Positions 1 through 64,000 of a DNA stretch of 64,000 nt are shown in pieces. Where the stretch lies: positions 174,008 to 238,007 of the forward strand of contig JAFQOO010000005.1 in the NCBI GenBank assembly GCA_017403145.1, read 5' to 3'. Each line of letters opens with the position of its first letter. Position 1 is the first letter of the stretch. Made by a program: the position numbers and the translations under genes. The notes under the pieces were generated by a model, which was not told the origin of the DNA, searched no databases, and saw nothing but the letters and a program-made list of their open reading frames with translations. This DNA is from Clostridia bacterium (lineage in GTDB: Bacteria; Bacillota; Clostridia; Christensenellales; DTU072).

Positions 1-287
1 CTTCTTGCGATAAAAGAAATTTTACCCGTTTTTTGGTAATAAGTGGGAGTACCGTACATAAGAACTTGTTCACCGTTTTCGGGAACGTAGGTTTTGTCTA
101 CAGCAAAACAAACAATACCTATTTGAGCGTTTTCGTCTTTTAGGGTACAATAAAGGTTGCCCTTATGAATAGAGCAACCGCTAACTTCGCCAAGAAGATA
201 CATATTGTGCAGAAGTTCTTCTGCATCTATGATACGACTTAGATAAAAATTGAGTTCGGAAACTGTAATATAATTACGTTCTTGCAT
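1..287 (-). CDS. xseA: Exodeoxyribonuclease VII large subunit, N-terminal part (runs off window edge)
   Basis: Manual translation from ATG at 287: MQERNYITVSELNFYLSRII...LLGEVSG...GNLYCTLKDENAQI (XseA OB-fold start); overlaps nusB stop (TAATG); canonical nusB-xseA synteny. Confidence 0.88.
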   Translation of the reverse strand, partial: MQERNYITVSELNFYLSRIIDAEELLHNMYLLGEVSGCSIHKGNLYCTLKDENAQIGIVCFAVDKTYVPENGEQVLMYGTPTYYQKTGKISFIAR

Positions 288-694
288 TATTTTGCAGTGA
301 TTTCCTTGTAAACAGAGCTAAGAACACCATTTACGAAGGCATAGCTCTTTTCTACGGAGTAGGTTTTAACAAGCTCTACTGCTTCGGCAATCGAGGTTCC
401 AAGTGGGATATCGTCCATATACTTCATTTCGAATACAGCAAGAAGCATTGCAGCGAGGTCGAGCTTATATATTCTATCGAAATCATATCCCCTAGCATAT
501 TTGGTAATAATTTCTTTTAGCTCGTCGAAATGCTTTATAACGCCCTTATAAACGGTGGTAATATAGTCTACTTCGGACATAGGCATTTCTCCGGTAGTCA
601 TAATGAGCAAGGTTTTCTCGTTATATTCGCCGGAGAATAGATATTCAAATATTAACTTTAAAACGCTGTCGCGTGATTTTTTTCTTTGGTGCAT
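287..694 (-). CDS. nusB: Transcription antitermination factor NusB
   Basis: R-rich N-terminus, DRIYKLDLAAMLLA, IAEAVELVKTY, FVNGVL motifs. Confidence 0.93.
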   Translation of the reverse strand: MHQRKKSRDSVLKLIFEYLFSGEYNEKTLLIMTTGEMPMSEVDYITTVYKGVIKHFDELKEIITKYARGYDFDRIYKLDLAAMLLAVFEMKYMDDIPLGTSIAEAVELVKTYSVEKSYAFVNGVLSSVYKEITAK

Positions 695-698
695 AATT

Positions 699-1031
699 CT
701 AGATATTTACGTTAGCAACGTTTACGTTTATTCTTTTTACGGTAAATTTAGTAGCAGATTCCACGTCTTGTTTAATGGTTTCTTGTAGCTCGCAAACTAC
801 TTCGGGAATGCTAAGTCCAAAATTGACGTTAACGACCATATCGATACTAACCATACCCTCGTCGTCGATATAAACGTGGCAGTTGGTATTTTTTAAGCCG
901 GTAAAACCTAGGCGATATTTAACAACACCGTCTTCTTTAGAAACGCCTTGAACCTTTTTTATAGCTTCGTTTGCGATAGAGGCAACAATCGAGGTATATC
1001 TTGATATAGCTTGAGGTTTGATTTCTTCCAT
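699..1031 (-). CDS. Asp23/Gls24 family envelope stress protein
   Basis: IASIANEAIKKVQGV and SIPEVVCELQETIKQDVE...VKRINVNV motifs; upstream of nusB; start set at ATG 1031 (MEEIK). Confidence 0.85.
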   Translation of the reverse strand: MEEIKPQAISRYTSIVASIANEAIKKVQGVSKEDGVVKYRLGFTGLKNTNCHVYIDDEGMVSIDMVVNVNFGLSIPEVVCELQETIKQDVESATKFTVKRINVNVANVNI

Positions 1032-1037
1032 ATTTGT

Positions 1038-1066
1038 ATGATACCACAATAATATATTATTTGCAA
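1038..1066 (-). promoter_or_regulatory. SigA-type promoter, 6 nt upstream of asp23 ATG (leaderless)
   Basis: TTGCAA-17-TATCAT with extended -10 TG; no SD. Confidence 0.6.
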
Positions 1067-1112
1067 GAAATATAATTAAATTACGCGTGCGTAAATATGT
1101 ACGAAAGAAAAA

Positions 1113-1140
1113 TAAATAACGCCAGTGGTGGCGTTATTTT
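1113..1140. terminator. Hairpin terminator after lipoprotein gene
   Basis: aataacgcca-gtgg-tggcgttatt inverted repeat flanked by A/T runs. Confidence 0.65.
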
Positions 1141-2873
1141 ATCATTTCTTTGTTGTTAAAGAAGAAGATTGGTTCTACACTGCTGTATTTTGCAGAAGAG
1201 TTTAAAGCCGTTGCTGTTTCTTCTTTCTTAAGGTTTTTTCCAAGGTTTAATTCAATATCTGCTTCTTCATTATTATCTTTTATGTATTTATTATCTGTAA
1301 AGAAATTAGAATATAATTGTTCTTCAGTATAGGTATTATTTGCATCGCATTCAACCGCATATCTACCTTTAGATATAACTATGTTATTCTCAGAATCTTC
1401 AGATATAACCAAAACATAAAAGCTTTTTCCATACCCTGTATCAAAATTACTATAGTATGTTTTTATTCCCATATCACTCACATAAGTCATAATAGCATTG
1501 TCGATTCCGCATTGGCGGGCAAAGGCATTGTCGCCTTCGATTCCGTCTTTTGAATAGGTTGTGCCATTTACTGTAATGTCTGATGAGGCTTTGCCGATTG
1601 AAACTAAAGCTGAACCGTTATAACTATCCTTTGAAATTGAACTTGTAACTAAGTCAATATTCTCCTGAGTAGATAAATCGTCAACATTTAATGTTAATTC
1701 ATAAGCTCTTATGCTACTTCCAGCTGAACCTTGTGTATCATAAACCAAATACATTTTTCCATTCTCGGCTGAATATGAAATAATTTCATTTAATGTTGTG
1801 TTCCTGTGTTTTGCAAGGATAACCTCTTTAAGTTTTGTTTCAAGGGCTGAGAAGTCAAGGGTGTCGGTTACTTCGTCGTCTGGGGTGTCTGGGTTTGGAT
1901 TGTCTGTTCCTCCGCCTGTTGTTCCGCCCTCTTCGGTTTTGATTTGGGTTGGCTCAGCAAACACAATACTGCTGTTGCCTAAAACTTGAGTGTTGCTTAC
2001 TTGTGTGATTGTCCAATCGTCAGCTGAAAGGCCTTTAAGTGCGTCAAACATTGCTGTTGCGTCTGCGCCTTCATCAACCGGAGCTGTTGCTGAGTATTCA
2101 AAAAATCCGTTTTGGTTTTCAAGCATAACGTTAACTTCAACGCTAAATCCTGTTGGGCTGTTTGAATCTGCAATTTTTTGGAAATCTGCAATTGACGTGC
2201 GGTCGGCGGAGAGTCCAAGCACTCCTCCGCCAATAGAGTTGAAGCCATATGTATAGCCCTTGTAGTCAACGGTTGTGTTTTCACGACTGATTGTGTTTAA
2301 TTTTCTGAGGCCATAGGTGTCAACTGCTTCACTCAATGCTTCAAGCTGAGAAGTTGTTTCGATGCCCTCACCTTCGTAAAGTGTAAGATAGTTTATTGTT
2401 AGTGCCGAGTTTGTTTCTTCGAACGTATAAATTTTACCGCCTTGAATTGCATAGTCAAGTAGGCTTCCGGTTACTATGCTATCAAGAAGTTGTTTGAACT
2501 CCTCAAGCTCTTGTTGGGAGGGTTCCTCTTCCACTAATGGAGGTTGAGGTGTTACCTCGCTTCCACCATCTTCTTCGTTATCACCCTCGGTACCCGTTTG
2601 GCTGTCGTCGTTATCGTTACCATTATTGTCGTTGTCCTCTTCCGTTTGGTTGTTGTCCTCTTCTTCGTCGCCAACTATTGGATATCGCGTTGTGTCGTCA
2701 TCTTCTTCGTTATCATTATTCTCTTTATCATTCACAATTGGCTTTTTGTTGTCGTCGTTAGAGTCGTTTTGGGTGCCACTAGGTGCACAGCCAATAAGAC
2801 CAATACTAAATATTGTGCATACTATAAGGAAAATAACTGCTAACTTTAGAATAAGACTAGAATGTTTTTTCAT
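1134..2873 (-). CDS. Hypothetical lipoprotein with acidic stalk and two diverged tandem domains
   Basis: Signal peptide with lipobox LIGC; D/E/N-rich linker; SD aagga before ATG 2873; own promoter and terminator. Confidence 0.75.
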   Translation of the reverse strand: MKKHSSLILKLAVIFLIVCTIFSIGLIGCAPSGTQNDSNDDNKKPIVNDKENNDNEEDDDTTRYPIVGDEEEDNNQTEEDNDNNGNDNDDSQTGTEGDNEEDGGSEVTPQPPLVEEEPSQQELEEFKQLLDSIVTGSLLDYAIQGGKIYTFEETNSALTINYLTLYEGEGIETTSQLEALSEAVDTYGLRKLNTISRENTTVDYKGYTYGFNSIGGGVLGLSADRTSIADFQKIADSNSPTGFSVEVNVMLENQNGFFEYSATAPVDEGADATAMFDALKGLSADDWTITQVSNTQVLGNSSIVFAEPTQIKTEEGGTTGGGTDNPNPDTPDDEVTDTLDFSALETKLKEVILAKHRNTTLNEIISYSAENGKMYLVYDTQGSAGSSIRAYELTLNVDDLSTQENIDLVTSSISKDSYNGSALVSIGKASSDITVNGTTYSKDGIEGDNAFARQCGIDNAIMTYVSDMGIKTYYSNFDTGYGKSFYVLVISEDSENNIVISKGRYAVECDANNTYTEEQLYSNFFTDNKYIKDNNEEADIELNLGKNLKKEETATALNSSAKYSSVEPIFFFNNKEMIK

Positions 2874-2950
2874 AACTATCGTCCTTAGAAACAAAATTTA
2901 TCTATATTATACTACTTTATTTAAAAATTGTAAACTTTTATATCATTACA

Positions 2951-2988
2951 AAAAGCACGCTTTTCCATATAGGTATATGCGTGCTTTT
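2951..2988 (-). terminator. Terminator after spoIIIAH
   Basis: aaaagcacgc...gcgtgctttt inverted repeat. Confidence 0.65.
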
Positions 2989-3012
2989 GATTTGTTATTT
3001 AGTTAAAAATTT

Positions 3013-3534
3013 TTATACGTAAGGAATAATTACAACGTCGGGTGCGGTAAAGGTGGTCTCGGTTTCAACAATATTTAGAATTTGTGCAGCCTCTTCTAGA
3101 GTTAAATCTTCGTCCATTACTACAATATTTACGTTCTCGGTCGACATTGTAACTATGCAGTCTTCAAAGCCCTTTGCTTTTATTAGCCCCTCTAGTACTA
3201 GTTCGGTTTCCATTGAAGAGGTAATATTCAGCTTTTGACTTTCGGCATCTAGAATTGCGGTTTCGGTTGAGCTTGCCGATGCAATGATTTCGTCTAGATA
3301 AGCAATTTCTTGGTTTCTGGTTGACTCTCTATCGGTACGATAGGTTTCAAAAAAGCTTTGTTCTTGCTCTTGTACTACGTCGTCGTTATTGTTTCCGCTC
3401 GTCTTTACGTTTAGGAAATAGTTTAGACATCCCGTGCCTATAAGTAATGCAACCATTGTGCAAACAACTATTATTTTCTTTCTGTTTGCTTTTAGTGATT
3501 GACCGATTTTGGATAGTTTGCTGTTTTGTTTCAT
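3013..3534 (-). CDS. spoIIIAH: Stage III sporulation protein AH
   Basis: FFETYRTDRE, ELVLEGLIKAKGFEDCIV; last gene of operon. Confidence 0.92.
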   Translation of the reverse strand: MKQNSKLSKIGQSLKANRKKIIVVCTMVALLIGTGCLNYFLNVKTSGNNNDDVVQEQEQSFFETYRTDRESTRNQEIAYLDEIIASASSTETAILDAESQKLNITSSMETELVLEGLIKAKGFEDCIVTMSTENVNIVVMDEDLTLEEAAQILNIVETETTFTAPDVVIIPYV

Positions 3535-4064
3535 AGTTCACTCCTTGTATATATTTGTATTGAATTTTTATCTATATCCAGCGCTGTTGATACCGCACTC
3601 AATATATTCAGCCTAACTTTTGGGTTGTCTGCACCCTCCGCTACCACTATTACGCCAATAATTTCCGGCATTTTTTCTTGTAGTACTATAACGTTTTGGT
3701 TACTTATTATCGGCGAACTCGTCGAGGTCGATGTCGTTGTCGAGTTGTTTGGCGACGAGGTCGTCGTGGAATGTGTATTCTCCGTTTGTGCAGTTACCTG
3801 CTGTGCTGTCGAGTTAAAGGTTATCAGTACGTCAACCTCGCCCACTCCCTCAATTTTGTTTAGAATACCGCCCACCCTTTCTTCTAGCCCTTCGGTAAGC
3901 GATATATCTTGGCTAACCGCACTTTCCTTAGCCTTATCCTCGTTCGACTTTCCGTCAACACTAAAATATATTAGTAGTACCACCGCAATTATGATTAAAG
4001 ATATGATAATTTCATAATTTTTTATCGATTTAATTTTTTGCCACAATTCTTTTAGCTTTTCCAT
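3531..4064 (-). CDS. spoIIIAG: Stage III sporulation protein AG
   Basis: IEGVGEVDVLIT and PEIIGVIVVAEGA motifs. Confidence 0.92.
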   Translation of the reverse strand: MEKLKELWQKIKSIKNYEIIISLIIIAVVLLIYFSVDGKSNEDKAKESAVSQDISLTEGLEERVGGILNKIEGVGEVDVLITFNSTAQQVTAQTENTHSTTTSSPNNSTTTSTSTSSPIISNQNVIVLQEKMPEIIGVIVVAEGADNPKVRLNILSAVSTALDIDKNSIQIYTRSEL

Positions 4065-4564
4065 CAGTTTATTACCTCTACTATTCCTTCGTCCACGTTA
4101 AAACAACTAACCATACAGCTTTTTATCTCTTTTACAATATCTATATTCGCCTTTTCGTTAGTTATTACTGCATTTTGCTTATCCGCTATAATTTCCAAAA
4201 TTTCCGCCCTTTTGCCATAGCTCAAAATTACCTCTATATCAACGCCTTTTATACCTTTGCTTTCTAGAAAGGCTATAGCTCTTTCCTTTTGGTTAGCACA
4301 CTCTTTTTCTTTGATTTTATATAAAAAGTCGTAGTTTTCGTCTATTTTTGTACTAGTTTCCTCTTCGTAACTACTATTTACTTGAAGGCTACTCTCCCCA
4401 CCGATAAATGCAGTCAAAGGCGATAGCATAACGCTAAATACTATTAGCGACGATATACCTTTAACGTATTTTTTCGTTTCTCCCTCTGGTAATAATAAAT
4501 CTATTAGTGTTGTTAGACATAGGCATCCAACAATGCTTAGTATCCAGCTAGAAAATGCAATCAT
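4064..4564 (-). CDS. spoIIIAF: Stage III sporulation protein AF
   Basis: DLLLPEGETKKYVK motif; operon position. Confidence 0.9.
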   Translation of the reverse strand: MIAFSSWILSIVGCLCLTTLIDLLLPEGETKKYVKGISSLIVFSVMLSPLTAFIGGESSLQVNSSYEEETSTKIDENYDFLYKIKEKECANQKERAIAFLESKGIKGVDIEVILSYGKRAEILEIIADKQNAVITNEKANIDIVKEIKSCMVSCFNVDEGIVEVIN

Positions 4565-5739
4565 ACTATTCCTCCGTTATAAGCGCCAATTATTAAGGAA
4601 AGAATAATAAAGATAATAAACGCAACGCCTCCAAGAGACGCTAGCAAAATATTTAGTCCCGACGAAGTGTCGTAAAGTAAGCTCGCAACCTTGTTTTCAC
4701 CGATAGGCTCAATAAATGCGCTTATCAACTTTAGTGATAGCGAAAAAAGTAGTATTTTAACAATTGGTGTTATTAGTATTCCTATTAGTATCAAAAAACT
4801 CGAAAGCCCCAGCGCGTTTTTTATAAGCACGCAACTTGCCATAACTATATCGAACCCCTCGGCAAGATATCCACCAAGTATAGGTATATAACTTGAAAGA
4901 GCAAATTTTGTTGACTTTATTGTTATAGTATCTATACTTGCCCCTACCAATCCTTGCATAGCAACAAAACTCGTTACAAGCGAAAATACTATTCCCAAAG
5001 TCCACGAAGCAATGGATTTTAGCGTCTTATTGCATTTTTCCAGCTTTATAGTATCACTCAAATTACCAACAAAGGTAAATACGATTGTAGCGTAAAATAT
5101 AGGTATGATTATATTTATAATCAGTTTTATAACCAAATTTGATACAAGTAGCGTTATCGGTTGCAAGAAGCTCGCTCCACCTACGCCACCTATTGCGGTA
5201 AGTAAGGTTAAAATAACAGGGAAAAGTCTATCAACCAATTCGTTTATTGAGTTTAACGTACCGCTAACTTCTTTTACAACGTCGCCCACCATAATAGCTA
5301 GGGTACAAATAATCGCTCCGTATATTGCATAGTGAATAATTGTTTCGATACCCTCTTTTTTGAACCCTGCGGTTAAGCTTTTGCTTAAACTGGATAATAT
5401 CGCAAGCACCACAATGCTAATTAGCGAAAGCAACGAGCTTTTTATTCCGCTTTTTACCGCTTGAACAAAGCCTTCTAACACGTTTTCGGCACTGATTGTA
5501 ATATTTCCGCTTATAATTCCTTTTATAAAATCTTTTAGATTTACTCCAAAATTGCTTTCTAAATTGCTAAAGTATGCGTTCAAGTCCTCGTCTATAAGAC
5601 TATTCAAGTTATCCTCGATTTCCTTTTCTATTTCTTCCTTTATCTCCCCTTCGGCATAGGCAATATCTGTTGTTAAAGATACCGAAAAACAAATAAAAGC
5701 CATTATAAATAGGCTTAAATATATAACTATCCTCTTCAT
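4561..5739 (-). CDS. spoIIIAE: Stage III sporulation protein AE
   Basis: Multi-TM protein; KFALSSYIPILGG...LIKNALG motif. Confidence 0.93.
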   Translation of the reverse strand: MKRIVIYLSLFIMAFICFSVSLTTDIAYAEGEIKEEIEKEIEDNLNSLIDEDLNAYFSNLESNFGVNLKDFIKGIISGNITISAENVLEGFVQAVKSGIKSSLLSLISIVVLAILSSLSKSLTAGFKKEGIETIIHYAIYGAIICTLAIMVGDVVKEVSGTLNSINELVDRLFPVILTLLTAIGGVGGASFLQPITLLVSNLVIKLIINIIIPIFYATIVFTFVGNLSDTIKLEKCNKTLKSIASWTLGIVFSLVTSFVAMQGLVGASIDTITIKSTKFALSSYIPILGGYLAEGFDIVMASCVLIKNALGLSSFLILIGILITPIVKILLFSLSLKLISAFIEPIGENKVASLLYDTSSGLNILLASLGGVAFIIFIILSLIIGAYNGGIV

Positions 5740-6125
5740 TTTAGTATACTTCCTATAGAGAGTACAACGTTCGAAATTATCGGTATGGCAAGTAACATTA
5801 TTAGTATTTTTCCTGCAAGCAACACCTTTTTGCCTATGCTACCTACCCCATAATCCTCGGTTATAGAGGCGGTAAACTCGGTTAAATATCCAATTCCAAT
5901 AATTTTTATAATGGTAACAAGTAAAGTGGAATCTACTTTTGCAATTTCCGCAATTTTTTTGAATTCTACAATAAGCTGGTTAAGCTCAGGGGTAAGTGTA
6001 AATAGTATTACTACTCCCGTTATTACCCCCGCAAACGATGCAAGCGAGGGCTTTATTTCTTTTAGTAGCCCCGCGCATACCATTCCAAGAATGGCTATAC
6101 CTATAACCTTGATTATACTCATCAA
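5736..6125 (-). CDS. spoIIIAD: Stage III sporulation protein AD
   Basis: IIKIIGIGYLTEF...GKILI...AIPI. Confidence 0.92.
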   Translation of the reverse strand: MMSIIKVIGIAILGMVCAGLLKEIKPSLASFAGVITGVVILFTLTPELNQLIVEFKKIAEIAKVDSTLLVTIIKIIGIGYLTEFTASITEDYGVGSIGKKVLLAGKILIMLLAIPIISNVVLSIGSILK

Positions 6126-6322
6126 TACAAGCCAAATAGATTTTGTACCGTTCCAAGTAGCTCGCTAACCAAGCTTATAACCATAATTAGTACGATTACT
6201 AATGCGGTTAACGTAACAAAAGTTGCAAGCTCTCGCTTATCACTCTTTTCCAAAATGCTATTTATAACAGTTGCCAGAATGCCAACTCCTGCAATTTTAA
6301 GTATGGTTTCTATTCCCGTCAT
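6122..6322 (-). CDS. spoIIIAC: Stage III sporulation protein AC
   Basis: ILKIAGVGIL motif, 66 aa, ends LFGLY. Confidence 0.93.
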   Translation of the reverse strand: MTGIETILKIAGVGILATVINSILEKSDKRELATFVTLTALVIVLIMVISLVSELLGTVQNLFGLY

Positions 6323-6780
6323 ATTATCAATACTATCAAGCCAATCCCTAATAAAATTATCAGTTTTCGACCCAATTCCCCCTTTTGAGTTTTGTCTTTT
6401 TCGGCATCATATACCGACTGAGTAGCCAATTCTTCGGCATTTTTTATAACTGCGTTTTTAGAATGATAGTCCGAATTACTAAGCTCGGTAATAAAATTAA
6501 CTATTCTAGATATAAGCTCTTTGGTTAAAAATATGGAGTCAAGATTTTCGCCCTTTACAGTACTCGATATAATTTCGTTCAACTGCTTTGTTTGGTATTC
6601 GAATTTTTGTGCCAATTCCTCTATATTCGATTTAAAAAATTCCGTTTCCCTACCAACGTAGGCAATAAAATTCTTGTAATCACGTAGTATTTTTAGTCGC
6701 GTTTTATAGTATCGTTCTATACCATACCCTAGGTATCCCAATAAAACAACTATGACTATTGCAAGAACTATCTTTATCAT
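6319..6780 (-). CDS. spoIIIAB: Stage III sporulation protein AB
   Basis: N- and C-terminal TM helices; position between AA and AC. Confidence 0.85.
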   Translation of the reverse strand: MIKIVLAIVIVVLLGYLGYGIERYYKTRLKILRDYKNFIAYVGRETEFFKSNIEELAQKFEYQTKQLNEIISSTVKGENLDSIFLTKELISRIVNFITELSNSDYHSKNAVIKNAEELATQSVYDAEKDKTQKGELGRKLIILLGIGLIVLII

Positions 6781-7595
6781 TTTAACCTTACTATTGATTT
6801 TATTGAACCTACCTTAGGTTTATTACTCAATTCAACCGCATATACAAAGTGCTCTAGTAATTTTTGATTATGCTTTTTTAATTGCTCAACTCCTAGAGCG
6901 TGTATGCTTGCTATAATCTTTACTCCACACCTATCAATTTCCCCTAAAACAACGTCGTCGCTCTCGCTAAAGAGTTCGTCAAGCACTATAACCTCGGGCG
7001 AAATTGACCTTATAATTCCCTCTATGACCATATTTTTTGGAGTATTGCTAAACACGTCGACTTTATCACCAAAAGTATAACTTTCGTTATATAACTCTCC
7101 TCGCTCGTCAACTATCAAGGTTTCGTATTTGCCACTAAGCAATCTTGCAATATCCCGTATTAGCGTAGTTTTGCCACCGTATGGAGGTGATATAATAAGA
7201 GTGTTTTCGCAAACGTTTAGTATACGTACTAGTTTTTCTGCACATCCAACGACCTCGTGTGGAACTCTTATAGTCAACGACGTGAAGTCTTTTATAGTTA
7301 TAATCTTTTCACCATCGGTAACGCCACTTCCGCTTAACCCTATCCTTATTCCCTCGAAAGGAATGTACCCTTTTTTGATTTCGTCTTGATATGCGTATAA
7401 CGAATTTCGCGTAGCAGTCCTTATAATTTCTTGTATATCGTTTTCGTTAGGCTTATAATCAACGCTTATTTCGTTAAATGCACTCTTAACGACAATCTTT
7501 CGCCCCAACCTTATTCGAATTTCGGTTACCTTTTGAATGGGAATTGCATTTTTTATATAGTCAAAAATATTTGTAGGTAAAAGTCTAGTAAGCAT
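6777..7595 (-). CDS. spoIIIAA: Stage III sporulation protein AA (ATPase)
   Basis: EIRIR, ISPPYGGKTTLIRD, IVDERGE, SPEVIVLDE; start set at ATG 7595 after a SigE-like CATATTTT. Confidence 0.93.
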   Translation of the reverse strand: MLTRLLPTNIFDYIKNAIPIQKVTEIRIRLGRKIVVKSAFNEISVDYKPNENDIQEIIRTATRNSLYAYQDEIKKGYIPFEGIRIGLSGSGVTDGEKIITIKDFTSLTIRVPHEVVGCAEKLVRILNVCENTLIISPPYGGKTTLIRDIARLLSGKYETLIVDERGELYNESYTFGDKVDVFSNTPKNMVIEGIIRSISPEVIVLDELFSESDDVVLGEIDRCGVKIIASIHALGVEQLKKHNQKLLEHFVYAVELSNKPKVGSIKSIVRLK

Positions 7596-7619
7596 ACTAA
7601 AAAATATGCAAATAAGCAT

Positions 7620-7650
7620 AAAAAAAGACGGAAGCTATCAACTTCCGTCC
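7620..7650 (-). terminator. Intrinsic terminator after efp
   Basis: gacggaag-N7-cttccgtc followed by T-run on minus strand. Confidence 0.75.
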
Positions 7651-7668
7651 AATAAAATTTGGTTTAGA

Positions 7669-8238
7669 TTAGTTTGCGCGAGACATATATTCGCCGGTAC
7701 GAGTGTCAACTCTTATCATTTCGCCTTCTTCGATGAATAGAGGAACTTGGATTACGTATCCGGTTTCAAGAGTTGCTTGCTTGGAGCCGGGTTGTGCGGT
7801 TGCACCGGGGATAGCGGGTTCACATTCGGTTACTTGGAGAACTACAAAGTTTTCGGGTTCAACACTAAAGGGTGAATCTTTGTAGAATGCAACGTCAACG
7901 ATAGAGCCTTCCTTGATAAAGTTCAATGCTTCTGCAACCAAAGCTTTATTCATAGGAATCATATCGTAGGTTTCGTTATCCATAAAGTAATAGAAATCTT
8001 CGCCATCAAAGTAGCTGTAGCTCATCTTTTTGCGTTCGATATAAGCTAAATCAAACTTTTCGCTGGGGTTAAAGGTCTTTTCAAGAACGCTACCGGTCAT
8101 AACGTTACGCATCTTAACGCGTACGAATGCTGCGCCCTTACCGGGTTTAACGTGTTGGAAGTCAACAACAACTTGAACGGTGTTGTCCATTTCAAAAGTA
8201 TCGCCTTTTCTTAAATCGCCTGCTAGTTTATTTGCCAT
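7669..8238 (-). CDS. efp: Elongation factor P
   Basis: [34 protein letters not shown]. Confidence 0.98.
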
Positions 8239-8260
8239 AAGTAAATATACCTCCGTAGTA

Positions 8261-9310
8261 TTACTTTAATATTATTAAATTTTTATTTGAATTTGTCAAG
8301 TTATCCACCTTACTTTTTTGGAAAACTACAATATCTTCTATTCTAACACCATATTTTCCCTCAATATATGCCCCCGGTTCAACCGAAAGCACGCTTCCAA
8401 CGGGTATAATCTCGTTACATTTTGGTGTAAGCCCCGGTCCCTCGTGAACGTCTATACCTAGACTATGTCCCAAAGAGTGTGTAAAATATTCTCCGTAACC
8501 CCTTTCTTTTAGCACGTTACGAGCAATCGCATCCCCCTCTTTGCCTTTTATTCCGGCCTTTAGTTCGGAAAGAGCTTTCTCTTGTGCTTCGAGAACTGCG
8601 TTATAAAGCTCGACGTAACCCTCGGGTGCTTCTCCTACCACAAATGAGCGCGTCATATCCGAGCAATATCCCTTGTATTTTGCGCCAAAGTCTAACGTTA
8701 CAACGTCATTTTCTTGCAATACGTTGTCGCCGGGGTGCGCGTGAGGTTTAGAGGTGTTTTTACCGAATGCAACAATGGGCGGGAAAGCCAATTCACAACC
8801 ATAAGAATAGGTCTTGGAATTCATAAACGATGCTACTTCTAGCTCCGTCATACCGGGCTTAATATATCCAAGAGTATCTATAAATACTTGGTCGGTTACT
8901 TTTTGTGCTTTTTTTATAAGCTCCAATTCGTCTTCCCTCTTAACCGAACGCATTTCACTAATCAAATGCTCAGCCGGGAACAACTTATACTTTTTAAAAA
9001 TACCTTCACATTCTAAAATTTTGTATTGCCTATGAGAAATAGACCAGTCTTCATAACCAATCTTCTTTAAACCAAGCTTTATAATTAAATTTTTCGTTGT
9101 TTTGGTATATCCAAGTTTATCCATTTCAACGATTTCAAAATCTTTTAAAAATTCGCGTGCCTCTTCGCTTACGCGTTTATCACATACGTAATATTTTTTT
9201 TCTTTGGTAAGCAAAACGACTGCATCGTCGTTTGAGTAGCGTGTAAAATAATACAAATTCGATGAGGTAACTATAACAACAGCATCTAGATTTTCAAATA
9301 ATTTTTCCAT
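8261..9310 (-). CDS. Xaa-Pro aminopeptidase (M24 family)
   Basis: [38 protein letters not shown]. Confidence 0.95.
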
Positions 9311-9316
9311 AGCATT

Positions 9317-9345
9317 ATTATAGTCGTATTGTGCACAAAAGTCAA
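9317..9345 (-). promoter_or_regulatory. SigA promoter 6 nt before peptidase ATG (leaderless)
   Basis: TTGACT-17-TATAAT-aatgct-ATG. Confidence 0.7.
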
Positions 9346-9350
9346 TATAC

Positions 9351-9710
9351 CTATTTGGTTTTCGAGCTACTAATTAGTCCAACTATAAAGCTTATAAATA
9401 TTACTCCCGCAATACCACCCGCAACCGCTTCGATACCACCGGTTATTGCACCTAATAAACCGTTTTCTATTGTTCCTTTAATTGCTCCCTTTGCAAGGTT
9501 AGAGCCAAATCCCATTATCGGTACCGTTGCACCAGCTTGTCCCCACTCTCGTATATATTTGTATACGCCAACGGTTTCTAACAAAACTCCCGTCAAAAGA
9601 AATCCAACCAATATTCTCGCCGAGGTCATTTTTGTAGTGTTGATTAGTACTTGTCCTATTAAACAAATTATGCCACCAACTAAAAATACTTTCAAATAAT
9701 CAACTATCAT
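9351..9710 (-). CDS. spoVAE: Stage V sporulation protein AE(b)
   Basis: FLVGGIICLIGQ, AGATVPIMGFG. Confidence 0.93.
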   Translation of the reverse strand: MIVDYLKVFLVGGIICLIGQVLINTTKMTSARILVGFLLTGVLLETVGVYKYIREWGQAGATVPIMGFGSNLAKGAIKGTIENGLLGAITGGIEAVAGGIAGVIFISFIVGLISSSKTK

Positions 9711-9715
9711 TTTAC

Positions 9716-10714
9716 CTATATCCTTTCAAAACTTACTGCGTGAGCAATGCCGGGTATACTCTCCCCTTGTAGGTTACTTGTTTTAGAAACCAATGCACCC
9801 GTCGGAACCAAAAGTACGCGATTTAGTTCGCCACACACAAGCTTTTTGTATACGAAACTATTGAATACCGAGCTTGAACACCCGGCGCCACTTCCCCCTT
9901 GACCAACGTCTTGTCCCATTCGATTAAATATTAAAATTCCGCAATCGCTATAATTATCTTTTAACCTTACTCCTTTTTCTTCCATAAGTAAAATCAGTAG
10001 CCTGTGCCCCGCTTCTCCCAAGTCTCCCGTGAGTATAAGGTCGTAGTAATCGGGTTCTCTAGAAGTTGCTTCAAAATGTGAAAGCAAGGTTTCTCTTGCT
10101 GAGGGTGCCATCGCCGCTCCCATATCGTTAGCATCGGTTACGCCATAATCAATAACTCTTCCTATGGTTGCGCAATCGATTTTAACTTTACCATTCTCTC
10201 TATTTAGTAGCGTTGCTCCTACGCCCGTACAAGTCCATTGAGCAAGCGGTGTTCTTTGGTTTCCAAGCTCTAAAGGAAATCTATACTGCCTTTCCGCGGT
10301 TGAAAAATGGCTAGAAGTTGAGCAAATTATTCTTTTAAAATTACCGCTATCTAACAAATTTGCTCCTATGATTAAGCTTTCAGCAAAGGTAGCACAAGCG
10401 TTATAGACACCCATAAACGGAATATCAAGCTCACGCATCGTAAAGTTACATCCGCTAATTTCGTCCATCAAATCACCCATCAAGCATAGGTCGATATCAC
10501 CATCTTTATATCCTGACTTGTTTAACAAATATTTTATAGTCGAAACGTGTAGCTTGGTTTCTGCTTTTTCGTAGCTTTTTTGACCAAGTAAATCGTCTTT
10601 AACGAACTTGTCGAAGTATCTACCTATTGGACCTTCGTGCTCTTTAGGTCCAACAATAGTTGCAGTATTTTCAATTTTTATATCGTTTTTAAAGAAAATG
10701 GTTTGATTTTGCAT
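9716..10714 (-). CDS. spoVAD: Stage V sporulation protein AD
   Basis: VGPKEHEGP, SSHFSTAERQYRFPLE, GGSGAGCS, ESIPGIAHAV. Confidence 0.97.
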   Translation of the reverse strand: MQNQTIFFKNDIKIENTATIVGPKEHEGPIGRYFDKFVKDDLLGQKSYEKAETKLHVSTIKYLLNKSGYKDGDIDLCLMGDLMDEISGCNFTMRELDIPFMGVYNACATFAESLIIGANLLDSGNFKRIICSTSSHFSTAERQYRFPLELGNQRTPLAQWTCTGVGATLLNRENGKVKIDCATIGRVIDYGVTDANDMGAAMAPSARETLLSHFEATSREPDYYDLILTGDLGEAGHRLLILLMEEKGVRLKDNYSDCGILIFNRMGQDVGQGGSGAGCSSSVFNSFVYKKLVCGELNRVLLVPTGALVSKTSNLQGESIPGIAHAVSFERI

Positions 10715-11172
10715 TATACGAATGCTCCTTTGAATATCAAAACAATTATTCCAACTACAATAGAAGAGGTTATTCCAAATACGATAACGGGACCAGCGAC
10801 ACTAAACATATTTGAGCATAATCCTAGGACGACACCCTCTCTTTTATGTTCGATTGCAGGGCTTGCAACGCTATTGGCAAAACCTGTTATAGGCACGATT
10901 GAACCAGCCCCGGCATAAGCACCAATCTTATCGTATATTCCAAGTCCGGTTAAGCAAACGGTTATGGTAATCAAGGTTAAAGTAACTAAGGTAGATATAT
11001 CCTCTTCGGGCATTTTGCTACCTAAAAAGTGGGTATATAGGTCGTTAAATCCTTGCCCTATACAACAAATTAAACCGCCCACCCAAAATGCACGGAACAT
11101 CGTTTTCAAATGATGAGATTTCGGCATTTTCTTTTTGACTAATTCAAGGTATTCTTTATTAGGCTCGTTCAT
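10714..11172 (-). CDS. spoVAC: Stage V sporulation protein AC
   Basis: AFWVGGLICCIGQ, AGAGSIVPITGFANS, AGPVIVFG. Confidence 0.97.
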   Translation of the reverse strand: MNEPNKEYLELVKKKMPKSHHLKTMFRAFWVGGLICCIGQGFNDLYTHFLGSKMPEEDISTLVTLTLITITVCLTGLGIYDKIGAYAGAGSIVPITGFANSVASPAIEHKREGVVLGLCSNMFSVAGPVIVFGITSSIVVGIIVLIFKGAFV

Positions 11173-11242
11173 CGTGTTCCTCCAAGCTGTTTTTTATAAT
11201 TGGTGAATAGGTTTCTTCTTTTTCGATTATTTCTTCGCGCAT
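11159..11242 (-). CDS. Putative 27-aa acidic small ORF preceding spoVAC
   Basis: MREEIIEKEETYSPIIKNSLEEHDERA*; SD aaagggga 7 nt upstream; overlaps spoVAC start. Confidence 0.4.
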   Translation of the reverse strand: MREEIIEKEETYSPIIKNSLEEHDERA

Positions 11243-11294
11243 AAAAAAATCCCCTTTACGGAGATTTTTAACGAAATATCGAATATTATACTTC

Positions 11295-12014
11295 TCAATC
11301 TACTTTTAAACTATCGCGCATCTTTTTTAGAATTTTGGCTTCGAGTCTGGATACTTGTACTTGGCTTACTCCCAGCTCCTCTGCCACTTGGGTTTGCGTT
11401 CTATCCCTAAAGTACCTCAAAATTATAATCTTTTTATCGCGTTCGGGTAGATTTGTAATGATATCCTTTAAAATCAATTTATCAAGCTCGTCGTCTAGGT
11501 TTTCGTTTGTTGCGATTTTATCAGCTAGTTGCAAACCCTCTTCCTCCGCTTCTTGATATATTGAAACGGGATATCTTGTGGAATCCAATATAAAGACTAG
11601 TTCACTTGGTTCAAGATTAAATTTGTTTGCCAAATGCTCGATTGACGGACTTTCTCCGCTACTCGCTCGATATTCGTCGATATATTTATTGATTTCCAGT
11701 GCCTGTGCCTTTGTGGAACGACTTACCTTGATTGCACCATCGTCGCGTATAAATCTTTTTATTTCTCCCGCTATCATAGGAACTGCATAAGTGGAAAATT
11801 TTACGCCAAAATCTAGGTTAAAGTTGTTTATTGCCTTGATTAACCCAAGTGTTCCAAGCTGAATCAAGTCCTCGTAATCTACGAGTTTATTTTTGTAACG
11901 ACGCACTATACTCTTTATTAAAGGTAAATTTTCGCTAATTAGTCTTTCCTTTGAAAAGTCGTCGCCTTGTTTTGCGCGTTCAATCAATTGTAGGGTTTCT
12001 TCTCCACCTAACAT
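11295..12014 (-). CDS. sigF: RNA polymerase sporulation sigma factor F
   Basis: FSTYAVPMIAGEIKRFIRDDG, SQVQVSRLE; downstream of spoIIAB. Confidence 0.95.
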   Translation of the reverse strand: MLGGEETLQLIERAKQGDDFSKERLISENLPLIKSIVRRYKNKLVDYEDLIQLGTLGLIKAINNFNLDFGVKFSTYAVPMIAGEIKRFIRDDGAIKVSRSTKAQALEINKYIDEYRASSGESPSIEHLANKFNLEPSELVFILDSTRYPVSIYQEAEEEGLQLADKIATNENLDDELDKLILKDIITNLPERDKKIIILRYFRDRTQTQVAEELGVSQVQVSRLEAKILKKMRDSLKVD

Positions 12015-12433
12015 TATCCCACCAAACGTTTACTCATTTTAACCGAGGTGCCTTCCCCCAAAATGGAGCTAACTTCTAAAGTATCCATAAAGCTTTGCAT
12101 TATCGTGAATCCTAGACCAGACCTTTCTTCATCGGCTTTGGTAGTATAAAAATCTTGTAGAGCCTGTTCTACGTTAGATATACCTTTACCGTAATCACTA
12201 ATGGTTACGTATAATACGTTATCTTCGATTTTAGCACTAAGGTCGATTATTCCTTTTATGTCGCCACTATATCCGTGTACAATGGCGTTTGTTACCGCTT
12301 CGCTTATAGCTGTTTTAATATCGGAAATAGTTTCTATAGATGGATTCGTCCTTGTACAATATGCCCCTACCGTACTTCTTAAAAAGCTTTCGTTTGCACT
12401 TAGTGCGTTTACTTTAATATTTAAAATATCCAT
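12014..12433 (-). CDS. spoIIAB: Anti-sigma F factor
   Basis: KTAISEAVTNAIVHGY, ERSGLGFTIM. Confidence 0.97.
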   Translation of the reverse strand: MDILNIKVNALSANESFLRSTVGAYCTRTNPSIETISDIKTAISEAVTNAIVHGYSGDIKGIIDLSAKIEDNVLYVTISDYGKGISNVEQALQDFYTTKADEERSGLGFTIMQSFMDTLEVSSILGEGTSVKMSKRLVG

Positions 12434-12443
12434 TTTGACTCCT

Positions 12444-12746
12444 TTAGATTTTGGTAATAATCGTATATAGACCGCTCACTTTTAACACTTTATCCGCTTC
12501 GCGAGAAGGATTATGGAAATAGACGGGTATGCCCAACTTTTTGAGAATTTTATATCTACCAATCAAAAAACCCACAGCAGTTGAATCCATAAAAGTAATA
12601 CCGCTTAGGTCAAAAATAAACCTGTTGAAACCTCCGTGGTTTATCAAGCTATCGGTACCAATTCTAAATTTTGGTGCATTCGAGTGGTCTATTTCACCAC
12701 TCATTTTTAAAGTAAGAGTTCCATTTTTAATATCGTGATTTAACAT
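12444..12746 (-). CDS. spoIIAA: Anti-sigma F antagonist
   Basis: GEIDH, FMDS, GRYK STAS motifs. Confidence 0.96.
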   Translation of the reverse strand: MLNHDIKNGTLTLKMSGEIDHSNAPKFRIGTDSLINHGGFNRFIFDLSGITFMDSTAVGFLIGRYKILKKLGIPVYFHNPSREADKVLKVSGLYTIITKI

Positions 12747-12928
12747 AATTCACCTTCCGTTTTGCAAATTATAAGGCTGGTAAAGAGTAATATTTTAAAT
12801 TTTTTTTAACAAAAATAGCTTAATATGTAGAAAACGATTAAATTTTTTATAATCGGTAAAAAAACATTCACAAAATATACACAAATAGGTTATACTATAT
12901 ATGTAGCATTATGTGATTAGGAGCTTTT

Positions 12929-14251
12929 ATGAATAAAAATAGAAAAATATTTTCCATCATATTTATTGTGGTATTGGTACTAGCTTGTACTCTTAGTTTG
13001 ACAGCTTGTCTAACTTTTGAACCATTAGATGAAATAGAAGACGATGGTAATATATCTAACTCAAACACAGATAATAGCAACATTCCTACAGATAATAATG
13101 GGAATAGTTACGACGTTACAACCCAAGTCGGTACCCCTTCTAATACCGCGACCTCGCTTACAGAGGTAGTTTCCGCAATACAAAAATCCGTAGTAATAAT
13201 AAACACCGACGTTGGAGCTGGTTCAGGTGTTATATATGGTAAAGTAAATGGCGAAAACGCATCTATGATTGTTACTTGTTGCCACGTTATCGATGGTGCA
13301 AGTCAAATAAAAGTTACCATAAACGACGGTGATACCGATAGCGAAAACGACGTTATTTTAGATGCTACGTTAGTAGGTATGGATGATGAAAGCGACCTTG
13401 CTGTTCTAAAAATTAGCGGTACCGATTATAACTACGTTGAGCTTCGTAACACCGAAGAAGCCCCTATTATTCTTGCTGAGCAAGCAATTGCTATAGGTAA
13501 CCCTCTTGGTGCAGGTATCAGCGTTACGGTTGGTCATATCAGTGGTATTTCTAAAACAATAAATATGGATGGCTTCAAAATGACACTACTCCAAACCGAT
13601 GCCGCTGTAAATAGTGGTAACTCCGGTGGCGCATTATTTGATGCAGAGGGATACTTGATTGGTATTGTTAATGCAAAATCTATAGGCGAATCCGTTGAAG
13701 GTATGGGATATGCAATACCGGTATATGACGTAATCAATATTTGTAATTCTTTTATTAAAACTACAGGCAATGCAAGATACAACGGACTAGGCTACATTGA
13801 GGGTAAAATTAGACTTGGCGTTAGTGTTTTGACTTGTGAAAGAGCCTATCTATCCAATTCTAAGAACACCATTTATATAAATAATTCTCAATATTTACCC
13901 GCAAATAATAATCTTTACTACTGCGTTTCTTCCATTAACGAATATGGTAGCGTTGCTATAAGTGATACTAATAAACAAATATATGCTTCTACTACTGCAA
14001 ACTTGCTTTTTATCACCGCGGTAACCTATCCCGAAAATGGTCAAAACGTTAAAAAATATTTTAATAGTGATTTTGAACTAACCAATTTCCTAAAAAATGC
14101 AAACGTAGGTGATAACGTAACCTTGCATATGTTAGAACAAGTAGAAACGGTATCAGGTAGTATTTTTACCGGGTACACCTCAACTTATGCTTATAGAGAG
14201 TTTAACGTTAACGTAACCCTACAACAATACGTTTATGGTTATAAAGGTTAA
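12929..14251 (+). CDS. HtrA/DegP-like S1C serine protease, lipoprotein
   Basis: Lipobox LTAC; triad TCCHV, SDLAV, GNSGG; diverged PDZ-like C-terminus. Confidence 0.9.
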   Translation: MNKNRKIFSIIFIVVLVLACTLSLTACLTFEPLDEIEDDGNISNSNTDNSNIPTDNNGNSYDVTTQVGTPSNTATSLTEVVSAIQKSVVIINTDVGAGSGVIYGKVNGENASMIVTCCHVIDGASQIKVTINDGDTDSENDVILDATLVGMDDESDLAVLKISGTDYNYVELRNTEEAPIILAEQAIAIGNPLGAGISVTVGHISGISKTINMDGFKMTLLQTDAAVNSGNSGGALFDAEGYLIGIVNAKSIGESVEGMGYAIPVYDVINICNSFIKTTGNARYNGLGYIEGKIRLGVSVLTCERAYLSNSKNTIYINNSQYLPANNNLYYCVSSINEYGSVAISDTNKQIYASTTANLLFITAVTYPENGQNVKKYFNSDFELTNFLKNANVGDNVTLHMLEQVETVSGSIFTGYTSTYAYREFNVNVTLQQYVYGYKG

Positions 14252-14265
14252 TAATTTTTAACAAG

Positions 14266-14300
14266 AAATAACCCACTCAATCGAGTGGGTTTATTTTTTA
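14266..14300. terminator. Bidirectional terminator
   Basis: aacccactc-aatc-gagtgggtt with T-run. Confidence 0.75.
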
Positions 14301-14311
14301 TTTAGGTTAAT

Positions 14312-14845
14312 TTATCTATTATATTTTTCGAATTTCATATAATTTCTTTCGAATTTTCTAAGCTTTCTTTCCATTTGTCTTCTATTTTTAATTCTAATGA
14401 CAAGAGCAAATATTCCTAGAAGTAATCCAATAATACCAACTACAAGAATACCTCCGAAGGTATAGTTAAGAATATAACTAAGAGTCAAATCCTTTGCCTT
14501 TATTATTACGAAAAAAGCAATTAAGACAGCACTTAGGACCGCAAGAAGCAATGCCCTAAAGCCACCCTTTTGATTAGATAATGCTTTAGGTAAGCTTGCA
14601 CTCCATAACAAGCCGAAAAACGATAAAACAGCACCGATTATCAAGAAGGCATCTAACCTTAGGAAAACCTTGCTTACAACAAATTCAAGCTCGGAAAAAT
14701 CTATAAGATGCTCTAGAAAGGATAGATAATTTATCGCCAAAAAACCTATAAATGCTAAAAAGGCTATACCGTAAGCGAGGGTAGATAAAGTAACCAAACC
14801 CTTTGTAAAAGCATTTATTCGATTGTATTCATATCTTTTAGCCAT
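14312..14845 (-). CDS. Hypothetical 4-TM membrane protein
   Basis: Four hydrophobic segments and a basic C-tail; TTGACA-16-TATAAT 6 nt upstream of ATG. Confidence 0.7.
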   Translation of the reverse strand: MAKRYEYNRINAFTKGLVTLSTLAYGIAFLAFIGFLAINYLSFLEHLIDFSELEFVVSKVFLRLDAFLIIGAVLSFFGLLWSASLPKALSNQKGGFRALLLAVLSAVLIAFFVIIKAKDLTLSYILNYTFGGILVVGIIGLLLGIFALVIRIKNRRQMERKLRKFERNYMKFEKYNR

Positions 14846-14923
14846 ATTTCTATTATACTAAATGAAGTAAAAATGTCAATACGTTCTATTTATTTCAATA
14901 GCCATATTTTGCTCCTATAATTT

Positions 14924-16624
14924 TTAGTTATCTATCCATTTTTCCATGCCACAAGAGTAACACCTATCAGATAACAGTTCTTCGTATTTAATGCTACTAT
15001 ATAATCTGAACCCACCTACAAAGTTATAGGCATCAAAGCCGTTTTGCATCAAAATCCGTGTTGCAAGATAGCTACGAAGTCCGCTTTGGCACATCACATA
15101 TATTTTTTTGGTTTTATCAAGCTCTCCTAAGCGCTCCCTTAAATCGTCAAGCGGAATATTTATAAATCCTTCAGCCCGACCTCTCATATATTCCAATGGA
15201 GTTCTAGTATCAAGTAAAATCACGTCCTCTTTTTCACTCAATGAGGGAATATCTTCATAATAAAACTGCTTTACTATACCGTTTTTGATATTTTCAGCAA
15301 CGAAGCCTGCCATATTCACGGGGTCTTTGGCGGAAGAATAAGGTGGAGCGTATGCCATATCCAAATCTTTCAGTTCGTCTGCCCTCAAGCCTGTGCGAAT
15401 TGCCGTAGCAATAACGTCAATACGCTTGTCAACACCATCGTAACCGACTATTTGTGCTCCTAAAATCTTAAAACTTTCTTTTTCAAAAATCAGTTTTATA
15501 GTCATTGCCGTAGCATTAGGGTAATATCCGGCATGCGAGTTTTGGGTTAAAATAACCTTTTCGTAGTTATATCCAATTGATTTGGCTTGCTGTTCGTTAA
15601 TACCCGTCGTTGCCACTGTCATATCAAAGAGTTTTATAACGGACGAGCCCTGTGAGCCTTTATATTCACTGTTTAGCCCACAAATATTATCGGCAGCGAT
15701 ACGTCCCTGTTTATTTGCCGGGCCTGCTAAGGGAATTACCACGTCTTGCATAGTAATGTAATGTTTTACTTGAACAGCATCTCCCACAGCGTAGATATCG
15801 GGAACAGATGTTTCCATTTTGCTATTTACTTTAATTGCCCCTTTCAAGCCGAGTTCCAGTCCTGCTTTTTTTGCAAGTGTATTTTCGGGAGAGACGCCAA
15901 TCGCAATCACGACCATATCGGTGAAGATTTGCTTTCCGTTAGATAGCTCAAGCAATATTTTGTTGTCTATCATACTCATTTTTTCCGTGATGTTATTAAG
16001 CAATAATTGTACACCACGTGAACGGAAGCTTGCGTGAATGAAGGACGCCATATCACAGTCAATAGTCGGCAAAAGATGATTGCTACGTTGAATGATGGTC
16101 GTTTGTACCCCAAGCTCAGAAAGGTTTTCCGCCATTTCAATACCAATAAACCCACCACCTATAACAACTGCTGTTTTAGGTTGATTTTGCTCGATAAACC
16201 CACGTATCTTCAGCGTATCCTCTACTGTTCGGAGCGTAAATGTTCTTTCGTTTTCAGTATAGAAATCGGGCAAAATGGGCTTTGCTCCGGGAGATAGTAT
16301 CAGTTTGTCATAGCTTTCTATAAAGCTAGTTTCTGTTTTTATATTTGTTACTGATACCGTTTTATTTATTGTGTCTATATTTGTGACCTCGTGTTCTATA
16401 TGGGCTTTTATTCTAAAGCGTCGATAAAAACCCTCTGGCGTTTGCAGTGTCAAATTATCTTTATCTTCAATAACTCCACCGATATAATACGGCAAACCAC
16501 AATTTGCGTATGAAATATAACCTGAGCGTTCAAAAATGATGATTTCCGCATTTTCATCTAATCTTCTTATTCTTGCCGCTGCAGTTGCTCCGCCAGCGAC
16601 ACCACCAATAATTACGACTTTCAT
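14924..16624 (-). CDS. CoA-disulfide/persulfide reductase with C-terminal rhodanese domain (NADH oxidase family)
   Basis: GGVAGG, SYANCGLP redox Cys, GGGFIG, YAPPYS, rhodanese CQSGLRS. Confidence 0.93.
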   Translation of the reverse strand: MKVVIIGGVAGGATAAARIRRLDENAEIIIFERSGYISYANCGLPYYIGGVIEDKDNLTLQTPEGFYRRFRIKAHIEHEVTNIDTINKTVSVTNIKTETSFIESYDKLILSPGAKPILPDFYTENERTFTLRTVEDTLKIRGFIEQNQPKTAVVIGGGFIGIEMAENLSELGVQTTIIQRSNHLLPTIDCDMASFIHASFRSRGVQLLLNNITEKMSMIDNKILLELSNGKQIFTDMVVIAIGVSPENTLAKKAGLELGLKGAIKVNSKMETSVPDIYAVGDAVQVKHYITMQDVVIPLAGPANKQGRIAADNICGLNSEYKGSQGSSVIKLFDMTVATTGINEQQAKSIGYNYEKVILTQNSHAGYYPNATAMTIKLIFEKESFKILGAQIVGYDGVDKRIDVIATAIRTGLRADELKDLDMAYAPPYSSAKDPVNMAGFVAENIKNGIVKQFYYEDIPSLSEKEDVILLDTRTPLEYMRGRAEGFINIPLDDLRERLGELDKTKKIYVMCQSGLRSYLATRILMQNGFDAYNFVGGFRLYSSIKYEELLSDRCYSCGMEKWIDN

Positions 16625-16759
16625 AGGCTCTCCTTTTATTACTTTAATAAATCAAACCACACATCTATTATTTATCTTTTGGTTAATTATAGCACAAAAA
16701 ACACATTTATTCAATAAACAATATTAGCAAGTTTTACAACGAAAATCTTTTATGCAAAG

Positions 16760-16795
16760 AAAAAAAGGTTTGAAACGATTGTATCAAACCTTTAC
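16760..16795 (-). terminator. Terminator of tRNA operon
   Basis: aaaggtttga...tcaaaccttt followed by T-run on minus strand. Confidence 0.7.
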
Positions 16796-16803
16796 TTTTC
16801 TTA

Positions 16804-16888
16804 TGGTGGGCAGGGGTGGATTCGAACCACCGAAGGAACTTCCGGCAGATTTACAGTCTGCTCCATTTGGCCACTCTGGAACCTACCC
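16804..16888 (-). tRNA. tRNA-Tyr(GTA)
   Basis: Cloverleaf; anticodon arm gcaga-ctgtaaa-tctgc; long variable arm; CCA. Confidence 0.95.
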
Positions 16889-16918
16889 ATATATTCAATT
16901 TATATTTTAACTCAATTT

Positions 16919-16994
16919 TGGAGCCGGCTATCGGAATCGAACCAACAACCTGCTGATTACAAATCAGCTGCTCTGCCAGTTGAGCTAAGCCGGC
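16919..16994 (-). tRNA. tRNA-Thr(TGT)
   Basis: gccggct acceptor; ctgat-ttgtaa-tcag; CCA. Confidence 0.95.
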
Positions 16995-17001
16995 ATTGTA
17001 T

Positions 17002-17077
17002 TGGTGCCTCGGGGCGGACTTGAACCACCGACACGGGGATTTTCAGTCCCCTGCTCTACCAACTGAGCTACCGAGGC
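17002..17077 (-). tRNA. tRNA-Phe(GAA)
   Basis: gggga-ctgaaaa-tcccc; CCA. Confidence 0.96.
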
Positions 17078-17084
17078 AAAAAAT

Positions 17085-17161
17085 TGGCGATCCGGAAGGG
17101 ACTCGAACCCTCGACCTCTAGCGTGACAGGCTAGCGTTCTAACCATCTGAACTACCGGACC
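17085..17161 (-). tRNA. tRNA-Asp(GTC)
   Basis: ctagc-ctgtcac-gctag; CCA. Confidence 0.96.
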
Positions 17162-17182
17162 GCAAAAATTGCATATATTGTG

Positions 17183-17259
17183 TGGTGGGCCTTCACGGAC
17201 TCGAACCGCGGACCAATCGGTTATGAGCCGACCGCTCTAACCAACTGAGCTAAAGGCCC
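17183..17259 (-). tRNA. tRNA-Ile2(CAT, lysidine-modified)
   Basis: gggcctttagctcagttggttagagc...ggctcataaccg resembles Firmicute tRNA-Ile2 rather than Met. Confidence 0.85.
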
Positions 17260-17285
17260 ACACAGGATATTCATTTGTAAGTTGC

Positions 17286-17362
17286 TGGTCGGGGTGAAGG
17301 GATTTGAACCCCCGACTTTCTGCTCCCAAAGCAGACGCGCTACCAAGCTGCGCCACACCCCG
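17286..17362 (-). tRNA. tRNA-Pro(TGG)
   Basis: cggggtg acceptor; tctgc-tttggga-gcaga; CCA. Confidence 0.96.
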
Positions 17363-17389
17363 AACTTCACGTCAGCAGTGTATCTCAAC

Positions 17390-17429
17390 CGCGCCTTAAT
17401 AATATACAATATATAAAAGTGGTTGTCAA
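17390..17429 (-). promoter_or_regulatory. Stable-RNA promoter of tRNA operon
   Basis: TTGACA-17-TATATT followed by GC-rich ggcgcgg. Confidence 0.75.
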
Positions 17430-17520
17430 CAAATTTATTAACTTTTTTTAGAAAATTTTTGATTAGTTTATGCCCTATCATTTTTATATATAAAGTTGGA
17501 GGATAATATAAAAATTAATA

Positions 17521-17549
17521 TTGCAAAATCCTTATATATATATTATTAT
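17521..17549 (+). promoter_or_regulatory. Putative promoter of P-type ATPase with TA repeat in spacer
   Basis: TTGCAA-17-TATTAT; spacer contains (TA)5. Confidence 0.45.
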
Positions 17550-17599
17550 ATATATGTATGAATATTTATATTCATTAATTATAAGGAAGATACGGATTG

Positions 17600-20185
17600 A
17601 TGGAAATTATAGATAAAACAAAAAAATTGATTTTAAAACTTCTTGGAAAAGATGAAGAAATCAAAATCAAAGAAGACAGTCAAAAGCTAAAGAATGCTGA
17701 AAGATACGACTGTGATATCAATATAGGACTTTCTAATTCTATCGTTGCAGAAAGGGTTGCCGATAAATTGACCAATCAAAAGCCTATTAATCGTACCAAA
17801 AGCTACGGAAGAATAATTTTTGAAAATATATTCAATTTTTGTAATACCGTTACCATTATTTTAGTTGCCCTACTATTTATTGCCGGTGCCGGTATGTATG
17901 CAGTATCATCGGTTATAGTTATTGCTAATATTGCTATTGGTATTTGGCAAGAAATAAAGGCAAAACACAAGGTCGAAAAACTATCTATGGTTATAGATAA
18001 CACTTGTGAAGTTATAAGAGATGGCGTTCATAGCGAAATTAGTACGAAAGAAATTGTTTTAGATGATATATTTATTAGTCGTGCAGGTCTTCAAATGCCC
18101 GTAGACTCTATTATAAAGAGCGGTGTTATAGAAGTCGACGAATCAATTTTAACAGGTGAATCTGTTCCCGTCAAAAAGTCAGAAGGCGATTACGTACTTG
18201 CTGCTTCGGTTGTAGTATCGGGCGAAGCAATTATGCGTGCGGATAAGGTTGGTAAAGACTGCTATATCGAAAACGTTGCTAGAGTTGCACGTAGGGTAAA
18301 TAAACCTCGTTCGACAATTTTCTCTATCTTGGATAAAGTTATAAAAGGTATATCCATAGCCCTCGTATTCCTTGCTGGACTTCTACTTATATCTATACTT
18401 GTTACAGGTGCCGAATCAACATTCCTTATCGAATCTGGTGCTGATTTAGAGAAAATATCCAAATTCCAAAGTATTGTTATTACAATATCGGCTGCAATTC
18501 TAGGAATGCTCCCTATTGGAATGTTCCTACTAACTTCGACCGCACTAGCAGCATCCACTATCAAGTTTGCAAAAAGAAATACCCTACCCCAAGACCTATA
18601 TTCCATAGAAATGATTGCTATGGTAGATACCTTACTACTAGATAAAACAGGTACTATTACCGATGGTAAACTTGAAGTCTTGGAAGAAAAGAAATTCACC
18701 AACGAAAAAATCAAAGTTGACGAAATTTTTGCTACCATAGTACACGCAACCAAGGACCAAAATAGTACCGCAAATGCGATTAGAGACCACTACCTATATG
18801 CAAAAACCATTGAATATGCTTCATATACCGCATTCTCTTCTGCTCGCAAATTTAGTGCTATAACCTTGAATAACGGTGTTAACTATATTATGGGTGCTCC
18901 CGATTTTATAACGAGAAACACCACTTACGTAGAAGAATTCGTTCAAGAAAACGCACAAAACGGACGTCGTACTTTGGCATTAGTTGAATATCGTGGTAAT
19001 ATCGAGGAGTTTACTCCCGAAAAAGGTCGTTGCTTAGCTGTTATTTCCCTTGAAGACAAGTTGCGCGGAGACGTAAAAGAAACTCTAGATTGGTTTAGAG
19101 AAAACGACGTTGATATAAAGATTATATCCGGCGATAACCCCGTTACCGTTTCTCAAATCGCAATAAAAGCCGGCGTACATAATGCAGAAAATTACGTTAA
19201 CTGCAAAGGCTTGAGTGATGAAGACCTTGAAAAGATTGTTGAAACCACTACTATTTTTGGTAGGGTTTCACCAGAGCAAAAGCAAAAAATCGTTAACCTA
19301 CTACAAGCAAAAGGTAGAGTCGTTGGTATGGTTGGCGATGGTGTAAACGACGTTCAAGCACTAAAAGAAGCCGATTGTTCAATTTCCTTTGCATCAGCAA
19401 ACGAAGTTGCAAGAAATATTTCTCGTATTATCCTTATGGATAATAACTTTAAAACTATCCCTTCTATCGTTCAAGAGGGCAGGCAGGTTATATCCAACAT
19501 TCAAAAGGTTAGCTCGTTGTATATAATGAAAAACCTATTCGTTATGTTTATGGTTTTGATGTTTACAATACTTACCTTTATTACCGAAACGAACTCATAT
19601 CCATTCGATACAAAGAGAATGTTGCTAATAGAGTTCTTTGTTATAGGCGTTCCTACCTTCTGTTTTGCCCTACAACCGAACAAAGCAAGAGCTACTGACA
19701 AATTCCTATCCAATATAATGAAAGCCTCTATTCCCTCTGCTATCGGTCTTATTTCGGGTGTTATGTTCATCTTTGGAATGCTTGGTTGCTTCAAAGGAGA
19801 TTTGACGGGCTTTGCTAATCCACAAACCGCATCAACAGCGGCAGTTGGACTTGCAGCTGCAGGCTTTGCTTGCTTGGTTATAATATCTATGCCTCCGGAT
19901 TGGTTCAGATTGGGACTAATAACTGCAATGATAGGTGTTGCAGCCCTTGCTCTATGGGCGGACTACTATTATGCCGAAATGTTATTTGGCTCCACCTTCT
20001 TAAATATCGACTGGATGATTCCTCTAAATAATTGGCTACTTATTTTAGGATGCACCGGAATATCGGTTGTCGTAACCCTATTATTCCGCTTTGTTATCGA
20101 AAAGATTTCCAAGCAATATGGAGATAAAATATACTCTTTCTTTGAAAATATTGGAAGTAAGCTAAAAATTAAAAAATCGAAATAA
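17600..20185 (+). CDS. Cation-transporting P-type ATPase (CtpE-like)
   Basis: TGES, DKTGT, ISGDN, GDGVND motifs; about 10 TM. Confidence 0.93.
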   Translation: MEIIDKTKKLILKLLGKDEEIKIKEDSQKLKNAERYDCDINIGLSNSIVAERVADKLTNQKPINRTKSYGRIIFENIFNFCNTVTIILVALLFIAGAGMYAVSSVIVIANIAIGIWQEIKAKHKVEKLSMVIDNTCEVIRDGVHSEISTKEIVLDDIFISRAGLQMPVDSIIKSGVIEVDESILTGESVPVKKSEGDYVLAASVVVSGEAIMRADKVGKDCYIENVARVARRVNKPRSTIFSILDKVIKGISIALVFLAGLLLISILVTGAESTFLIESGADLEKISKFQSIVITISAAILGMLPIGMFLLTSTALAASTIKFAKRNTLPQDLYSIEMIAMVDTLLLDKTGTITDGKLEVLEEKKFTNEKIKVDEIFATIVHATKDQNSTANAIRDHYLYAKTIEYASYTAFSSARKFSAITLNNGVNYIMGAPDFITRNTTYVEEFVQENAQNGRRTLALVEYRGNIEEFTPEKGRCLAVISLEDKLRGDVKETLDWFRENDVDIKIISGDNPVTVSQIAIKAGVHNAENYVNCKGLSDEDLEKIVETTTIFGRVSPEQKQKIVNLLQAKGRVVGMVGDGVNDVQALKEADCSISFASANEVARNISRIILMDNNFKTIPSIVQEGRQVISNIQKVSSLYIMKNLFVMFMVLMFTILTFITETNSYPFDTKRMLLIEFFVIGVPTFCFALQPNKARATDKFLSNIMKASIPSAIGLISGVMFIFGMLGCFKGDLTGFANPQTASTAAVGLAAAGFACLVIISMPPDWFRLGLITAMIGVAALALWADYYYAEMLFGSTFLNIDWMIPLNNWLLILGCTGISVVVTLLFRFVIEKISKQYGDKIYSFFENIGSKLKIKKSK

Positions 20186-20191
20186 AGTAAA

Positions 20192-20221
20192 GAAAAAGGA
20201 GTTTTAAAACTCCTTTTTTTT
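20192..20221. terminator. Bidirectional terminator
   Basis: aaaaaggagttttaaaactcctttttt palindrome between convergent genes. Confidence 0.8.
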
Positions 20222-20232
20222 GCTTAAAAACA

Positions 20233-22413
20233 TTAAATTCTCTTTATTGAAATCGTTTCGGGTAGATTTTCTATCTTTCTTATAATAAAGTCCAATTCCT
20301 CGCTTGACTTAATTTGTAAGGTGATATTTATTATTGCTACACCCTTTTGAACTCTCATATCAACGCTGGTCATATAGATGCCTTGATTGGATATGGTTGG
20401 CAATATAACCATCGCAAGACCTGTCTTATCAACACATTCGATAAGTAACCTTGCTTGGAAAACCGAATTATCGCAGTTAGTCCAACTAACCGGTAAAAAT
20501 CTTTCTTTTTCCATAGTTTTAACGTTAGGACAATCCTTTCTATGAACCGAAACACCGGCTCCACGCATAGAATAGCCCACTATTTCATCACCTGGAACGG
20601 GGTTACAGCATCTTGCTAGCTTAACAGCGAAATCGTCGTATCCGGCAACTGAAACACTACTATGGAACTTGTTTTTCTTAGCCTTGGTTTGCTCCGCTTG
20701 AGCAGTTTGGGCATTGTTAAGTTGCTCCATTTTTTGCTCAAGAGCTTTTGCTTTCTTATACTTATCAATTAGCTTGAATAATACTTGACCGGTCTTAAGA
20801 GCGCCATAGCCTATTGATGCATATAGGTCGTCTAGTGAAGATAAAGAATATCTGGTAATAATTTCTTTGATTTCATCGTCTTGTGAGGCAAGCATATTCC
20901 AATCGTAACCCTTGCGCTTTGCCGCTTGTTCTAACATATCCTTACCAAGCTTGATATTTTCTCCCGCTCTTTCCTTTTTGAAGAAAGCACGTATTTTGGC
21001 TTTAGCTTGTGAGGAAACAACGAATTTTAGCCAATCGCGTGAAGGGCCCTTACCAGAGTTTGAAGTAACAATCTCTACTACGTCGCCTGTATTTAAAGCG
21101 GTATTCAAAGGCACCATTTTATTATTGACCTTTGCGCCAATACATTTGTTACCTACTTGGCTATGGACCTTATATGCAAAGTCGACAGGAGTTGCATCCA
21201 TAGGCAAATCGAATACTTCGCCTTTGGGTGAAAATACGTAAATTTCGTTTAAAACTATGCTATTTTTGAAGGTAAATAGATATTCTTTAGAGTCGTTAAT
21301 ATCCTCTTCCGACTCCATAACCTCTCTAACCCAAGAGAGTTTTTTATCAAAATCACTATCGGGTGCGCCACTGGTTTTACCCTCTTTATATTTCCAGTGC
21401 GCCGCAATACCGAACTCAGCAATTCGGTTCATTTCGTGTGTACGAATTTGAATTTCGAATATTTGACCAAAATTAGATACAACCGTAGTATGCAACGATT
21501 GGTATAAGTTTGGTTTTGGCATTGCGATATAGTCTTTAAATCTACCAGGAACGGGTTTCCACATTGAGTGAATAATTCCTAGAACACTATAACATTCCTT
21601 GATATCATCAACTATTACGCGAACCGCAATAAGGTCGTATATTTGTTCCAAAGTCTTGTTTTGATTAACCATCTTTTTATAAATGGAATAAAAATGCTTC
21701 GGACGACCTTTAATTTCTGCTTTTATGCCAACGTGGTCAAGCTCGGTTTCTATTTCACCTGCAATCCTTTTAACGTATTGCATCCTTTCCAAACGCTTTT
21801 GGTCAAGCGCCTCTGCTAGATATTTATAAGCATCAGGGAAAAGATATTTCATAGATAAATCTTCGAGCTCACATTTAACTTGAGAAATACCAAGTCTTGC
21901 ACTCATTGGAGCATAGATATCCAACGTTTCTTGGGCTATTCGTTTTTGCTTTTCTACCGGTAGACTATCAAGAGTACGCATATTATGTAGCCTATCAGCC
22001 AATTTTATAAACAATACACGCAAATCTTTTGATATAGCAAAGAATAGTTTTCTAAGGTTTTCTGCTTGTTCTTCCTCTCTAGAATTAAATTTATACTTTA
22101 ATTTTGAAAGTTTAGTAACAGCTTCAACAAGATTATATATTTCTTCGCCGAATTTTTTCTTTAGATCGGCACCCTCACAGGCGGTATCTTCTATTACGTC
22201 GTGCAATAGAGCAGCGCAAACGCTAGAAACGTCCATTCCCAAGTCAACAAGCGTAATTGCTGCACCAATCGGGTGGTGAATATAAGGTTCACCCGAAACA
22301 CGGAATTGACCTTCGTGCCATTTGGTTGCGTAGTCTAGTGCATATTGAATTAGTGTAAAATCGCCTTCCGAATAAGCATTTTTACATTTTTTCAAAAACT
22401 CTTGAACTATCAT
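20233..22413 (-). CDS. relA: Bifunctional (p)ppGpp synthetase/hydrolase Rel
   Basis: HD motif LLHDVIEDT, KLADRLHNMR, YQSLHT, EIQIRT, TGS and ACT domains. Confidence 0.97.
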   Translation of the reverse strand: MIVQEFLKKCKNAYSEGDFTLIQYALDYATKWHEGQFRVSGEPYIHHPIGAAITLVDLGMDVSSVCAALLHDVIEDTACEGADLKKKFGEEIYNLVEAVTKLSKLKYKFNSREEEQAENLRKLFFAISKDLRVLFIKLADRLHNMRTLDSLPVEKQKRIAQETLDIYAPMSARLGISQVKCELEDLSMKYLFPDAYKYLAEALDQKRLERMQYVKRIAGEIETELDHVGIKAEIKGRPKHFYSIYKKMVNQNKTLEQIYDLIAVRVIVDDIKECYSVLGIIHSMWKPVPGRFKDYIAMPKPNLYQSLHTTVVSNFGQIFEIQIRTHEMNRIAEFGIAAHWKYKEGKTSGAPDSDFDKKLSWVREVMESEEDINDSKEYLFTFKNSIVLNEIYVFSPKGEVFDLPMDATPVDFAYKVHSQVGNKCIGAKVNNKMVPLNTALNTGDVVEIVTSNSGKGPSRDWLKFVVSSQAKAKIRAFFKKERAGENIKLGKDMLEQAAKRKGYDWNMLASQDDEIKEIITRYSLSSLDDLYASIGYGALKTGQVLFKLIDKYKKAKALEQKMEQLNNAQTAQAEQTKAKKNKFHSSVSVAGYDDFAVKLARCCNPVPGDEIVGYSMRGAGVSVHRKDCPNVKTMEKERFLPVSWTNCDNSVFQARLLIECVDKTGLAMVILPTISNQGIYMTSVDMRVQKGVAIINITLQIKSSEELDFIIRKIENLPETISIKRI

Positions 22414-24698
22414 ATTTTCCCTCCGGACAGTTTAAGAATTTCAGATTGAGCAAGGTCTTTCTTTTCCATACTGAATCTTACGATATCATTGTCAAAATAT
22501 ATAATATTTAGCTCTTGTAGTACGTAATATCCAAGTATAAACTCTATGAATGAATAATTATATCCGGATAACGCACATTTATAATACATATCTATTATAC
22601 CCTCTCTATCTCTATCGCCATAATTGTTTCTAATAACATTATAGGTTTTAATTAGAGAATTTCTATCGGGTAACTTGTCGCTAATAACTATATCTAGTTC
22701 GTTTTCTATGCCCTTTACAGAGGCGCTATATTCCATTTTAAGCGCGTTTATGTAACTCGTAGGCGGATTATCGTAAACTTCGATTTCAGCGAAATAATCA
22801 AAGTTTAAAGTGCCGTGAGGGGCTAGTAATATAGTATTAAATGGATTTTTAGTAGAAAGCTTATGTAATGCCCTAACGTAGTTAGGATATTGTTCTATAA
22901 GCTTCATATAGGTATTCTTAGACCAAGTGATAATTAGTTTACCAAACATATCGTTAGAATGACCTCTAACGTGTTTTGTGGTGTTTTCCTGTCCTTTATA
23001 GGCATATCTTTCTGCAACTGCAAGAAGAATTTCTCTATCGTTTGGTATTATTTCGTTAATAACCATATCTTTAAAGGTGCATCTAACGCTATCACGCCCC
23101 ATAAAGGTTTCTTTATCGGGATTATAGTATATAGTTTTAGACATTGGTGCCCTTAAAGTTTCCAAATTTTCAAGCTCGTTGAAAGCAACTATTTCGGTTA
23201 CTTGGGAAATCTTACATTTAATATGATTGAGCTTCTTTATCCTTTCAAAAGGCAAAGCGCCTACTATAGAAGAAAAAATAGGTTTAGGATTACCCATTCC
23301 AAAAGGTTCCAAACGTTTTAGCTGATTAACGAATTGCAAATTTATTTCACTCAATTCTAAATTTGCATCACTATGGTAATCAAGAGTAAACAATTCTTCA
23401 CTATAATTCTCTATTATATAGGAATTTGCTTTATCAATAAACGACTCCATTTTATCAGGTTCTACACTCAAGCCGGCAGCCATTTGGTGCCCGCCAAATT
23501 GAATTATAAACTCACTGGCACCATTCAATACTTCGTGGATATTTATACCGTTTATCGAGCGACACGAACCCTTGTAAACGTCGTCTTTTTTTGAGAAAAG
23601 AATGGTAGGACGATGAAATTCTTCAGCAATTTTGGCTGCAGCAATTCCAATTACTCCACCTTCCCAATCATCATTATGTAAAACTATAATTCTTCTATTG
23701 ATTAAATCGTAATCAAGAAGCAACTTTTTAGCATCGGAAATTGTTTCAAGGCACAATTCTTGGCGTCTTTTGTTCTCGTTTTCCAATTCGGTAGAGAGTT
23801 TATCGCACTCGTAACGATTGTTGCTAATGAGTAGCTTCAAAGACTTTTCTGCATTAGAAAGTCTACCGGACGCATTCAATCTAGGAGCAATTTTAAAAGC
23901 AATATCACCACTAGTAACAGGTGCATTATATTTATGTCCCGAAATATTTAGAAGTGATTTTATACCAACCCTAACGTTTGGTCCTGATAGCCTTTTTAAA
24001 CCTTCAATTGCTATAATACGATTATCTTTAACAAGTGGCACTAAGTCTGCTATTGTAGAAATTGCACAAATATCAAGGTATTTTTCAGCATAATTGTCGC
24101 CATATAGCGCCCTAATAAGCATATAAGCAACGCCACAACCGCAAAGCTCGGGTGCGTTTTCTTGAATTTTAGGGTTCACTACTATGCAGTCAGGTAAAAT
24201 CTCTCTAGGTTCGTGATGGTCGGTAACAATAATGTCAATGCCCGATTTTTTAGCAATTTCTACCTCATCAACGGAACCAATACCACAGTCAACGGTGATA
24301 ATTAAGGTTGGATTACTATTTTCAATAGCGCGTTTAAGTGAGTTTTCACTAAGCCCGTAACCATCTTCTATTCTTGTAGGAATAAAAACTGATACGTTGC
24401 CCCCGTGCTCCTCTAGAGCCATTTTTAGCATTGCGCTAGCCCCTATTCCGTCGCAATCATAGTCGCCGAATATAAGAATTCTACCGATAGATATATGCTC
24501 GTTAATCTTACTTACAGCTTGCTCTATACCTTCTAGTACGTTTGGTTTAGAAAGCCTGTTTAAGCTAGGTTCCAAAAACTCTACAAGTTTTTCTTCCGTG
24601 TCAAAACCGCGCTTAACTAACAACTCGGTTAAAACCACGTTAAGCCCGGTTTTTTTGGATAAATCAAATATTGAGTTTTTGCTGTTATTATTGAGCAT
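22410..24698 (-). CDS. recJ: ssDNA exonuclease RecJ
   Basis: GDYDCDG, TVDCG, TDHH, PRLNASGR, GGHQMAAG, LEPFGMGN. Confidence 0.96.
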   Translation of the reverse strand: MLNNNSKNSIFDLSKKTGLNVVLTELLVKRGFDTEEKLVEFLEPSLNRLSKPNVLEGIEQAVSKINEHISIGRILIFGDYDCDGIGASAMLKMALEEHGGNVSVFIPTRIEDGYGLSENSLKRAIENSNPTLIITVDCGIGSVDEVEIAKKSGIDIIVTDHHEPREILPDCIVVNPKIQENAPELCGCGVAYMLIRALYGDNYAEKYLDICAISTIADLVPLVKDNRIIAIEGLKRLSGPNVRVGIKSLLNISGHKYNAPVTSGDIAFKIAPRLNASGRLSNAEKSLKLLISNNRYECDKLSTELENENKRRQELCLETISDAKKLLLDYDLINRRIIVLHNDDWEGGVIGIAAAKIAEEFHRPTILFSKKDDVYKGSCRSINGINIHEVLNGASEFIIQFGGHQMAAGLSVEPDKMESFIDKANSYIIENYSEELFTLDYHSDANLELSEINLQFVNQLKRLEPFGMGNPKPIFSSIVGALPFERIKKLNHIKCKISQVTEIVAFNELENLETLRAPMSKTIYYNPDKETFMGRDSVRCTFKDMVINEIIPNDREILLAVAERYAYKGQENTTKHVRGHSNDMFGKLIITWSKNTYMKLIEQYPNYVRALHKLSTKNPFNTILLAPHGTLNFDYFAEIEVYDNPPTSYINALKMEYSASVKGIENELDIVISDKLPDRNSLIKTYNVIRNNYGDRDREGIIDMYYKCALSGYNYSFIEFILGYYVLQELNIIYFDNDIVRFSMEKKDLAQSEILKLSGGKI

Positions 24699-24755
24699 AT
24701 ATCTCCTAAATAGCTATCAAAAAAAGCCCGCAAGCGAGCCTTTCTTGATTTGGTT

Positions 24756-25799
24756 TTATCTTCTTCTGTTTTTTGCTTGCTTTCTAGCTTTCTTGCTCTT
24801 GCCAAGTTTAGCATTCATAAGTAGACCCCAAATGCTAGGTGCAACGAACAATGAGCTATATAGACCGGACATAATACCAAAGATAATTGGTAATGCGAAA
24901 TCTGTCAAGGACTTGATACCCCAGCAAGCTAGGATGGTTATAGTGATTAACGTAGTGAATGATGAGAGGAAGGTTCTAACGAAGCACTCGGAAACCGATT
25001 GGTCAACGAGATTTTCAACGTTTAATCTTCCGTCTTTAGCTTCTTTCTTATGTTCTCTTACGCGGTCGAAGATAACAATGGTATTGTTGATAGAATATGC
25101 AACAACGGTTATAAGACCAGCAATTAGAGAGCTGTTTATTTGAATTCTAAAGGTAATAACGAGCGCAAGCATAACAATGATATCGGTAAATGATGCGCAA
25201 AGAGCTGCTATACCACTAAAGAAGTCGAAACGGATAGCAATATAGATAAGCATCAATACCATAGCAATACCAACGGAAAGCAATGCTTTATTGATTAGTT
25301 GGTCGCTAGCGGTAGCGTTAATCATTTCTGCACTAGCAATAACAGATGATGCGTTAGAATACTTTGCCTTAAGAGCTGTTTCTACTTGTTCAATAATGGT
25401 GTTATTGATAGAAATCATTTCTTCGGTTTTTGAAGATTCGTTATAATCAACGCCGTTGATAGAGTTGGGATAGCGAACTACGATTGCGTTATCACCGCTG
25501 TTTTGGTCGGTAGATATTTTTGCACCGTTATTCTCAACTATTTCTTTGATAGTATTATAAACGTCGTTTCTATTAGCGCCTTGGATATCAGCACCATCCA
25601 TTTGAACGGTTAGAACTGTACCACCTTTAAAATCGATACCAATGTTTGCAAAACCGTCGTACTTATTACCTTCGGTGCTATAAACGGTACCGCATACTAA
25701 AGCGATAAAGATAATAGCTATAGGAAGGATAAACCAGTAATATGCATTGCGGAAAATCTTAATATTATTTAATTTAGGAAGTTTAATATTGTTTTTCAT
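24756..25799 (-). CDS. secF: Protein translocase subunit SecF
   Basis: GIDFKGG, YSINNTIVIFDRVRE. Confidence 0.95.
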   Translation of the reverse strand: MKNNIKLPKLNNIKIFRNAYYWFILPIAIIFIALVCGTVYSTEGNKYDGFANIGIDFKGGTVLTVQMDGADIQGANRNDVYNTIKEIVENNGAKISTDQNSGDNAIVVRYPNSINGVDYNESSKTEEMISINNTIIEQVETALKAKYSNASSVIASAEMINATASDQLINKALLSVGIAMVLMLIYIAIRFDFFSGIAALCASFTDIIVMLALVITFRIQINSSLIAGLITVVAYSINNTIVIFDRVREHKKEAKDGRLNVENLVDQSVSECFVRTFLSSFTTLITITILACWGIKSLTDFALPIIFGIMSGLYSSLFVAPSIWGLLMNAKLGKSKKARKQAKNRRR

Positions 25800-25800
25800 A

Positions 25801-27102
25801 TTATTTTACCTCCTTCTCAATATCAACACCCTTACGACGTAAGCCGTATAGAGCATCGCTTTCTTCGTTAAATGCTAAAGCAATATTGATAAGCAATCTA
25901 GTAACTACAAGAGCGGTAAACATAGAAATAACGATACCTATCAATAGAGTAATACCAAAGCTCTTAATGGTGGTAGCACCAAATATAATCATAACGATAG
26001 AACCTAAAATAGTAGTAATATTACCATCTAAAATAGCGGAAAGAGCTTTCTTAAAACCAATTTGAACCGAAGTTCTAATAGATTTACCACCATTCAATCT
26101 TTCGTCCTTTATTCTTTCAAAAATAATAACGTTTGCGTCAACCGCCATACCTATTGAAAGAATAATACCTGCTATTGAAGGGAGTGTAAGTTGAACCCAA
26201 GGAACTATAGCAAGAGCGTACATCATAATTACAGTATAAATTACAAGTGCACCGGCTGCAACAAGGCCCATTGCTCTATAGATAAGAACCATAAGAAGAA
26301 TGATTATTCCAAGACCGATAGCACCGGCAATCAAACTGCTTGCAAGAGCATTTTGACCTAAGGTTGCGGAAATGGTTGAGTTTTCTTCGGGGGTAAGAGC
26401 TACCGCAAAGGTACCTGCTTGAAGCTTGATAGCCAAATCGCTTGCTTGTTGTTGGGTGTAGTTACCGGTGATAACCGCTTCACCTTCGTTTATCGCTGCG
26501 TTAACGGTAGGAGCCATAATTTCTTCACCATTGATATAAATTGCCAATTTCTTACCAACGTTAGCACTGGTAGCACTAGCAAAAGCGGTGGTTCCTTCGT
26601 CGTTAAACTTTAGGCTGATTGCATATGAACCATTGTAAGGAATGGGTTGAGCATCTTGTAGGTGCTTACCACCTTCGATTAGAACGGTACCGCTTTCATC
26701 ACGGAATTCTAGTTCTGCGGGCTCGCCTATCAAAGCCATAAGACTAGCAGTATCATCAACCGAGGGGATTTCTACACGAATCTTATCATTACCTTGACGG
26801 GTAACGGTTGCTTCGGTATAACCTTTGGAGAATAATAGTGCTTCAAGGTTAGCGATGGTTCCGTCAACTGCGGAATCTCTTTGGTCAGAATCAATGTCTT
26901 CAAGGTCCATTGCGTATACTACGTACATACCGCCTTCTAGGTCGAGGCCAAGCTTGATGCTCTTTGATACCCAGTAAAAGTCGTAATTAGACTTACCGAT
27001 AGCAAAAGAATCTTGACCGTTAAGCGGGAAAATCAAAAGGCCGAGACCGATAACAAGAACGGCTACAACGACCAATATGATGATAGATTTGATTTTACTC
27101 AC
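25801..27102 (-). CDS. secD: Protein translocase subunit SecD
   Basis: LGLDLEGG, GMAVDANVIIFERI, DGNITT; GTG start. Confidence 0.96.
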   Translation of the reverse strand: MSKIKSIIILVVVAVLVIGLGLLIFPLNGQDSFAIGKSNYDFYWVSKSIKLGLDLEGGMYVVYAMDLEDIDSDQRDSAVDGTIANLEALLFSKGYTEATVTRQGNDKIRVEIPSVDDTASLMALIGEPAELEFRDESGTVLIEGGKHLQDAQPIPYNGSYAISLKFNDEGTTAFASATSANVGKKLAIYINGEEIMAPTVNAAINEGEAVITGNYTQQQASDLAIKLQAGTFAVALTPEENSTISATLGQNALASSLIAGAIGLGIIILLMVLIYRAMGLVAAGALVIYTVIMMYALAIVPWVQLTLPSIAGIILSIGMAVDANVIIFERIKDERLNGGKSIRTSVQIGFKKALSAILDGNITTILGSIVMIIFGATTIKSFGITLLIGIVISMFTALVVTRLLINIALAFNEESDALYGLRRKGVDIEKEVK

Positions 27103-27203
27103 GAGTTATGCCTCCTAGCATTAGTCCTAACAATTATAAATCTTTTACAAATTAAAGTCAATAATATTTATTATATATTATTATAATTTAAATAAGATAA
27201 AAA

Positions 27204-27233
27204 TAAAAAAAGACGGTTTGAACCGTCCTTTTT
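27204..27233 (-). terminator. Terminator after scfB
   Basis: aaaaagacgg-tttgaa-ccgtccttttt. Confidence 0.7.
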
Positions 27234-27242
27234 ATCAAATTA

Positions 27243-28598
27243 TTATTTTTGCTTTTCGATATATGCTATTGCTAAACTATTTTCCAGACGTTTTCTAGTT
27301 AGGATACAGCCCTGCTCGAATTGCCCTTCTAGCTTACCGGTAAAGTTTTTAGCGTTAGCGGCACATCCACCACCGCAGTAATATTTTGCAGGACAATCGG
27401 TACAATGCTCTTTAGCAAGAACGGTATTTTTAGAAAATCTTTCCCTTATGTTTTCGTTGACTATACCATCGTAAACCGAGCCGATAAGGTACTCTTTTTC
27501 ACCAACGAATTGGTGGCAAGGATATATTTCACCAATAGGAGAAACAGCAACGTATTCGGTACCTGCGCCACAACCGGTCAAACGCTTATTAACACAAGGG
27601 CCGTGGTCCAAATCTATCATATAATGGAAGAAATTGAACCATTTTTCCCCTTTTCTGCGTTCAATATAGCTTTCAGCCAGTTTATCATACTCTTCACAAA
27701 TTTTGGGCAAATGCTCGTCTTTAATAACCAAATGATGGCTATTAGGTAGCACTACGGGTTCAATAGAAATTTGGTCGAAGCCTTGGTCGTTCAAATACAA
27801 AATATCTTCGCTAAAATCAAGGTTTTTAGCAGTAAAAGTACCTCTAACGTAGTATCTCTTATCCCCTCTTACCTTGCGGAACTTTATTGCATTTTTTAAC
27901 ACAACGTCGAAATTGGGGTTTCCTGTGGGTGATTTTCTTACTCCATCGTGAACACATCTTCTTCCGTCAATGGAAAGAACAACGTTGTCCATTTCTTCGT
28001 TAAGCCACTTGATATTATCGTCGTTAAGAAGTAGACAGTTAGTAGTCATAGTAAAACTAAATCTTTTACCACGTTTTTCAGCTTCTACTTTTGCATAATC
28101 AACAATCCCTTTTACAACGTCAAGATTGAGTAAAGGTTCTCCGCCAAAGAAATCAACTTCTAGATTCTTTTTTATACCACAATTTGCAAGCAACAAGTCG
28201 ATTGCCTTTTTACCGACTTCTAGGCTCATATAGTCCCTTTCGGTGTTATAGGTACCTTCGTTAGCAAAACAATATTCGCAACGCATATTACAATCGTGGC
28301 AAATATGCAAACACATTGCTTTTAGATATTTGTAGCTTTTGTTAAAAGTAAGATATTGAGGCTTAGCATCCAAAACACCCTCTTTTTCAAGTTCCAAAAT
28401 TTCGTCTAAAATCTCAGCCTTGCTTTCATTGGAAATAGCATTATAGTCCTCCATTTCCAACGAGGTCATTTCTTTAGCGTATTTATTCTTGGCACACAAA
28501 AAAGCGACATAGTCTACGTTAAGTAAACTGCCGCTTTCAATGTCCCACAAAAAATATAACGGTTTTCCGTTATGCTTATAAGTGAAAGTATGAACCAT
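27243..28598 (-). CDS. scfB: SCIFF/ranthipeptide radical SAM-SPASM maturase
   Basis: CLHICHDCNMRCEYCFA, FFGGEPL, GCGAG, YPCHQF, CTDCPAKYYCGGGC. Confidence 0.95.
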   Translation of the reverse strand: MVHTFTYKHNGKPLYFLWDIESGSLLNVDYVAFLCAKNKYAKEMTSLEMEDYNAISNESKAEILDEILELEKEGVLDAKPQYLTFNKSYKYLKAMCLHICHDCNMRCEYCFANEGTYNTERDYMSLEVGKKAIDLLLANCGIKKNLEVDFFGGEPLLNLDVVKGIVDYAKVEAEKRGKRFSFTMTTNCLLLNDDNIKWLNEEMDNVVLSIDGRRCVHDGVRKSPTGNPNFDVVLKNAIKFRKVRGDKRYYVRGTFTAKNLDFSEDILYLNDQGFDQISIEPVVLPNSHHLVIKDEHLPKICEEYDKLAESYIERRKGEKWFNFFHYMIDLDHGPCVNKRLTGCGAGTEYVAVSPIGEIYPCHQFVGEKEYLIGSVYDGIVNENIRERFSKNTVLAKEHCTDCPAKYYCGGGCAANAKNFTGKLEGQFEQGCILTRKRLENSLAIAYIEKQK

Positions 28599-28612
28599 TT
28601 TTTAAGAAAAAA

Positions 28613-28783
28613 CTAGTCTTCGTTTTTAATGGTCTTATTGATTTTTTCTTCCTTAGCGCAAGCTTGGTTACCTACGGTGCAAGAAGTTTTGCAAGCGGAT
28701 TGACAACTAGCTTGGCATTCGCCACAACCGATTTCGTGATTTTTAGTGAGAGATTTCTTGGTAACAATTTCGATATGCTTCAT
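28613..28783 (-). CDS. scfA: Six-cysteine ranthipeptide precursor (SCIFF), 56 aa; absent from ORF track
   Basis: MKHIEIVTKKSLTKNHEIGCGECQASCQSACKTSCTVGNQACAKEEKINKTIKNED*; SD ggagg; adjacent to scfB. Confidence 0.95.
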   Translation of the reverse strand: MKHIEIVTKKSLTKNHEIGCGECQASCQSACKTSCTVGNQACAKEEKINKTIKNED

Positions 28784-28843
28784 AAAAAGCCTCCAAAAAT
28801 ATTTTTATATGAATATTATATATATAAGTTTTAAAAATTGCAA

Positions 28844-28872
28844 GTCATATCTTTAAATATGTAACATAAATT
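28844..28872 (+). promoter_or_regulatory. SigE-type sporulation promoter
   Basis: GTCATAT-14-CATAAATT upstream of TIGR04086-type gene. Confidence 0.6.
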
Positions 28873-28887
28873 CTTAAAGGAGGCTAT

Positions 28888-29298
28888 ATGAAAATAGATA
28901 AAACAAAATTTAAAGGTATAAAGCTTGATAAAACAACGTTAACCGACACTCTAAAAACCACCTTATTTGCACTAATTTTTACGCTAATATGCGTACTAAT
29001 TCTTGGAATAATTATAAAATTTGTAAATATTCCAGCCAATATCCTGATGCCGATAAATCAAGTTATTAAAGTAATAGCATTGCTGATTGCAAGTATATTT
29101 GGAATAAAAAATAAGCACAATGGAGCTTTAAAAGGCGGTATTAGCGGTTTGGTTTACACTTTAATATCGGTATTCATTTTCTTAATATTAGGATATTCTT
29201 TAAAAGAGAGTTTTAGTTTTATAGACGTATTACTTGGTACAATAATCGGTGCTATATCGGGTATTATAGCAGTAAATACAGGTAAAAAAAGTTATTAA
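28888..29298 (+). CDS. TIGR04086/YrzE-family membrane protein
   Basis: 4 TM, GALKGGISG, GAISGIIAVN end; typical position between yajC and scfA. Confidence 0.8.
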   Translation: MKIDKTKFKGIKLDKTTLTDTLKTTLFALIFTLICVLILGIIIKFVNIPANILMPINQVIKVIALLIASIFGIKNKHNGALKGGISGLVYTLISVFIFLILGYSLKESFSFIDVLLGTIIGAISGIIAVNTGKKSY

Positions 29299-29326
29299 AA
29301 AAAGTTCACCATTTGGTGAACTTTTT
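29297..29326. terminator. Bidirectional terminator
   Basis: aaaaagttcacc-attt-ggtgaacttttt. Confidence 0.8.
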
Positions 29327-29351
29327 ACTTAATAAAACGAAATTTTATAGA

Positions 29352-29654
29352 TTATAGTTTGGAACGAACTGCGTTTTTAACGATTACAACGTTAACGGGA
29401 TTTTCTTCGGTACCAACGTTTACAGTATAGCGGTCGGTATCAGTATTTATTTCGGTAATAGTTCCAACAAAACCGCCGATGGTCATAATCTTATCGCCAA
29501 CGGTGATACTATTCATCATATCTTGCATTTTTTTCTTTTGCTTTCTTTGGGGGATTACGGTCATAACAATCATAATAACGAAGAAAACACCAAGAATAGC
29601 TATCATTACCCAACTATTACCACCATTACCTGCATCTGCTAATAAATTAAACAT
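29352..29654 (-). CDS. yajC: Preprotein translocase subunit YajC
   Basis: IPQRKQKKK...VGDKIMTIGG. Confidence 0.93.
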   Translation of the reverse strand: MFNLLADAGNGGNSWVMIAILGVFFVIMIVMTVIPQRKQKKKMQDMMNSITVGDKIMTIGGFVGTITEINTDTDRYTVNVGTEENPVNVVIVKNAVRSKL

Positions 29655-29756
29655 AATTACTCCTTGTTTTGCAATTTTCTTTGAGTATCATAACATACTA
29701 AAAGGTTTTTTGCAACATAATTTTTTTATAAATTTGTTAAATTAGTATTAAAGCCA

Positions 29757-31901
<2,145 letters not shown>

Positions 31902-31909
<8 letters not shown>

Positions 31910-33005
31910 TATTATCCCCACTATTATCGTTTTGCCAATTTAATAAAGTACGTTCCTCAACGTTTTTGTAAGGTATTTTTAGATGCTCGTAAGCACCTTT
32001 TAGACATATACGTCCTCTAGGAGTTCTAGCGATAAATCCTAACTGCATTAGGAAAGGTTCATAGACGTCTTCTATGGTCGTTGGTTCTTCGCCTGTCGCT
32101 GCACCAAGAGTGTCTAATCCCACGGGCCCTCCGTTGAATTTGTCAATCATAGTATGCAAAATCGTGCGGTCAACGTTATTAAGACCAAGTTTATCAACCT
32201 CTAATCTTATTAAAGCTCTATCCGCTATATCAACGGTAATCGTAGGACTTTTTTCGTATTGTGCAAAGTCCCTTACTCTCTTTAATAATCTGTTGGCAAT
32301 ACGAGGAGTTCCTCTAGAACGAGAAGCGATTTCAATGCAAGCATTGTCTTCTATGCTTACGTTTAGTATTTTAGCCGAACGTCTAACTATTAAAGCAAGT
32401 TGCTCGGGGGTATATAACTCTAACCTACATATTATGCCAAACCTATCGCGAAGCGGTGCGCTAATATTACCTGCTTTAGTCGTAGCACCTATCAAAGTAA
32501 AAGGTTCAATATTTAGTTTTATTGACCTAGCGGAAGGTCCTTGACCAAGTGTAAAATCTACGACAAAGTCCTCCATCGCGGGATAAAGTAGTTCTTCGGT
32601 GGTACGATTAAGGCGATGTATTTCATCGACGAAAAACACGGCGTTTCCGTGCAAATTGGTCAAATTAGCGACCAATTCCGCGTTCTTCTCAAAAGCTGGT
32701 CCAGAAGTTGCCTTTATTTCAACGCCCATTTCGTTAGCAATAATCTTAGAAAGGGTTGTTTTACCAAGTCCGGGAGGACCATATAAAAGAACGTGGTCGA
32801 GCGCCTCCCCTCTTTGCTTAGCACTTTCGATAAATACTTTTAGGTTTTCTTTTATCTTATCTTGACCAACGTACTCGTCTAATGTGGTTGGACGTAAAAT
32901 GTTTTCGTTAACGTCGCTAGGCAACTCGTCGGGGGTAGTTAAATGCTCGTTCACAGCATAAGATGAATAATCTTGTGGATTATATGTGCCAAAAGAATCT
33001 TCCAT
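31902..33005 (-). CDS. ruvB: Holliday junction helicase RuvB
   Basis: [25 protein letters not shown]. Confidence 0.98.
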
Positions 33006-33604
33006 TATTTATCCATCCTCCTCAATGCTTTTAAAATTAGTTCTTCTAACGTATCACATTCATTTCTAACAGCCGAAACCATAGAAACAGCTTCCGCTTG
33101 GGTGCAACCAAGGGATTTAAGCGCGGTAATCGCCTCTTGTGAAAGGTTATCCATTCCTGTAACGTTAACGGTAACCTCACCTGTAAAGTAATCGGTTTCT
33201 TGGGTTGCAAGTTTTTCGCGCAACTCAAGAACAACTCTTTCAGCGGTTTTTTTACCAACACCCTTGATTTTTGCAATGGTTTTTATATCACCTGTTACAA
33301 TAGCAACAGCAAGAGCTTCCGGTTTCATTCCGGAAAGAATACCTATAGCAGCTTTAGGTCCAATACCACTAATGGTTATAAGCTTTAGGAACATAGCCTT
33401 TTCTTCGCGAGTAGCAAAACCATAAAGGCTCATTTCATCTTCTCTAACGTACAAATAGGTAAAAAGTTTACAAGCCTTGCCTTGCGTGGGCAATTTTACT
33501 ATAGTGTTTGCCGAACAAGCTATTTCGTAGCCTATTCCACTAACGTCTATAGTTGCCAAATTGTTTTCTACGTTAACGATTTGTCCGGAAATATACGAAT
33601 ACAT
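33005..33604 (-). CDS. ruvA: Holliday junction DNA-binding RuvA
   Basis: VRED...[19 protein letters not shown]. Confidence 0.97.
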
Positions 33605-34098
33605 TATTTTACTCCAAAGTTTCCAAGTTTAGGATTAGTTTGTGCGTGGGTTATTGCAACAGCAAGAGCGTCGGCGGCATCGTCTGGCTTGGGGATTTTT
33701 GTTAAACCTAAAAGCATTTTTACCATTTCTTGAATTTGATGTTTTTCCGCCCTACCATAACCGGTTGTAGCTTGCTTTATTTGCATAGGCGTATACTCGA
33801 ATAAAGGTACAGCTTTACTTTCTGCAACGTATAACACCACCCCACGTGCTTCTGCAACCATAATAGCAGTTTTAGCATTGTTTTGGAAAAACAATTCTTC
33901 AACAGCCACAGCATCGGGTTTATAGTGGGTAATAAGTCCGTCGATTTGGTCGCCGATATACTTTAAGCGCATAGGAAAACGAGAAAGCTTAGGTGTCTCT
34001 ATTGCACCGTAAGCAATAGCTTTATGATGAATACCATCCGTTTCTATAACACCAAAACCTAATATCCCATACCCGGGGTCAATGCCTAATATAACCAT
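33604..34098 (-). CDS. ruvC: Crossover junction endodeoxyribonuclease
   Basis: ILGIDPG, VEELFF, PDDAADALA. Confidence 0.98.
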   Translation of the reverse strand: MVILGIDPGYGILGFGVIETDGIHHKAIAYGAIETPKLSRFPMRLKYIGDQIDGLITHYKPDAVAVEELFFQNNAKTAIMVAEARGVVLYVAESKAVPLFEYTPMQIKQATTGYGRAEKHQIQEMVKMLLGLTKIPKPDDAADALAVAITHAQTNPKLGNFGVK

Positions 34099-34106
34099 AT
34101 GTAATA

Positions 34107-34135
34107 ATTTTACTTTATAAAGTAATTTAAGTCAA
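34107..34135 (-). promoter_or_regulatory. SigA promoter 8 nt before ruvC ATG
   Basis: TTGACT-17-TAAAAT; no SD. Confidence 0.6.
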
Positions 34136-34166
34136 TAAAAAAAGCCGACTACCGGCTTATTTCATT

Positions 34167-34865
34167 TTAAGATTGTAAAATTTTAAGCAGTCTGTCGGCA
34201 AGCGACGATATTTCCTTACTAGAAAGAGCCCTTTCGTCTTGCGAAATATCTATTACCTCGTCAAAAGTGATATCGACGGGCCTATTATCAAAAACAATTA
34301 TTCTATCTGCAAGTAGTAGAGCTTCGTTTAGGTCGTGCGTTATAAGAATTACGGTTTTATTATCTTTAGATAATAGTTTTAGAAAATATCTTTCTAGTTT
34401 TGACTTTAACGCAGTATCAAGCCCCCTAAACGGTTCGTCCATAATTAGAAGTTTGGATGGATATAAAAAGCCTCTAGCAAGAGCAACGCGTTGCGCCATA
34501 CCTGTAGACAGGTTCTGCGGGTAGGAATTTATTTCACCTTTTAGCTCTACCTGTTCAAGTATATCGATAATAGCCTTTTCTCTTTCAACTTTATCTTTTA
34601 TTACGTGCGAAACTGCATACGACAAGTTTTGTTTAACAGTCAATGATGGAATAAGCGATGCTTCACCAAACACGTAGGATATATTGCCATCGCACTCGAT
34701 TTTTCCATCATAATCAATCAAGCCCGCAATAATTTTAAGCAAAGTCGTTTTACCAATACCCGACCTTCCCATTATAGCGGTAATCTTACCTTTTTCGCAT
34801 TCAAGGTTAAAATTTTCGAAAATATTCTTATCGCCGTAGCTTTTATTCAAATTTATAATTCTCAT
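34167..34865 (-). CDS. ABC transporter ATPase (NitT/TauT/SsuB type)
   Basis: GRSGIGKTT, LSTGM, MDEPF, ITHD. Confidence 0.92.
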   Translation of the reverse strand: MRIINLNKSYGDKNIFENFNLECEKGKITAIMGRSGIGKTTLLKIIAGLIDYDGKIECDGNISYVFGEASLIPSLTVKQNLSYAVSHVIKDKVEREKAIIDILEQVELKGEINSYPQNLSTGMAQRVALARGFLYPSKLLIMDEPFRGLDTALKSKLERYFLKLLSKDNKTVILITHDLNEALLLADRIIVFDNRPVDITFDEVIDISQDERALSSKEISSLADRLLKILQS

Positions 34866-35638
34866 TTTTTAACCCTCACAGCAAAAAGTTTTATTAAAGA
34901 AAACACTCCTTCTAAAGCATAACTTAGTGTTATTGCCATTATCGTCCAACCAAGCAATTCGGCTGTATCAAAATACATTTTGCTAATTTGCATATTAACA
35001 CCCATTGATGAGAAGGTTTGAGCAAGCACTTCACCTGCAATAGTTACTTTAACACCAAGTGATACGTTTGCTTTCATTGCATCCAAAGAAGTTGGCAAAA
35101 TTTCCGGAACGTAAAGCCCTACTATGCGCTTCCATACAGGCACCTTATAAGCTTTACTCATATCAATTAACTCAAGACTTATACCGTTTAGAGAACTCAA
35201 AAATGATGCATAGAGTTGTGGGAATAATATCAAGAATGCAATTAATATAGGTGCAGAATTAGAATCTAGCCAAATTAGAGCTAGCAATATAATGGACATT
35301 GTAGGAACGGAACGCAATATAACGATTATTGGGCTTATTACTTTTGCAAATTGTGGAATAACGTAACCTATTATAGCAAAAACTATTGCACATAAAACTG
35401 CTATAGCAAATGCGTATAACGACCTTCCTAAAGTGCTACCAACCGCTAGCCAAAAATCTTCCTTTCCCAATAAAACAAACAATCTTTTTAACGATTGAAT
35501 GGGCGTAGGTAATATCATTTCTACGTCAACTACTTTTGAAGCAATAAACCATATAAGCAAGAAGAGCCCTACCCCTAAAATGGGGTAGAGCAAATTTGTT
35601 AAATTTAGTGATTTAAGTTTCAAAAGTAATTTTTTCAT
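34862..35638 (-). CDS. ABC transporter permease (NitT/TauT type)
   Basis: ILPTP, LRSVP, IAGEVL; EAA-like loop. Confidence 0.9.
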   Translation of the reverse strand: MKKLLLKLKSLNLTNLLYPILGVGLFLLIWFIASKVVDVEMILPTPIQSLKRLFVLLGKEDFWLAVGSTLGRSLYAFAIAVLCAIVFAIIGYVIPQFAKVISPIIVILRSVPTMSIILLALIWLDSNSAPILIAFLILFPQLYASFLSSLNGISLELIDMSKAYKVPVWKRIVGLYVPEILPTSLDAMKANVSLGVKVTIAGEVLAQTFSSMGVNMQISKMYFDTAELLGWTIMAITLSYALEGVFSLIKLFAVRVKK

Positions 35639-35641
35639 AAG

Positions 35642-36676
35642 TTATACTACATAATAGAATGCGTCGTTTGGTACACTACCACCAACAGTTTGGGGATTAA
35701 AACCGTGCAATGCGCTTAAATAGGTATTAACGTTAGCTTTAGCATTATTAGCTCTTACAATATTAATATTGCACTTTTGAACGATTGCGTTTGATAAACC
35801 TTGAAGAGCAGTTGACCCGGCTTCTTGTAAAGCGCTACCTGCCTCGGTTGCATTGCTGTTTACCCACGTAGCATTTTCTTCCATTTTATCAAGGAACCAA
35901 TCGATAAATTCATTGTGATTTCCATCAAGAATACTACTATTTACAAATACGCTTGCTTGAGGGAAGCCACCACTTGTAGCGGTTGCACCATTCCATAAAT
36001 CTTGAATAGAGAATAACGTAGTTGTTCCAGCATTAGCATTTGCTTTAGTTACAGCGGGCTCGCCCATTATACCGAACTTAGCTTTATTTTGTTTCAATAA
36101 AGGAATAAGTTCGCTACCAGCGCTAACGTATTTTAGAGCAACGTATTCACTACTTTCAACGTCGGTTGCTTGGTAAGGAATATCATAATAGTCAAGTATA
36201 TATTTGAAGGTTAAATCGGGAGTTGCACCTTGACCGATATTATAAACGGTTTGACCTTTTAATGAAGAAAGTTGTTCTTGGATGGTGTTACCAACAACTT
36301 CACCCTTTCCAACCATATAAAGAGCACCTTGAACAGCAGTTGCGACAAGCTTATATTTACCATTGTTTTTATTATATTGAGTTGCGCCGGCATTAGTAGG
36401 AGCAATCGCAATGGTTGCTTGACCGCTAGCAAGTCTAGCACCTATTCCTTCGGACCCGGTTACAACCTCATAGTTTATTTGATAACCATCGAAGGTAGGC
36501 TTATCCTTTAAAAGTTTAGCAATAGCAATTGCAGGACTACCATCGGGAACGCAAACGTTGATAACGATGGGGTCGCTTTCATCATTATCCCTATTATCAC
36601 AGCCTATTAACGTAAACAAAGCAAGTGTGCTTATTAGTAATAGTGTTACAACGGTTAGCAAAAATCTTCTTTTCAT
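35642..36676 (-). CDS. ABC substrate-binding lipoprotein (NitT/TauT/NMT1-like)
   Basis: Lipobox LIGC; PDGSP, GATPD, GEP motifs; ends PNDAFYY. Confidence 0.85.
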   Translation of the reverse strand: MKRRFLLTVVTLLLISTLALFTLIGCDNRDNDESDPIVINVCVPDGSPAIAIAKLLKDKPTFDGYQINYEVVTGSEGIGARLASGQATIAIAPTNAGATQYNKNNGKYKLVATAVQGALYMVGKGEVVGNTIQEQLSSLKGQTVYNIGQGATPDLTFKYILDYYDIPYQATDVESSEYVALKYVSAGSELIPLLKQNKAKFGIMGEPAVTKANANAGTTTLFSIQDLWNGATATSGGFPQASVFVNSSILDGNHNEFIDWFLDKMEENATWVNSNATEAGSALQEAGSTALQGLSNAIVQKCNINIVRANNAKANVNTYLSALHGFNPQTVGGSVPNDAFYYVV

Positions 36677-36691
36677 AATTTACACTTCCTT

Positions 36692-36943
36692 TTATTTTAT
36701 TTCTATATTTGTTACCGCACTCTTAACAACAACGTTATTTAGTCTACCAAGTTTGCCACTTAGTGCGGATATTTTCTCATTTGGACCTTCTACAACGATA
36801 CTAATAGCTTGAATACCGTGGTCTCTATCCGGAATTCCCATTCTACCAAGTATTATCTCACTAAAATCAGAAAGTAATGCTTGGACTTCCGGAACAACTT
36901 GTCTATCGGTAATAATAATGCCAATTACTCCTATTTTATCCAT
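36692..36943 (-). CDS. TM1266-family putative iron-only hydrogenase system regulator (ACT/NikR-C-like fold)
   Basis: IGVIGIII, IILGRMGIP, ISALSGKLGRL. Confidence 0.88.
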   Translation of the reverse strand: MDKIGVIGIIITDRQVVPEVQALLSDFSEIILGRMGIPDRDHGIQAISIVVEGPNEKISALSGKLGRLNNVVVKSAVTNIEIK

Positions 36944-37050
36944 AAAAAAATCTCCTTCGCGACGGAAAGAGACTATAATAGCATAGTGAATAAAACTATA
37001 TTATTACAAACTTACTCTCCGAACGCATCATCGATACAGGTTGTTTCTTT
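36944..37050 (-). promoter_or_regulatory. Structured 5' leader: candidate attenuator/riboswitch
   Basis: Terminator tctctttc-cgtcgc-gaaggaga-T7 sequesters SD; competing cggagag/ctttccg helix; upstream gtatc-gat-gatgc hairpin. Confidence 0.65.
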
Positions 37051-37056
37051 AATATA

Positions 37057-37086
37057 ATTATAACTTTATAGTAATTCGTATGTCAA
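37057..37086 (-). promoter_or_regulatory. SigA promoter for TM1266-ABC operon
   Basis: TTGACA-18-TATAAT overlapping end of upstream gene. Confidence 0.7.
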
Positions 37087-38085
37087 TAACTTTTCGTTTA
37101 TTCTATCAAAAAGTTTTAGGGAGCTTACGTCGATACTAACTTTTGTATCGTTAGAACAACATTCACCAACAAATTTTTCACCGGCAATATTTACGAAAAC
37201 GTATTTATTTTCGGCAATATATTTTTTATAACTACAATCAAATTGATAACCGCTGATATTCTCGGTTAGCTCGTAGCTAACAAAAACTTCGTTTGACTGA
37301 TAATCAGAAGCAATCTTTAATTTCAATCCGTCGATTTCGACGACGTTATCTACAACGCCACAGAGTATACGATTTTTATTGGGATTTACAAATTCATCAA
37401 CAAGTAAAGTTTGCGGATTGGACTTCAGTTCCTCTAAAGTGCCAATTTGGTCTTGATATCCGTTATTTAAAACCAAGACTTTATCACTAAAAGAAAAAGC
37501 TTCTTCCACACTATCGGTAGCAAAAATCACGTTACCTTTTAGTTTTGAAATTTTAGGTAAAAATTTGTCAAACAAATCCTTCCTTTCTTTACCGTTTGCA
37601 ATAGAGAAAACGTCGTCAATCAAAGTTAAGGAACTATCCCTCAATTCTAGTCTAGCTAATGCCAGAGCTATTATTTCGGGCGTGAATAGCCTAAATGCTT
37701 GTTCTTTAAAAAAGGCTTCAAGACCATAATCTTTAGCGGTTTGATAGGCAATTCCAAGCCTCTCGCTCTTGGGAATCTTGCGTAATTTTAAAGGATAGGT
37801 CAAGTTAAAAGAGACGGAACGATTTCTTATAAGACCTCCGTCATCGTATACCATTCTTAGTCCCCTATCTTTGACTTTTAGATTAGTAATATCCTTTCCA
37901 TCGAGAATGATACTACCGCTAGATGAAGGAAAAAGTCCAGCTATACATTTTAGAAGAGATGTTTTGCCCCCACCATTTTTAGACAAAACCGCCAATTTTT
38001 CTCCGTCATTAAGCACGAAACTAATGCCATTCAAGGCATTAGTTCCGTAAAAATAACTTTGATGTAAATCTTTAATTTCTAACAT
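37066..38085 (-). CDS. MalK/PotA-like ABC ATPase homologue with degenerate motifs
   Basis: ABC-ATPase layout, but Walker A SKNGGGKT, signature LFTPE, Walker B LIDD, H-loop ATDS. Confidence 0.75.
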   Translation of the reverse strand: MLEIKDLHQSYFYGTNALNGISFVLNDGEKLAVLSKNGGGKTSLLKCIAGLFPSSSGSIILDGKDITNLKVKDRGLRMVYDDGGLIRNRSVSFNLTYPLKLRKIPKSERLGIAYQTAKDYGLEAFFKEQAFRLFTPEIIALALARLELRDSSLTLIDDVFSIANGKERKDLFDKFLPKISKLKGNVIFATDSVEEAFSFSDKVLVLNNGYQDQIGTLEELKSNPQTLLVDEFVNPNKNRILCGVVDNVVEIDGLKLKIASDYQSNEVFVSYELTENISGYQFDCSYKKYIAENKYVFVNIAGEKFVGECCSNDTKVSIDVSSLKLFDRINEKLLTYELL

Positions 38086-39497
38086 TAGATAATGTAATTT
38101 TCGCTCTTTTGGGGACGTGCTTTTAATTCAGCAGCCTTTTCTTCATAACCTGCTCTGCCGAGAAGTGCATAGGTTGCATTCTTACCCTCTTCAACGCCGG
38201 GTTGGTTAAAGGTATTGATATCGAACATAGCACCGATATAAGCAGTTTCAAGCATAAAGAAGAACATAAGTTGTCCAATAGTATGCGCATTTACTTCGGG
38301 AAGAGTAATCATATTGTTTAGACGATTATTCTTTGTTAAAGCATATTCAGTAGCATACATTTCGGAGGTAATAAGCTCGTTTAGAGTATGTCCACTCAAG
38401 AATGAAACGCTGGGGAAATCTTCGCAACCGCCTGCAATAACTACTTCTTTGCGATAGTTTTCTACGCCGATAATAGTAACAACCTTATCAAAAGGTCCTT
38501 CGGTATAAAGTTGAACTTGGCTATGTTGGTCGGTAACGCCAAGAGCCTTTACGGGAGTTTGACCAACGTAAACCTTTTCACCTTTATTGTTTACAGCTTT
38601 ACCAAGAGATTCGCCCCATAGTTGGCAATACCAGTCTGCCATAAGTTTTAAGGAATCTGCATAAGGCATCATAACGCTAATATTTTTGCCCTTTTGAATT
38701 GCTAGATATTGTAATGCTGCTGCGGCAAGTGCAGGATTTGATTTGATGTCGGATTTGCGACAAAGCTTATCCATATGAGCACAGCCTTTGAGCATTTCTT
38801 TGATATCGATACCAAGAACAGCTGCAGGGAAAAGACCTACGGGACAGATTTCACTAAATCTACCACCAACTCCATCGGGAATAATAAAGGTCTTAAGATT
38901 TTCTTTCTTAGCGATTTTAATAAGGTTACCATTTTTAGCATCGGTAGTAGCAATAATGTGTTCGTTAGCCTTATCACCATATTTTTCCTTAAGGATATTC
39001 ATTATAATAAGATATTGGCTCATTGTTTCGGAAGTAGAACCACTCTTAGTAATAACGTTGAATACGGTTTTGTCAAGGTCAAGAATATCGAGAAGAGAAG
39101 CCATTCTTTCGGGGTCAACGTTGTCTTCAACGTAGAATTTGGGAGCTTTTCTTTGATTACGCTTCAATTCGTTATGGCGCAAATGGCAAAGAGCTTGGAA
39201 AACAGCCATAGGACCAAGAGCAGAGCCACCAATACCTAAAACGACGAACGCATCGCAATTGCGTCTTACTATTTTAGCGGTATTCATAATATCTTTTACA
39301 ACTTCTGCTTGATTATAAGGAAGTTCGCTCCAGCCCATCATACCGGTACCACGGTTCAATTTAAAATAGGTATGAGCTTGAACAGCTAGATTTTTGGTTC
39401 CTGCAAGTTCTTTATCGGTAATACCTTGCTCAGCACCAACGTAGGTAGACATCATGTTATTGTAGTCAAACTTAATAGATGTGTATTCTTTTTTCAT
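38085..39497 (-). CDS. pgi: Glucose-6-phosphate isomerase
   Basis: GIGGSALG, TKSGSTSET, VGGRFS, QLWGESLGK, TDQHS, QPGVEEGK. Confidence 0.97.
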   Translation of the reverse strand: MKKEYTSIKFDYNNMMSTYVGAEQGITDKELAGTKNLAVQAHTYFKLNRGTGMMGWSELPYNQAEVVKDIMNTAKIVRRNCDAFVVLGIGGSALGPMAVFQALCHLRHNELKRNQRKAPKFYVEDNVDPERMASLLDILDLDKTVFNVITKSGSTSETMSQYLIIMNILKEKYGDKANEHIIATTDAKNGNLIKIAKKENLKTFIIPDGVGGRFSEICPVGLFPAAVLGIDIKEMLKGCAHMDKLCRKSDIKSNPALAAAALQYLAIQKGKNISVMMPYADSLKLMADWYCQLWGESLGKAVNNKGEKVYVGQTPVKALGVTDQHSQVQLYTEGPFDKVVTIIGVENYRKEVVIAGGCEDFPSVSFLSGHTLNELITSEMYATEYALTKNNRLNNMITLPEVNAHTIGQLMFFFMLETAYIGAMFDINTFNQPGVEEGKNATYALLGRAGYEEKAAELKARPQKSENYII

Positions 39498-39509
39498 TTG
39501 GTCTCCTTT

Positions 39510-40310
39510 TTAGCCTTTTTGGGCTTCTATAACACATTTTTGTAAATATTCGTAGCTTCTATATACTTCGTCGAAGCTATCGTAATTTCTTGCATAAAGT
39601 TCCATAAGTAGCGGTCCATCATAATCAATTGATATCAACTTACGGAACAAATCAGTAAAGTCTACAATCCCTTTTCCCGGTAGAGCTAAACTTCCATCAT
39701 TATGGTAATCGCAAAGATGAACGTTAACTAAATCTTTTCCCATAACTTTAATATACTCGTCAACCGATATTTTCGATTGCATAGCTTGTTTTATATCAAG
39801 AGTTGCCTTTATGTCAACCTTTTCTTTCAACTTTTCAAAAAATTCGGGATTACTAAAGAAAGTCCAATGAACGTTCTCGTATGCTATTTGGCAACGTCCG
39901 CCATATTCTAGCATAATGGAATTTAATTCCTTTAGTCGTTTTCCCATCCAATCATAATTTATGTTGTAAGGTGTTCTTTTTAATCTAGGTGGACCGTGAA
40001 AGGTATAATAATTGGCGTTTAACCTAGCCCCAGCTTCTGCCGCTTGACGAAAAAAGAACTCACAATCTTCCCTTGTACGGGGGGAAGCATTGAAAAGCTC
40101 CCCCTCGTATTGTAAGTTTAATGTATGTATGCTATGTATGTCAAGTTTTCCTTTGCGCTCAAGTAGCATATCAACAAACTCCTTCCGGTATTCCCGGAAG
40201 GTAGTTAGAAAAATTTCACATACTTCAACGCCCATAGCGTTTAGTATATTTAACGTATCCTCTGTTTCAGATTTAAGAAAAAAGGATGCTGTAGATATAC
40301 CTACTTTCAT
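39510..40310 (-). CDS. Sugar phosphate isomerase/epimerase (AP endonuclease-2 TIM barrel)
   Basis: YENVHW, LDIKQA, VHLCD, PGKG, LMELY. Confidence 0.85.
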   Translation of the reverse strand: MKVGISTASFFLKSETEDTLNILNAMGVEVCEIFLTTFREYRKEFVDMLLERKGKLDIHSIHTLNLQYEGELFNASPRTREDCEFFFRQAAEAGARLNANYYTFHGPPRLKRTPYNINYDWMGKRLKELNSIMLEYGGRCQIAYENVHWTFFSNPEFFEKLKEKVDIKATLDIKQAMQSKISVDEYIKVMGKDLVNVHLCDYHNDGSLALPGKGIVDFTDLFRKLISIDYDGPLLMELYARNYDSFDEVYRSYEYLQKCVIEAQKG

Positions 40311-40318
40311 ATTGAATT

Positions 40319-40849
40319 TTAATATTCAGGAGTCAATAGACCATAATCACCATCGTGGCGCTTGTAAACAACGGATACTTTGTTATTTTCTGCATTAACG
40401 AATACGTAGAAGTCGTGGTCTAGTAATTCTAGTTCAGCAACAGCTTCGTCAACGGTAATTATAGAAATATCAAAGTTTTTGACTTTAACAACCTTACCGG
40501 GCTTTTCTTTTGCGGGAGCAATTTCCTCGTCAAGTTTAAGAGGAAGAGCCTTCTTGGGTTGCTTAGAAAGCATTCTATCACGATATTTCGAAAGTTGTCT
40601 TTCTAGTTTGGGGATAATTAGGTCGATGTTGTCGTACATATTGTCGCTTGTTACTTCTGACCTAACAAGTGCGCCACCAACACTGATGGTTATTTCCATA
40701 GTGAACTTATCTTTACCAACGGTGGAGAGTTTGATTTTTGCTGCTCCCTCTTTTGAAAAATACTTATCAAATCTAGAAAGTTTTTTCTCGATAACGGAAA
40801 CAAGACGATTGCCTTCATTGTAGCCTTTTGAAATTAGTTCGATACGCAT
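40319..40849 (-). CDS. hpf: Ribosome hibernation promoting factor (long HPF)
   Basis: KLSRFDKYF, KLERQL, LLDHDFYVF, VVYKRHDGDYGL. Confidence 0.95.
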   Translation of the reverse strand: MRIELISKGYNEGNRLVSVIEKKLSRFDKYFSKEGAAKIKLSTVGKDKFTMEITISVGGALVRSEVTSDNMYDNIDLIIPKLERQLSKYRDRMLSKQPKKALPLKLDEEIAPAKEKPGKVVKVKNFDISIITVDEAVAELELLDHDFYVFVNAENNKVSVVYKRHDGDYGLLTPEY

Positions 40850-40866
40850 AGAAGTACCTCCTTTGG

Positions 40867-43476
40867 TTAGTTTTTATTAAATACGATTTCACCGTCGACG
40901 ACGTCGATAGTTACGTCGGATTCGTTAGTAATACGTCCGCTAATGATTTCTTCGCTGAGTTTATCTTCGAATATCTTTTGAACAGCGCGCTTTAGCGGTC
41001 TAGCGCCATATTCAAGGTCGGTGCCCTTTTCCAACAAATATTGTAAAACAGCATCGGTATAGCTAAGCTTAATACCTTTTTCTTTCAAGATATCGATAAC
41101 TTTACCAATCATAATGCCTGCAATTTTTTCAAGAGAAGGTTTATCGAGCTTACGGAATATTATAATATCATCGATACGATTTATAAATTCGGGATTCATA
41201 GCATCTTTCAATGCAGAAAGTTGCTTTTCTTTCATACTTTCGTAATCGCTTGCAGCTTCAATGCTTTGTCCAAAGCCTACTCTCTTCATTTTGAGTATAT
41301 CTTTAGCACCAATATTGGAAGTCATTATTATTACGGTATTCTTAAATGATACTACCCTACCGTGGCTGTCGGTAAGTCTACCTTCATCAAGAATTTGTAA
41401 TAATAAATTGAATACTTCGGGGTGAGCTTTTTCGATTTCGTCGAATAAGACAATAGAATATGGTTTTCTTCTTACCTTTTCGGTTAATTGTCCACCTTCA
41501 TCGTAACCAACGTAACCGGGAGCAGAACCAATTAGACGAGAAACGTTAATCTTCTCCATATATTCGCTCATATCGATACGAATAAGCATATTTTCGTCGC
41601 CGAACATACTTTCGGCAAGAGCTTTGGTTAGCTCGGTTTTACCTACACCCGTAGGTCCTAGGAACATAAAGGTTCCGATGGGCTTTTTGGGGTCCTTTAA
41701 CCCTGCTCTAGAACGTTTTATAGCCCTAGCAACAGCGCTTACCGCTTCATCTTGACCGATAACTCTCTTCTTTAGTTCCGATTCGAGTTGTAAAAGCTTA
41801 ATGCTTTCTTCCTCGGTTAGATTAGAAATAGGTATATTTGTCCATTCCGAAACTATTTCGGCAATTTGTTCTTCACCAATCGATAAAACTCCGGAAGTAA
41901 TATCGTTACCCCACTTTAGTTTTAACTCTTTGATTTGAGCGTCTACGTTATCGCGTTCACCTTTTAGCGTATTTGCTTTAACAAAGTCTTCGTCTTTGGT
42001 TGCTTGTTGTATACTATCATTAAGAATGGAACGATGGTTCTCAAGTTCAACGATTTCCGTGGGCATAACCATTGCGTTTACACGCATTTTAGATGCAGCT
42101 TCGTCGATAGCATCTATTGCTTTATCGGGTAAGTACCTATCCGCAACGTATCTATCCGTTAAAGTAGCTGCAGCGACCAAGGCATCGTCGGTAATTTGCA
42201 CCATATGGTGGGTTTGATATTTGTCCCTAATTCCCTTTAAGATTTGTATAGTATCTTCTACTGACGGAGGGTCGACCATTATAGGCTTAAAGCGACGCTC
42301 TAAAGCAGCATCTTTTTCAATATGTTTACGATACTCGTCAATCGTAGTTGCACCAATTGTAGGTATATCGCCACGAGCTAACAAAGGTTTAAGTAGGTTT
42401 GCAATCGTAGCACCGCCATCGTTGTCGCCTACCGACATAATCATATGCATTTCATCGATAAAGAGTATAGTTTTATCATCTTCTAACTCTTTGAGCATAT
42501 TTTTAAATCTTTCTTCAAATTCGCCACGGAATTTAGTACCGGCGACTAAAGAACCTACGTCGAGAGCAAAAATTCGCTTATCTTTTATAATATTAGGTAC
42601 TTTGCCTTCGGCAATTGCTTGAGCGAGTCCTTCTACTATAGCAGTTTTACCTACGCCGGGTTCACCGATAATCAATGGATTATTCTTTGTTCTACGCGAA
42701 AGAACACGTAGCACTTGTTCGATTTCCTTTTCTCTACCGATTACAGGGTCGTACTTTCCGTTTTTAGCATTGGCAGTCATATCGGTACCAAAAGCCTTCA
42801 ATTCATCACTAATATCATCATTATTTTCGGGTTTTGATTTATTAGGTTTATTAGCCTTAGGTCCTTTTTGTGCATTTATTGATTTCATTAAATCGTTAAA
42901 ATCCTTACTATCGGATGCAACGAATTTAAAAAATGGTGTACTACTATTTTTCGAACCGAAACCACCGCTAAATAAATCGTTAAATAGCTTATCAAATCCA
43001 AACACGTCAACTTCGTTATCAATGTTGTCCTCGGTGGTATCATCCTCGTCTTTTATTTCGTGGAAAGATTCGGATATATAGTTGACGTCGTTTGATGATA
43101 TTTTAAATTCGGCAAGTATTTTAGCAGCAGCGCAACTTTTATCGACCATCAAACCAAGAAGTAAGTGGTCGGTATCGATAAGTTTATCGTCGTTTCTGGT
43201 TGCTTGAGCATAGGCGTGTGTAAAAACGCGTTCTACTTGGCTTTGTATTAAAACGGGGTTATAATTTTTACCGGCATATTCATTTAGAGCCTGATATACC
43301 CTTTCTTTATCAACCTTGTATTGTTTCAAAATATCATAAGCATAAGTATCTTCCACCGTTACCATTGCGGCTAATATATGTTCGGTAGCATAACTTTTTA
43401 GTTTTAAACGTTCCGCAAATTCTTGCGCTTTCTTAAGCACTTTAATTGCGTCGCTAGTAAATCTATATTGGTTCAT
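40867..43476 (-). CDS. clpC: ATP-dependent Clp protease ATPase ClpC
   Basis: Clp-N repeats; GEPGVGKT and GPTGVGKT; RIDMSEY; GYVGY; GARPL. Confidence 0.93.
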
Positions 43477-43478
43477 TT

Positions 43479-44339
43479 TTATTTTCCTTTTATAAAATTG
43501 ATTAGTTGTTCTCTTAACTCTCTATCGCGTAAAGCAAACTCAATATTTGCCTTAAGGAAACCAAATTTACTGCCCATATCATAACGTACACCATCAAACA
43601 TATATGCGTACACGGGCATATCTTTAGCAAGTAAGTCTATAGAAGACGGTAAATATATTTCCCCATTTTTAACAGGTTTAGTCTTTTCTATGTAATCGAA
43701 AATTTCCGGCGTTAATATAAAACGACCTAAAGAGGTAATCGTGGAAGCCATACTATCGATAGAAGGTTTTTCTTGGAAACCATCTATCAAAACGTATTTA
43801 CCCTTTTGTTCTCTTACCACCATAACGCCATAATGTATAGCTTCCTCGGGAGCGAGATTTTGGCACCCTACTATAGTTGCCCCCGTTGTCTCGTAGGCTT
43901 TTATAAGTTGAGCTGTAACGGGATTTGCGGGATTATAAATAACGTCATCGGGGAAAAGGACAGCAACAGGATTGGAGCCTACAAAACTCTTACATAGTTC
44001 AACTGCTTTAGCAGTACCTTTCATTTCGGGTTGAAGAACAAAAGTAAAATTGACGTCTTTAAATTTATTTATAAGTGAAATCTTTTCACGTTTATCGGCT
44101 TTAATTAACGCAGACTCAAGCTCGTTATTCGGGTAAAGATATTTAGCTATAGCTTCTTTATCGCGCGAAATAACAATACATATATCGGTAATACCGCTAC
44201 ATAGACACTCTTCGATTACGTAATCGATGCTAGGTCTGTCTAGTATAGGCAACATTTCTTTGGGAACCGCTTTGGTAATTGGTAAAAACCTTGTTCCGAA
44301 GCCTGCTGCCGGGATGATTGCTTTGGTTACTTTTTTCAT
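43479..44339 (-). CDS. galU: UTP-glucose-1-phosphate uridylyltransferase
   Basis: IIPAAGFGTRFLPITKAVPKEMLP, EKP, RYDMG. Confidence 0.93.
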   Translation of the reverse strand: MKKVTKAIIPAAGFGTRFLPITKAVPKEMLPILDRPSIDYVIEECLCSGITDICIVISRDKEAIAKYLYPNNELESALIKADKREKISLINKFKDVNFTFVLQPEMKGTAKAVELCKSFVGSNPVAVLFPDDVIYNPANPVTAQLIKAYETTGATIVGCQNLAPEEAIHYGVMVVREQKGKYVLIDGFQEKPSIDSMASTITSLGRFILTPEIFDYIEKTKPVKNGEIYLPSSIDLLAKDMPVYAYMFDGVRYDMGSKFGFLKANIEFALRDRELREQLINFIKGK

Positions 44340-44473
44340 AATGCCTGCCTTGTATCTATATTATATAATAGGATTTACAAAAAATCAATATGCAACTTTA
44401 CAAGATTTGGTATTTACTTTTTTAAAATTGTGGTCTATAATCTATGTGTAATAAAACTTTAATGGAGACTGTT

Positions 44474-45058
44474 ATGTCAGAAGAAGTAAAAAATCAAGCA
44501 ACTAACAAACAAGAAACCTTAACTCCTGCTCAAATCAAGCAAAAACGTAAAAACGAAATCATCAGGGTTATAAAATTCGTATTATTTTCTGCATCGGCTG
44601 GAATAATACAATTTGCTTCTTGTACCCTATTATTTGAAGTAGCAAAATTAGAATACGTTTGGGCGTACATAATTTCCGTAGTCCTATCGGTTCTTTGGAA
44701 CTTTACATTCAATCGTAAATTTACCTTTAAATCGGCAAACAATATACCAATCGCTATGCTCAAGGTTGCAGCATTCTATCTAGTGTTTACTCCCCTATCG
44801 GCACTATGGAGTTGGGCGCTAGAAGACTTATGCGGTTGGAACGAATATCTAGTTCTTGCACCTACTATGATTATAAATATGGTAACCGAATACCTATACT
44901 GCACCTATTTCGTATTCAAAAATTCAATGAATACAAATAAACTAGGTCAAAAAGAAAAGGAAGAGTTAGAAAAAATGGGTTTAACACAAAACATTGAAAA
45001 CGCTGAAGAAGAAATCGTTACCGAAGAAGCTAACGAAAACGACGAAACAAATGCATAA
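44474..45058 (+). CDS. GtrA family membrane protein
   Basis: KFVLFSASAG, WNFTFNRKFTFKS; SD ggag before ATG 44474. Confidence 0.88.
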   Translation: MSEEVKNQATNKQETLTPAQIKQKRKNEIIRVIKFVLFSASAGIIQFASCTLLFEVAKLEYVWAYIISVVLSVLWNFTFNRKFTFKSANNIPIAMLKVAAFYLVFTPLSALWSWALEDLCGWNEYLVLAPTMIINMVTEYLYCTYFVFKNSMNTNKLGQKEKEELEKMGLTQNIENAEEEIVTEEANENDETNA

Positions 45059-45084
45059 ATCAAACTAGGTCCATAGATAAGATA

Positions 45085-45119
45085 TTTAGGGTGTAACGTA
45101 ATGGTTACACCCTATTTTT
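45085..45119 (+). terminator. Terminator after gtrA
   Basis: tagggtgtaac-gtaatg-gttacacccta-ttttt. Confidence 0.8.
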
Positions 45120-45183
45120 ATACTATTTACTAAAGCAGAACAATCTATTATAATTAAGAATATAAAATAGTAAGGGGTTCCAT

Positions 45184-45249
45184 ATGTTATTACTAGTATT
45201 CATAATTGTATTTGTAAGCACGTTATTTAGTTGTTTATTGAAGAAATAA
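45184..45249 (+). CDS. 21-aa hydrophobic small protein
   Basis: MLLLVFIIVFVSTLFSCLLKK*; SD taagggg; promoter TTTACT-17-TATAAT at 45126-45154. Confidence 0.55.
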   Translation: MLLLVFIIVFVSTLFSCLLKK

Positions 45250-45280
45250 ACCAACTAAAAACCAATAAATAACTTTTAAC

Positions 45281-45309
45281 TTGACAAACGTTCTAATAGG
45301 ATATAAAAT
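45281..45309 (+). promoter_or_regulatory. Promoter of tRNA-Leu(CAG)
   Basis: TTGACA-17-TAAAAT. Confidence 0.75.
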
Positions 45310-45322
45310 AATTTGGCGATGT

Positions 45323-45409
45323 GCGGTCGTGGCGGAATTGGCAGACGCGTAAGATTCAGGCTCTTATGAAGTAAAATTCATGCAAGTTCAAATCTTGTCG
45401 ACCGCACCA
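45323..45409 (+). tRNA. tRNA-Leu(CAG)
   Basis: gcggtcg acceptor; taaga-ttcaggc-tctta; long variable arm; CCA. Confidence 0.94.
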
Positions 45410-45700
45410 TAACAAAGAATCGGGTTTTCGCCCGATTTTTTGTTATTGTTCGACAAGAATACTCTCTTGTACGCTTTAGCGGAACAAGTGCAGTAATTTG
45501 CTTGCAAATTATACGAGCAGTATCAATAATATAACAACTTACTTGCTATTAAACTTTGAGGTATAGCTAATATATCTCTTACTCTATCGAGTTACCTTGT
45601 CGACCGCACCATAACAAATAATCGGGTTTTCGCCCGATTTTTTTGTTATTGCTCGACAAGAATACTCTCTTGTTCGCTTTAGCGGAACAAGTGCAGTAAT
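45394..45700 (+). repeat. Direct repeat of about 104 bp (45394-45497 and 45596-45700) containing tRNA 3' end, terminator and hairpins
   Basis: cttgtcgaccgcaccataacaaa...gcggaacaagtgcagtaat occurs twice with about 4 differences. Confidence 0.92.
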
Positions 45701-45708
45701 ATGATTTG

Positions 45709-47112
45709 CTACAAAGCAATAATTTTATTAGCAAATAATGGTACGCCTTCGGTAGAAATACAGCTTAATGAAATAGTGTTAGCACTCATATACTTCACGT
45801 AATTTTGTATAGCAACACCTTCATACACAGCGTCGTAAATTTTAAGACGAATATAACCTTCTTTCTTATAACGATAATTACCAACCTTTATTCCATCTTT
45901 TAAAATTGCACCCGTTTGACTAAATACGTATTTTTCAGATTCAGCCATATCGTCTATGGTCTCTTTATAATGTACTACAAGGTCATATTCGCCACTTATT
46001 TGACCATTTTCTGCTACAACGTATTCTTCACCAAGATAGTCGTTTGGTGCAAGCATAGGCCATCCATCGGCGTTGAACAACAGCTTTCTAACCTTTAGTG
46101 AATAGTCTTGATAAATATATTTATCATATCCGTATCTTTCGTGATATACGCAAAAATATTCTCCATCTTTTTTAATCACCGAGTTGTGTCCAAGTGCTAC
46201 GTGTCCATAGGCTTCATCATCAAATCTATAATTACCGGATAATTTATTACCTTTACCATTCGGGGTAATCATATCGCATCCATTTTGGTCAAGATAAGGG
46301 CCATCAGGATTTTTACTGCGGGCAATACGCATATTATAATTGCTTGCCAAATTGCCCTCGCTAACCATTAAATAGAAATAGTCTGTTTCTTCACTATAAA
46401 ATATAAACGGACCTTCTACTCCGCTAGAATAACCATCCCAGCATATTTTTTTACCAAACCCATTTTCTATAGGTAAACCGAACTTTTCTCCACTATTATA
46501 TAACTCTATAACGTATATCCCGGCAAAATAAGAACCGTAAACCATCCATAACTTTCCATTTTTATCATAAAATAATTCCGGGTCAATGGCATTGGGCTCT
46601 TCCCACCATAAATCGTGTGAATATATCAGCATTTCTTCATTCGAGTATGGACCTAAAATATTATCACTCGATACTCTGCCGATGCAAGACTGTCCCTTTC
46701 CAAATGCAGTCGTTAAAGCATAATACATATAATATTTATCGTTATATTTTATCACGTCGGGCGCCCAAGTAGAATTTATACCTCCGTCCCTACCGTTGAA
46801 CTCATCGGATTTAACTAAAATACTTCTAAAATCTTTAGTACCATATAACTTTTCCGGCTGATATTCGTTGACCTCTTGCTTCCAAGTAATCAAATCATTA
46901 GAAGAAGCTACCGCAAAATGAGAACCAAACGCATAATATTTATCGGTAACCTCATCATAAAAAATTGAAGGGTCGTGAACTACTACGTTATTAGTTAAGG
47001 CTTCTTGCGTGGGTACAAAATCCATTATATCACCTCTTGTGCAACCTAAAGCAGTTACACTAAAACAAAAAACAAATAAAATTAAGACTATAATATTTGT
47101 TAATCTTCTCAT
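45709..47112 (-). CDS. GH43 endo-arabinanase-like lipoprotein
   Basis: Lipobox ALGC; VHDPSI, WAPDV, NAIDP, EGPFI, GHNS; GH43 C-domain. Confidence 0.9.
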   Translation of the reverse strand: MRRLTNIIVLILFVFCFSVTALGCTRGDIMDFVPTQEALTNNVVVHDPSIFYDEVTDKYYAFGSHFAVASSNDLITWKQEVNEYQPEKLYGTKDFRSILVKSDEFNGRDGGINSTWAPDVIKYNDKYYMYYALTTAFGKGQSCIGRVSSDNILGPYSNEEMLIYSHDLWWEEPNAIDPELFYDKNGKLWMVYGSYFAGIYVIELYNSGEKFGLPIENGFGKKICWDGYSSGVEGPFIFYSEETDYFYLMVSEGNLASNYNMRIARSKNPDGPYLDQNGCDMITPNGKGNKLSGNYRFDDEAYGHVALGHNSVIKKDGEYFCVYHERYGYDKYIYQDYSLKVRKLLFNADGWPMLAPNDYLGEEYVVAENGQISGEYDLVVHYKETIDDMAESEKYVFSQTGAILKDGIKVGNYRYKKEGYIRLKIYDAVYEGVAIQNYVKYMSANTISLSCISTEGVPLFANKIIAL

Positions 47113-47118
47113 ATAACA

Positions 47119-47147
47119 ATTTTAATATATTATTATAAATTTTTCAA
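47119..47147 (-). promoter_or_regulatory. Promoter 6 nt before GH43 ATG (leaderless)
   Basis: TTGAAA-17-TAAAAT-tgttat-ATG. Confidence 0.55.
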
Positions 47148-47357
47148 TAACAAAATCTAATAAGCGTATCAAAATTAAACGTCATATTCAATACATTAAC
47201 CACAAAGTCCAAACAAAAAACATCACATTTAGTACGATAAATATTGCAACTTGGGTATTTAACTATTTCTCGAGATTTTCATTAAACATAAGATTATAAA
47301 TATACCATATAACTGTATCTAAGTAATAAAAAAAACAAGTCTTACGACTTGTCTTCT

Positions 47358-47440
47358 TGGTGCGATCGATGGGACTTGAACCCATACGGTCTCCCATACG
47401 CCCCTCAAACGTACGCGTCTGCCTGTTCCGCCACGATCGC
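47358..47440 (-). tRNA. tRNA-Leu(GAG)
   Basis: gcgatcg acceptor; tacgt-ttgaggg-gcgta; CCA; followed by terminator at 47328-47353. Confidence 0.94.
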
Positions 47441-47617
47441 AAATTCAGTTCGCAAATTATATTAGCATAAGAAATAATATTTTGCAACACTTTTTTAATA
47501 AAGTTTTATAAAAAATTTAAAGAGGTTAACCACTAATCGATATTGACAAAAACTATTAGAAAAACTATAATTATTTTGTAACCACAACTCATTTTTCTCT
47601 TCCATATTCAATAACAA

Positions 47618-50032
47618 ATGAAAAGATTAACAACTTTACTAATAGTCATATCTTTAACACTTTTTAGCGTAATTACAATTTGCGCAATTGACAACGAGCT
47701 TTTTAGTGGCGTATACAAATCGGAATTGACGATTGATTATTCCACTCCCCAAGACGAAATAACCCACGGAGCTACAGGCTTTCTATATGGTTTAGCAGAA
47801 CCTGATATTCCCGATGGAAATATGTTATATGCCATTTCACCAAAAGTATTAGCAACACGAGTACCAAATGGGTTGCAACATCCCTCGGGTGATTTAGCAA
47901 GAGTTTCGGGCTATTTCTTCGAAAATGGTGGAGAAAATATCATAATATATATGCAAGATATCTATCCCGATTGGTACTATTCTTATAGAGAAAATTATTT
48001 AGACACTATGTCTAATGTTATAGATACGATTACACATTTAGAACACTCCGATAAATTTATATATCAACCATTCAACGAAATGAACAACGGGGTTTGGTAT
48101 GGTAATTTTAGCTCATATACGAATAGAGTAAAGTTTTACAATGCCTTTAAAGATGCATTTAATCTTATTAAAGAGAAAACGAACGGAGCTCCTGTCGGCG
48201 GTCCTGCTTATACAGATTATAATTCGGAACTAATAAAAGAGTTCCTTAGTTATTGTATTGAAAACTACTGCGTTCCTGACGTAATGATTTGGCACGAGCT
48301 CTATTGGTATTCTACCTATGGTATACGCGACACGGTAAAGGATTATCGAAAGATAGAAAAAGAGCTGGGGTTAGATGAAATTAGAATTATAATCGACGAA
48401 TATGGTACTTTTAAAGACATAGGCACGCCCGGAAATATGCTACAATACCTAGCATCCTTTGAAGAAACAAATACCGATGGGTGTTTAGCCTTTTGGCGAC
48501 TACCAAACAATATGAATGATTTGTGTGCAAGCAACAATATGCCAACGTCTGCCTGGTGGCTATATCATTGGTATTCACAAATGCAAGGGACAACCTACCC
48601 AGTAACAAAATCCGATAAAACTATCCCCTATTTTAGTGCAATTACTACCTCTGATAGCGAAAACATTACTATAATATGTGGCGGTGGGGAAGGTAAATCA
48701 AAAATAGAGCTTAGTGAAATCACTTCTTTAGAAATATTTAAAAACGCAAAATCCATAATTTATGAAATAGAGTATTTGGACTTCGAAGGACTCACAGCAC
48801 CTAGTTTAGGAGGAACAAAACTTTTAAAAGGTAAAAGCACTATCCTAAACAATTCATCGGTTATTAAGCTCGGTAAAATATCGACTTCTCGAGCATATAA
48901 AATTAAGGTTTATCCTTCGAGCGAAACAATATATGCAAATTCAGTAGAGAAATATGAACCCCCTATTCGTTATGAAGGAGAAAATGCAACCTATTCAAAC
49001 GCTAGAATTCGCACATACGACGACATTAGATATGCTTCAAGTGGCGGCGGAATTGAGGTACAACGAGGAGGAAACGTTTCCTTTAACGTTAAAGCAGAAA
49101 AAGACGGACTTTATGCTCTAGAGCTAGTATATTTATCTAACCCAACCATTGGTAACGTAAGACTTAATTCTCGAGTAAAAGTATCAATAGATGGTAAAGA
49201 AGAAATTCACAACTTACCCAACACCTTAACAAGCCATTCATCAAGCGAATACATTATAAATACATATTTTACTAAAGGTGAACATAACGTTACGTTTAAA
49301 TATGATTTTGGTGTATTTACTATAGATTTTATGGACGTAAAATATCTTTCATCAGGCTATGAAGATTATCCTAACTCCTATATATGCGAACAATTAAAAA
49401 ATAAAGATGAAAATATTTATATGATAGTTGTTCCACAGAGCGGTTATTATTCATATCCAAACAACGTAGAAATAAATAGTGTAAATGGCATTTCAATCCA
49501 ATCAAATTTAGGTCGCGTATATTTAGAATATGGTATAAATTTACTTGTGGTTGAAGGGACGATGGAAGATTTTATAGTTAGCAAAACAAACAATGGCGAT
49601 AGTATCATATATTCGGTAGAATTTGCAGATAACTCTTCAGGATACTTAGTAAAAAACGATTTATCCCCTACGGGATACTATCTTAAAGACGTGCCTAGCA
49701 ACTACCCTATTGATTTTAACGTTTACGTTGAAAAAGATGGCTACTATGCACTAACCACGCTTTATTCTCAAATACAAACGGAAGGAAATCACGCATACAA
49801 CGTAAAATTGGTAGAAAGATATAGTTCAATAATGATAAATGGCACCGATATCGATACCATTTATTTTGCAAATACATATTCAAATTTTAACTTTAAAGAA
49901 AAAACTATATACGTTTATCTTTCAAAAGGTAGCAACCAAATTACTTTTATAAATAAAGGTGATTACGTTTGGAACAACCTTAAACCAAAACTGCCGAATA
50001 TAGCAAGTTTGATTATAAGTCCAATCCAATAA
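47618..50032 (+). CDS. Secreted clan GH-A glycoside hydrolase (GH39-like) with CBM6/CBM35-like modules
   Basis: Signal peptide; HGATGFLYG, FNEM acid/base, WHEL, IDEY nucleophile; YEGE and FNVxxEKDGxYAL CBM-like repeats. Confidence 0.7.
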   Translation: MKRLTTLLIVISLTLFSVITICAIDNELFSGVYKSELTIDYSTPQDEITHGATGFLYGLAEPDIPDGNMLYAISPKVLATRVPNGLQHPSGDLARVSGYFFENGGENIIIYMQDIYPDWYYSYRENYLDTMSNVIDTITHLEHSDKFIYQPFNEMNNGVWYGNFSSYTNRVKFYNAFKDAFNLIKEKTNGAPVGGPAYTDYNSELIKEFLSYCIENYCVPDVMIWHELYWYSTYGIRDTVKDYRKIEKELGLDEIRIIIDEYGTFKDIGTPGNMLQYLASFEETNTDGCLAFWRLPNNMNDLCASNNMPTSAWWLYHWYSQMQGTTYPVTKSDKTIPYFSAITTSDSENITIICGGGEGKSKIELSEITSLEIFKNAKSIIYEIEYLDFEGLTAPSLGGTKLLKGKSTILNNSSVIKLGKISTSRAYKIKVYPSSETIYANSVEKYEPPIRYEGENATYSNARIRTYDDIRYASSGGGIEVQRGGNVSFNVKAEKDGLYALELVYLSNPTIGNVRLNSRVKVSIDGKEEIHNLPNTLTSHSSSEYIINTYFTKGEHNVTFKYDFGVFTIDFMDVKYLSSGYEDYPNSYICEQLKNKDENIYMIVVPQSGYYSYPNNVEINSVNGISIQSNLGRVYLEYGINLLVVEGTMEDFIVSKTNNGDSIIYSVEFADNSSGYLVKNDLSPTGYYLKDVPSNYPIDFNVYVEKDGYYALTTLYSQIQTEGNHAYNVKLVERYSSIMINGTDIDTIYFANTYSNFNFKEKTIYVYLSKGSNQITFINKGDYVWNNLKPKLPNIASLIISPIQ

Positions 50033-51529
50033 TTATTTGTCTAGAAGCCTCTTGAATAAAGGGGCTTTTAAATTATAACCATCACTTTCGTATACCCCTA
50101 TAAACTCAATATAGGGCTTAGCGCGACATTTATTTATAACTATCGTTAGATTGTCGGTTATTACTCTTTTATCAAAAATAGCGATTCTATTGTAGCCAAT
50201 GGTAGTACCATTATATAACAAAATCTTTTTACCTTTGACGTTACTATATATCTTAAATTCTTCAACCCTTTGAGAAAAACATACGTTTTCTACCAAACGC
50301 ATCTTATCTACTTTATATGGTTTATCAAAATTTAACTTTATTTCATAAACATCGCTTTCTTCACGAGGGGTATAATAACTAGTTGCATCAAAATTATTCT
50401 TGTTATAAGTATAATTAAGTACGTTACGTATTTTATTTGCCCCTTCGTGTTCAGGAGCTGTTATTTTAGCAATAAAAATCTGTTTGGAATATAAAGATTT
50501 TATTCTATCACCCAACTTAACCAATCTTTCAACGTCAACGTCGTTTATTCTACCACTTCTATCCGGCGGTACGTTCAAAAGCAACAAACTATTACCTCCA
50601 ACAGAATTCACGTAAATACGCATAAGATTTTTAACACTTCTGACCTTAGAATCTTGTGATTTATGGTAAAACCAACCCGGTCTAATTGAAACGTCTACCT
50701 CTGCAGGCGACCATACGAAATCATCAAATTTAGAAAGAAAATCTCTACTACCTATATCTTTTGCTAAAATATCCTTTTCTTTCAATAATTTCATATTTTG
50801 CTTTTCGGTAGTTTGACTGCTAGCCATTACTTTTTCTTCACTAGTAATCAAACGAGGTATAACGTTCCATTCCGACTTACGAGCAGTACCATTTTCATTA
50901 CCTACCCATCTAACGTCGGGTCCACAATTAGAAATTATAGTTTTGGGACTAAGTTTTCTTATAATTGAGTAATACCTTTTAAAATCATACTCTTGTTTCG
51001 TTTTGCCATCACTTTCAGCGCCACAAGCACCATCAAGCCAAATACAAAAAATTTCACCATATTTAGTTAATAGTTCGGTTAACTGTGCGCAATAATAATC
51101 GTCGTATTCGGGCGTACCATAAAACTTACTATTTCTATCCCACGGTGAAAGATATAATCCTAATTTAACGTTATATTTTTTGCAAGCATCAGCTAACTCT
51201 TTAACGACGTCGCCCTTTCCTTCTTTGTATGGGCTGTTTTTTATCGAATATTCGGTAGTATCCGTTTGCCACATACAAAATCCATCGTGGTGCTTAGCAG
51301 TGAATATTATGCCTTTAGCACCTGCATATTTTAGTACTTTAACCCATTGTTCAACGTCTTGATTTGAAGGATTAAATATATCTGGGGACAAAGTACCATC
51401 GCTCCATTCTTTACCAGCAAATGTGTTTAAACCATAATGAATAAAAGCATTAAAGTTTTCTCTTTGAATACTTTTTTGTCTAGTGCTAGGTACTACTTCA
51501 ATTATTTTATTTAATTGTTCTTTATTCAT
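50033..51529 (-). CDS. Alpha-L-fucosidase (GH29)
   Basis: FIHYGLNTF, AKHHDGF, YLSPWD, WLDGA, SIRPGWFY, LLNVPP. Confidence 0.93.
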   Translation of the reverse strand: MNKEQLNKIIEVVPSTRQKSIQRENFNAFIHYGLNTFAGKEWSDGTLSPDIFNPSNQDVEQWVKVLKYAGAKGIIFTAKHHDGFCMWQTDTTEYSIKNSPYKEGKGDVVKELADACKKYNVKLGLYLSPWDRNSKFYGTPEYDDYYCAQLTELLTKYGEIFCIWLDGACGAESDGKTKQEYDFKRYYSIIRKLSPKTIISNCGPDVRWVGNENGTARKSEWNVIPRLITSEEKVMASSQTTEKQNMKLLKEKDILAKDIGSRDFLSKFDDFVWSPAEVDVSIRPGWFYHKSQDSKVRSVKNLMRIYVNSVGGNSLLLLNVPPDRSGRINDVDVERLVKLGDRIKSLYSKQIFIAKITAPEHEGANKIRNVLNYTYNKNNFDATSYYTPREESDVYEIKLNFDKPYKVDKMRLVENVCFSQRVEEFKIYSNVKGKKILLYNGTTIGYNRIAIFDKRVITDNLTIVINKCRAKPYIEFIGVYESDGYNLKAPLFKRLLDK

Positions 51530-51531
51530 AA

Positions 51532-54087
51532 TTATCCTTTATAATCAAAATGAGATTGTGGTTGACCAAGATATATAGCTAAATTAACAGGATTGAGTAT
51601 AAACTTAGCTTTTATAAAAGCATCGTATAGTTTGCTACCCTTAGGTTCCACGTCAACGAACGAGCAAATTTCTAAATTAGTTGAATCAAAACCATCGTAA
51701 TATGGCAAAGTAATTACCTTTTCTTCACCCGGTACTAAATCGAACCAGTTATCACTAAAAGGTTTTGTAGAAACTTTGTCGTGAACCCTTACAAGCCTAC
51801 TAAATTTATCACTCTTCAATCGAATAACAATATTATTATCCTCAATAGTTACATTACTAGAAATCTTGGTCTTAGGTAAATTTAGATATTTTTCATACTT
51901 AAATAGCAAAGTTTTCGTATTAATCAATTGATTATCTTCATCAAGCAAATCACAAACTAGAGCAACATTATTAACGTTGTACTTCTTCTTAATATCTTTC
52001 ATCGACATTTCATAGGCAAGTGAAGTTGTCAAGTTATTGATTACGTAACTATTCTCTATTTTTTCTATGATTCCTTCATTGAAATCTACAATCTTGAGTA
52101 CCATTTTGACTTTTTTATTCACTAAAGTATCGTTAATCAAAAAGACTTTAACACTCTTAGTATCCTCTTCAAAAGATACACATACAGGTGCAAAAAAGTG
52201 TTTTGCGTGGTACTGCAAAGCTTTATAATTACCATAATAATCTATGCTAGACCAACTACATACAGGCCAACAATCGTTTAGTTGCCAATATAGCGAGCCA
52301 TTACACCTATCCCTATTTCTACGCCAAAATTCGGTAGCATCTTTGATACAGTCCATTTGACAAGCTTGTGATAGATATACGTAATCTTCAAAGTGCTTAG
52401 GGAGTCTAAAACGAGAAGTAATATAATACTCCATCTTTTGATTACCTAGCATACATTTTTGGTGAGCAAGGAACACTTTGGAGTTTATTGAATAATCCTC
52501 TTTATCAGCAAATTTCTCAATTGTTTTTAAATCTGGCAAAGATTCAAAACCGAACTCAGAGCAAAATCTCGTCTTACGTTTGCGATAATATTTTACGTCT
52601 TGTAAACCATGCCAAACTATCCATAAATGGTTGTCGCCGTGATTATCACTAGATACCGCTTTGTTAAATTCTACACCAACGGGTGATGTGGGTATATATG
52701 CTGTTTGGGTATCATATTTACGAAGTTCAAGCTCCAATTCTTCCCAAAAGAACTTTTTATTTGCTTTAACAAAAGCACTTTGCCAAAACCAAGTATTAAA
52801 CATTTGTTCAAGCTCGTTATTACCACACCACAATGCTAAAGAAGGATGTAGAGATATCCTTTTAACGTTATAAGCAATTTCTTCTTTAACGTTGTTTAAG
52901 AATTGCTCGTCAAAGAATGGATAAGGACGACAAGCAAAACAAAAATCTTGCCATATCAATATACCTTTTTGGTCGCAGAGGTTATAAAATTCTTCTGATT
53001 CATAGAAACCCCCACCCCAAACTCTTATCATATTCATATTTGCATTTATAGCAGAATTTATATAATACTCATATTCTTTTACTCCCACTCTATCGGCAAA
53101 GCTATCTGCAGGTATCCAATTAGCTCCTTTTGCAAAAATTGGTACTCCATTTAGTATAAATCTAAAGTTAGAACCAAATATATCTTTCTCCCTATCTAAT
53201 ACAATAGTTCTAAGACCTATATTACAGCTCTTTTTATCAATTGAACCCTCTTCTCCTAGTAAGATTTCCACGTTGTACAGCGGTTGATTATCTATAGGGT
53301 TTAATTCATAGGTCCACCATAGTTGTGGATTATCGATAGTTATGGTTCTTTTATTTGTAAACGATGCTAACCCTGATTTTATAATCAAATTACCATTTGG
53401 CTCGGTTATTTTTATAGTATAGTATATAGATTGGTCTGTATTGATAATTCCATCAACGTTAAAATATACGTTCAAATTTACGTAGTTATCTATATGCTCT
53501 TGGGTTATACTTAAATCAGTAATTCGTTGAGCACAACCATAATCTAAATATATATCTTTAGTTATACCTACGTACGGAATCTCAGGGCCCCAATCCCAAC
53601 CAAAATGACTTTGATTTTTTCTAATAAATATTCTTTTATCAAGACCCGTTACAACGTGCTTTTTACCTACTCTTTGAGCTTCCTCTTTTGCGAATTTATT
53701 TGGTGAACGAAAGATTATTTTTAAAACATTATCTCCCAAAACAACATATTTCTTTAAAGAAAACCTATAAGCTATATGAGCATTATAAGTTTTAGCAACA
53801 AGATTATCGTTTAAAAATACCTCTGCAACAGTATCTAAGCAATCACATACCAAATCTATCCTTTCTTCACTAAATATTTCTTCATTAATTATAAAACTTT
53901 TAGTATAACACCAGTCTTTATCCCCTACCCAAAGCGTTTCTGCTTCGTTAGTTTTATAAAATGGGTCAGGTATAAGCGAATTCTTTAATAAATCATTATA
54001 ATTGGTTGAAGGAACAATTGCCTCAAAAGAACTAGTATCATCTGTAATATTCTTAATATTCCAAACACCGTTTAAATCAAATCTCAT
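51532..54087 (-). CDS. Beta-mannosidase (GH2)
   Basis: GWDWGP, KGANWIP, RVWGGG, WCGNNE, SEFGF, WQLNDCWP. Confidence 0.93.
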   Translation of the reverse strand: MRFDLNGVWNIKNITDDTSSFEAIVPSTNYNDLLKNSLIPDPFYKTNEAETLWVGDKDWCYTKSFIINEEIFSEERIDLVCDCLDTVAEVFLNDNLVAKTYNAHIAYRFSLKKYVVLGDNVLKIIFRSPNKFAKEEAQRVGKKHVVTGLDKRIFIRKNQSHFGWDWGPEIPYVGITKDIYLDYGCAQRITDLSITQEHIDNYVNLNVYFNVDGIINTDQSIYYTIKITEPNGNLIIKSGLASFTNKRTITIDNPQLWWTYELNPIDNQPLYNVEILLGEEGSIDKKSCNIGLRTIVLDREKDIFGSNFRFILNGVPIFAKGANWIPADSFADRVGVKEYEYYINSAINANMNMIRVWGGGFYESEEFYNLCDQKGILIWQDFCFACRPYPFFDEQFLNNVKEEIAYNVKRISLHPSLALWCGNNELEQMFNTWFWQSAFVKANKKFFWEELELELRKYDTQTAYIPTSPVGVEFNKAVSSDNHGDNHLWIVWHGLQDVKYYRKRKTRFCSEFGFESLPDLKTIEKFADKEDYSINSKVFLAHQKCMLGNQKMEYYITSRFRLPKHFEDYVYLSQACQMDCIKDATEFWRRNRDRCNGSLYWQLNDCWPVCSWSSIDYYGNYKALQYHAKHFFAPVCVSFEEDTKSVKVFLINDTLVNKKVKMVLKIVDFNEGIIEKIENSYVINNLTTSLAYEMSMKDIKKKYNVNNVALVCDLLDEDNQLINTKTLLFKYEKYLNLPKTKISSNVTIEDNNIVIRLKSDKFSRLVRVHDKVSTKPFSDNWFDLVPGEEKVITLPYYDGFDSTNLEICSFVDVEPKGSKLYDAFIKAKFILNPVNLAIYLGQPQSHFDYKG

Positions 54088-54202
54088 ATTCGTTCTCCTT
54101 TTCTAATATTTTACCATACGTTAATATTTTTTTCAATAACGCATATTAGCATTTACAAATTCAAATTATGATGTTAAAATAAAGATATAAGGAGAACTAT
54201 TT

Positions 54203-54847
54203 ATGGAAGAAAACTACTTAAACAATAACGTTGAAGAAAACAATTCAATACAAAACAAAGACAATAACAAAATTAAAGAACTAATATTTAAATATTCATC
54301 ATTAGTTCTCTTAGTTGTAAGCTTTATATATTTTACCGTATATGGCTTCTTGGAAAACCCTTTCCTTCCTAGTGGAACTGCTAGCGAAATCGGTTTAAAA
54401 TATCCTTTAGCATTCAAATTTTGGGGTGTAACGTCGGGTTCAGCATTAGCTTGCAACCTTTGCTATATGTATTTACATAATGAATTTAAAAACAATAAAG
54501 TTAAAATCATTGGTTACGTTTGTATGGCACTTGGCGTTGTATGTATAATGACTTGTGTACACGTTCCTTCAACCAGAGTTTTCGGATTACAAATGATTGT
54601 TCATTGGGGCACAGCATTATCATTTGCATTATTCTTTGCAATAGCACTAATTTTATTCCTTGTTTTCCCAAAGGAAAAGAACAAAAAATACTTTATTACA
54701 ACTATTGTTTTTGGCGCGCTTTTACTATGCATCGTTATTGCACTAATTATATGGGGCAAAAATGGATTTATAGAAAGTTTACCAATGTGGGCTGCTTACG
54801 TAATTATTTTCTTAGTCAACTTTACTCCCCTTTATAAAAATAAATAA
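54203..54847 (+). CDS. Hypothetical 6-TM membrane protein
   Basis: Hydrophobic segments; SD aggag; TASEIG and HW motifs. Confidence 0.7.
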   Translation: MEENYLNNNVEENNSIQNKDNNKIKELIFKYSSLVLLVVSFIYFTVYGFLENPFLPSGTASEIGLKYPLAFKFWGVTSGSALACNLCYMYLHNEFKNNKVKIIGYVCMALGVVCIMTCVHVPSTRVFGLQMIVHWGTALSFALFFAIALILFLVFPKEKNKKYFITTIVFGALLLCIVIALIIWGKNGFIESLPMWAAYVIIFLVNFTPLYKNK

Positions 54848-54865
54848 TAACTTGTATATAAATTT

Positions 54866-54894
54866 TAAAGCCCCGAAAGTTCGGGGCTTTTTTT
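54866..54894. terminator. Bidirectional terminator
   Basis: aaagccccg-aaagtt-cggggcttttttt. Confidence 0.82.
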
Positions 54895-55222
54895 AATCTA
54901 AGATTTGGAAATCAAAATATTGCTCTTGAAATAATACTTTATCTTTTATTTCACTTATAGTAAAGAACATTCCTTCAGGTGCAACAACCCATTTGTCTTC
55001 CGTATCGTTAGTTCTATGAACTATAGCAATAACAACGCCTTCAAAGCTGCTTACAGGTTCTTCAACGCCTAAAACGTAGGCATCTTGATATTCGCCATCA
55101 CCGCCTATATATTCCTTCACGTATCCATAATTTATTGGATACAAAATATCAGTGTGTTTGGGATGGACCGAGCCTAAAGGTCTATCTATAATTACTTTAA
55201 CACTTTTACCAATGATATCCAT
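54893..55222 (-). CDS. Small inorganic pyrophosphatase-family protein
   Basis: IDRPLGS, YPINYGY, DGEYQDAY, EDKW, FQEQYF. Confidence 0.85.
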   Translation of the reverse strand: MDIIGKSVKVIIDRPLGSVHPKHTDILYPINYGYVKEYIGGDGEYQDAYVLGVEEPVSSFEGVVIAIVHRTNDTEDKWVVAPEGMFFTISEIKDKVLFQEQYFDFQILD

Positions 55223-55731
55223 TATTTATTGAGTTTATATTGGTCGAGAATTTGTATCAATTTTTCTTTGTTATTTTCATCAAATGTTAATCTGGTTGAT
55301 GCAGCAGTCATAGTATCAAAGCCTTTTTTGTCACCACAGAAGAAAATGGTGTCTTCTACTATTTGATAATCGTAGAAAACTGACCAATCAATAAATTTAT
55401 AAGGTATAACAATACCGCTATCTAAAACTGCACATTTTAAGGTCATCATAAAAATTATTAGAGTAATAAGCGCTACAATGATTACCAAAATGCAAGCACA
55501 CAACAAATATGCCTTTAAAACAGCCATAAATACTATATCGGCAATAAGACATAGACCAAGCAAAGAAACGCTAAAATAGGTCCATTTGCTACGTTTATAT
55601 AGAGGAACTAAAACTATTGCTTTATTGAATTGCTTCTTTAAGCGCAAAATCTTAACGATAATTAAAGAAGACCATACTGCAGTAATTACCGCTATTACTA
55701 TTGCTAAAGACATAATTATTATATCTAACAT
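55222..55731 (-). CDS. Membrane protein (3 TM plus bPH-like/DUF5673-like tail)
   Basis: TM segments, then GIVIPYKFIDW; SD agggtg before ATG 55731. Confidence 0.65.
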   Translation of the reverse strand: MLDIIIMSLAIVIAVITAVWSSLIIVKILRLKKQFNKAIVLVPLYKRSKWTYFSVSLLGLCLIADIVFMAVLKAYLLCACILVIIVALITLIIFMMTLKCAVLDSGIVIPYKFIDWSVFYDYQIVEDTIFFCGDKKGFDTMTAASTRLTFDENNKEKLIQILDQYKLNK

Positions 55732-55741
55732 AATATCACCC

Positions 55742-58700
55742 TTATAAAAAATATTCTTTTGCTGAGATAAGTATTTGTTCAAGAAGAGATTTTTCCCCTC
55801 TTATATTTATTGTAAGCTCCGGCTGAACGAACAATCCCAAAATTTTACCATCCGGTGAGGTCATACCTGCGACTGCACGTTGGGAACCATAAGGATTATC
55901 GGGGTATATAATCGTTGGATAACCCAAATAGTCTACAAATTGCATTGCTATTTGCCCCCTACCCGCAAGCACTCGTCTAACTTCATCGGTGCAAGTAAAC
56001 TTCAGCTTTGCTCCAGCAGAAGCGGTTAAATATTTATAATTCATATCAAAGTCCTTGAGGAACGGAGAATGATTATTAACTACAATTACTCTCGGTATCT
56101 TAGCAGAGGTTTCGTTCGACAAATTATTCGTCAATTCTAAATTAACGGGCTTGCCCATTTCCGCGTTACCACAAGCGAGGTAACCAAGTTCCAATAACGC
56201 CCTTGCGCCCTCTCCTGTGCCTAAAATCAAGCCATTATGACTAAATAAATGTTCATTTAAGGCATCGAGAACTATAGGATGATGTAAGGCGTTATAAAAG
56301 CCATCGTGAGTAGAATTTTCAAAAGATTTACCAGAACAAATTAGTAAATCCGTGTGAACGATTTGCTCACGCAATTTAACTGCAAAACCTTGTGTTATAT
56401 TGCCTGTATCCGGTATCTTAACGGAAGATACTTTGAAAGATAAATCATTTAATAGTTTCGCAAAAACCTTTTCCGAAGTATCATCATTATGAAGTATCAA
56501 GGCATTGATAATCAATTTATTGGATAGATATTTATCAACGGGTTGAGGATTGGGTTCAACTTTCGGCAAACGCAAATAAGGATTGTTTTCAAAAGGATAA
56601 CGTGAAATTATTCTTTCAACTTCCTCTTGGGATATTTCCACGTCGGCACCTTTGATTATACCGGTATCGTCAACAACACCAAGATAAACACCATTAAAAG
56701 TATCGACATCCCATTCGTCGTTAACAGCAAGTATAATATCACCTGTTTTTTTAGAAAAAGTTGTTTCGTCAACTTTTGCAAAGCTAAACCCTAAATTATC
56801 TCCGGCGGTTCCCTTGATTATAGCATCGGCAATATTAAACTCTATAACACGTCCTGCTGAGATATTCCCGACGTTTATGTTCATATTTATTTGTGATGCA
56901 AGTTTTAACACGTACTTAAAATCGGGAATATTATAATCATCTCTCGGAATGTTAAAAAGATATAATTTATCGCCTTTTTTAAATGAATTATTGATAAAAT
57001 TATCAATTGAAGTAGTACCAATGGCGGTTATATCTGCAACGATACCTTTGCTGTTTAAGTCGTGCATAAGTTCAATAGAGCTACCCATTGTACTTACCGA
57101 AAGCATATGCTGTGCATAAAGGCAAGCAAGACTCTTTGCCAAAGCAGCCCCTCTAACAAATCTATTACCTGCAACGTCGTATAATAAATTGGTACTTATA
57201 GCAGCATCACAAAGAGGAACACCTTGCACGACTAACTTCATTAGTGCCGAAACAACTGCATTGATAGTAATTTCAAAATCACTTTTCCCGACGTTAACGT
57301 TAACGTTAGAAGTCATTAAAACACATTCATCATCAAACCCTTCTAATGATGGTTTCAATGGTAATACCTGCATAGGAGTAAGTTGCTTGCAACCAACTAA
57401 AGGCATACTTATGGTTTTAGCAGAGCTAACGCCTATTAAAACTTTATTTGAATAGAAACGACCTAAGGCAAGATTTTTTCTAAAATAATCGTCTATTTTT
57501 TCATATTCAAAATTTTTATAAAGTGGAACGTAATTATCACTATAGGTATCAACTATTCTAAATATACTATAATCGTGTATATGGTACTTTGTAATATCAC
57601 AAGGTAAACGCATCAATTCCACGTCTTCGTTTATAAGTCTATAATATTTATTTTGCGATACTCTACCTATTGGATAAGAATCATAGCCCTTGCTCTTCAA
57701 AAGGTCTTTCAATAAACTCAAATGCTTGTTTTTAGCAAAAACTATGACGTAATCCATATTGGGGGAAAGCAAAAAGTCTTCTAAAGAATTATCCCCTAAT
57801 GGAATATCTTTCATATTGATATCAAAGCCTTCTACGCAATCTATAAGTGAATTTATTATACCGTCATTACAACATATCAATCTTGAAGCATAACCATTCA
57901 AACCATCGGAAGAAAGTGCGTAAAAGTCTTTAACACTGCCACTATTAAAGCGAGGTTTTACGAGTATAATTCGCTCATTATTTGCAAAAATAGCAGAATT
58001 GATATCCTTTTTACGGGCATAACCAAGCATAGATACTTTCGTTATTGCTTTACGAGTATTATCATCTTCTTTAGATGGACACTCATAACAAGGTATTTCC
58101 AAAGAATCTATATATTTAGAAAATTCCAATCTATCTTGAAAACGATTACCATTAAACTCTTTATAAATTGCACCTAAAGGGGTAGCACCCGCAGAAATTG
58201 TATTGAGTATGGAGCGATTGGTTGCTATAATGCCATTTGTTGACCAAATTGTATTTAAAGTTAGATAATAATAGCTTTTAATTCCGCTATCATAACCATC
58301 ACATTGCATTTGAGCTGTGCCATAGGTGTTAAAGACACCTTGAATACCATTTTTCTGCTCAGATACAAACCCCATTTCAGAAACGTCTTTGAGGGTACGA
58401 GGTTTATCGGTTTTGTTATTAAAGTCTCTTAAATCGTTATAAAGTTCAAGTGCTTTTTGTACGTGAGGATTTTCGGAACAAATTTGAATTTCCGATATTT
58501 TTCGATTATAATGACCTTTACCACACGACCAATAGCTATTTATAACTTTTAGTTCAAATGGCGTTGGGTCTTCCTCTAATGCTTTTTGTAATTTTACCAA
58601 GGAATCTAGACTAATTTCTAAATTAAAGCTAGACTTAACTGCGCACAAAACGTCTTGTGGATATTTTTTATAATCCGCAAGGCGCTTATGTATGGGATAA

Positions 58701-58762
58701 TCGTAAAGATTTGGAACTTTAGAATCTTTACGATTATCCTTTTTTGCTTTATATGCACACAT
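55742..58762 (-). CDS. PurL (FGAM synthase, large fused type) homologue lacking catalytic residues
   Basis: DPTPFELKVINSYWS, MPLVGCKQLTP, NPYGSQRAVAGMTSPDGKILG match clostridial PurL; GICNG replaced by GTGEG and HxE by QPE. Confidence 0.8.
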   Translation of the reverse strand: MCAYKAKKDNRKDSKVPNLYDYPIHKRLADYKKYPQDVLCAVKSSFNLEISLDSLVKLQKALEEDPTPFELKVINSYWSCGKGHYNRKISEIQICSENPHVQKALELYNDLRDFNNKTDKPRTLKDVSEMGFVSEQKNGIQGVFNTYGTAQMQCDGYDSGIKSYYYLTLNTIWSTNGIIATNRSILNTISAGATPLGAIYKEFNGNRFQDRLEFSKYIDSLEIPCYECPSKEDDNTRKAITKVSMLGYARKKDINSAIFANNERIILVKPRFNSGSVKDFYALSSDGLNGYASRLICCNDGIINSLIDCVEGFDINMKDIPLGDNSLEDFLLSPNMDYVIVFAKNKHLSLLKDLLKSKGYDSYPIGRVSQNKYYRLINEDVELMRLPCDITKYHIHDYSIFRIVDTYSDNYVPLYKNFEYEKIDDYFRKNLALGRFYSNKVLIGVSSAKTISMPLVGCKQLTPMQVLPLKPSLEGFDDECVLMTSNVNVNVGKSDFEITINAVVSALMKLVVQGVPLCDAAISTNLLYDVAGNRFVRGAALAKSLACLYAQHMLSVSTMGSSIELMHDLNSKGIVADITAIGTTSIDNFINNSFKKGDKLYLFNIPRDDYNIPDFKYVLKLASQINMNINVGNISAGRVIEFNIADAIIKGTAGDNLGFSFAKVDETTFSKKTGDIILAVNDEWDVDTFNGVYLGVVDDTGIIKGADVEISQEEVERIISRYPFENNPYLRLPKVEPNPQPVDKYLSNKLIINALILHNDDTSEKVFAKLLNDLSFKVSSVKIPDTGNITQGFAVKLREQIVHTDLLICSGKSFENSTHDGFYNALHHPIVLDALNEHLFSHNGLILGTGEGARALLELGYLACGNAEMGKPVNLELTNNLSNETSAKIPRVIVVNNHSPFLKDFDMNYKYLTASAGAKLKFTCTDEVRRVLAGRGQIAMQFVDYLGYPTIIYPDNPYGSQRAVAGMTSPDGKILGLFVQPELTINIRGEKSLLEQILISAKEYFL

Positions 58763-58767
58763 TAAAA

Positions 58768-61700
58768 CTAGGCTCCTAAAATATTATCCTTGCCAAATAC
58801 TAAATAATTATCATCTGAAGCATATTCATCTAGCAAATCTTCGTTAACGTATAGTTTTGCAGACAATGCGATACCATTGAATGAATCGTTTTCAATTTCT
58901 ACCTTACTATCGGTTAAAATAGAAATTTCTTTGAGACTTCCGCAACTTAGGAATACTTTATTGCCAATATACACTAGATTTGAATTTTCTCCAACCGTCA
59001 ATCTAGCCAATTGATAGTTAGATGCATTATTATCGGTCAAATTTCTGTTAAATGCACCATCTGCAATAGAAACAATATTATTATCAAGTACCAAATCAAC
59101 TTCATCACCAACGTAAGAAATCAATACGTTACCGAGCATAAGGTATGTTGCGACGTTATTATTATAAGCAACGGTCAATGCATCTAGACAGTCTTCAAAA
59201 GCGCCCTCACCTACTTTTATCAACTTCGAATTTGCTTTATCAATTTGAATGGTAGCTAAAGAATAGTTCATTCTAAATGCATATTCACCGATAGTTTCTA
59301 CGCTGTTAGGAATATTTAATGATGAAAGTGCTGAACAACCATCAAATGCATAAGCACCAATTTCTGTTAATATGGTACCTTCTTCAAATATGATATTTTT
59401 CAAATTGGTAAGGTTTGCAAAAGCTCCACCCCTCAATTTAACAACACTACTCGGTATTACGTAACTATTAAGTTCACTATCAGAAAGTATCGTTATAGCC
59501 GAGTATAATATCGACTTGTCTACTGAATACAATACACCATATTGGTCTACTACAAAATTATTATTGGCTTCAACGTTAAACTTTTGTAGTGAATAACAAG
59601 CAGTAAATGCATTATCGCCAATAGTAACAACGTTTGCAGGAATGATAATTTCGTCGATAAATAACGTTTTATCAAAACCGGCAAAAGCATTGTCAGCTAT
59701 TGCAACAACAGGCTTACCTTTATAATTATTGGGAATACGTAAGGTAACGTGAGAATACTCGGCAAGAGTTGTTTCAAAACCAACGACGGTATAACTTGAA
59801 GGATTATCAACATCGTCAGCTTCATATATCAAGCCTTCGGTACCAATCCATTCATCAGACCATTTTGCGTATAAAGTAACGTCTTTGGTAATCTTCAAAG
59901 TTGCTAAATCGACAGGCAAAGTAACAAAATTGCTTTCTGTATACCAGCCTTCAAATATAAACCTACCTTCCGTACCATCAGGATATGACGGAGTAACCAA
60001 TGTATCGGGAGCTGTAATTCCTACGGTTGCATAATTGATAAGTTGAGGTTCGCCTATTAATGTGTAATCATAAGAATAGCCATCAGCACCCTGTGATATA
60101 GTCAAGTTGTTAAAGGATACGCTAAATTGTTTAACATCAACCGAAGCATAGAACGCCCTATCGTAGAACGCATCTTCACTATACTCGTGGAAATCATCAA
60201 CAGGAATTCCATTTGCATATTCTTCAACCGAATACCATACTCTTTGTGCGCCAATCATCCAATATGCATTATTGGTGGGTGCAATCCCAACGGAATCTCT
60301 TATAGCAGAATAATAAGAGCCCTCATAATATACGTAATCACCGGCGGTATAAGAAGTGTTTGCATCGTACATAGGTGCATATTCATAATAATACCAAGCA
60401 ACTACCTCGTATCCTTGCATAATTATTTGTGGAGGAACAACATCTTTACCAACTTCAACGTAGATAGGTTCTGGATTAAACTCAACGTCTTTTAGATATT
60501 CAACGTCGGGCAATCTAAACTCTACTTTATATGGACGTCTTGCCAAATCGAAGTAATAGTCAGCATTATCTACAACGTCAACTGGGAAAGTGGCTTTCTT
60601 CTCCTTCGATAAAGTAGGTGAAGTATACCACAAAATTTCATAATATTTACCATCATATCCTGGATAATTGGTGCCATCTATCTCTCTATCGAGAGTTAAA
60701 TCTATAGCGGGTATACGTTCACCATATTCATATTTCAAAGTATCGGTAACGTTTTCGTCCATACCATCCATACGATAATGGAAGTTTATATTAAAGACTT
60801 TGGGTGTATAATATGCATATACGTTAACGTCTTCTACCATCGCAATTTGCTTTAAGGGGAATTCTATAAGCTCTCCTTCACCAAAATTGGGATTATAGCC
60901 ACGATTGGTTACTTTCCAAACACCATTGTACCCTGTCTTATCCGGAACAATAGGCTCTTGGTCGATAAAAGTGTTATAGGGAACGGTTCTTGTTGCATTG
61001 GCAATTATCTTATTATCTTCATCGTAAAAATACATTGAATATGATTTAATATCATATTTTGCAGTAATCAACAAGTCCACCGTTGCTTTATTGTATATGG
61101 GTTCTTGGGAGGTAGCATTGTCAATCCAAGTACCATCATAACCTACTTTTTCGGGCAAACTAGGTACAGGAAGTATATTCTTTTGCAATACGGTATTGTA
61201 AGGAACTTGCGTTCTATATACACCGCCTACTATTTCCACACCACCTACTATTGTTCCATCTGCCCAAGCATCAGAAATATAAGTAAGAGTTATCATTTTA
61301 GTAGAATAACGCAATCTTATTTCTAAATTTGCATAAATTCCATACGTATACTCGTTAGCATTAACGTCATAATTTATATTTACAACTTGGGCGTTAGTAT
61401 CGTCTAAATTATAAATTTCATAACGGTCAAAAGTGTAACCTATCTTTTCTGAATATTTATATAAAATAAGGTCCGTTCCGTGTTCAACGTTATAAACGCC
61501 ATCAAGACTCTCTTTGCGTCTATCATCTTCATAAACAACGTAAGAAACGTTATACTTTCTTTCATCGGACCACTTTGCAAAAAGATTTAAATTACGTTTC
61601 AATGTATATGGAGTTATTATTTTTGCACCCGTACCTTGCTTGTCTTCATACCATCCTAAGAATTCATATCCATCTCTTACAGGTGTGGGAATTGCTTCCA

Positions 61701-62136
61701 AAACGTCTTCTTTTATAGTCAATACGTTGGGTTGCCCCTCGTAATTTATAAATGCACCTTCACCAGCATCAAAAACTACCGTATATTCTCTAATGGTAAC
61801 CGGTGAATTTAGTTTTAAAGTAACAAGCAATTCTGCACCTTGATAACGCAATCTAATCGTTTTAGTACCGGCAAAATAGATTTTTTCCAAATCTTCGCTT
61901 GCAACCATTGATTCGGTTGCTACGAATTCACCAAGAATATTGTTTTCGCTATCATAAACGTAAAAAGAAATTTGGTTCCAATCTATTTCACCAACTGTAA
62001 ACTCAAAATATTCTTTGTCCTTTTCGACCAGCTCAAGCGTATACTTGTTTGATTCATCTATCGTACAAGCAACAAAGGTCATCATAATGATAGCTAATAA
62101 AATTATCGATATTGTTAGAATTAGTGATTTGCGCAT
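58768..62136 (-). CDS. Surface lipoprotein with InlB-B/Flg_new-type repeats and BspA-type LRR_5 domain
   Basis: Lipobox FVAC; PxRxGYxFxGWY...LxAKW repeats; IPxSVxxIGxxAF LRRs. Confidence 0.88.
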   Translation of the reverse strand: MRKSLILTISIILLAIIMMTFVACTIDESNKYTLELVEKDKEYFEFTVGEIDWNQISFYVYDSENNILGEFVATESMVASEDLEKIYFAGTKTIRLRYQGAELLVTLKLNSPVTIREYTVVFDAGEGAFINYEGQPNVLTIKEDVLEAIPTPVRDGYEFLGWYEDKQGTGAKIITPYTLKRNLNLFAKWSDERKYNVSYVVYEDDRRKESLDGVYNVEHGTDLILYKYSEKIGYTFDRYEIYNLDDTNAQVVNINYDVNANEYTYGIYANLEIRLRYSTKMITLTYISDAWADGTIVGGVEIVGGVYRTQVPYNTVLQKNILPVPSLPEKVGYDGTWIDNATSQEPIYNKATVDLLITAKYDIKSYSMYFYDEDNKIIANATRTVPYNTFIDQEPIVPDKTGYNGVWKVTNRGYNPNFGEGELIEFPLKQIAMVEDVNVYAYYTPKVFNINFHYRMDGMDENVTDTLKYEYGERIPAIDLTLDREIDGTNYPGYDGKYYEILWYTSPTLSKEKKATFPVDVVDNADYYFDLARRPYKVEFRLPDVEYLKDVEFNPEPIYVEVGKDVVPPQIIMQGYEVVAWYYYEYAPMYDANTSYTAGDYVYYEGSYYSAIRDSVGIAPTNNAYWMIGAQRVWYSVEEYANGIPVDDFHEYSEDAFYDRAFYASVDVKQFSVSFNNLTISQGADGYSYDYTLIGEPQLINYATVGITAPDTLVTPSYPDGTEGRFIFEGWYTESNFVTLPVDLATLKITKDVTLYAKWSDEWIGTEGLIYEADDVDNPSSYTVVGFETTLAEYSHVTLRIPNNYKGKPVVAIADNAFAGFDKTLFIDEIIIPANVVTIGDNAFTACYSLQKFNVEANNNFVVDQYGVLYSVDKSILYSAITILSDSELNSYVIPSSVVKLRGGAFANLTNLKNIIFEEGTILTEIGAYAFDGCSALSSLNIPNSVETIGEYAFRMNYSLATIQIDKANSKLIKVGEGAFEDCLDALTVAYNNNVATYLMLGNVLISYVGDEVDLVLDNNIVSIADGAFNRNLTDNNASNYQLARLTVGENSNLVYIGNKVFLSCGSLKEISILTDSKVEIENDSFNGIALSAKLYVNEDLLDEYASDDNYLVFGKDNILGA

Positions 62137-62309
62137 ACAGGTACACCTTTAGACATTATAATCTATACTAATATTACATTATAAAATTATAAAAGTCAAT
62201 ACTTATATTTTAAAAAGGCGTACGCGCGTAATAATCAAAACTGCTACTTGCATTATTTTTGCATTCAATATATAATCTAATTAACAAACTCAAAAAAGGC
62301 AAAATATTT

Positions 62310-62996
62310 ATGAAGTTAACGGTTTTAGGAAAATATGGTCCCTATCCTAATGGTGCAAATACTGCTTGTAGCGGTTATTTAATTGAACAGGATTCAACAA
62401 AAATTTTAGTTGATTGTGGTTCTGGTGTTTTATCTAGACTTATCTCTGCTATAGATATAAATGAATTAAGTGCAATCTATTTAACTCATTTACATTTCGA
62501 CCACACCTCCGATTTATTACCAATGGGATACTTGCTTGATGATTTGAACAAAGACGTTCCCGTATATACACATTTGACAAATTGTGAATATGAGAAAATA
62601 TTGTTTAAAAACAAACACTTTATTACAACCCATATTGATGGCAACTCAATAGTTAATATTGGGAACCTAAAGCTATCTTTTATGGAAATGTGTCATCCGG
62701 TAATAAATTTTGGTGTTTTAATTGAAGGCGACAAAAAATTGGGTATAACCGGGGACACTAAGTATTGCGAAAACGTCATAAGCTTAGCTAAACAAAGTGA
62801 TTATTTACTAGCCGATTGCTCAAAGCCTATAGGCTTTAATGGACCTCATATGGGTGCTGAATGGGCTTTGGAAATTGTTAAAGAAAGCGGAACAACTATT
62901 CTTGCAACTCACCTAAGTCCATTTACTCAAAACGATATCTTTAAAAATCAAGAAAGAATAATTTCTGTTGAAGAATTGAAAACGTATTACTTATAA
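62310..62996 (+). CDS. MBL-fold metallohydrolase (RNase Z/YhfI-like)
   Basis: MKLTVLG, SGYL, DCGSG, THLHFDH, TGDT, THL. Confidence 0.88.
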   Translation: MKLTVLGKYGPYPNGANTACSGYLIEQDSTKILVDCGSGVLSRLISAIDINELSAIYLTHLHFDHTSDLLPMGYLLDDLNKDVPVYTHLTNCEYEKILFKNKHFITTHIDGNSIVNIGNLKLSFMEMCHPVINFGVLIEGDKKLGITGDTKYCENVISLAKQSDYLLADCSKPIGFNGPHMGAEWALEIVKESGTTILATHLSPFTQNDIFKNQERIISVEELKTYYL

Positions 62997-62997
62997 A

Positions 62998-63969
62998 ATG
63001 AACGTAAAAAGAAAGAAAGTCGTACTTCCAAAAGAAACAAAATTTGATTCTGTCATTTTTGGAATTATTTCTAAACAATACTATGAAGACTACCTCGATA
63101 ACGTTGAAGAACGTATTGGTGGTCCACTTATTTATGCAAATAGTGCTTGTGCATCAAACAATTCTTACGTTGCATTGGTAACCAAATTTTCCGATGAAGA
63201 TTCTTTTATGCTAGATTATCTAAATGGAAAAAATTCCAAAATATTCCACTACAATGATACTAACTCACATTGTTTAACTATAAAATTGAAGAAAATCAAT
63301 CAAACACAAGAGAAAGCATTTGTATATTATGATTTAAGAACGACGACTTTCAATGAAGCTAATTTACCAAACGTTAGTGCATATAATTACGTATTTCTTG
63401 AGGGTGCTATTGGAGATTACGACTTAAATTTAATTAAAAAATGCTCTGAACTTGGGGACGTCGCTCTTGATGGTTCGGCATTCATAAATAAAGTAGACAA
63501 TACTACAGGATTATTGACTTATACCGAAGACAACAACATTAAAGAAATAATCCCCTATTGTCATTATATTAAATTCACTTGCGAAGAAAGTGAGCTCTTA
63601 ACCGGCAAAACCAACGTTAAAGAAGCTTGCGAGATAATAAAATCTTGGGGCGCGCAAGAAATAATAATAACTAAAAGAGATATAGTATGCGTACTAGATA
63701 AAAATGGAAATTATATTGAAGAACGTATAGTTGAAAAACCAAACCTAAACTATGCTTTTTTAGATACTACGGTCTTCGTATCCTACGTAAATCAAAGGAT
63801 TACCTCCGACCCCATTTATTCATTATATTGTGCGTGCGCTATAGGCACTCTAAAATTAAAACGACCTGGACCGCTATTATGTAATCGTGCAGATATTGAC
63901 CACTGCTTAAAATTCTATTATTATTTTAAACCCGTTGAAACAATAGAACCGGTCGAAGACGATATTTAG
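62998..63969 (+). CDS. PfkB/ribokinase-fold protein with degenerate anion hole
   Basis: IGGPLIYA, KFTCEESELLTG, WGAQEIIIT; the DxxGxGD position reads NYAFLDT. Confidence 0.7.
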   Translation: MNVKRKKVVLPKETKFDSVIFGIISKQYYEDYLDNVEERIGGPLIYANSACASNNSYVALVTKFSDEDSFMLDYLNGKNSKIFHYNDTNSHCLTIKLKKINQTQEKAFVYYDLRTTTFNEANLPNVSAYNYVFLEGAIGDYDLNLIKKCSELGDVALDGSAFINKVDNTTGLLTYTEDNNIKEIIPYCHYIKFTCEESELLTGKTNVKEACEIIKSWGAQEIIITKRDIVCVLDKNGNYIEERIVEKPNLNYAFLDTTVFVSYVNQRITSDPIYSLYCACAIGTLKLKRPGPLLCNRADIDHCLKFYYYFKPVETIEPVEDDI

Positions 63970-63970
63970 T

Positions 63971-63998
63971 AAAAAAGAACCTATTAGGTTCTTTTTTT
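63971..63998 (+). terminator. Terminator
   Basis: aaaaaagaacc-tatta-ggttctttttt. Confidence 0.75.
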
Positions 63999-64000
63999 AA

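Follow-up and report, generated by a model that had tools for sequence, protein, structure and literature searches.

A conserved, apparently uncatalogued leader RNA with the predicted layout of an OFF switch precedes a TM1266-importer operon in a Clostridia bacterium

The window analyzed here is a 64,000-nucleotide stretch of the genome of a Clostridia bacterium (contig JAFQOO010000005.1 of assembly GCA_017403145.1), and the locus of interest is an operon on its minus strand that begins with a small TM1266-family gene and continues with the genes of an ABC importer (Table 1). The 83-residue product of the first gene matched PF21699 with 96 bits (cut-off 27) and TIGR03959 with 97.2 bits (cut-off 60.8), which identifies it as a TM1266-family protein, and it aligned to PDB chain 2nzc_A with E = 2e-10. 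In databases TM1266 is a small family listed as a putative regulator of hydrogenase systems, and the words "putative regulator" in the family name are annotation only. The binding protein of the importer is, through its match to PDB 3hn0, a relative of NMT1/SsuA-type proteins. Upstream of the operon lies a pgi-ATPase unit, the final gene of which stops within the operon promoter and which has no terminator of its own. Among 20 promoter-like sites in the interval 34000-39600, the site at 37086..37057 was the only one to match the consensus at 12/12 positions. The TTGACA-18-TATAAT promoter and the leader of roughly 105 nt described in an earlier note on this DNA were thereby recovered, the former as a perfect match on the minus strand and the latter with a predicted length of 106 nt. 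In 34/36 homologous leaders a TTGAC-type -35 box and a TAnnnT -10 box were present at the same distance, about 20 nt 5' of a conserved AUCG, indicating that transcripts start just 5' of the helix that we call P1. One metatranscriptome run, with reads for a small part of the stretch, contributed a single 175-nt contig (36771-36945) that lies essentially within the coding region and gives neither RNA ends nor an expression level.

Table 1 Features of the TM1266-importer operon and its leader, in window coordinates.
Feature	Position	Strand	Remarks
Sigma-70-type promoter, TTGACA-18-TATAAT	37086..37057	minus	12/12 consensus positions; extends over the stop codon of the ABC ATPase gene upstream
Match to covariance model R1 (sensor domain and short flanks)	37054..36994	minus	73.1 bits, E = 1e-16
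Predicted leader RNA, 106 nt	37049..36944	minus	Start inferred from -10 box/promoter spacing
P1, 5' strand ACAACCU	37044..37038	minus	Pairs with 37013..37006
Conserved core CCUGUAUCGAUGAUGCGUUCGGAGAGUAAG, ~30 nt	37040..37011	minus	Near-invariant blocks
Antiterminator, 5' strand CGGAGAG, inside core	37021..37015	minus	Partner in the minimum-energy fold: CUCUUUCCG, 36971..36963
P1, 3' strand AAGUUUGU	37013..37006	minus	Pairs with 37044..37038
AU-rich hairpin extending the antiterminator	37009..36973	minus	Sequence and length variable among relatives
Terminator hairpin, 8-bp core UCUCUUUC/GAAGGAGA	36974..36949	minus	U-run directly 3'
U7 tract, directly 5' of ATG	36950..36944	minus	
TM1266-family gene, 83 aa, first gene of operon	36943..36692	minus	ATG at 36943; PF21699, TIGR03959
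Lipoprotein-like substrate-binding protein gene, ABC importer	36676..35642	minus	PDB 3hn0 'nitrate transport protein', E = 3.7e-12
ABC importer permease gene	35638..34862	minus	
ABC importer ATPase gene	34865..34167	minus	
Operon terminator	34158..34142	minus	3' of the importer ATPase gene

The 3' end of the leader forms an intrinsic terminator, that is, a G+C-containing hairpin with a U-run at once after it, and the 3' arm of this hairpin, GAAGGAGA, carries the ribosome-binding GGAG (36955..36952). The 8-bp terminator with U7 that was said to bury the Shine-Dalgarno sequence is therefore present as proposed. By script, a hairpin followed by a U-run was found between the conserved core and the start codon in 35/36 homologous leaders, and in the 36th (L042) the hairpin is followed by only five U. 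The terminator hairpin ends 6 nt from the ATG in the 20 leaders of the genus, such that the ribosome site is covered too, and lies 16-99 nt upstream of the ATG in the other 15 leaders. Hence, burial of the ribosome site is limited to the genus whereas the terminator is general, which points to termination as the conserved output.

In the minimum-energy fold the terminator does not form, as its 5' arm CUCUUUCCG is consumed by an alternative helix with the CGGAGAG of the core. Antiterminator and terminator are thus mutually exclusive, in good agreement with the competition between cggagag/cuuuccg and the terminator that had been put forward earlier. For 35 leaders, the duplex between the core and the terminator 5' arm had a mean energy of -11.8 kcal/mol, versus -7.6 kcal/mol for shuffled arms; the native duplex was matched by at most 10/200 shuffles in 14/35 leaders, and had no advantage over shuffled arms in 6/35. 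One leader (L043) displays a compensating change, a core sequence AUCAGAGAG being matched by an arm sequence CUCUUUGAU. The calculated energies for the leader in the window were -23.9 kcal/mol for the antiterminator state and -20.5 kcal/mol for the state with P1 and terminator. The overall fold strength was unremarkable (z = -1.9, with 7/200 shuffles folding at least as well), and the evidential weight therefore comes from conservation.

The modest z-score would also suit a locus with no switch at all, in which the hairpin and U7 simply terminate the pgi-ATPase unit that lies upstream, and in which the conserved block is either sequence close to the promoter or a product of chance. The upstream gene does end inside the promoter with no terminator behind it, as this explanation would have it. 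However, the start codon abuts the U-tract, which means that TM1266 can be expressed only by read-through of the terminator. The core, moreover, is situated 3' of the -10 box, and its conservation reaches far past the promoter; P1 covaries as described below, and the element is kept next to other upstream neighbors, such as the peptidase S41 gene in L011 and L086. We consider a mere upstream terminator very unlikely.

The conserved part of the leader consists of the pattern CCUGnAUCGAUGA-n4-5-UCGGAGAGnAAG, enclosed by P1. Across 51 leaders, the blocks AUCGAUGA, UCGGAGAG and AAG are near-invariant, with the linked TM1266 proteins diverging down to ~50% identity. Within the genus, the block aaCCUGnAUCGAUGA-n4-5-UCGGAGAGnAAG is almost constant while the TM1266 proteins drop to 58% identity, and the promoter spacer, the middle hairpin and the terminator sequence drift around it. 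The conserved block is also found in several other families of the order. P1 itself changes in sequence and keeps its pairing, with variants such as ACAA/UUGU, GUUAA/UUGAC, CAAAUAA/UUGUUUG and CAAG/CUUG, and the helix continues into the conserved CU...AG. In a MAFFT alignment of 36 leaders (A1), both sides had changed at 6/7 P1 pairs, amounting to 28 cells compared with 9.3 ± 2.9 in shuffled alignments (0/500 shuffles reached this number), and the covariation score was 0.202 against 0.088 shuffled, with slid controls at ≤0.082. The 51-leader alignment A4, which was fitted to the model and is therefore biased towards it, gave 43 cells versus 13.0 shuffled (0/500). When the 5' domain was folded alone, its minimum-energy structure was P1. 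The inner 4-bp helix (UCGA/UCGG) showed zero covariation, and one of its pairs was broken in 6/50 distinct sequences. The conserved core and the covarying P1 are features expected of an aptamer.

The earlier note had named a small 5' stem-loop, GUAUC-GAU-GAUGC, as the sensor. In the 51 leaders its covariation was 0.073, compared with 0.082 for shuffled alignments (375/500 shuffles were as high), and its three outer pairs were formed in just 52% of cells. Based on the leader sequences, the anti-antiterminator and predicted sensor is P1 plus the core, which takes the place of this hairpin. The three-part layout of anti-antiterminator, antiterminator and terminator that the note proposed is otherwise upheld by the arrangement of the elements, their conservation and the covariation of P1, with the named sensor hairpin as the part that fell away. 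Conservation and covariation, for which the note had suggested a comparison of homologous leaders, were both strong in the 36- and 51-leader alignments.

The core also contains an 11-codon frame, AUG AUG CGU ... UAG, and most leaders have an AUG within the conserved GAUGA, which could point to a leader-peptide attenuator in which the position of the ribosome decides on termination. Against this, the frame has no preceding ribosome-binding site, and 1-2 nt indels between GAUGA and GGAGAG shift it even between closely related leaders (for example L030, L033 and L035 versus L022). The conservation is at the level of nucleotides and not of codons, and the flanks covary as a helix. As a conserved small frame with a ribosome site was not found, leader-peptide attenuation was rejected, and we regard its chance as negligible.

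Next, the leader was compared with catalogued RNA classes. Scans with the 4227 covariance models of Rfam 15 returned only a chance miRNA match in a coding region for the interval 36600-37400 at E ≤ 10, and only tRNAs at the gathering score for the whole window. In 20 related loci, the TM1266 leaders gave nothing but a sub-threshold L10_leader match (L009, 32.7 bits versus a threshold of 44). The covariance-model check called for in the earlier note thus returned no known class for the leader, and no strong hit that would speak against a new element. Specifically, no T-box matched the leader in these scans, and neither the PyrR binding site (RF00515, threshold 54 bits) nor the TPP riboswitch (RF00059, threshold 54.3 bits) was detected in it at E ≤ 10. 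A link to thiamine or HMP had been considered on account of the NMT1/SsuA-like binding protein and of an AACCUGA string in the leader, which we take to resemble TPP riboswitch sequence. This idea was rejected, given the lack of a TPP match in the leader and the presence elsewhere of a normal TPP riboswitch, the sole one of the genome (contig C8, 59.7 bits). In the openly searchable literature we found no description of an RNA ahead of TM1266 or hyd genes. The leader is apparently an uncatalogued attenuator RNA, real and conserved. Its predicted mechanism, a terminator/antiterminator OFF switch, is of a known kind, and the RNA itself falls outside the catalogued families.

The distribution of the leader was followed in related genomes, 48/61 of which contain TM1266 genes whose upstream regions were compared. 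A covariance model of this compact leader form (R1) was built from 36 leaders. On the 1.89-Mb genome R1 gave one strong match only, namely that in Table 1, with the terminator between the match and the TM1266 gene and with the TM1266 start 51 nt past the match end. Two weak matches, one in the window and one on contig C1, scored 19.5 and 17.8 bits (E ~1-3); the one in the window (41259-41308) lies within a long reading frame and was treated as chance. Among the 61 relatives, 35 genomes were matched, with exactly one match each. These matches are the training leaders, and their position before TM1266 is therefore built into the model. Across 151 genomes of the order, R1 found 25 matches in 24 genomes, 17 of them outside the training set. 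For 14 of these 17, a TM1266 gene lies 44-113 nt downstream on the same strand. One further match, with 225 nt left to the end of its contig, precedes a frameshifted fragment of an ATPase, and two marginal matches (L105 and L107, E ~8e-4) have no TM1266 gene downstream, one of them preceding a transglutaminase-like lipoprotein and the other lying inside a reading frame. The genes behind TM1266 encode an SsuA-like binding protein and a permease in most related loci; L086 and L011 have an ECF S-component-like gene there, as judged from weak Pfam matches of 24.5 and 22.6 bits that are below the cut-off of 30.7. Hence, the cargo behind TM1266 varies while TM1266 stays first, indicating that it is TM1266, and no particular transporter, that the RNA accompanies.

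In other families, the gene after TM1266 encodes HydE or HydG, and the leader there carries a longer motif (alignment A3, model R2) with the order CUGA, 4-bp helix, (G)AAGG. The 4-bp helix of this motif covaries strongly (0.383 versus 0.188, 0/500 shuffles), and an inner GAGGG...CCC hairpin is present in about a third of the A3 rows. Both leader forms stand directly before a TM1266-family gene with a terminator after them, and share a signature composed of CUGA, a short covarying helix and a purine-rich AAGR, with (C)CU/AG(G) as the closing pairs. In contrast to the longer form, the compact leader has no inner GAGGG...CCC hairpin and carries UCGGAGAG. In sequence, the compact form looks like the longer motif minus the inner hairpin. 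R1 gave no match on 14 longer-leader loci. R2 is a weak model (0.54 bits per position); with filters off, it gave no core match at any of the 28 compact-leader loci searched (out of 36) and a best match anywhere of E = 1.3, and by R2 the compact leaders do not class with the longer TM1266/hyd leaders. The two models are thus blind to each other's leaders, and the kinship of the compact and longer forms is a resemblance in place, signature and platform. A descriptor scan separated poorly, with hits in 17/43 upstream regions in the sense direction, 3/43 in antisense and 9/43 in downstream controls. Additional R2 matches within hyd clusters (L055 387-440 and L009 2779-2829) overlap ribosome-site regions and were distrusted.

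Taken together with the energies, the layout predicts a transcription attenuator of the TM1266-importer operon that acts as an OFF switch. P1 and the antiterminator cross and cannot coexist nested, from which it follows that the default would be read-through, and that a P1/core held in its folded state would lead to termination. Transcription would start a few bases 5' of P1. With no effector, the more stable antiterminator, composed of GGAGAG/CUCUUUCC and the AU hairpin, would form and the operon would be read. If P1 and the core were held by an effector, GGAGAG would be sequestered from the terminator 5' arm, the terminator would form and the polymerase would stop at U7; in the genus, the same hairpin would also hide the ribosome-binding site.

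As to the effector, we tentatively favor the TM1266-family protein acting on its own leader, in preference to direct recognition of a metabolite by the RNA, although we hold this at somewhat below an even chance. The protein, probably loaded with a small ligand, would bind the core and repress its own operon in a PyrR-like manner. Protein-driven attenuation is known from PyrR, HutP and TRAP. The leader shares its three-part organization of anti-antiterminator, antiterminator and terminator with the PyrR attenuators of the Bacillus pyr operon (RF00515), and TM1266 heads its operon as pyrR does the pyr operon. In both systems the regulator, here a proposed one, is a small protein from the first gene of the controlled operon, the binding of which would favor termination. 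In contrast to the pyr leaders, the leader here has no match to the PyrR site, and the gene behind it belongs to the TM1266 family and not to PyrR; TM1266 is an unrelated family (PF21699) and a putative effector, with a fold that is presumably ACT-like. The TM1266 effector is supported by the one-to-one link between RNA and gene, which persists over changing cargo, and the strictness of this linkage leans towards a protein. The TM1266 proteins have invariant basic, glycine-rich loops (GRMGxP and GKxG). The residue after GRMGxP is D or E in 33/46 compact-leader proteins, versus Y or F in 25/26 longer-leader proteins, including those of L004 and L046, which have importer neighbors. The two leader forms thus go with two TM1266 subfamilies, and in these sequences the residue appears to track the RNA type and not the gene context, a pattern that is confounded by shared descent. 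We know of no TM1266 protein that binds RNA. If TM1266 does so, an uncharacterized family would gain a role as an RNA-binding attenuation protein.

A conserved core closed by P1 and placed before an OFF platform is also the classic appearance of a metabolite riboswitch, and a true riboswitch is a quite possible alternative. P1 plus the core would then bind a small molecule directly, with the ligand favoring the terminator. The ligand would be the substrate of the importer or a product of hydrogenase-cofactor supply, and TM1266 would serve as a carrier or chaperone and not as the sensor. The anatomy is typical: the helix that closes it covaries, near-invariant nucleotides are left unpaired, and the platform is of the OFF type. 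As in the OFF riboswitches for TPP (RF00059), cobalamin, Moco and THF-II, P1 surrounds a conserved core, with competition between the terminator and the 3' portion of the sensor. The gene contexts are alike as well, with importers downstream of the compact leaders and the biosynthesis genes hydE/hydG behind the look-alike longer ones. If both forms were related, the regulon would comprise synthesis and uptake, which is the usual regulon of cofactor riboswitches such as those for TPP, cobalamin and Moco. Moreover, by eye, some of the longer leaders (L067, L068, L071, L077 and L082) appear to bear the motif twice. On the other hand, no known aptamer matches among the 4227 Rfam models, the compact core is of small size and has no counterpart of the hairpin in the longer form, and the genomic context yields no candidate ligand. 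Unlike the RNAs of the cofactor riboswitches, the RNA here is tied to one small non-enzyme gene, and every well-scoring copy precedes TM1266 first and never a transporter or enzyme gene directly. Some riboswitch classes are also tied to one gene family, for instance THF-II to folE, or that of yjdF. If the RNA binds a metabolite, it would represent a new riboswitch class.

The logic of terminator and antiterminator is independent of the identity of the effector, and could equally serve another trans-acting factor (an RNA-binding protein, a small RNA or a tRNA) or transcription-translation kinetics, with TM1266 merely the conserved first cistron. However, nothing points to such a factor, there is no T-box and no other Rfam match, and the RNA is present in a single copy per genome, which means that a dedicated distant regulator would serve a single site. 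We therefore judge such a factor improbable.

A side observation concerns the hydrogenase genes of these genomes. The genome studied here (96% complete) contains two [FeFe]-hydrogenase catalytic domains, and HydE, HydF and HydG were not found in it. Likewise, HydE, HydF and HydG were found in 0/35 compact-leader genomes, which do carry [FeFe]-hydrogenase genes. Across the 61 relatives, the catalytic domain is present in 60, HydG in 9, and HydE and HydF in 10 each. How organisms that lack the HydEFG maturases obtain active [FeFe]-hydrogenase is given as an open question in a recent study (Cell 2024, PMC11216029). The TM1266 module heads hydE/hydG operons elsewhere and importer operons in this lineage, and thereby offers a concrete transporter, binding protein and switch as candidates. 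As a working hypothesis, the TM1266-headed importer under its switch is a candidate for cofactor salvage. A more specific proposal is that the signal detected by the leader, on its own or in concert with TM1266, is an intermediate of the active-site cofactor of [FeFe]-hydrogenase, either the 2Fe subcluster or one of its precursors, and that the operon imports this compound for salvage; we consider this unlikely. If it were true, bacteria with hydrogenases and no maturases would activate their enzymes with cofactor pieces from their neighbors, and the supply of hydrogenase cofactor would have its first riboregulator in this RNA. Both TM1266 and HydG are absent from 13 genomes, and an importer is thus not the sole possible answer for genomes that lack the maturases. 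In 8/9 HydG-positive genomes, a TM1266 gene lies directly 5' of hydE or hydG, and in the ninth (G040) it adjoins nth and obg. One genome (G050) has HydE and HydF without HydG; of the two TM1266 genes in it, one has a BtuC-like permease behind it.

[FeFe]-hydrogenase catalytic domains were detected in 60 of the 61 genomes compared (the source genome, G000, and 60 relatives), but in the same set HydG was found in just 9 genomes, HydE in 10 and HydF likewise in 10. None of these three maturases was found in any of the 35 genomes that carry the compact leader (the attenuator RNA preceding the TM1266 gene), and in these genomes TM1266 stands first in importer operons, in place of hydE/hydG. The presence of hydrogenase without maturases, together with the position of TM1266 at the head of importer operons, suggests uptake of a hydrogenase-cofactor precursor. 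One relative (G050, 98% complete; locus L003, on contig G050:C25) encodes HydE and HydF, and HydG was not found in it. It has two TM1266 genes, one of which is followed by a BtuC/FecCD-like permease gene, and the second adjoins hydE.

Loci L086 and L011, from two other families, have an ECF-transporter S-component-like gene behind the compact leader and TM1266. The PF12822 matches are weak: 24.5 bits for L086 and 22.6 bits for L011, both under the cut-off of 30.7. With this gene, the switch would precede importers of a third type. Upstream of the leader in the window lies an orphan ABC ATPase gene with a long C-terminal extension, placed between pgi and the leader and ending inside the leader promoter. 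Most loci of the family share the arrangement pgi-ATPase-leader-TM1266. The Rfam scan of the whole window returned eight tRNA genes and nothing else.

Coordinates of features in the window and in related loci
Feature	Location	Strand	Details
TM1266-importer operon	window 34167-36943		G000
Orphan ABC ATPase	window 37066-38085	-	339 aa; weak ABC_tran match, E = 2.6e-13
ECF S-component-like gene	L086:570-1130		weak Pfam PF12822 match
ECF S-component-like gene	L011:929-1477		weak Pfam PF12822 match
Compact core copy without TM1266	L099:226-286	-	37.6 bits
tRNA cluster, six genes	window 16807-17362	-	Rfam match
tRNA gene	window 45323-45406	+	Rfam match
tRNA gene	window 47361-47440	-	Rfam match

Comparison of the TM1266 proteins of loci L001-L106 showed that the position following the invariant GRMGxP holds D or E in 33 of the 46 proteins encoded behind the compact leader; among the 26 behind the longer leader (the look-alike RNA before TM1266-hydE/hydG in other lineages), 25 have Y or F there. 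A Q-versus-N and S-versus-H pattern in helix 1 likewise separates the two groups.

Within the RNA, the alignment of 51 compact leaders (A4) contains four, from two families, in which AUCGAUGA is replaced by AUCAAUGA together with a change of CGGAGAG to CGGCGAG (L048, L090, L092 and L104). L041 and L023 show the first replacement with CGGAGAG unchanged. The joint change may mark a non-canonical contact within the core.

Strong compact RNA without the TM1266 protein was not found. The core copy in L099 is a good one with a perfect P1 helix (AACUUG/CAAGUU), lies 225 nt from a contig end and is followed by a frameshifted ABC ATPase piece rather than TM1266; the locus may have been rearranged or be in decay. 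The protein does occur without the RNA: no recognisable leader motif precedes TM1266 in L057-L059, L061, L062, L066, L012 and L049, the leaderless genes notably including a subfamily with ...VNDILS.YGHLVVGRMGIPYKD... in its protein. In L067, L068, L071, L077 and L082, the longer-leader motif seems, by eye, to occur as a tandem pair before one TM1266 gene, and not all of these copies were scored by the covariance model of the longer leader (R2).
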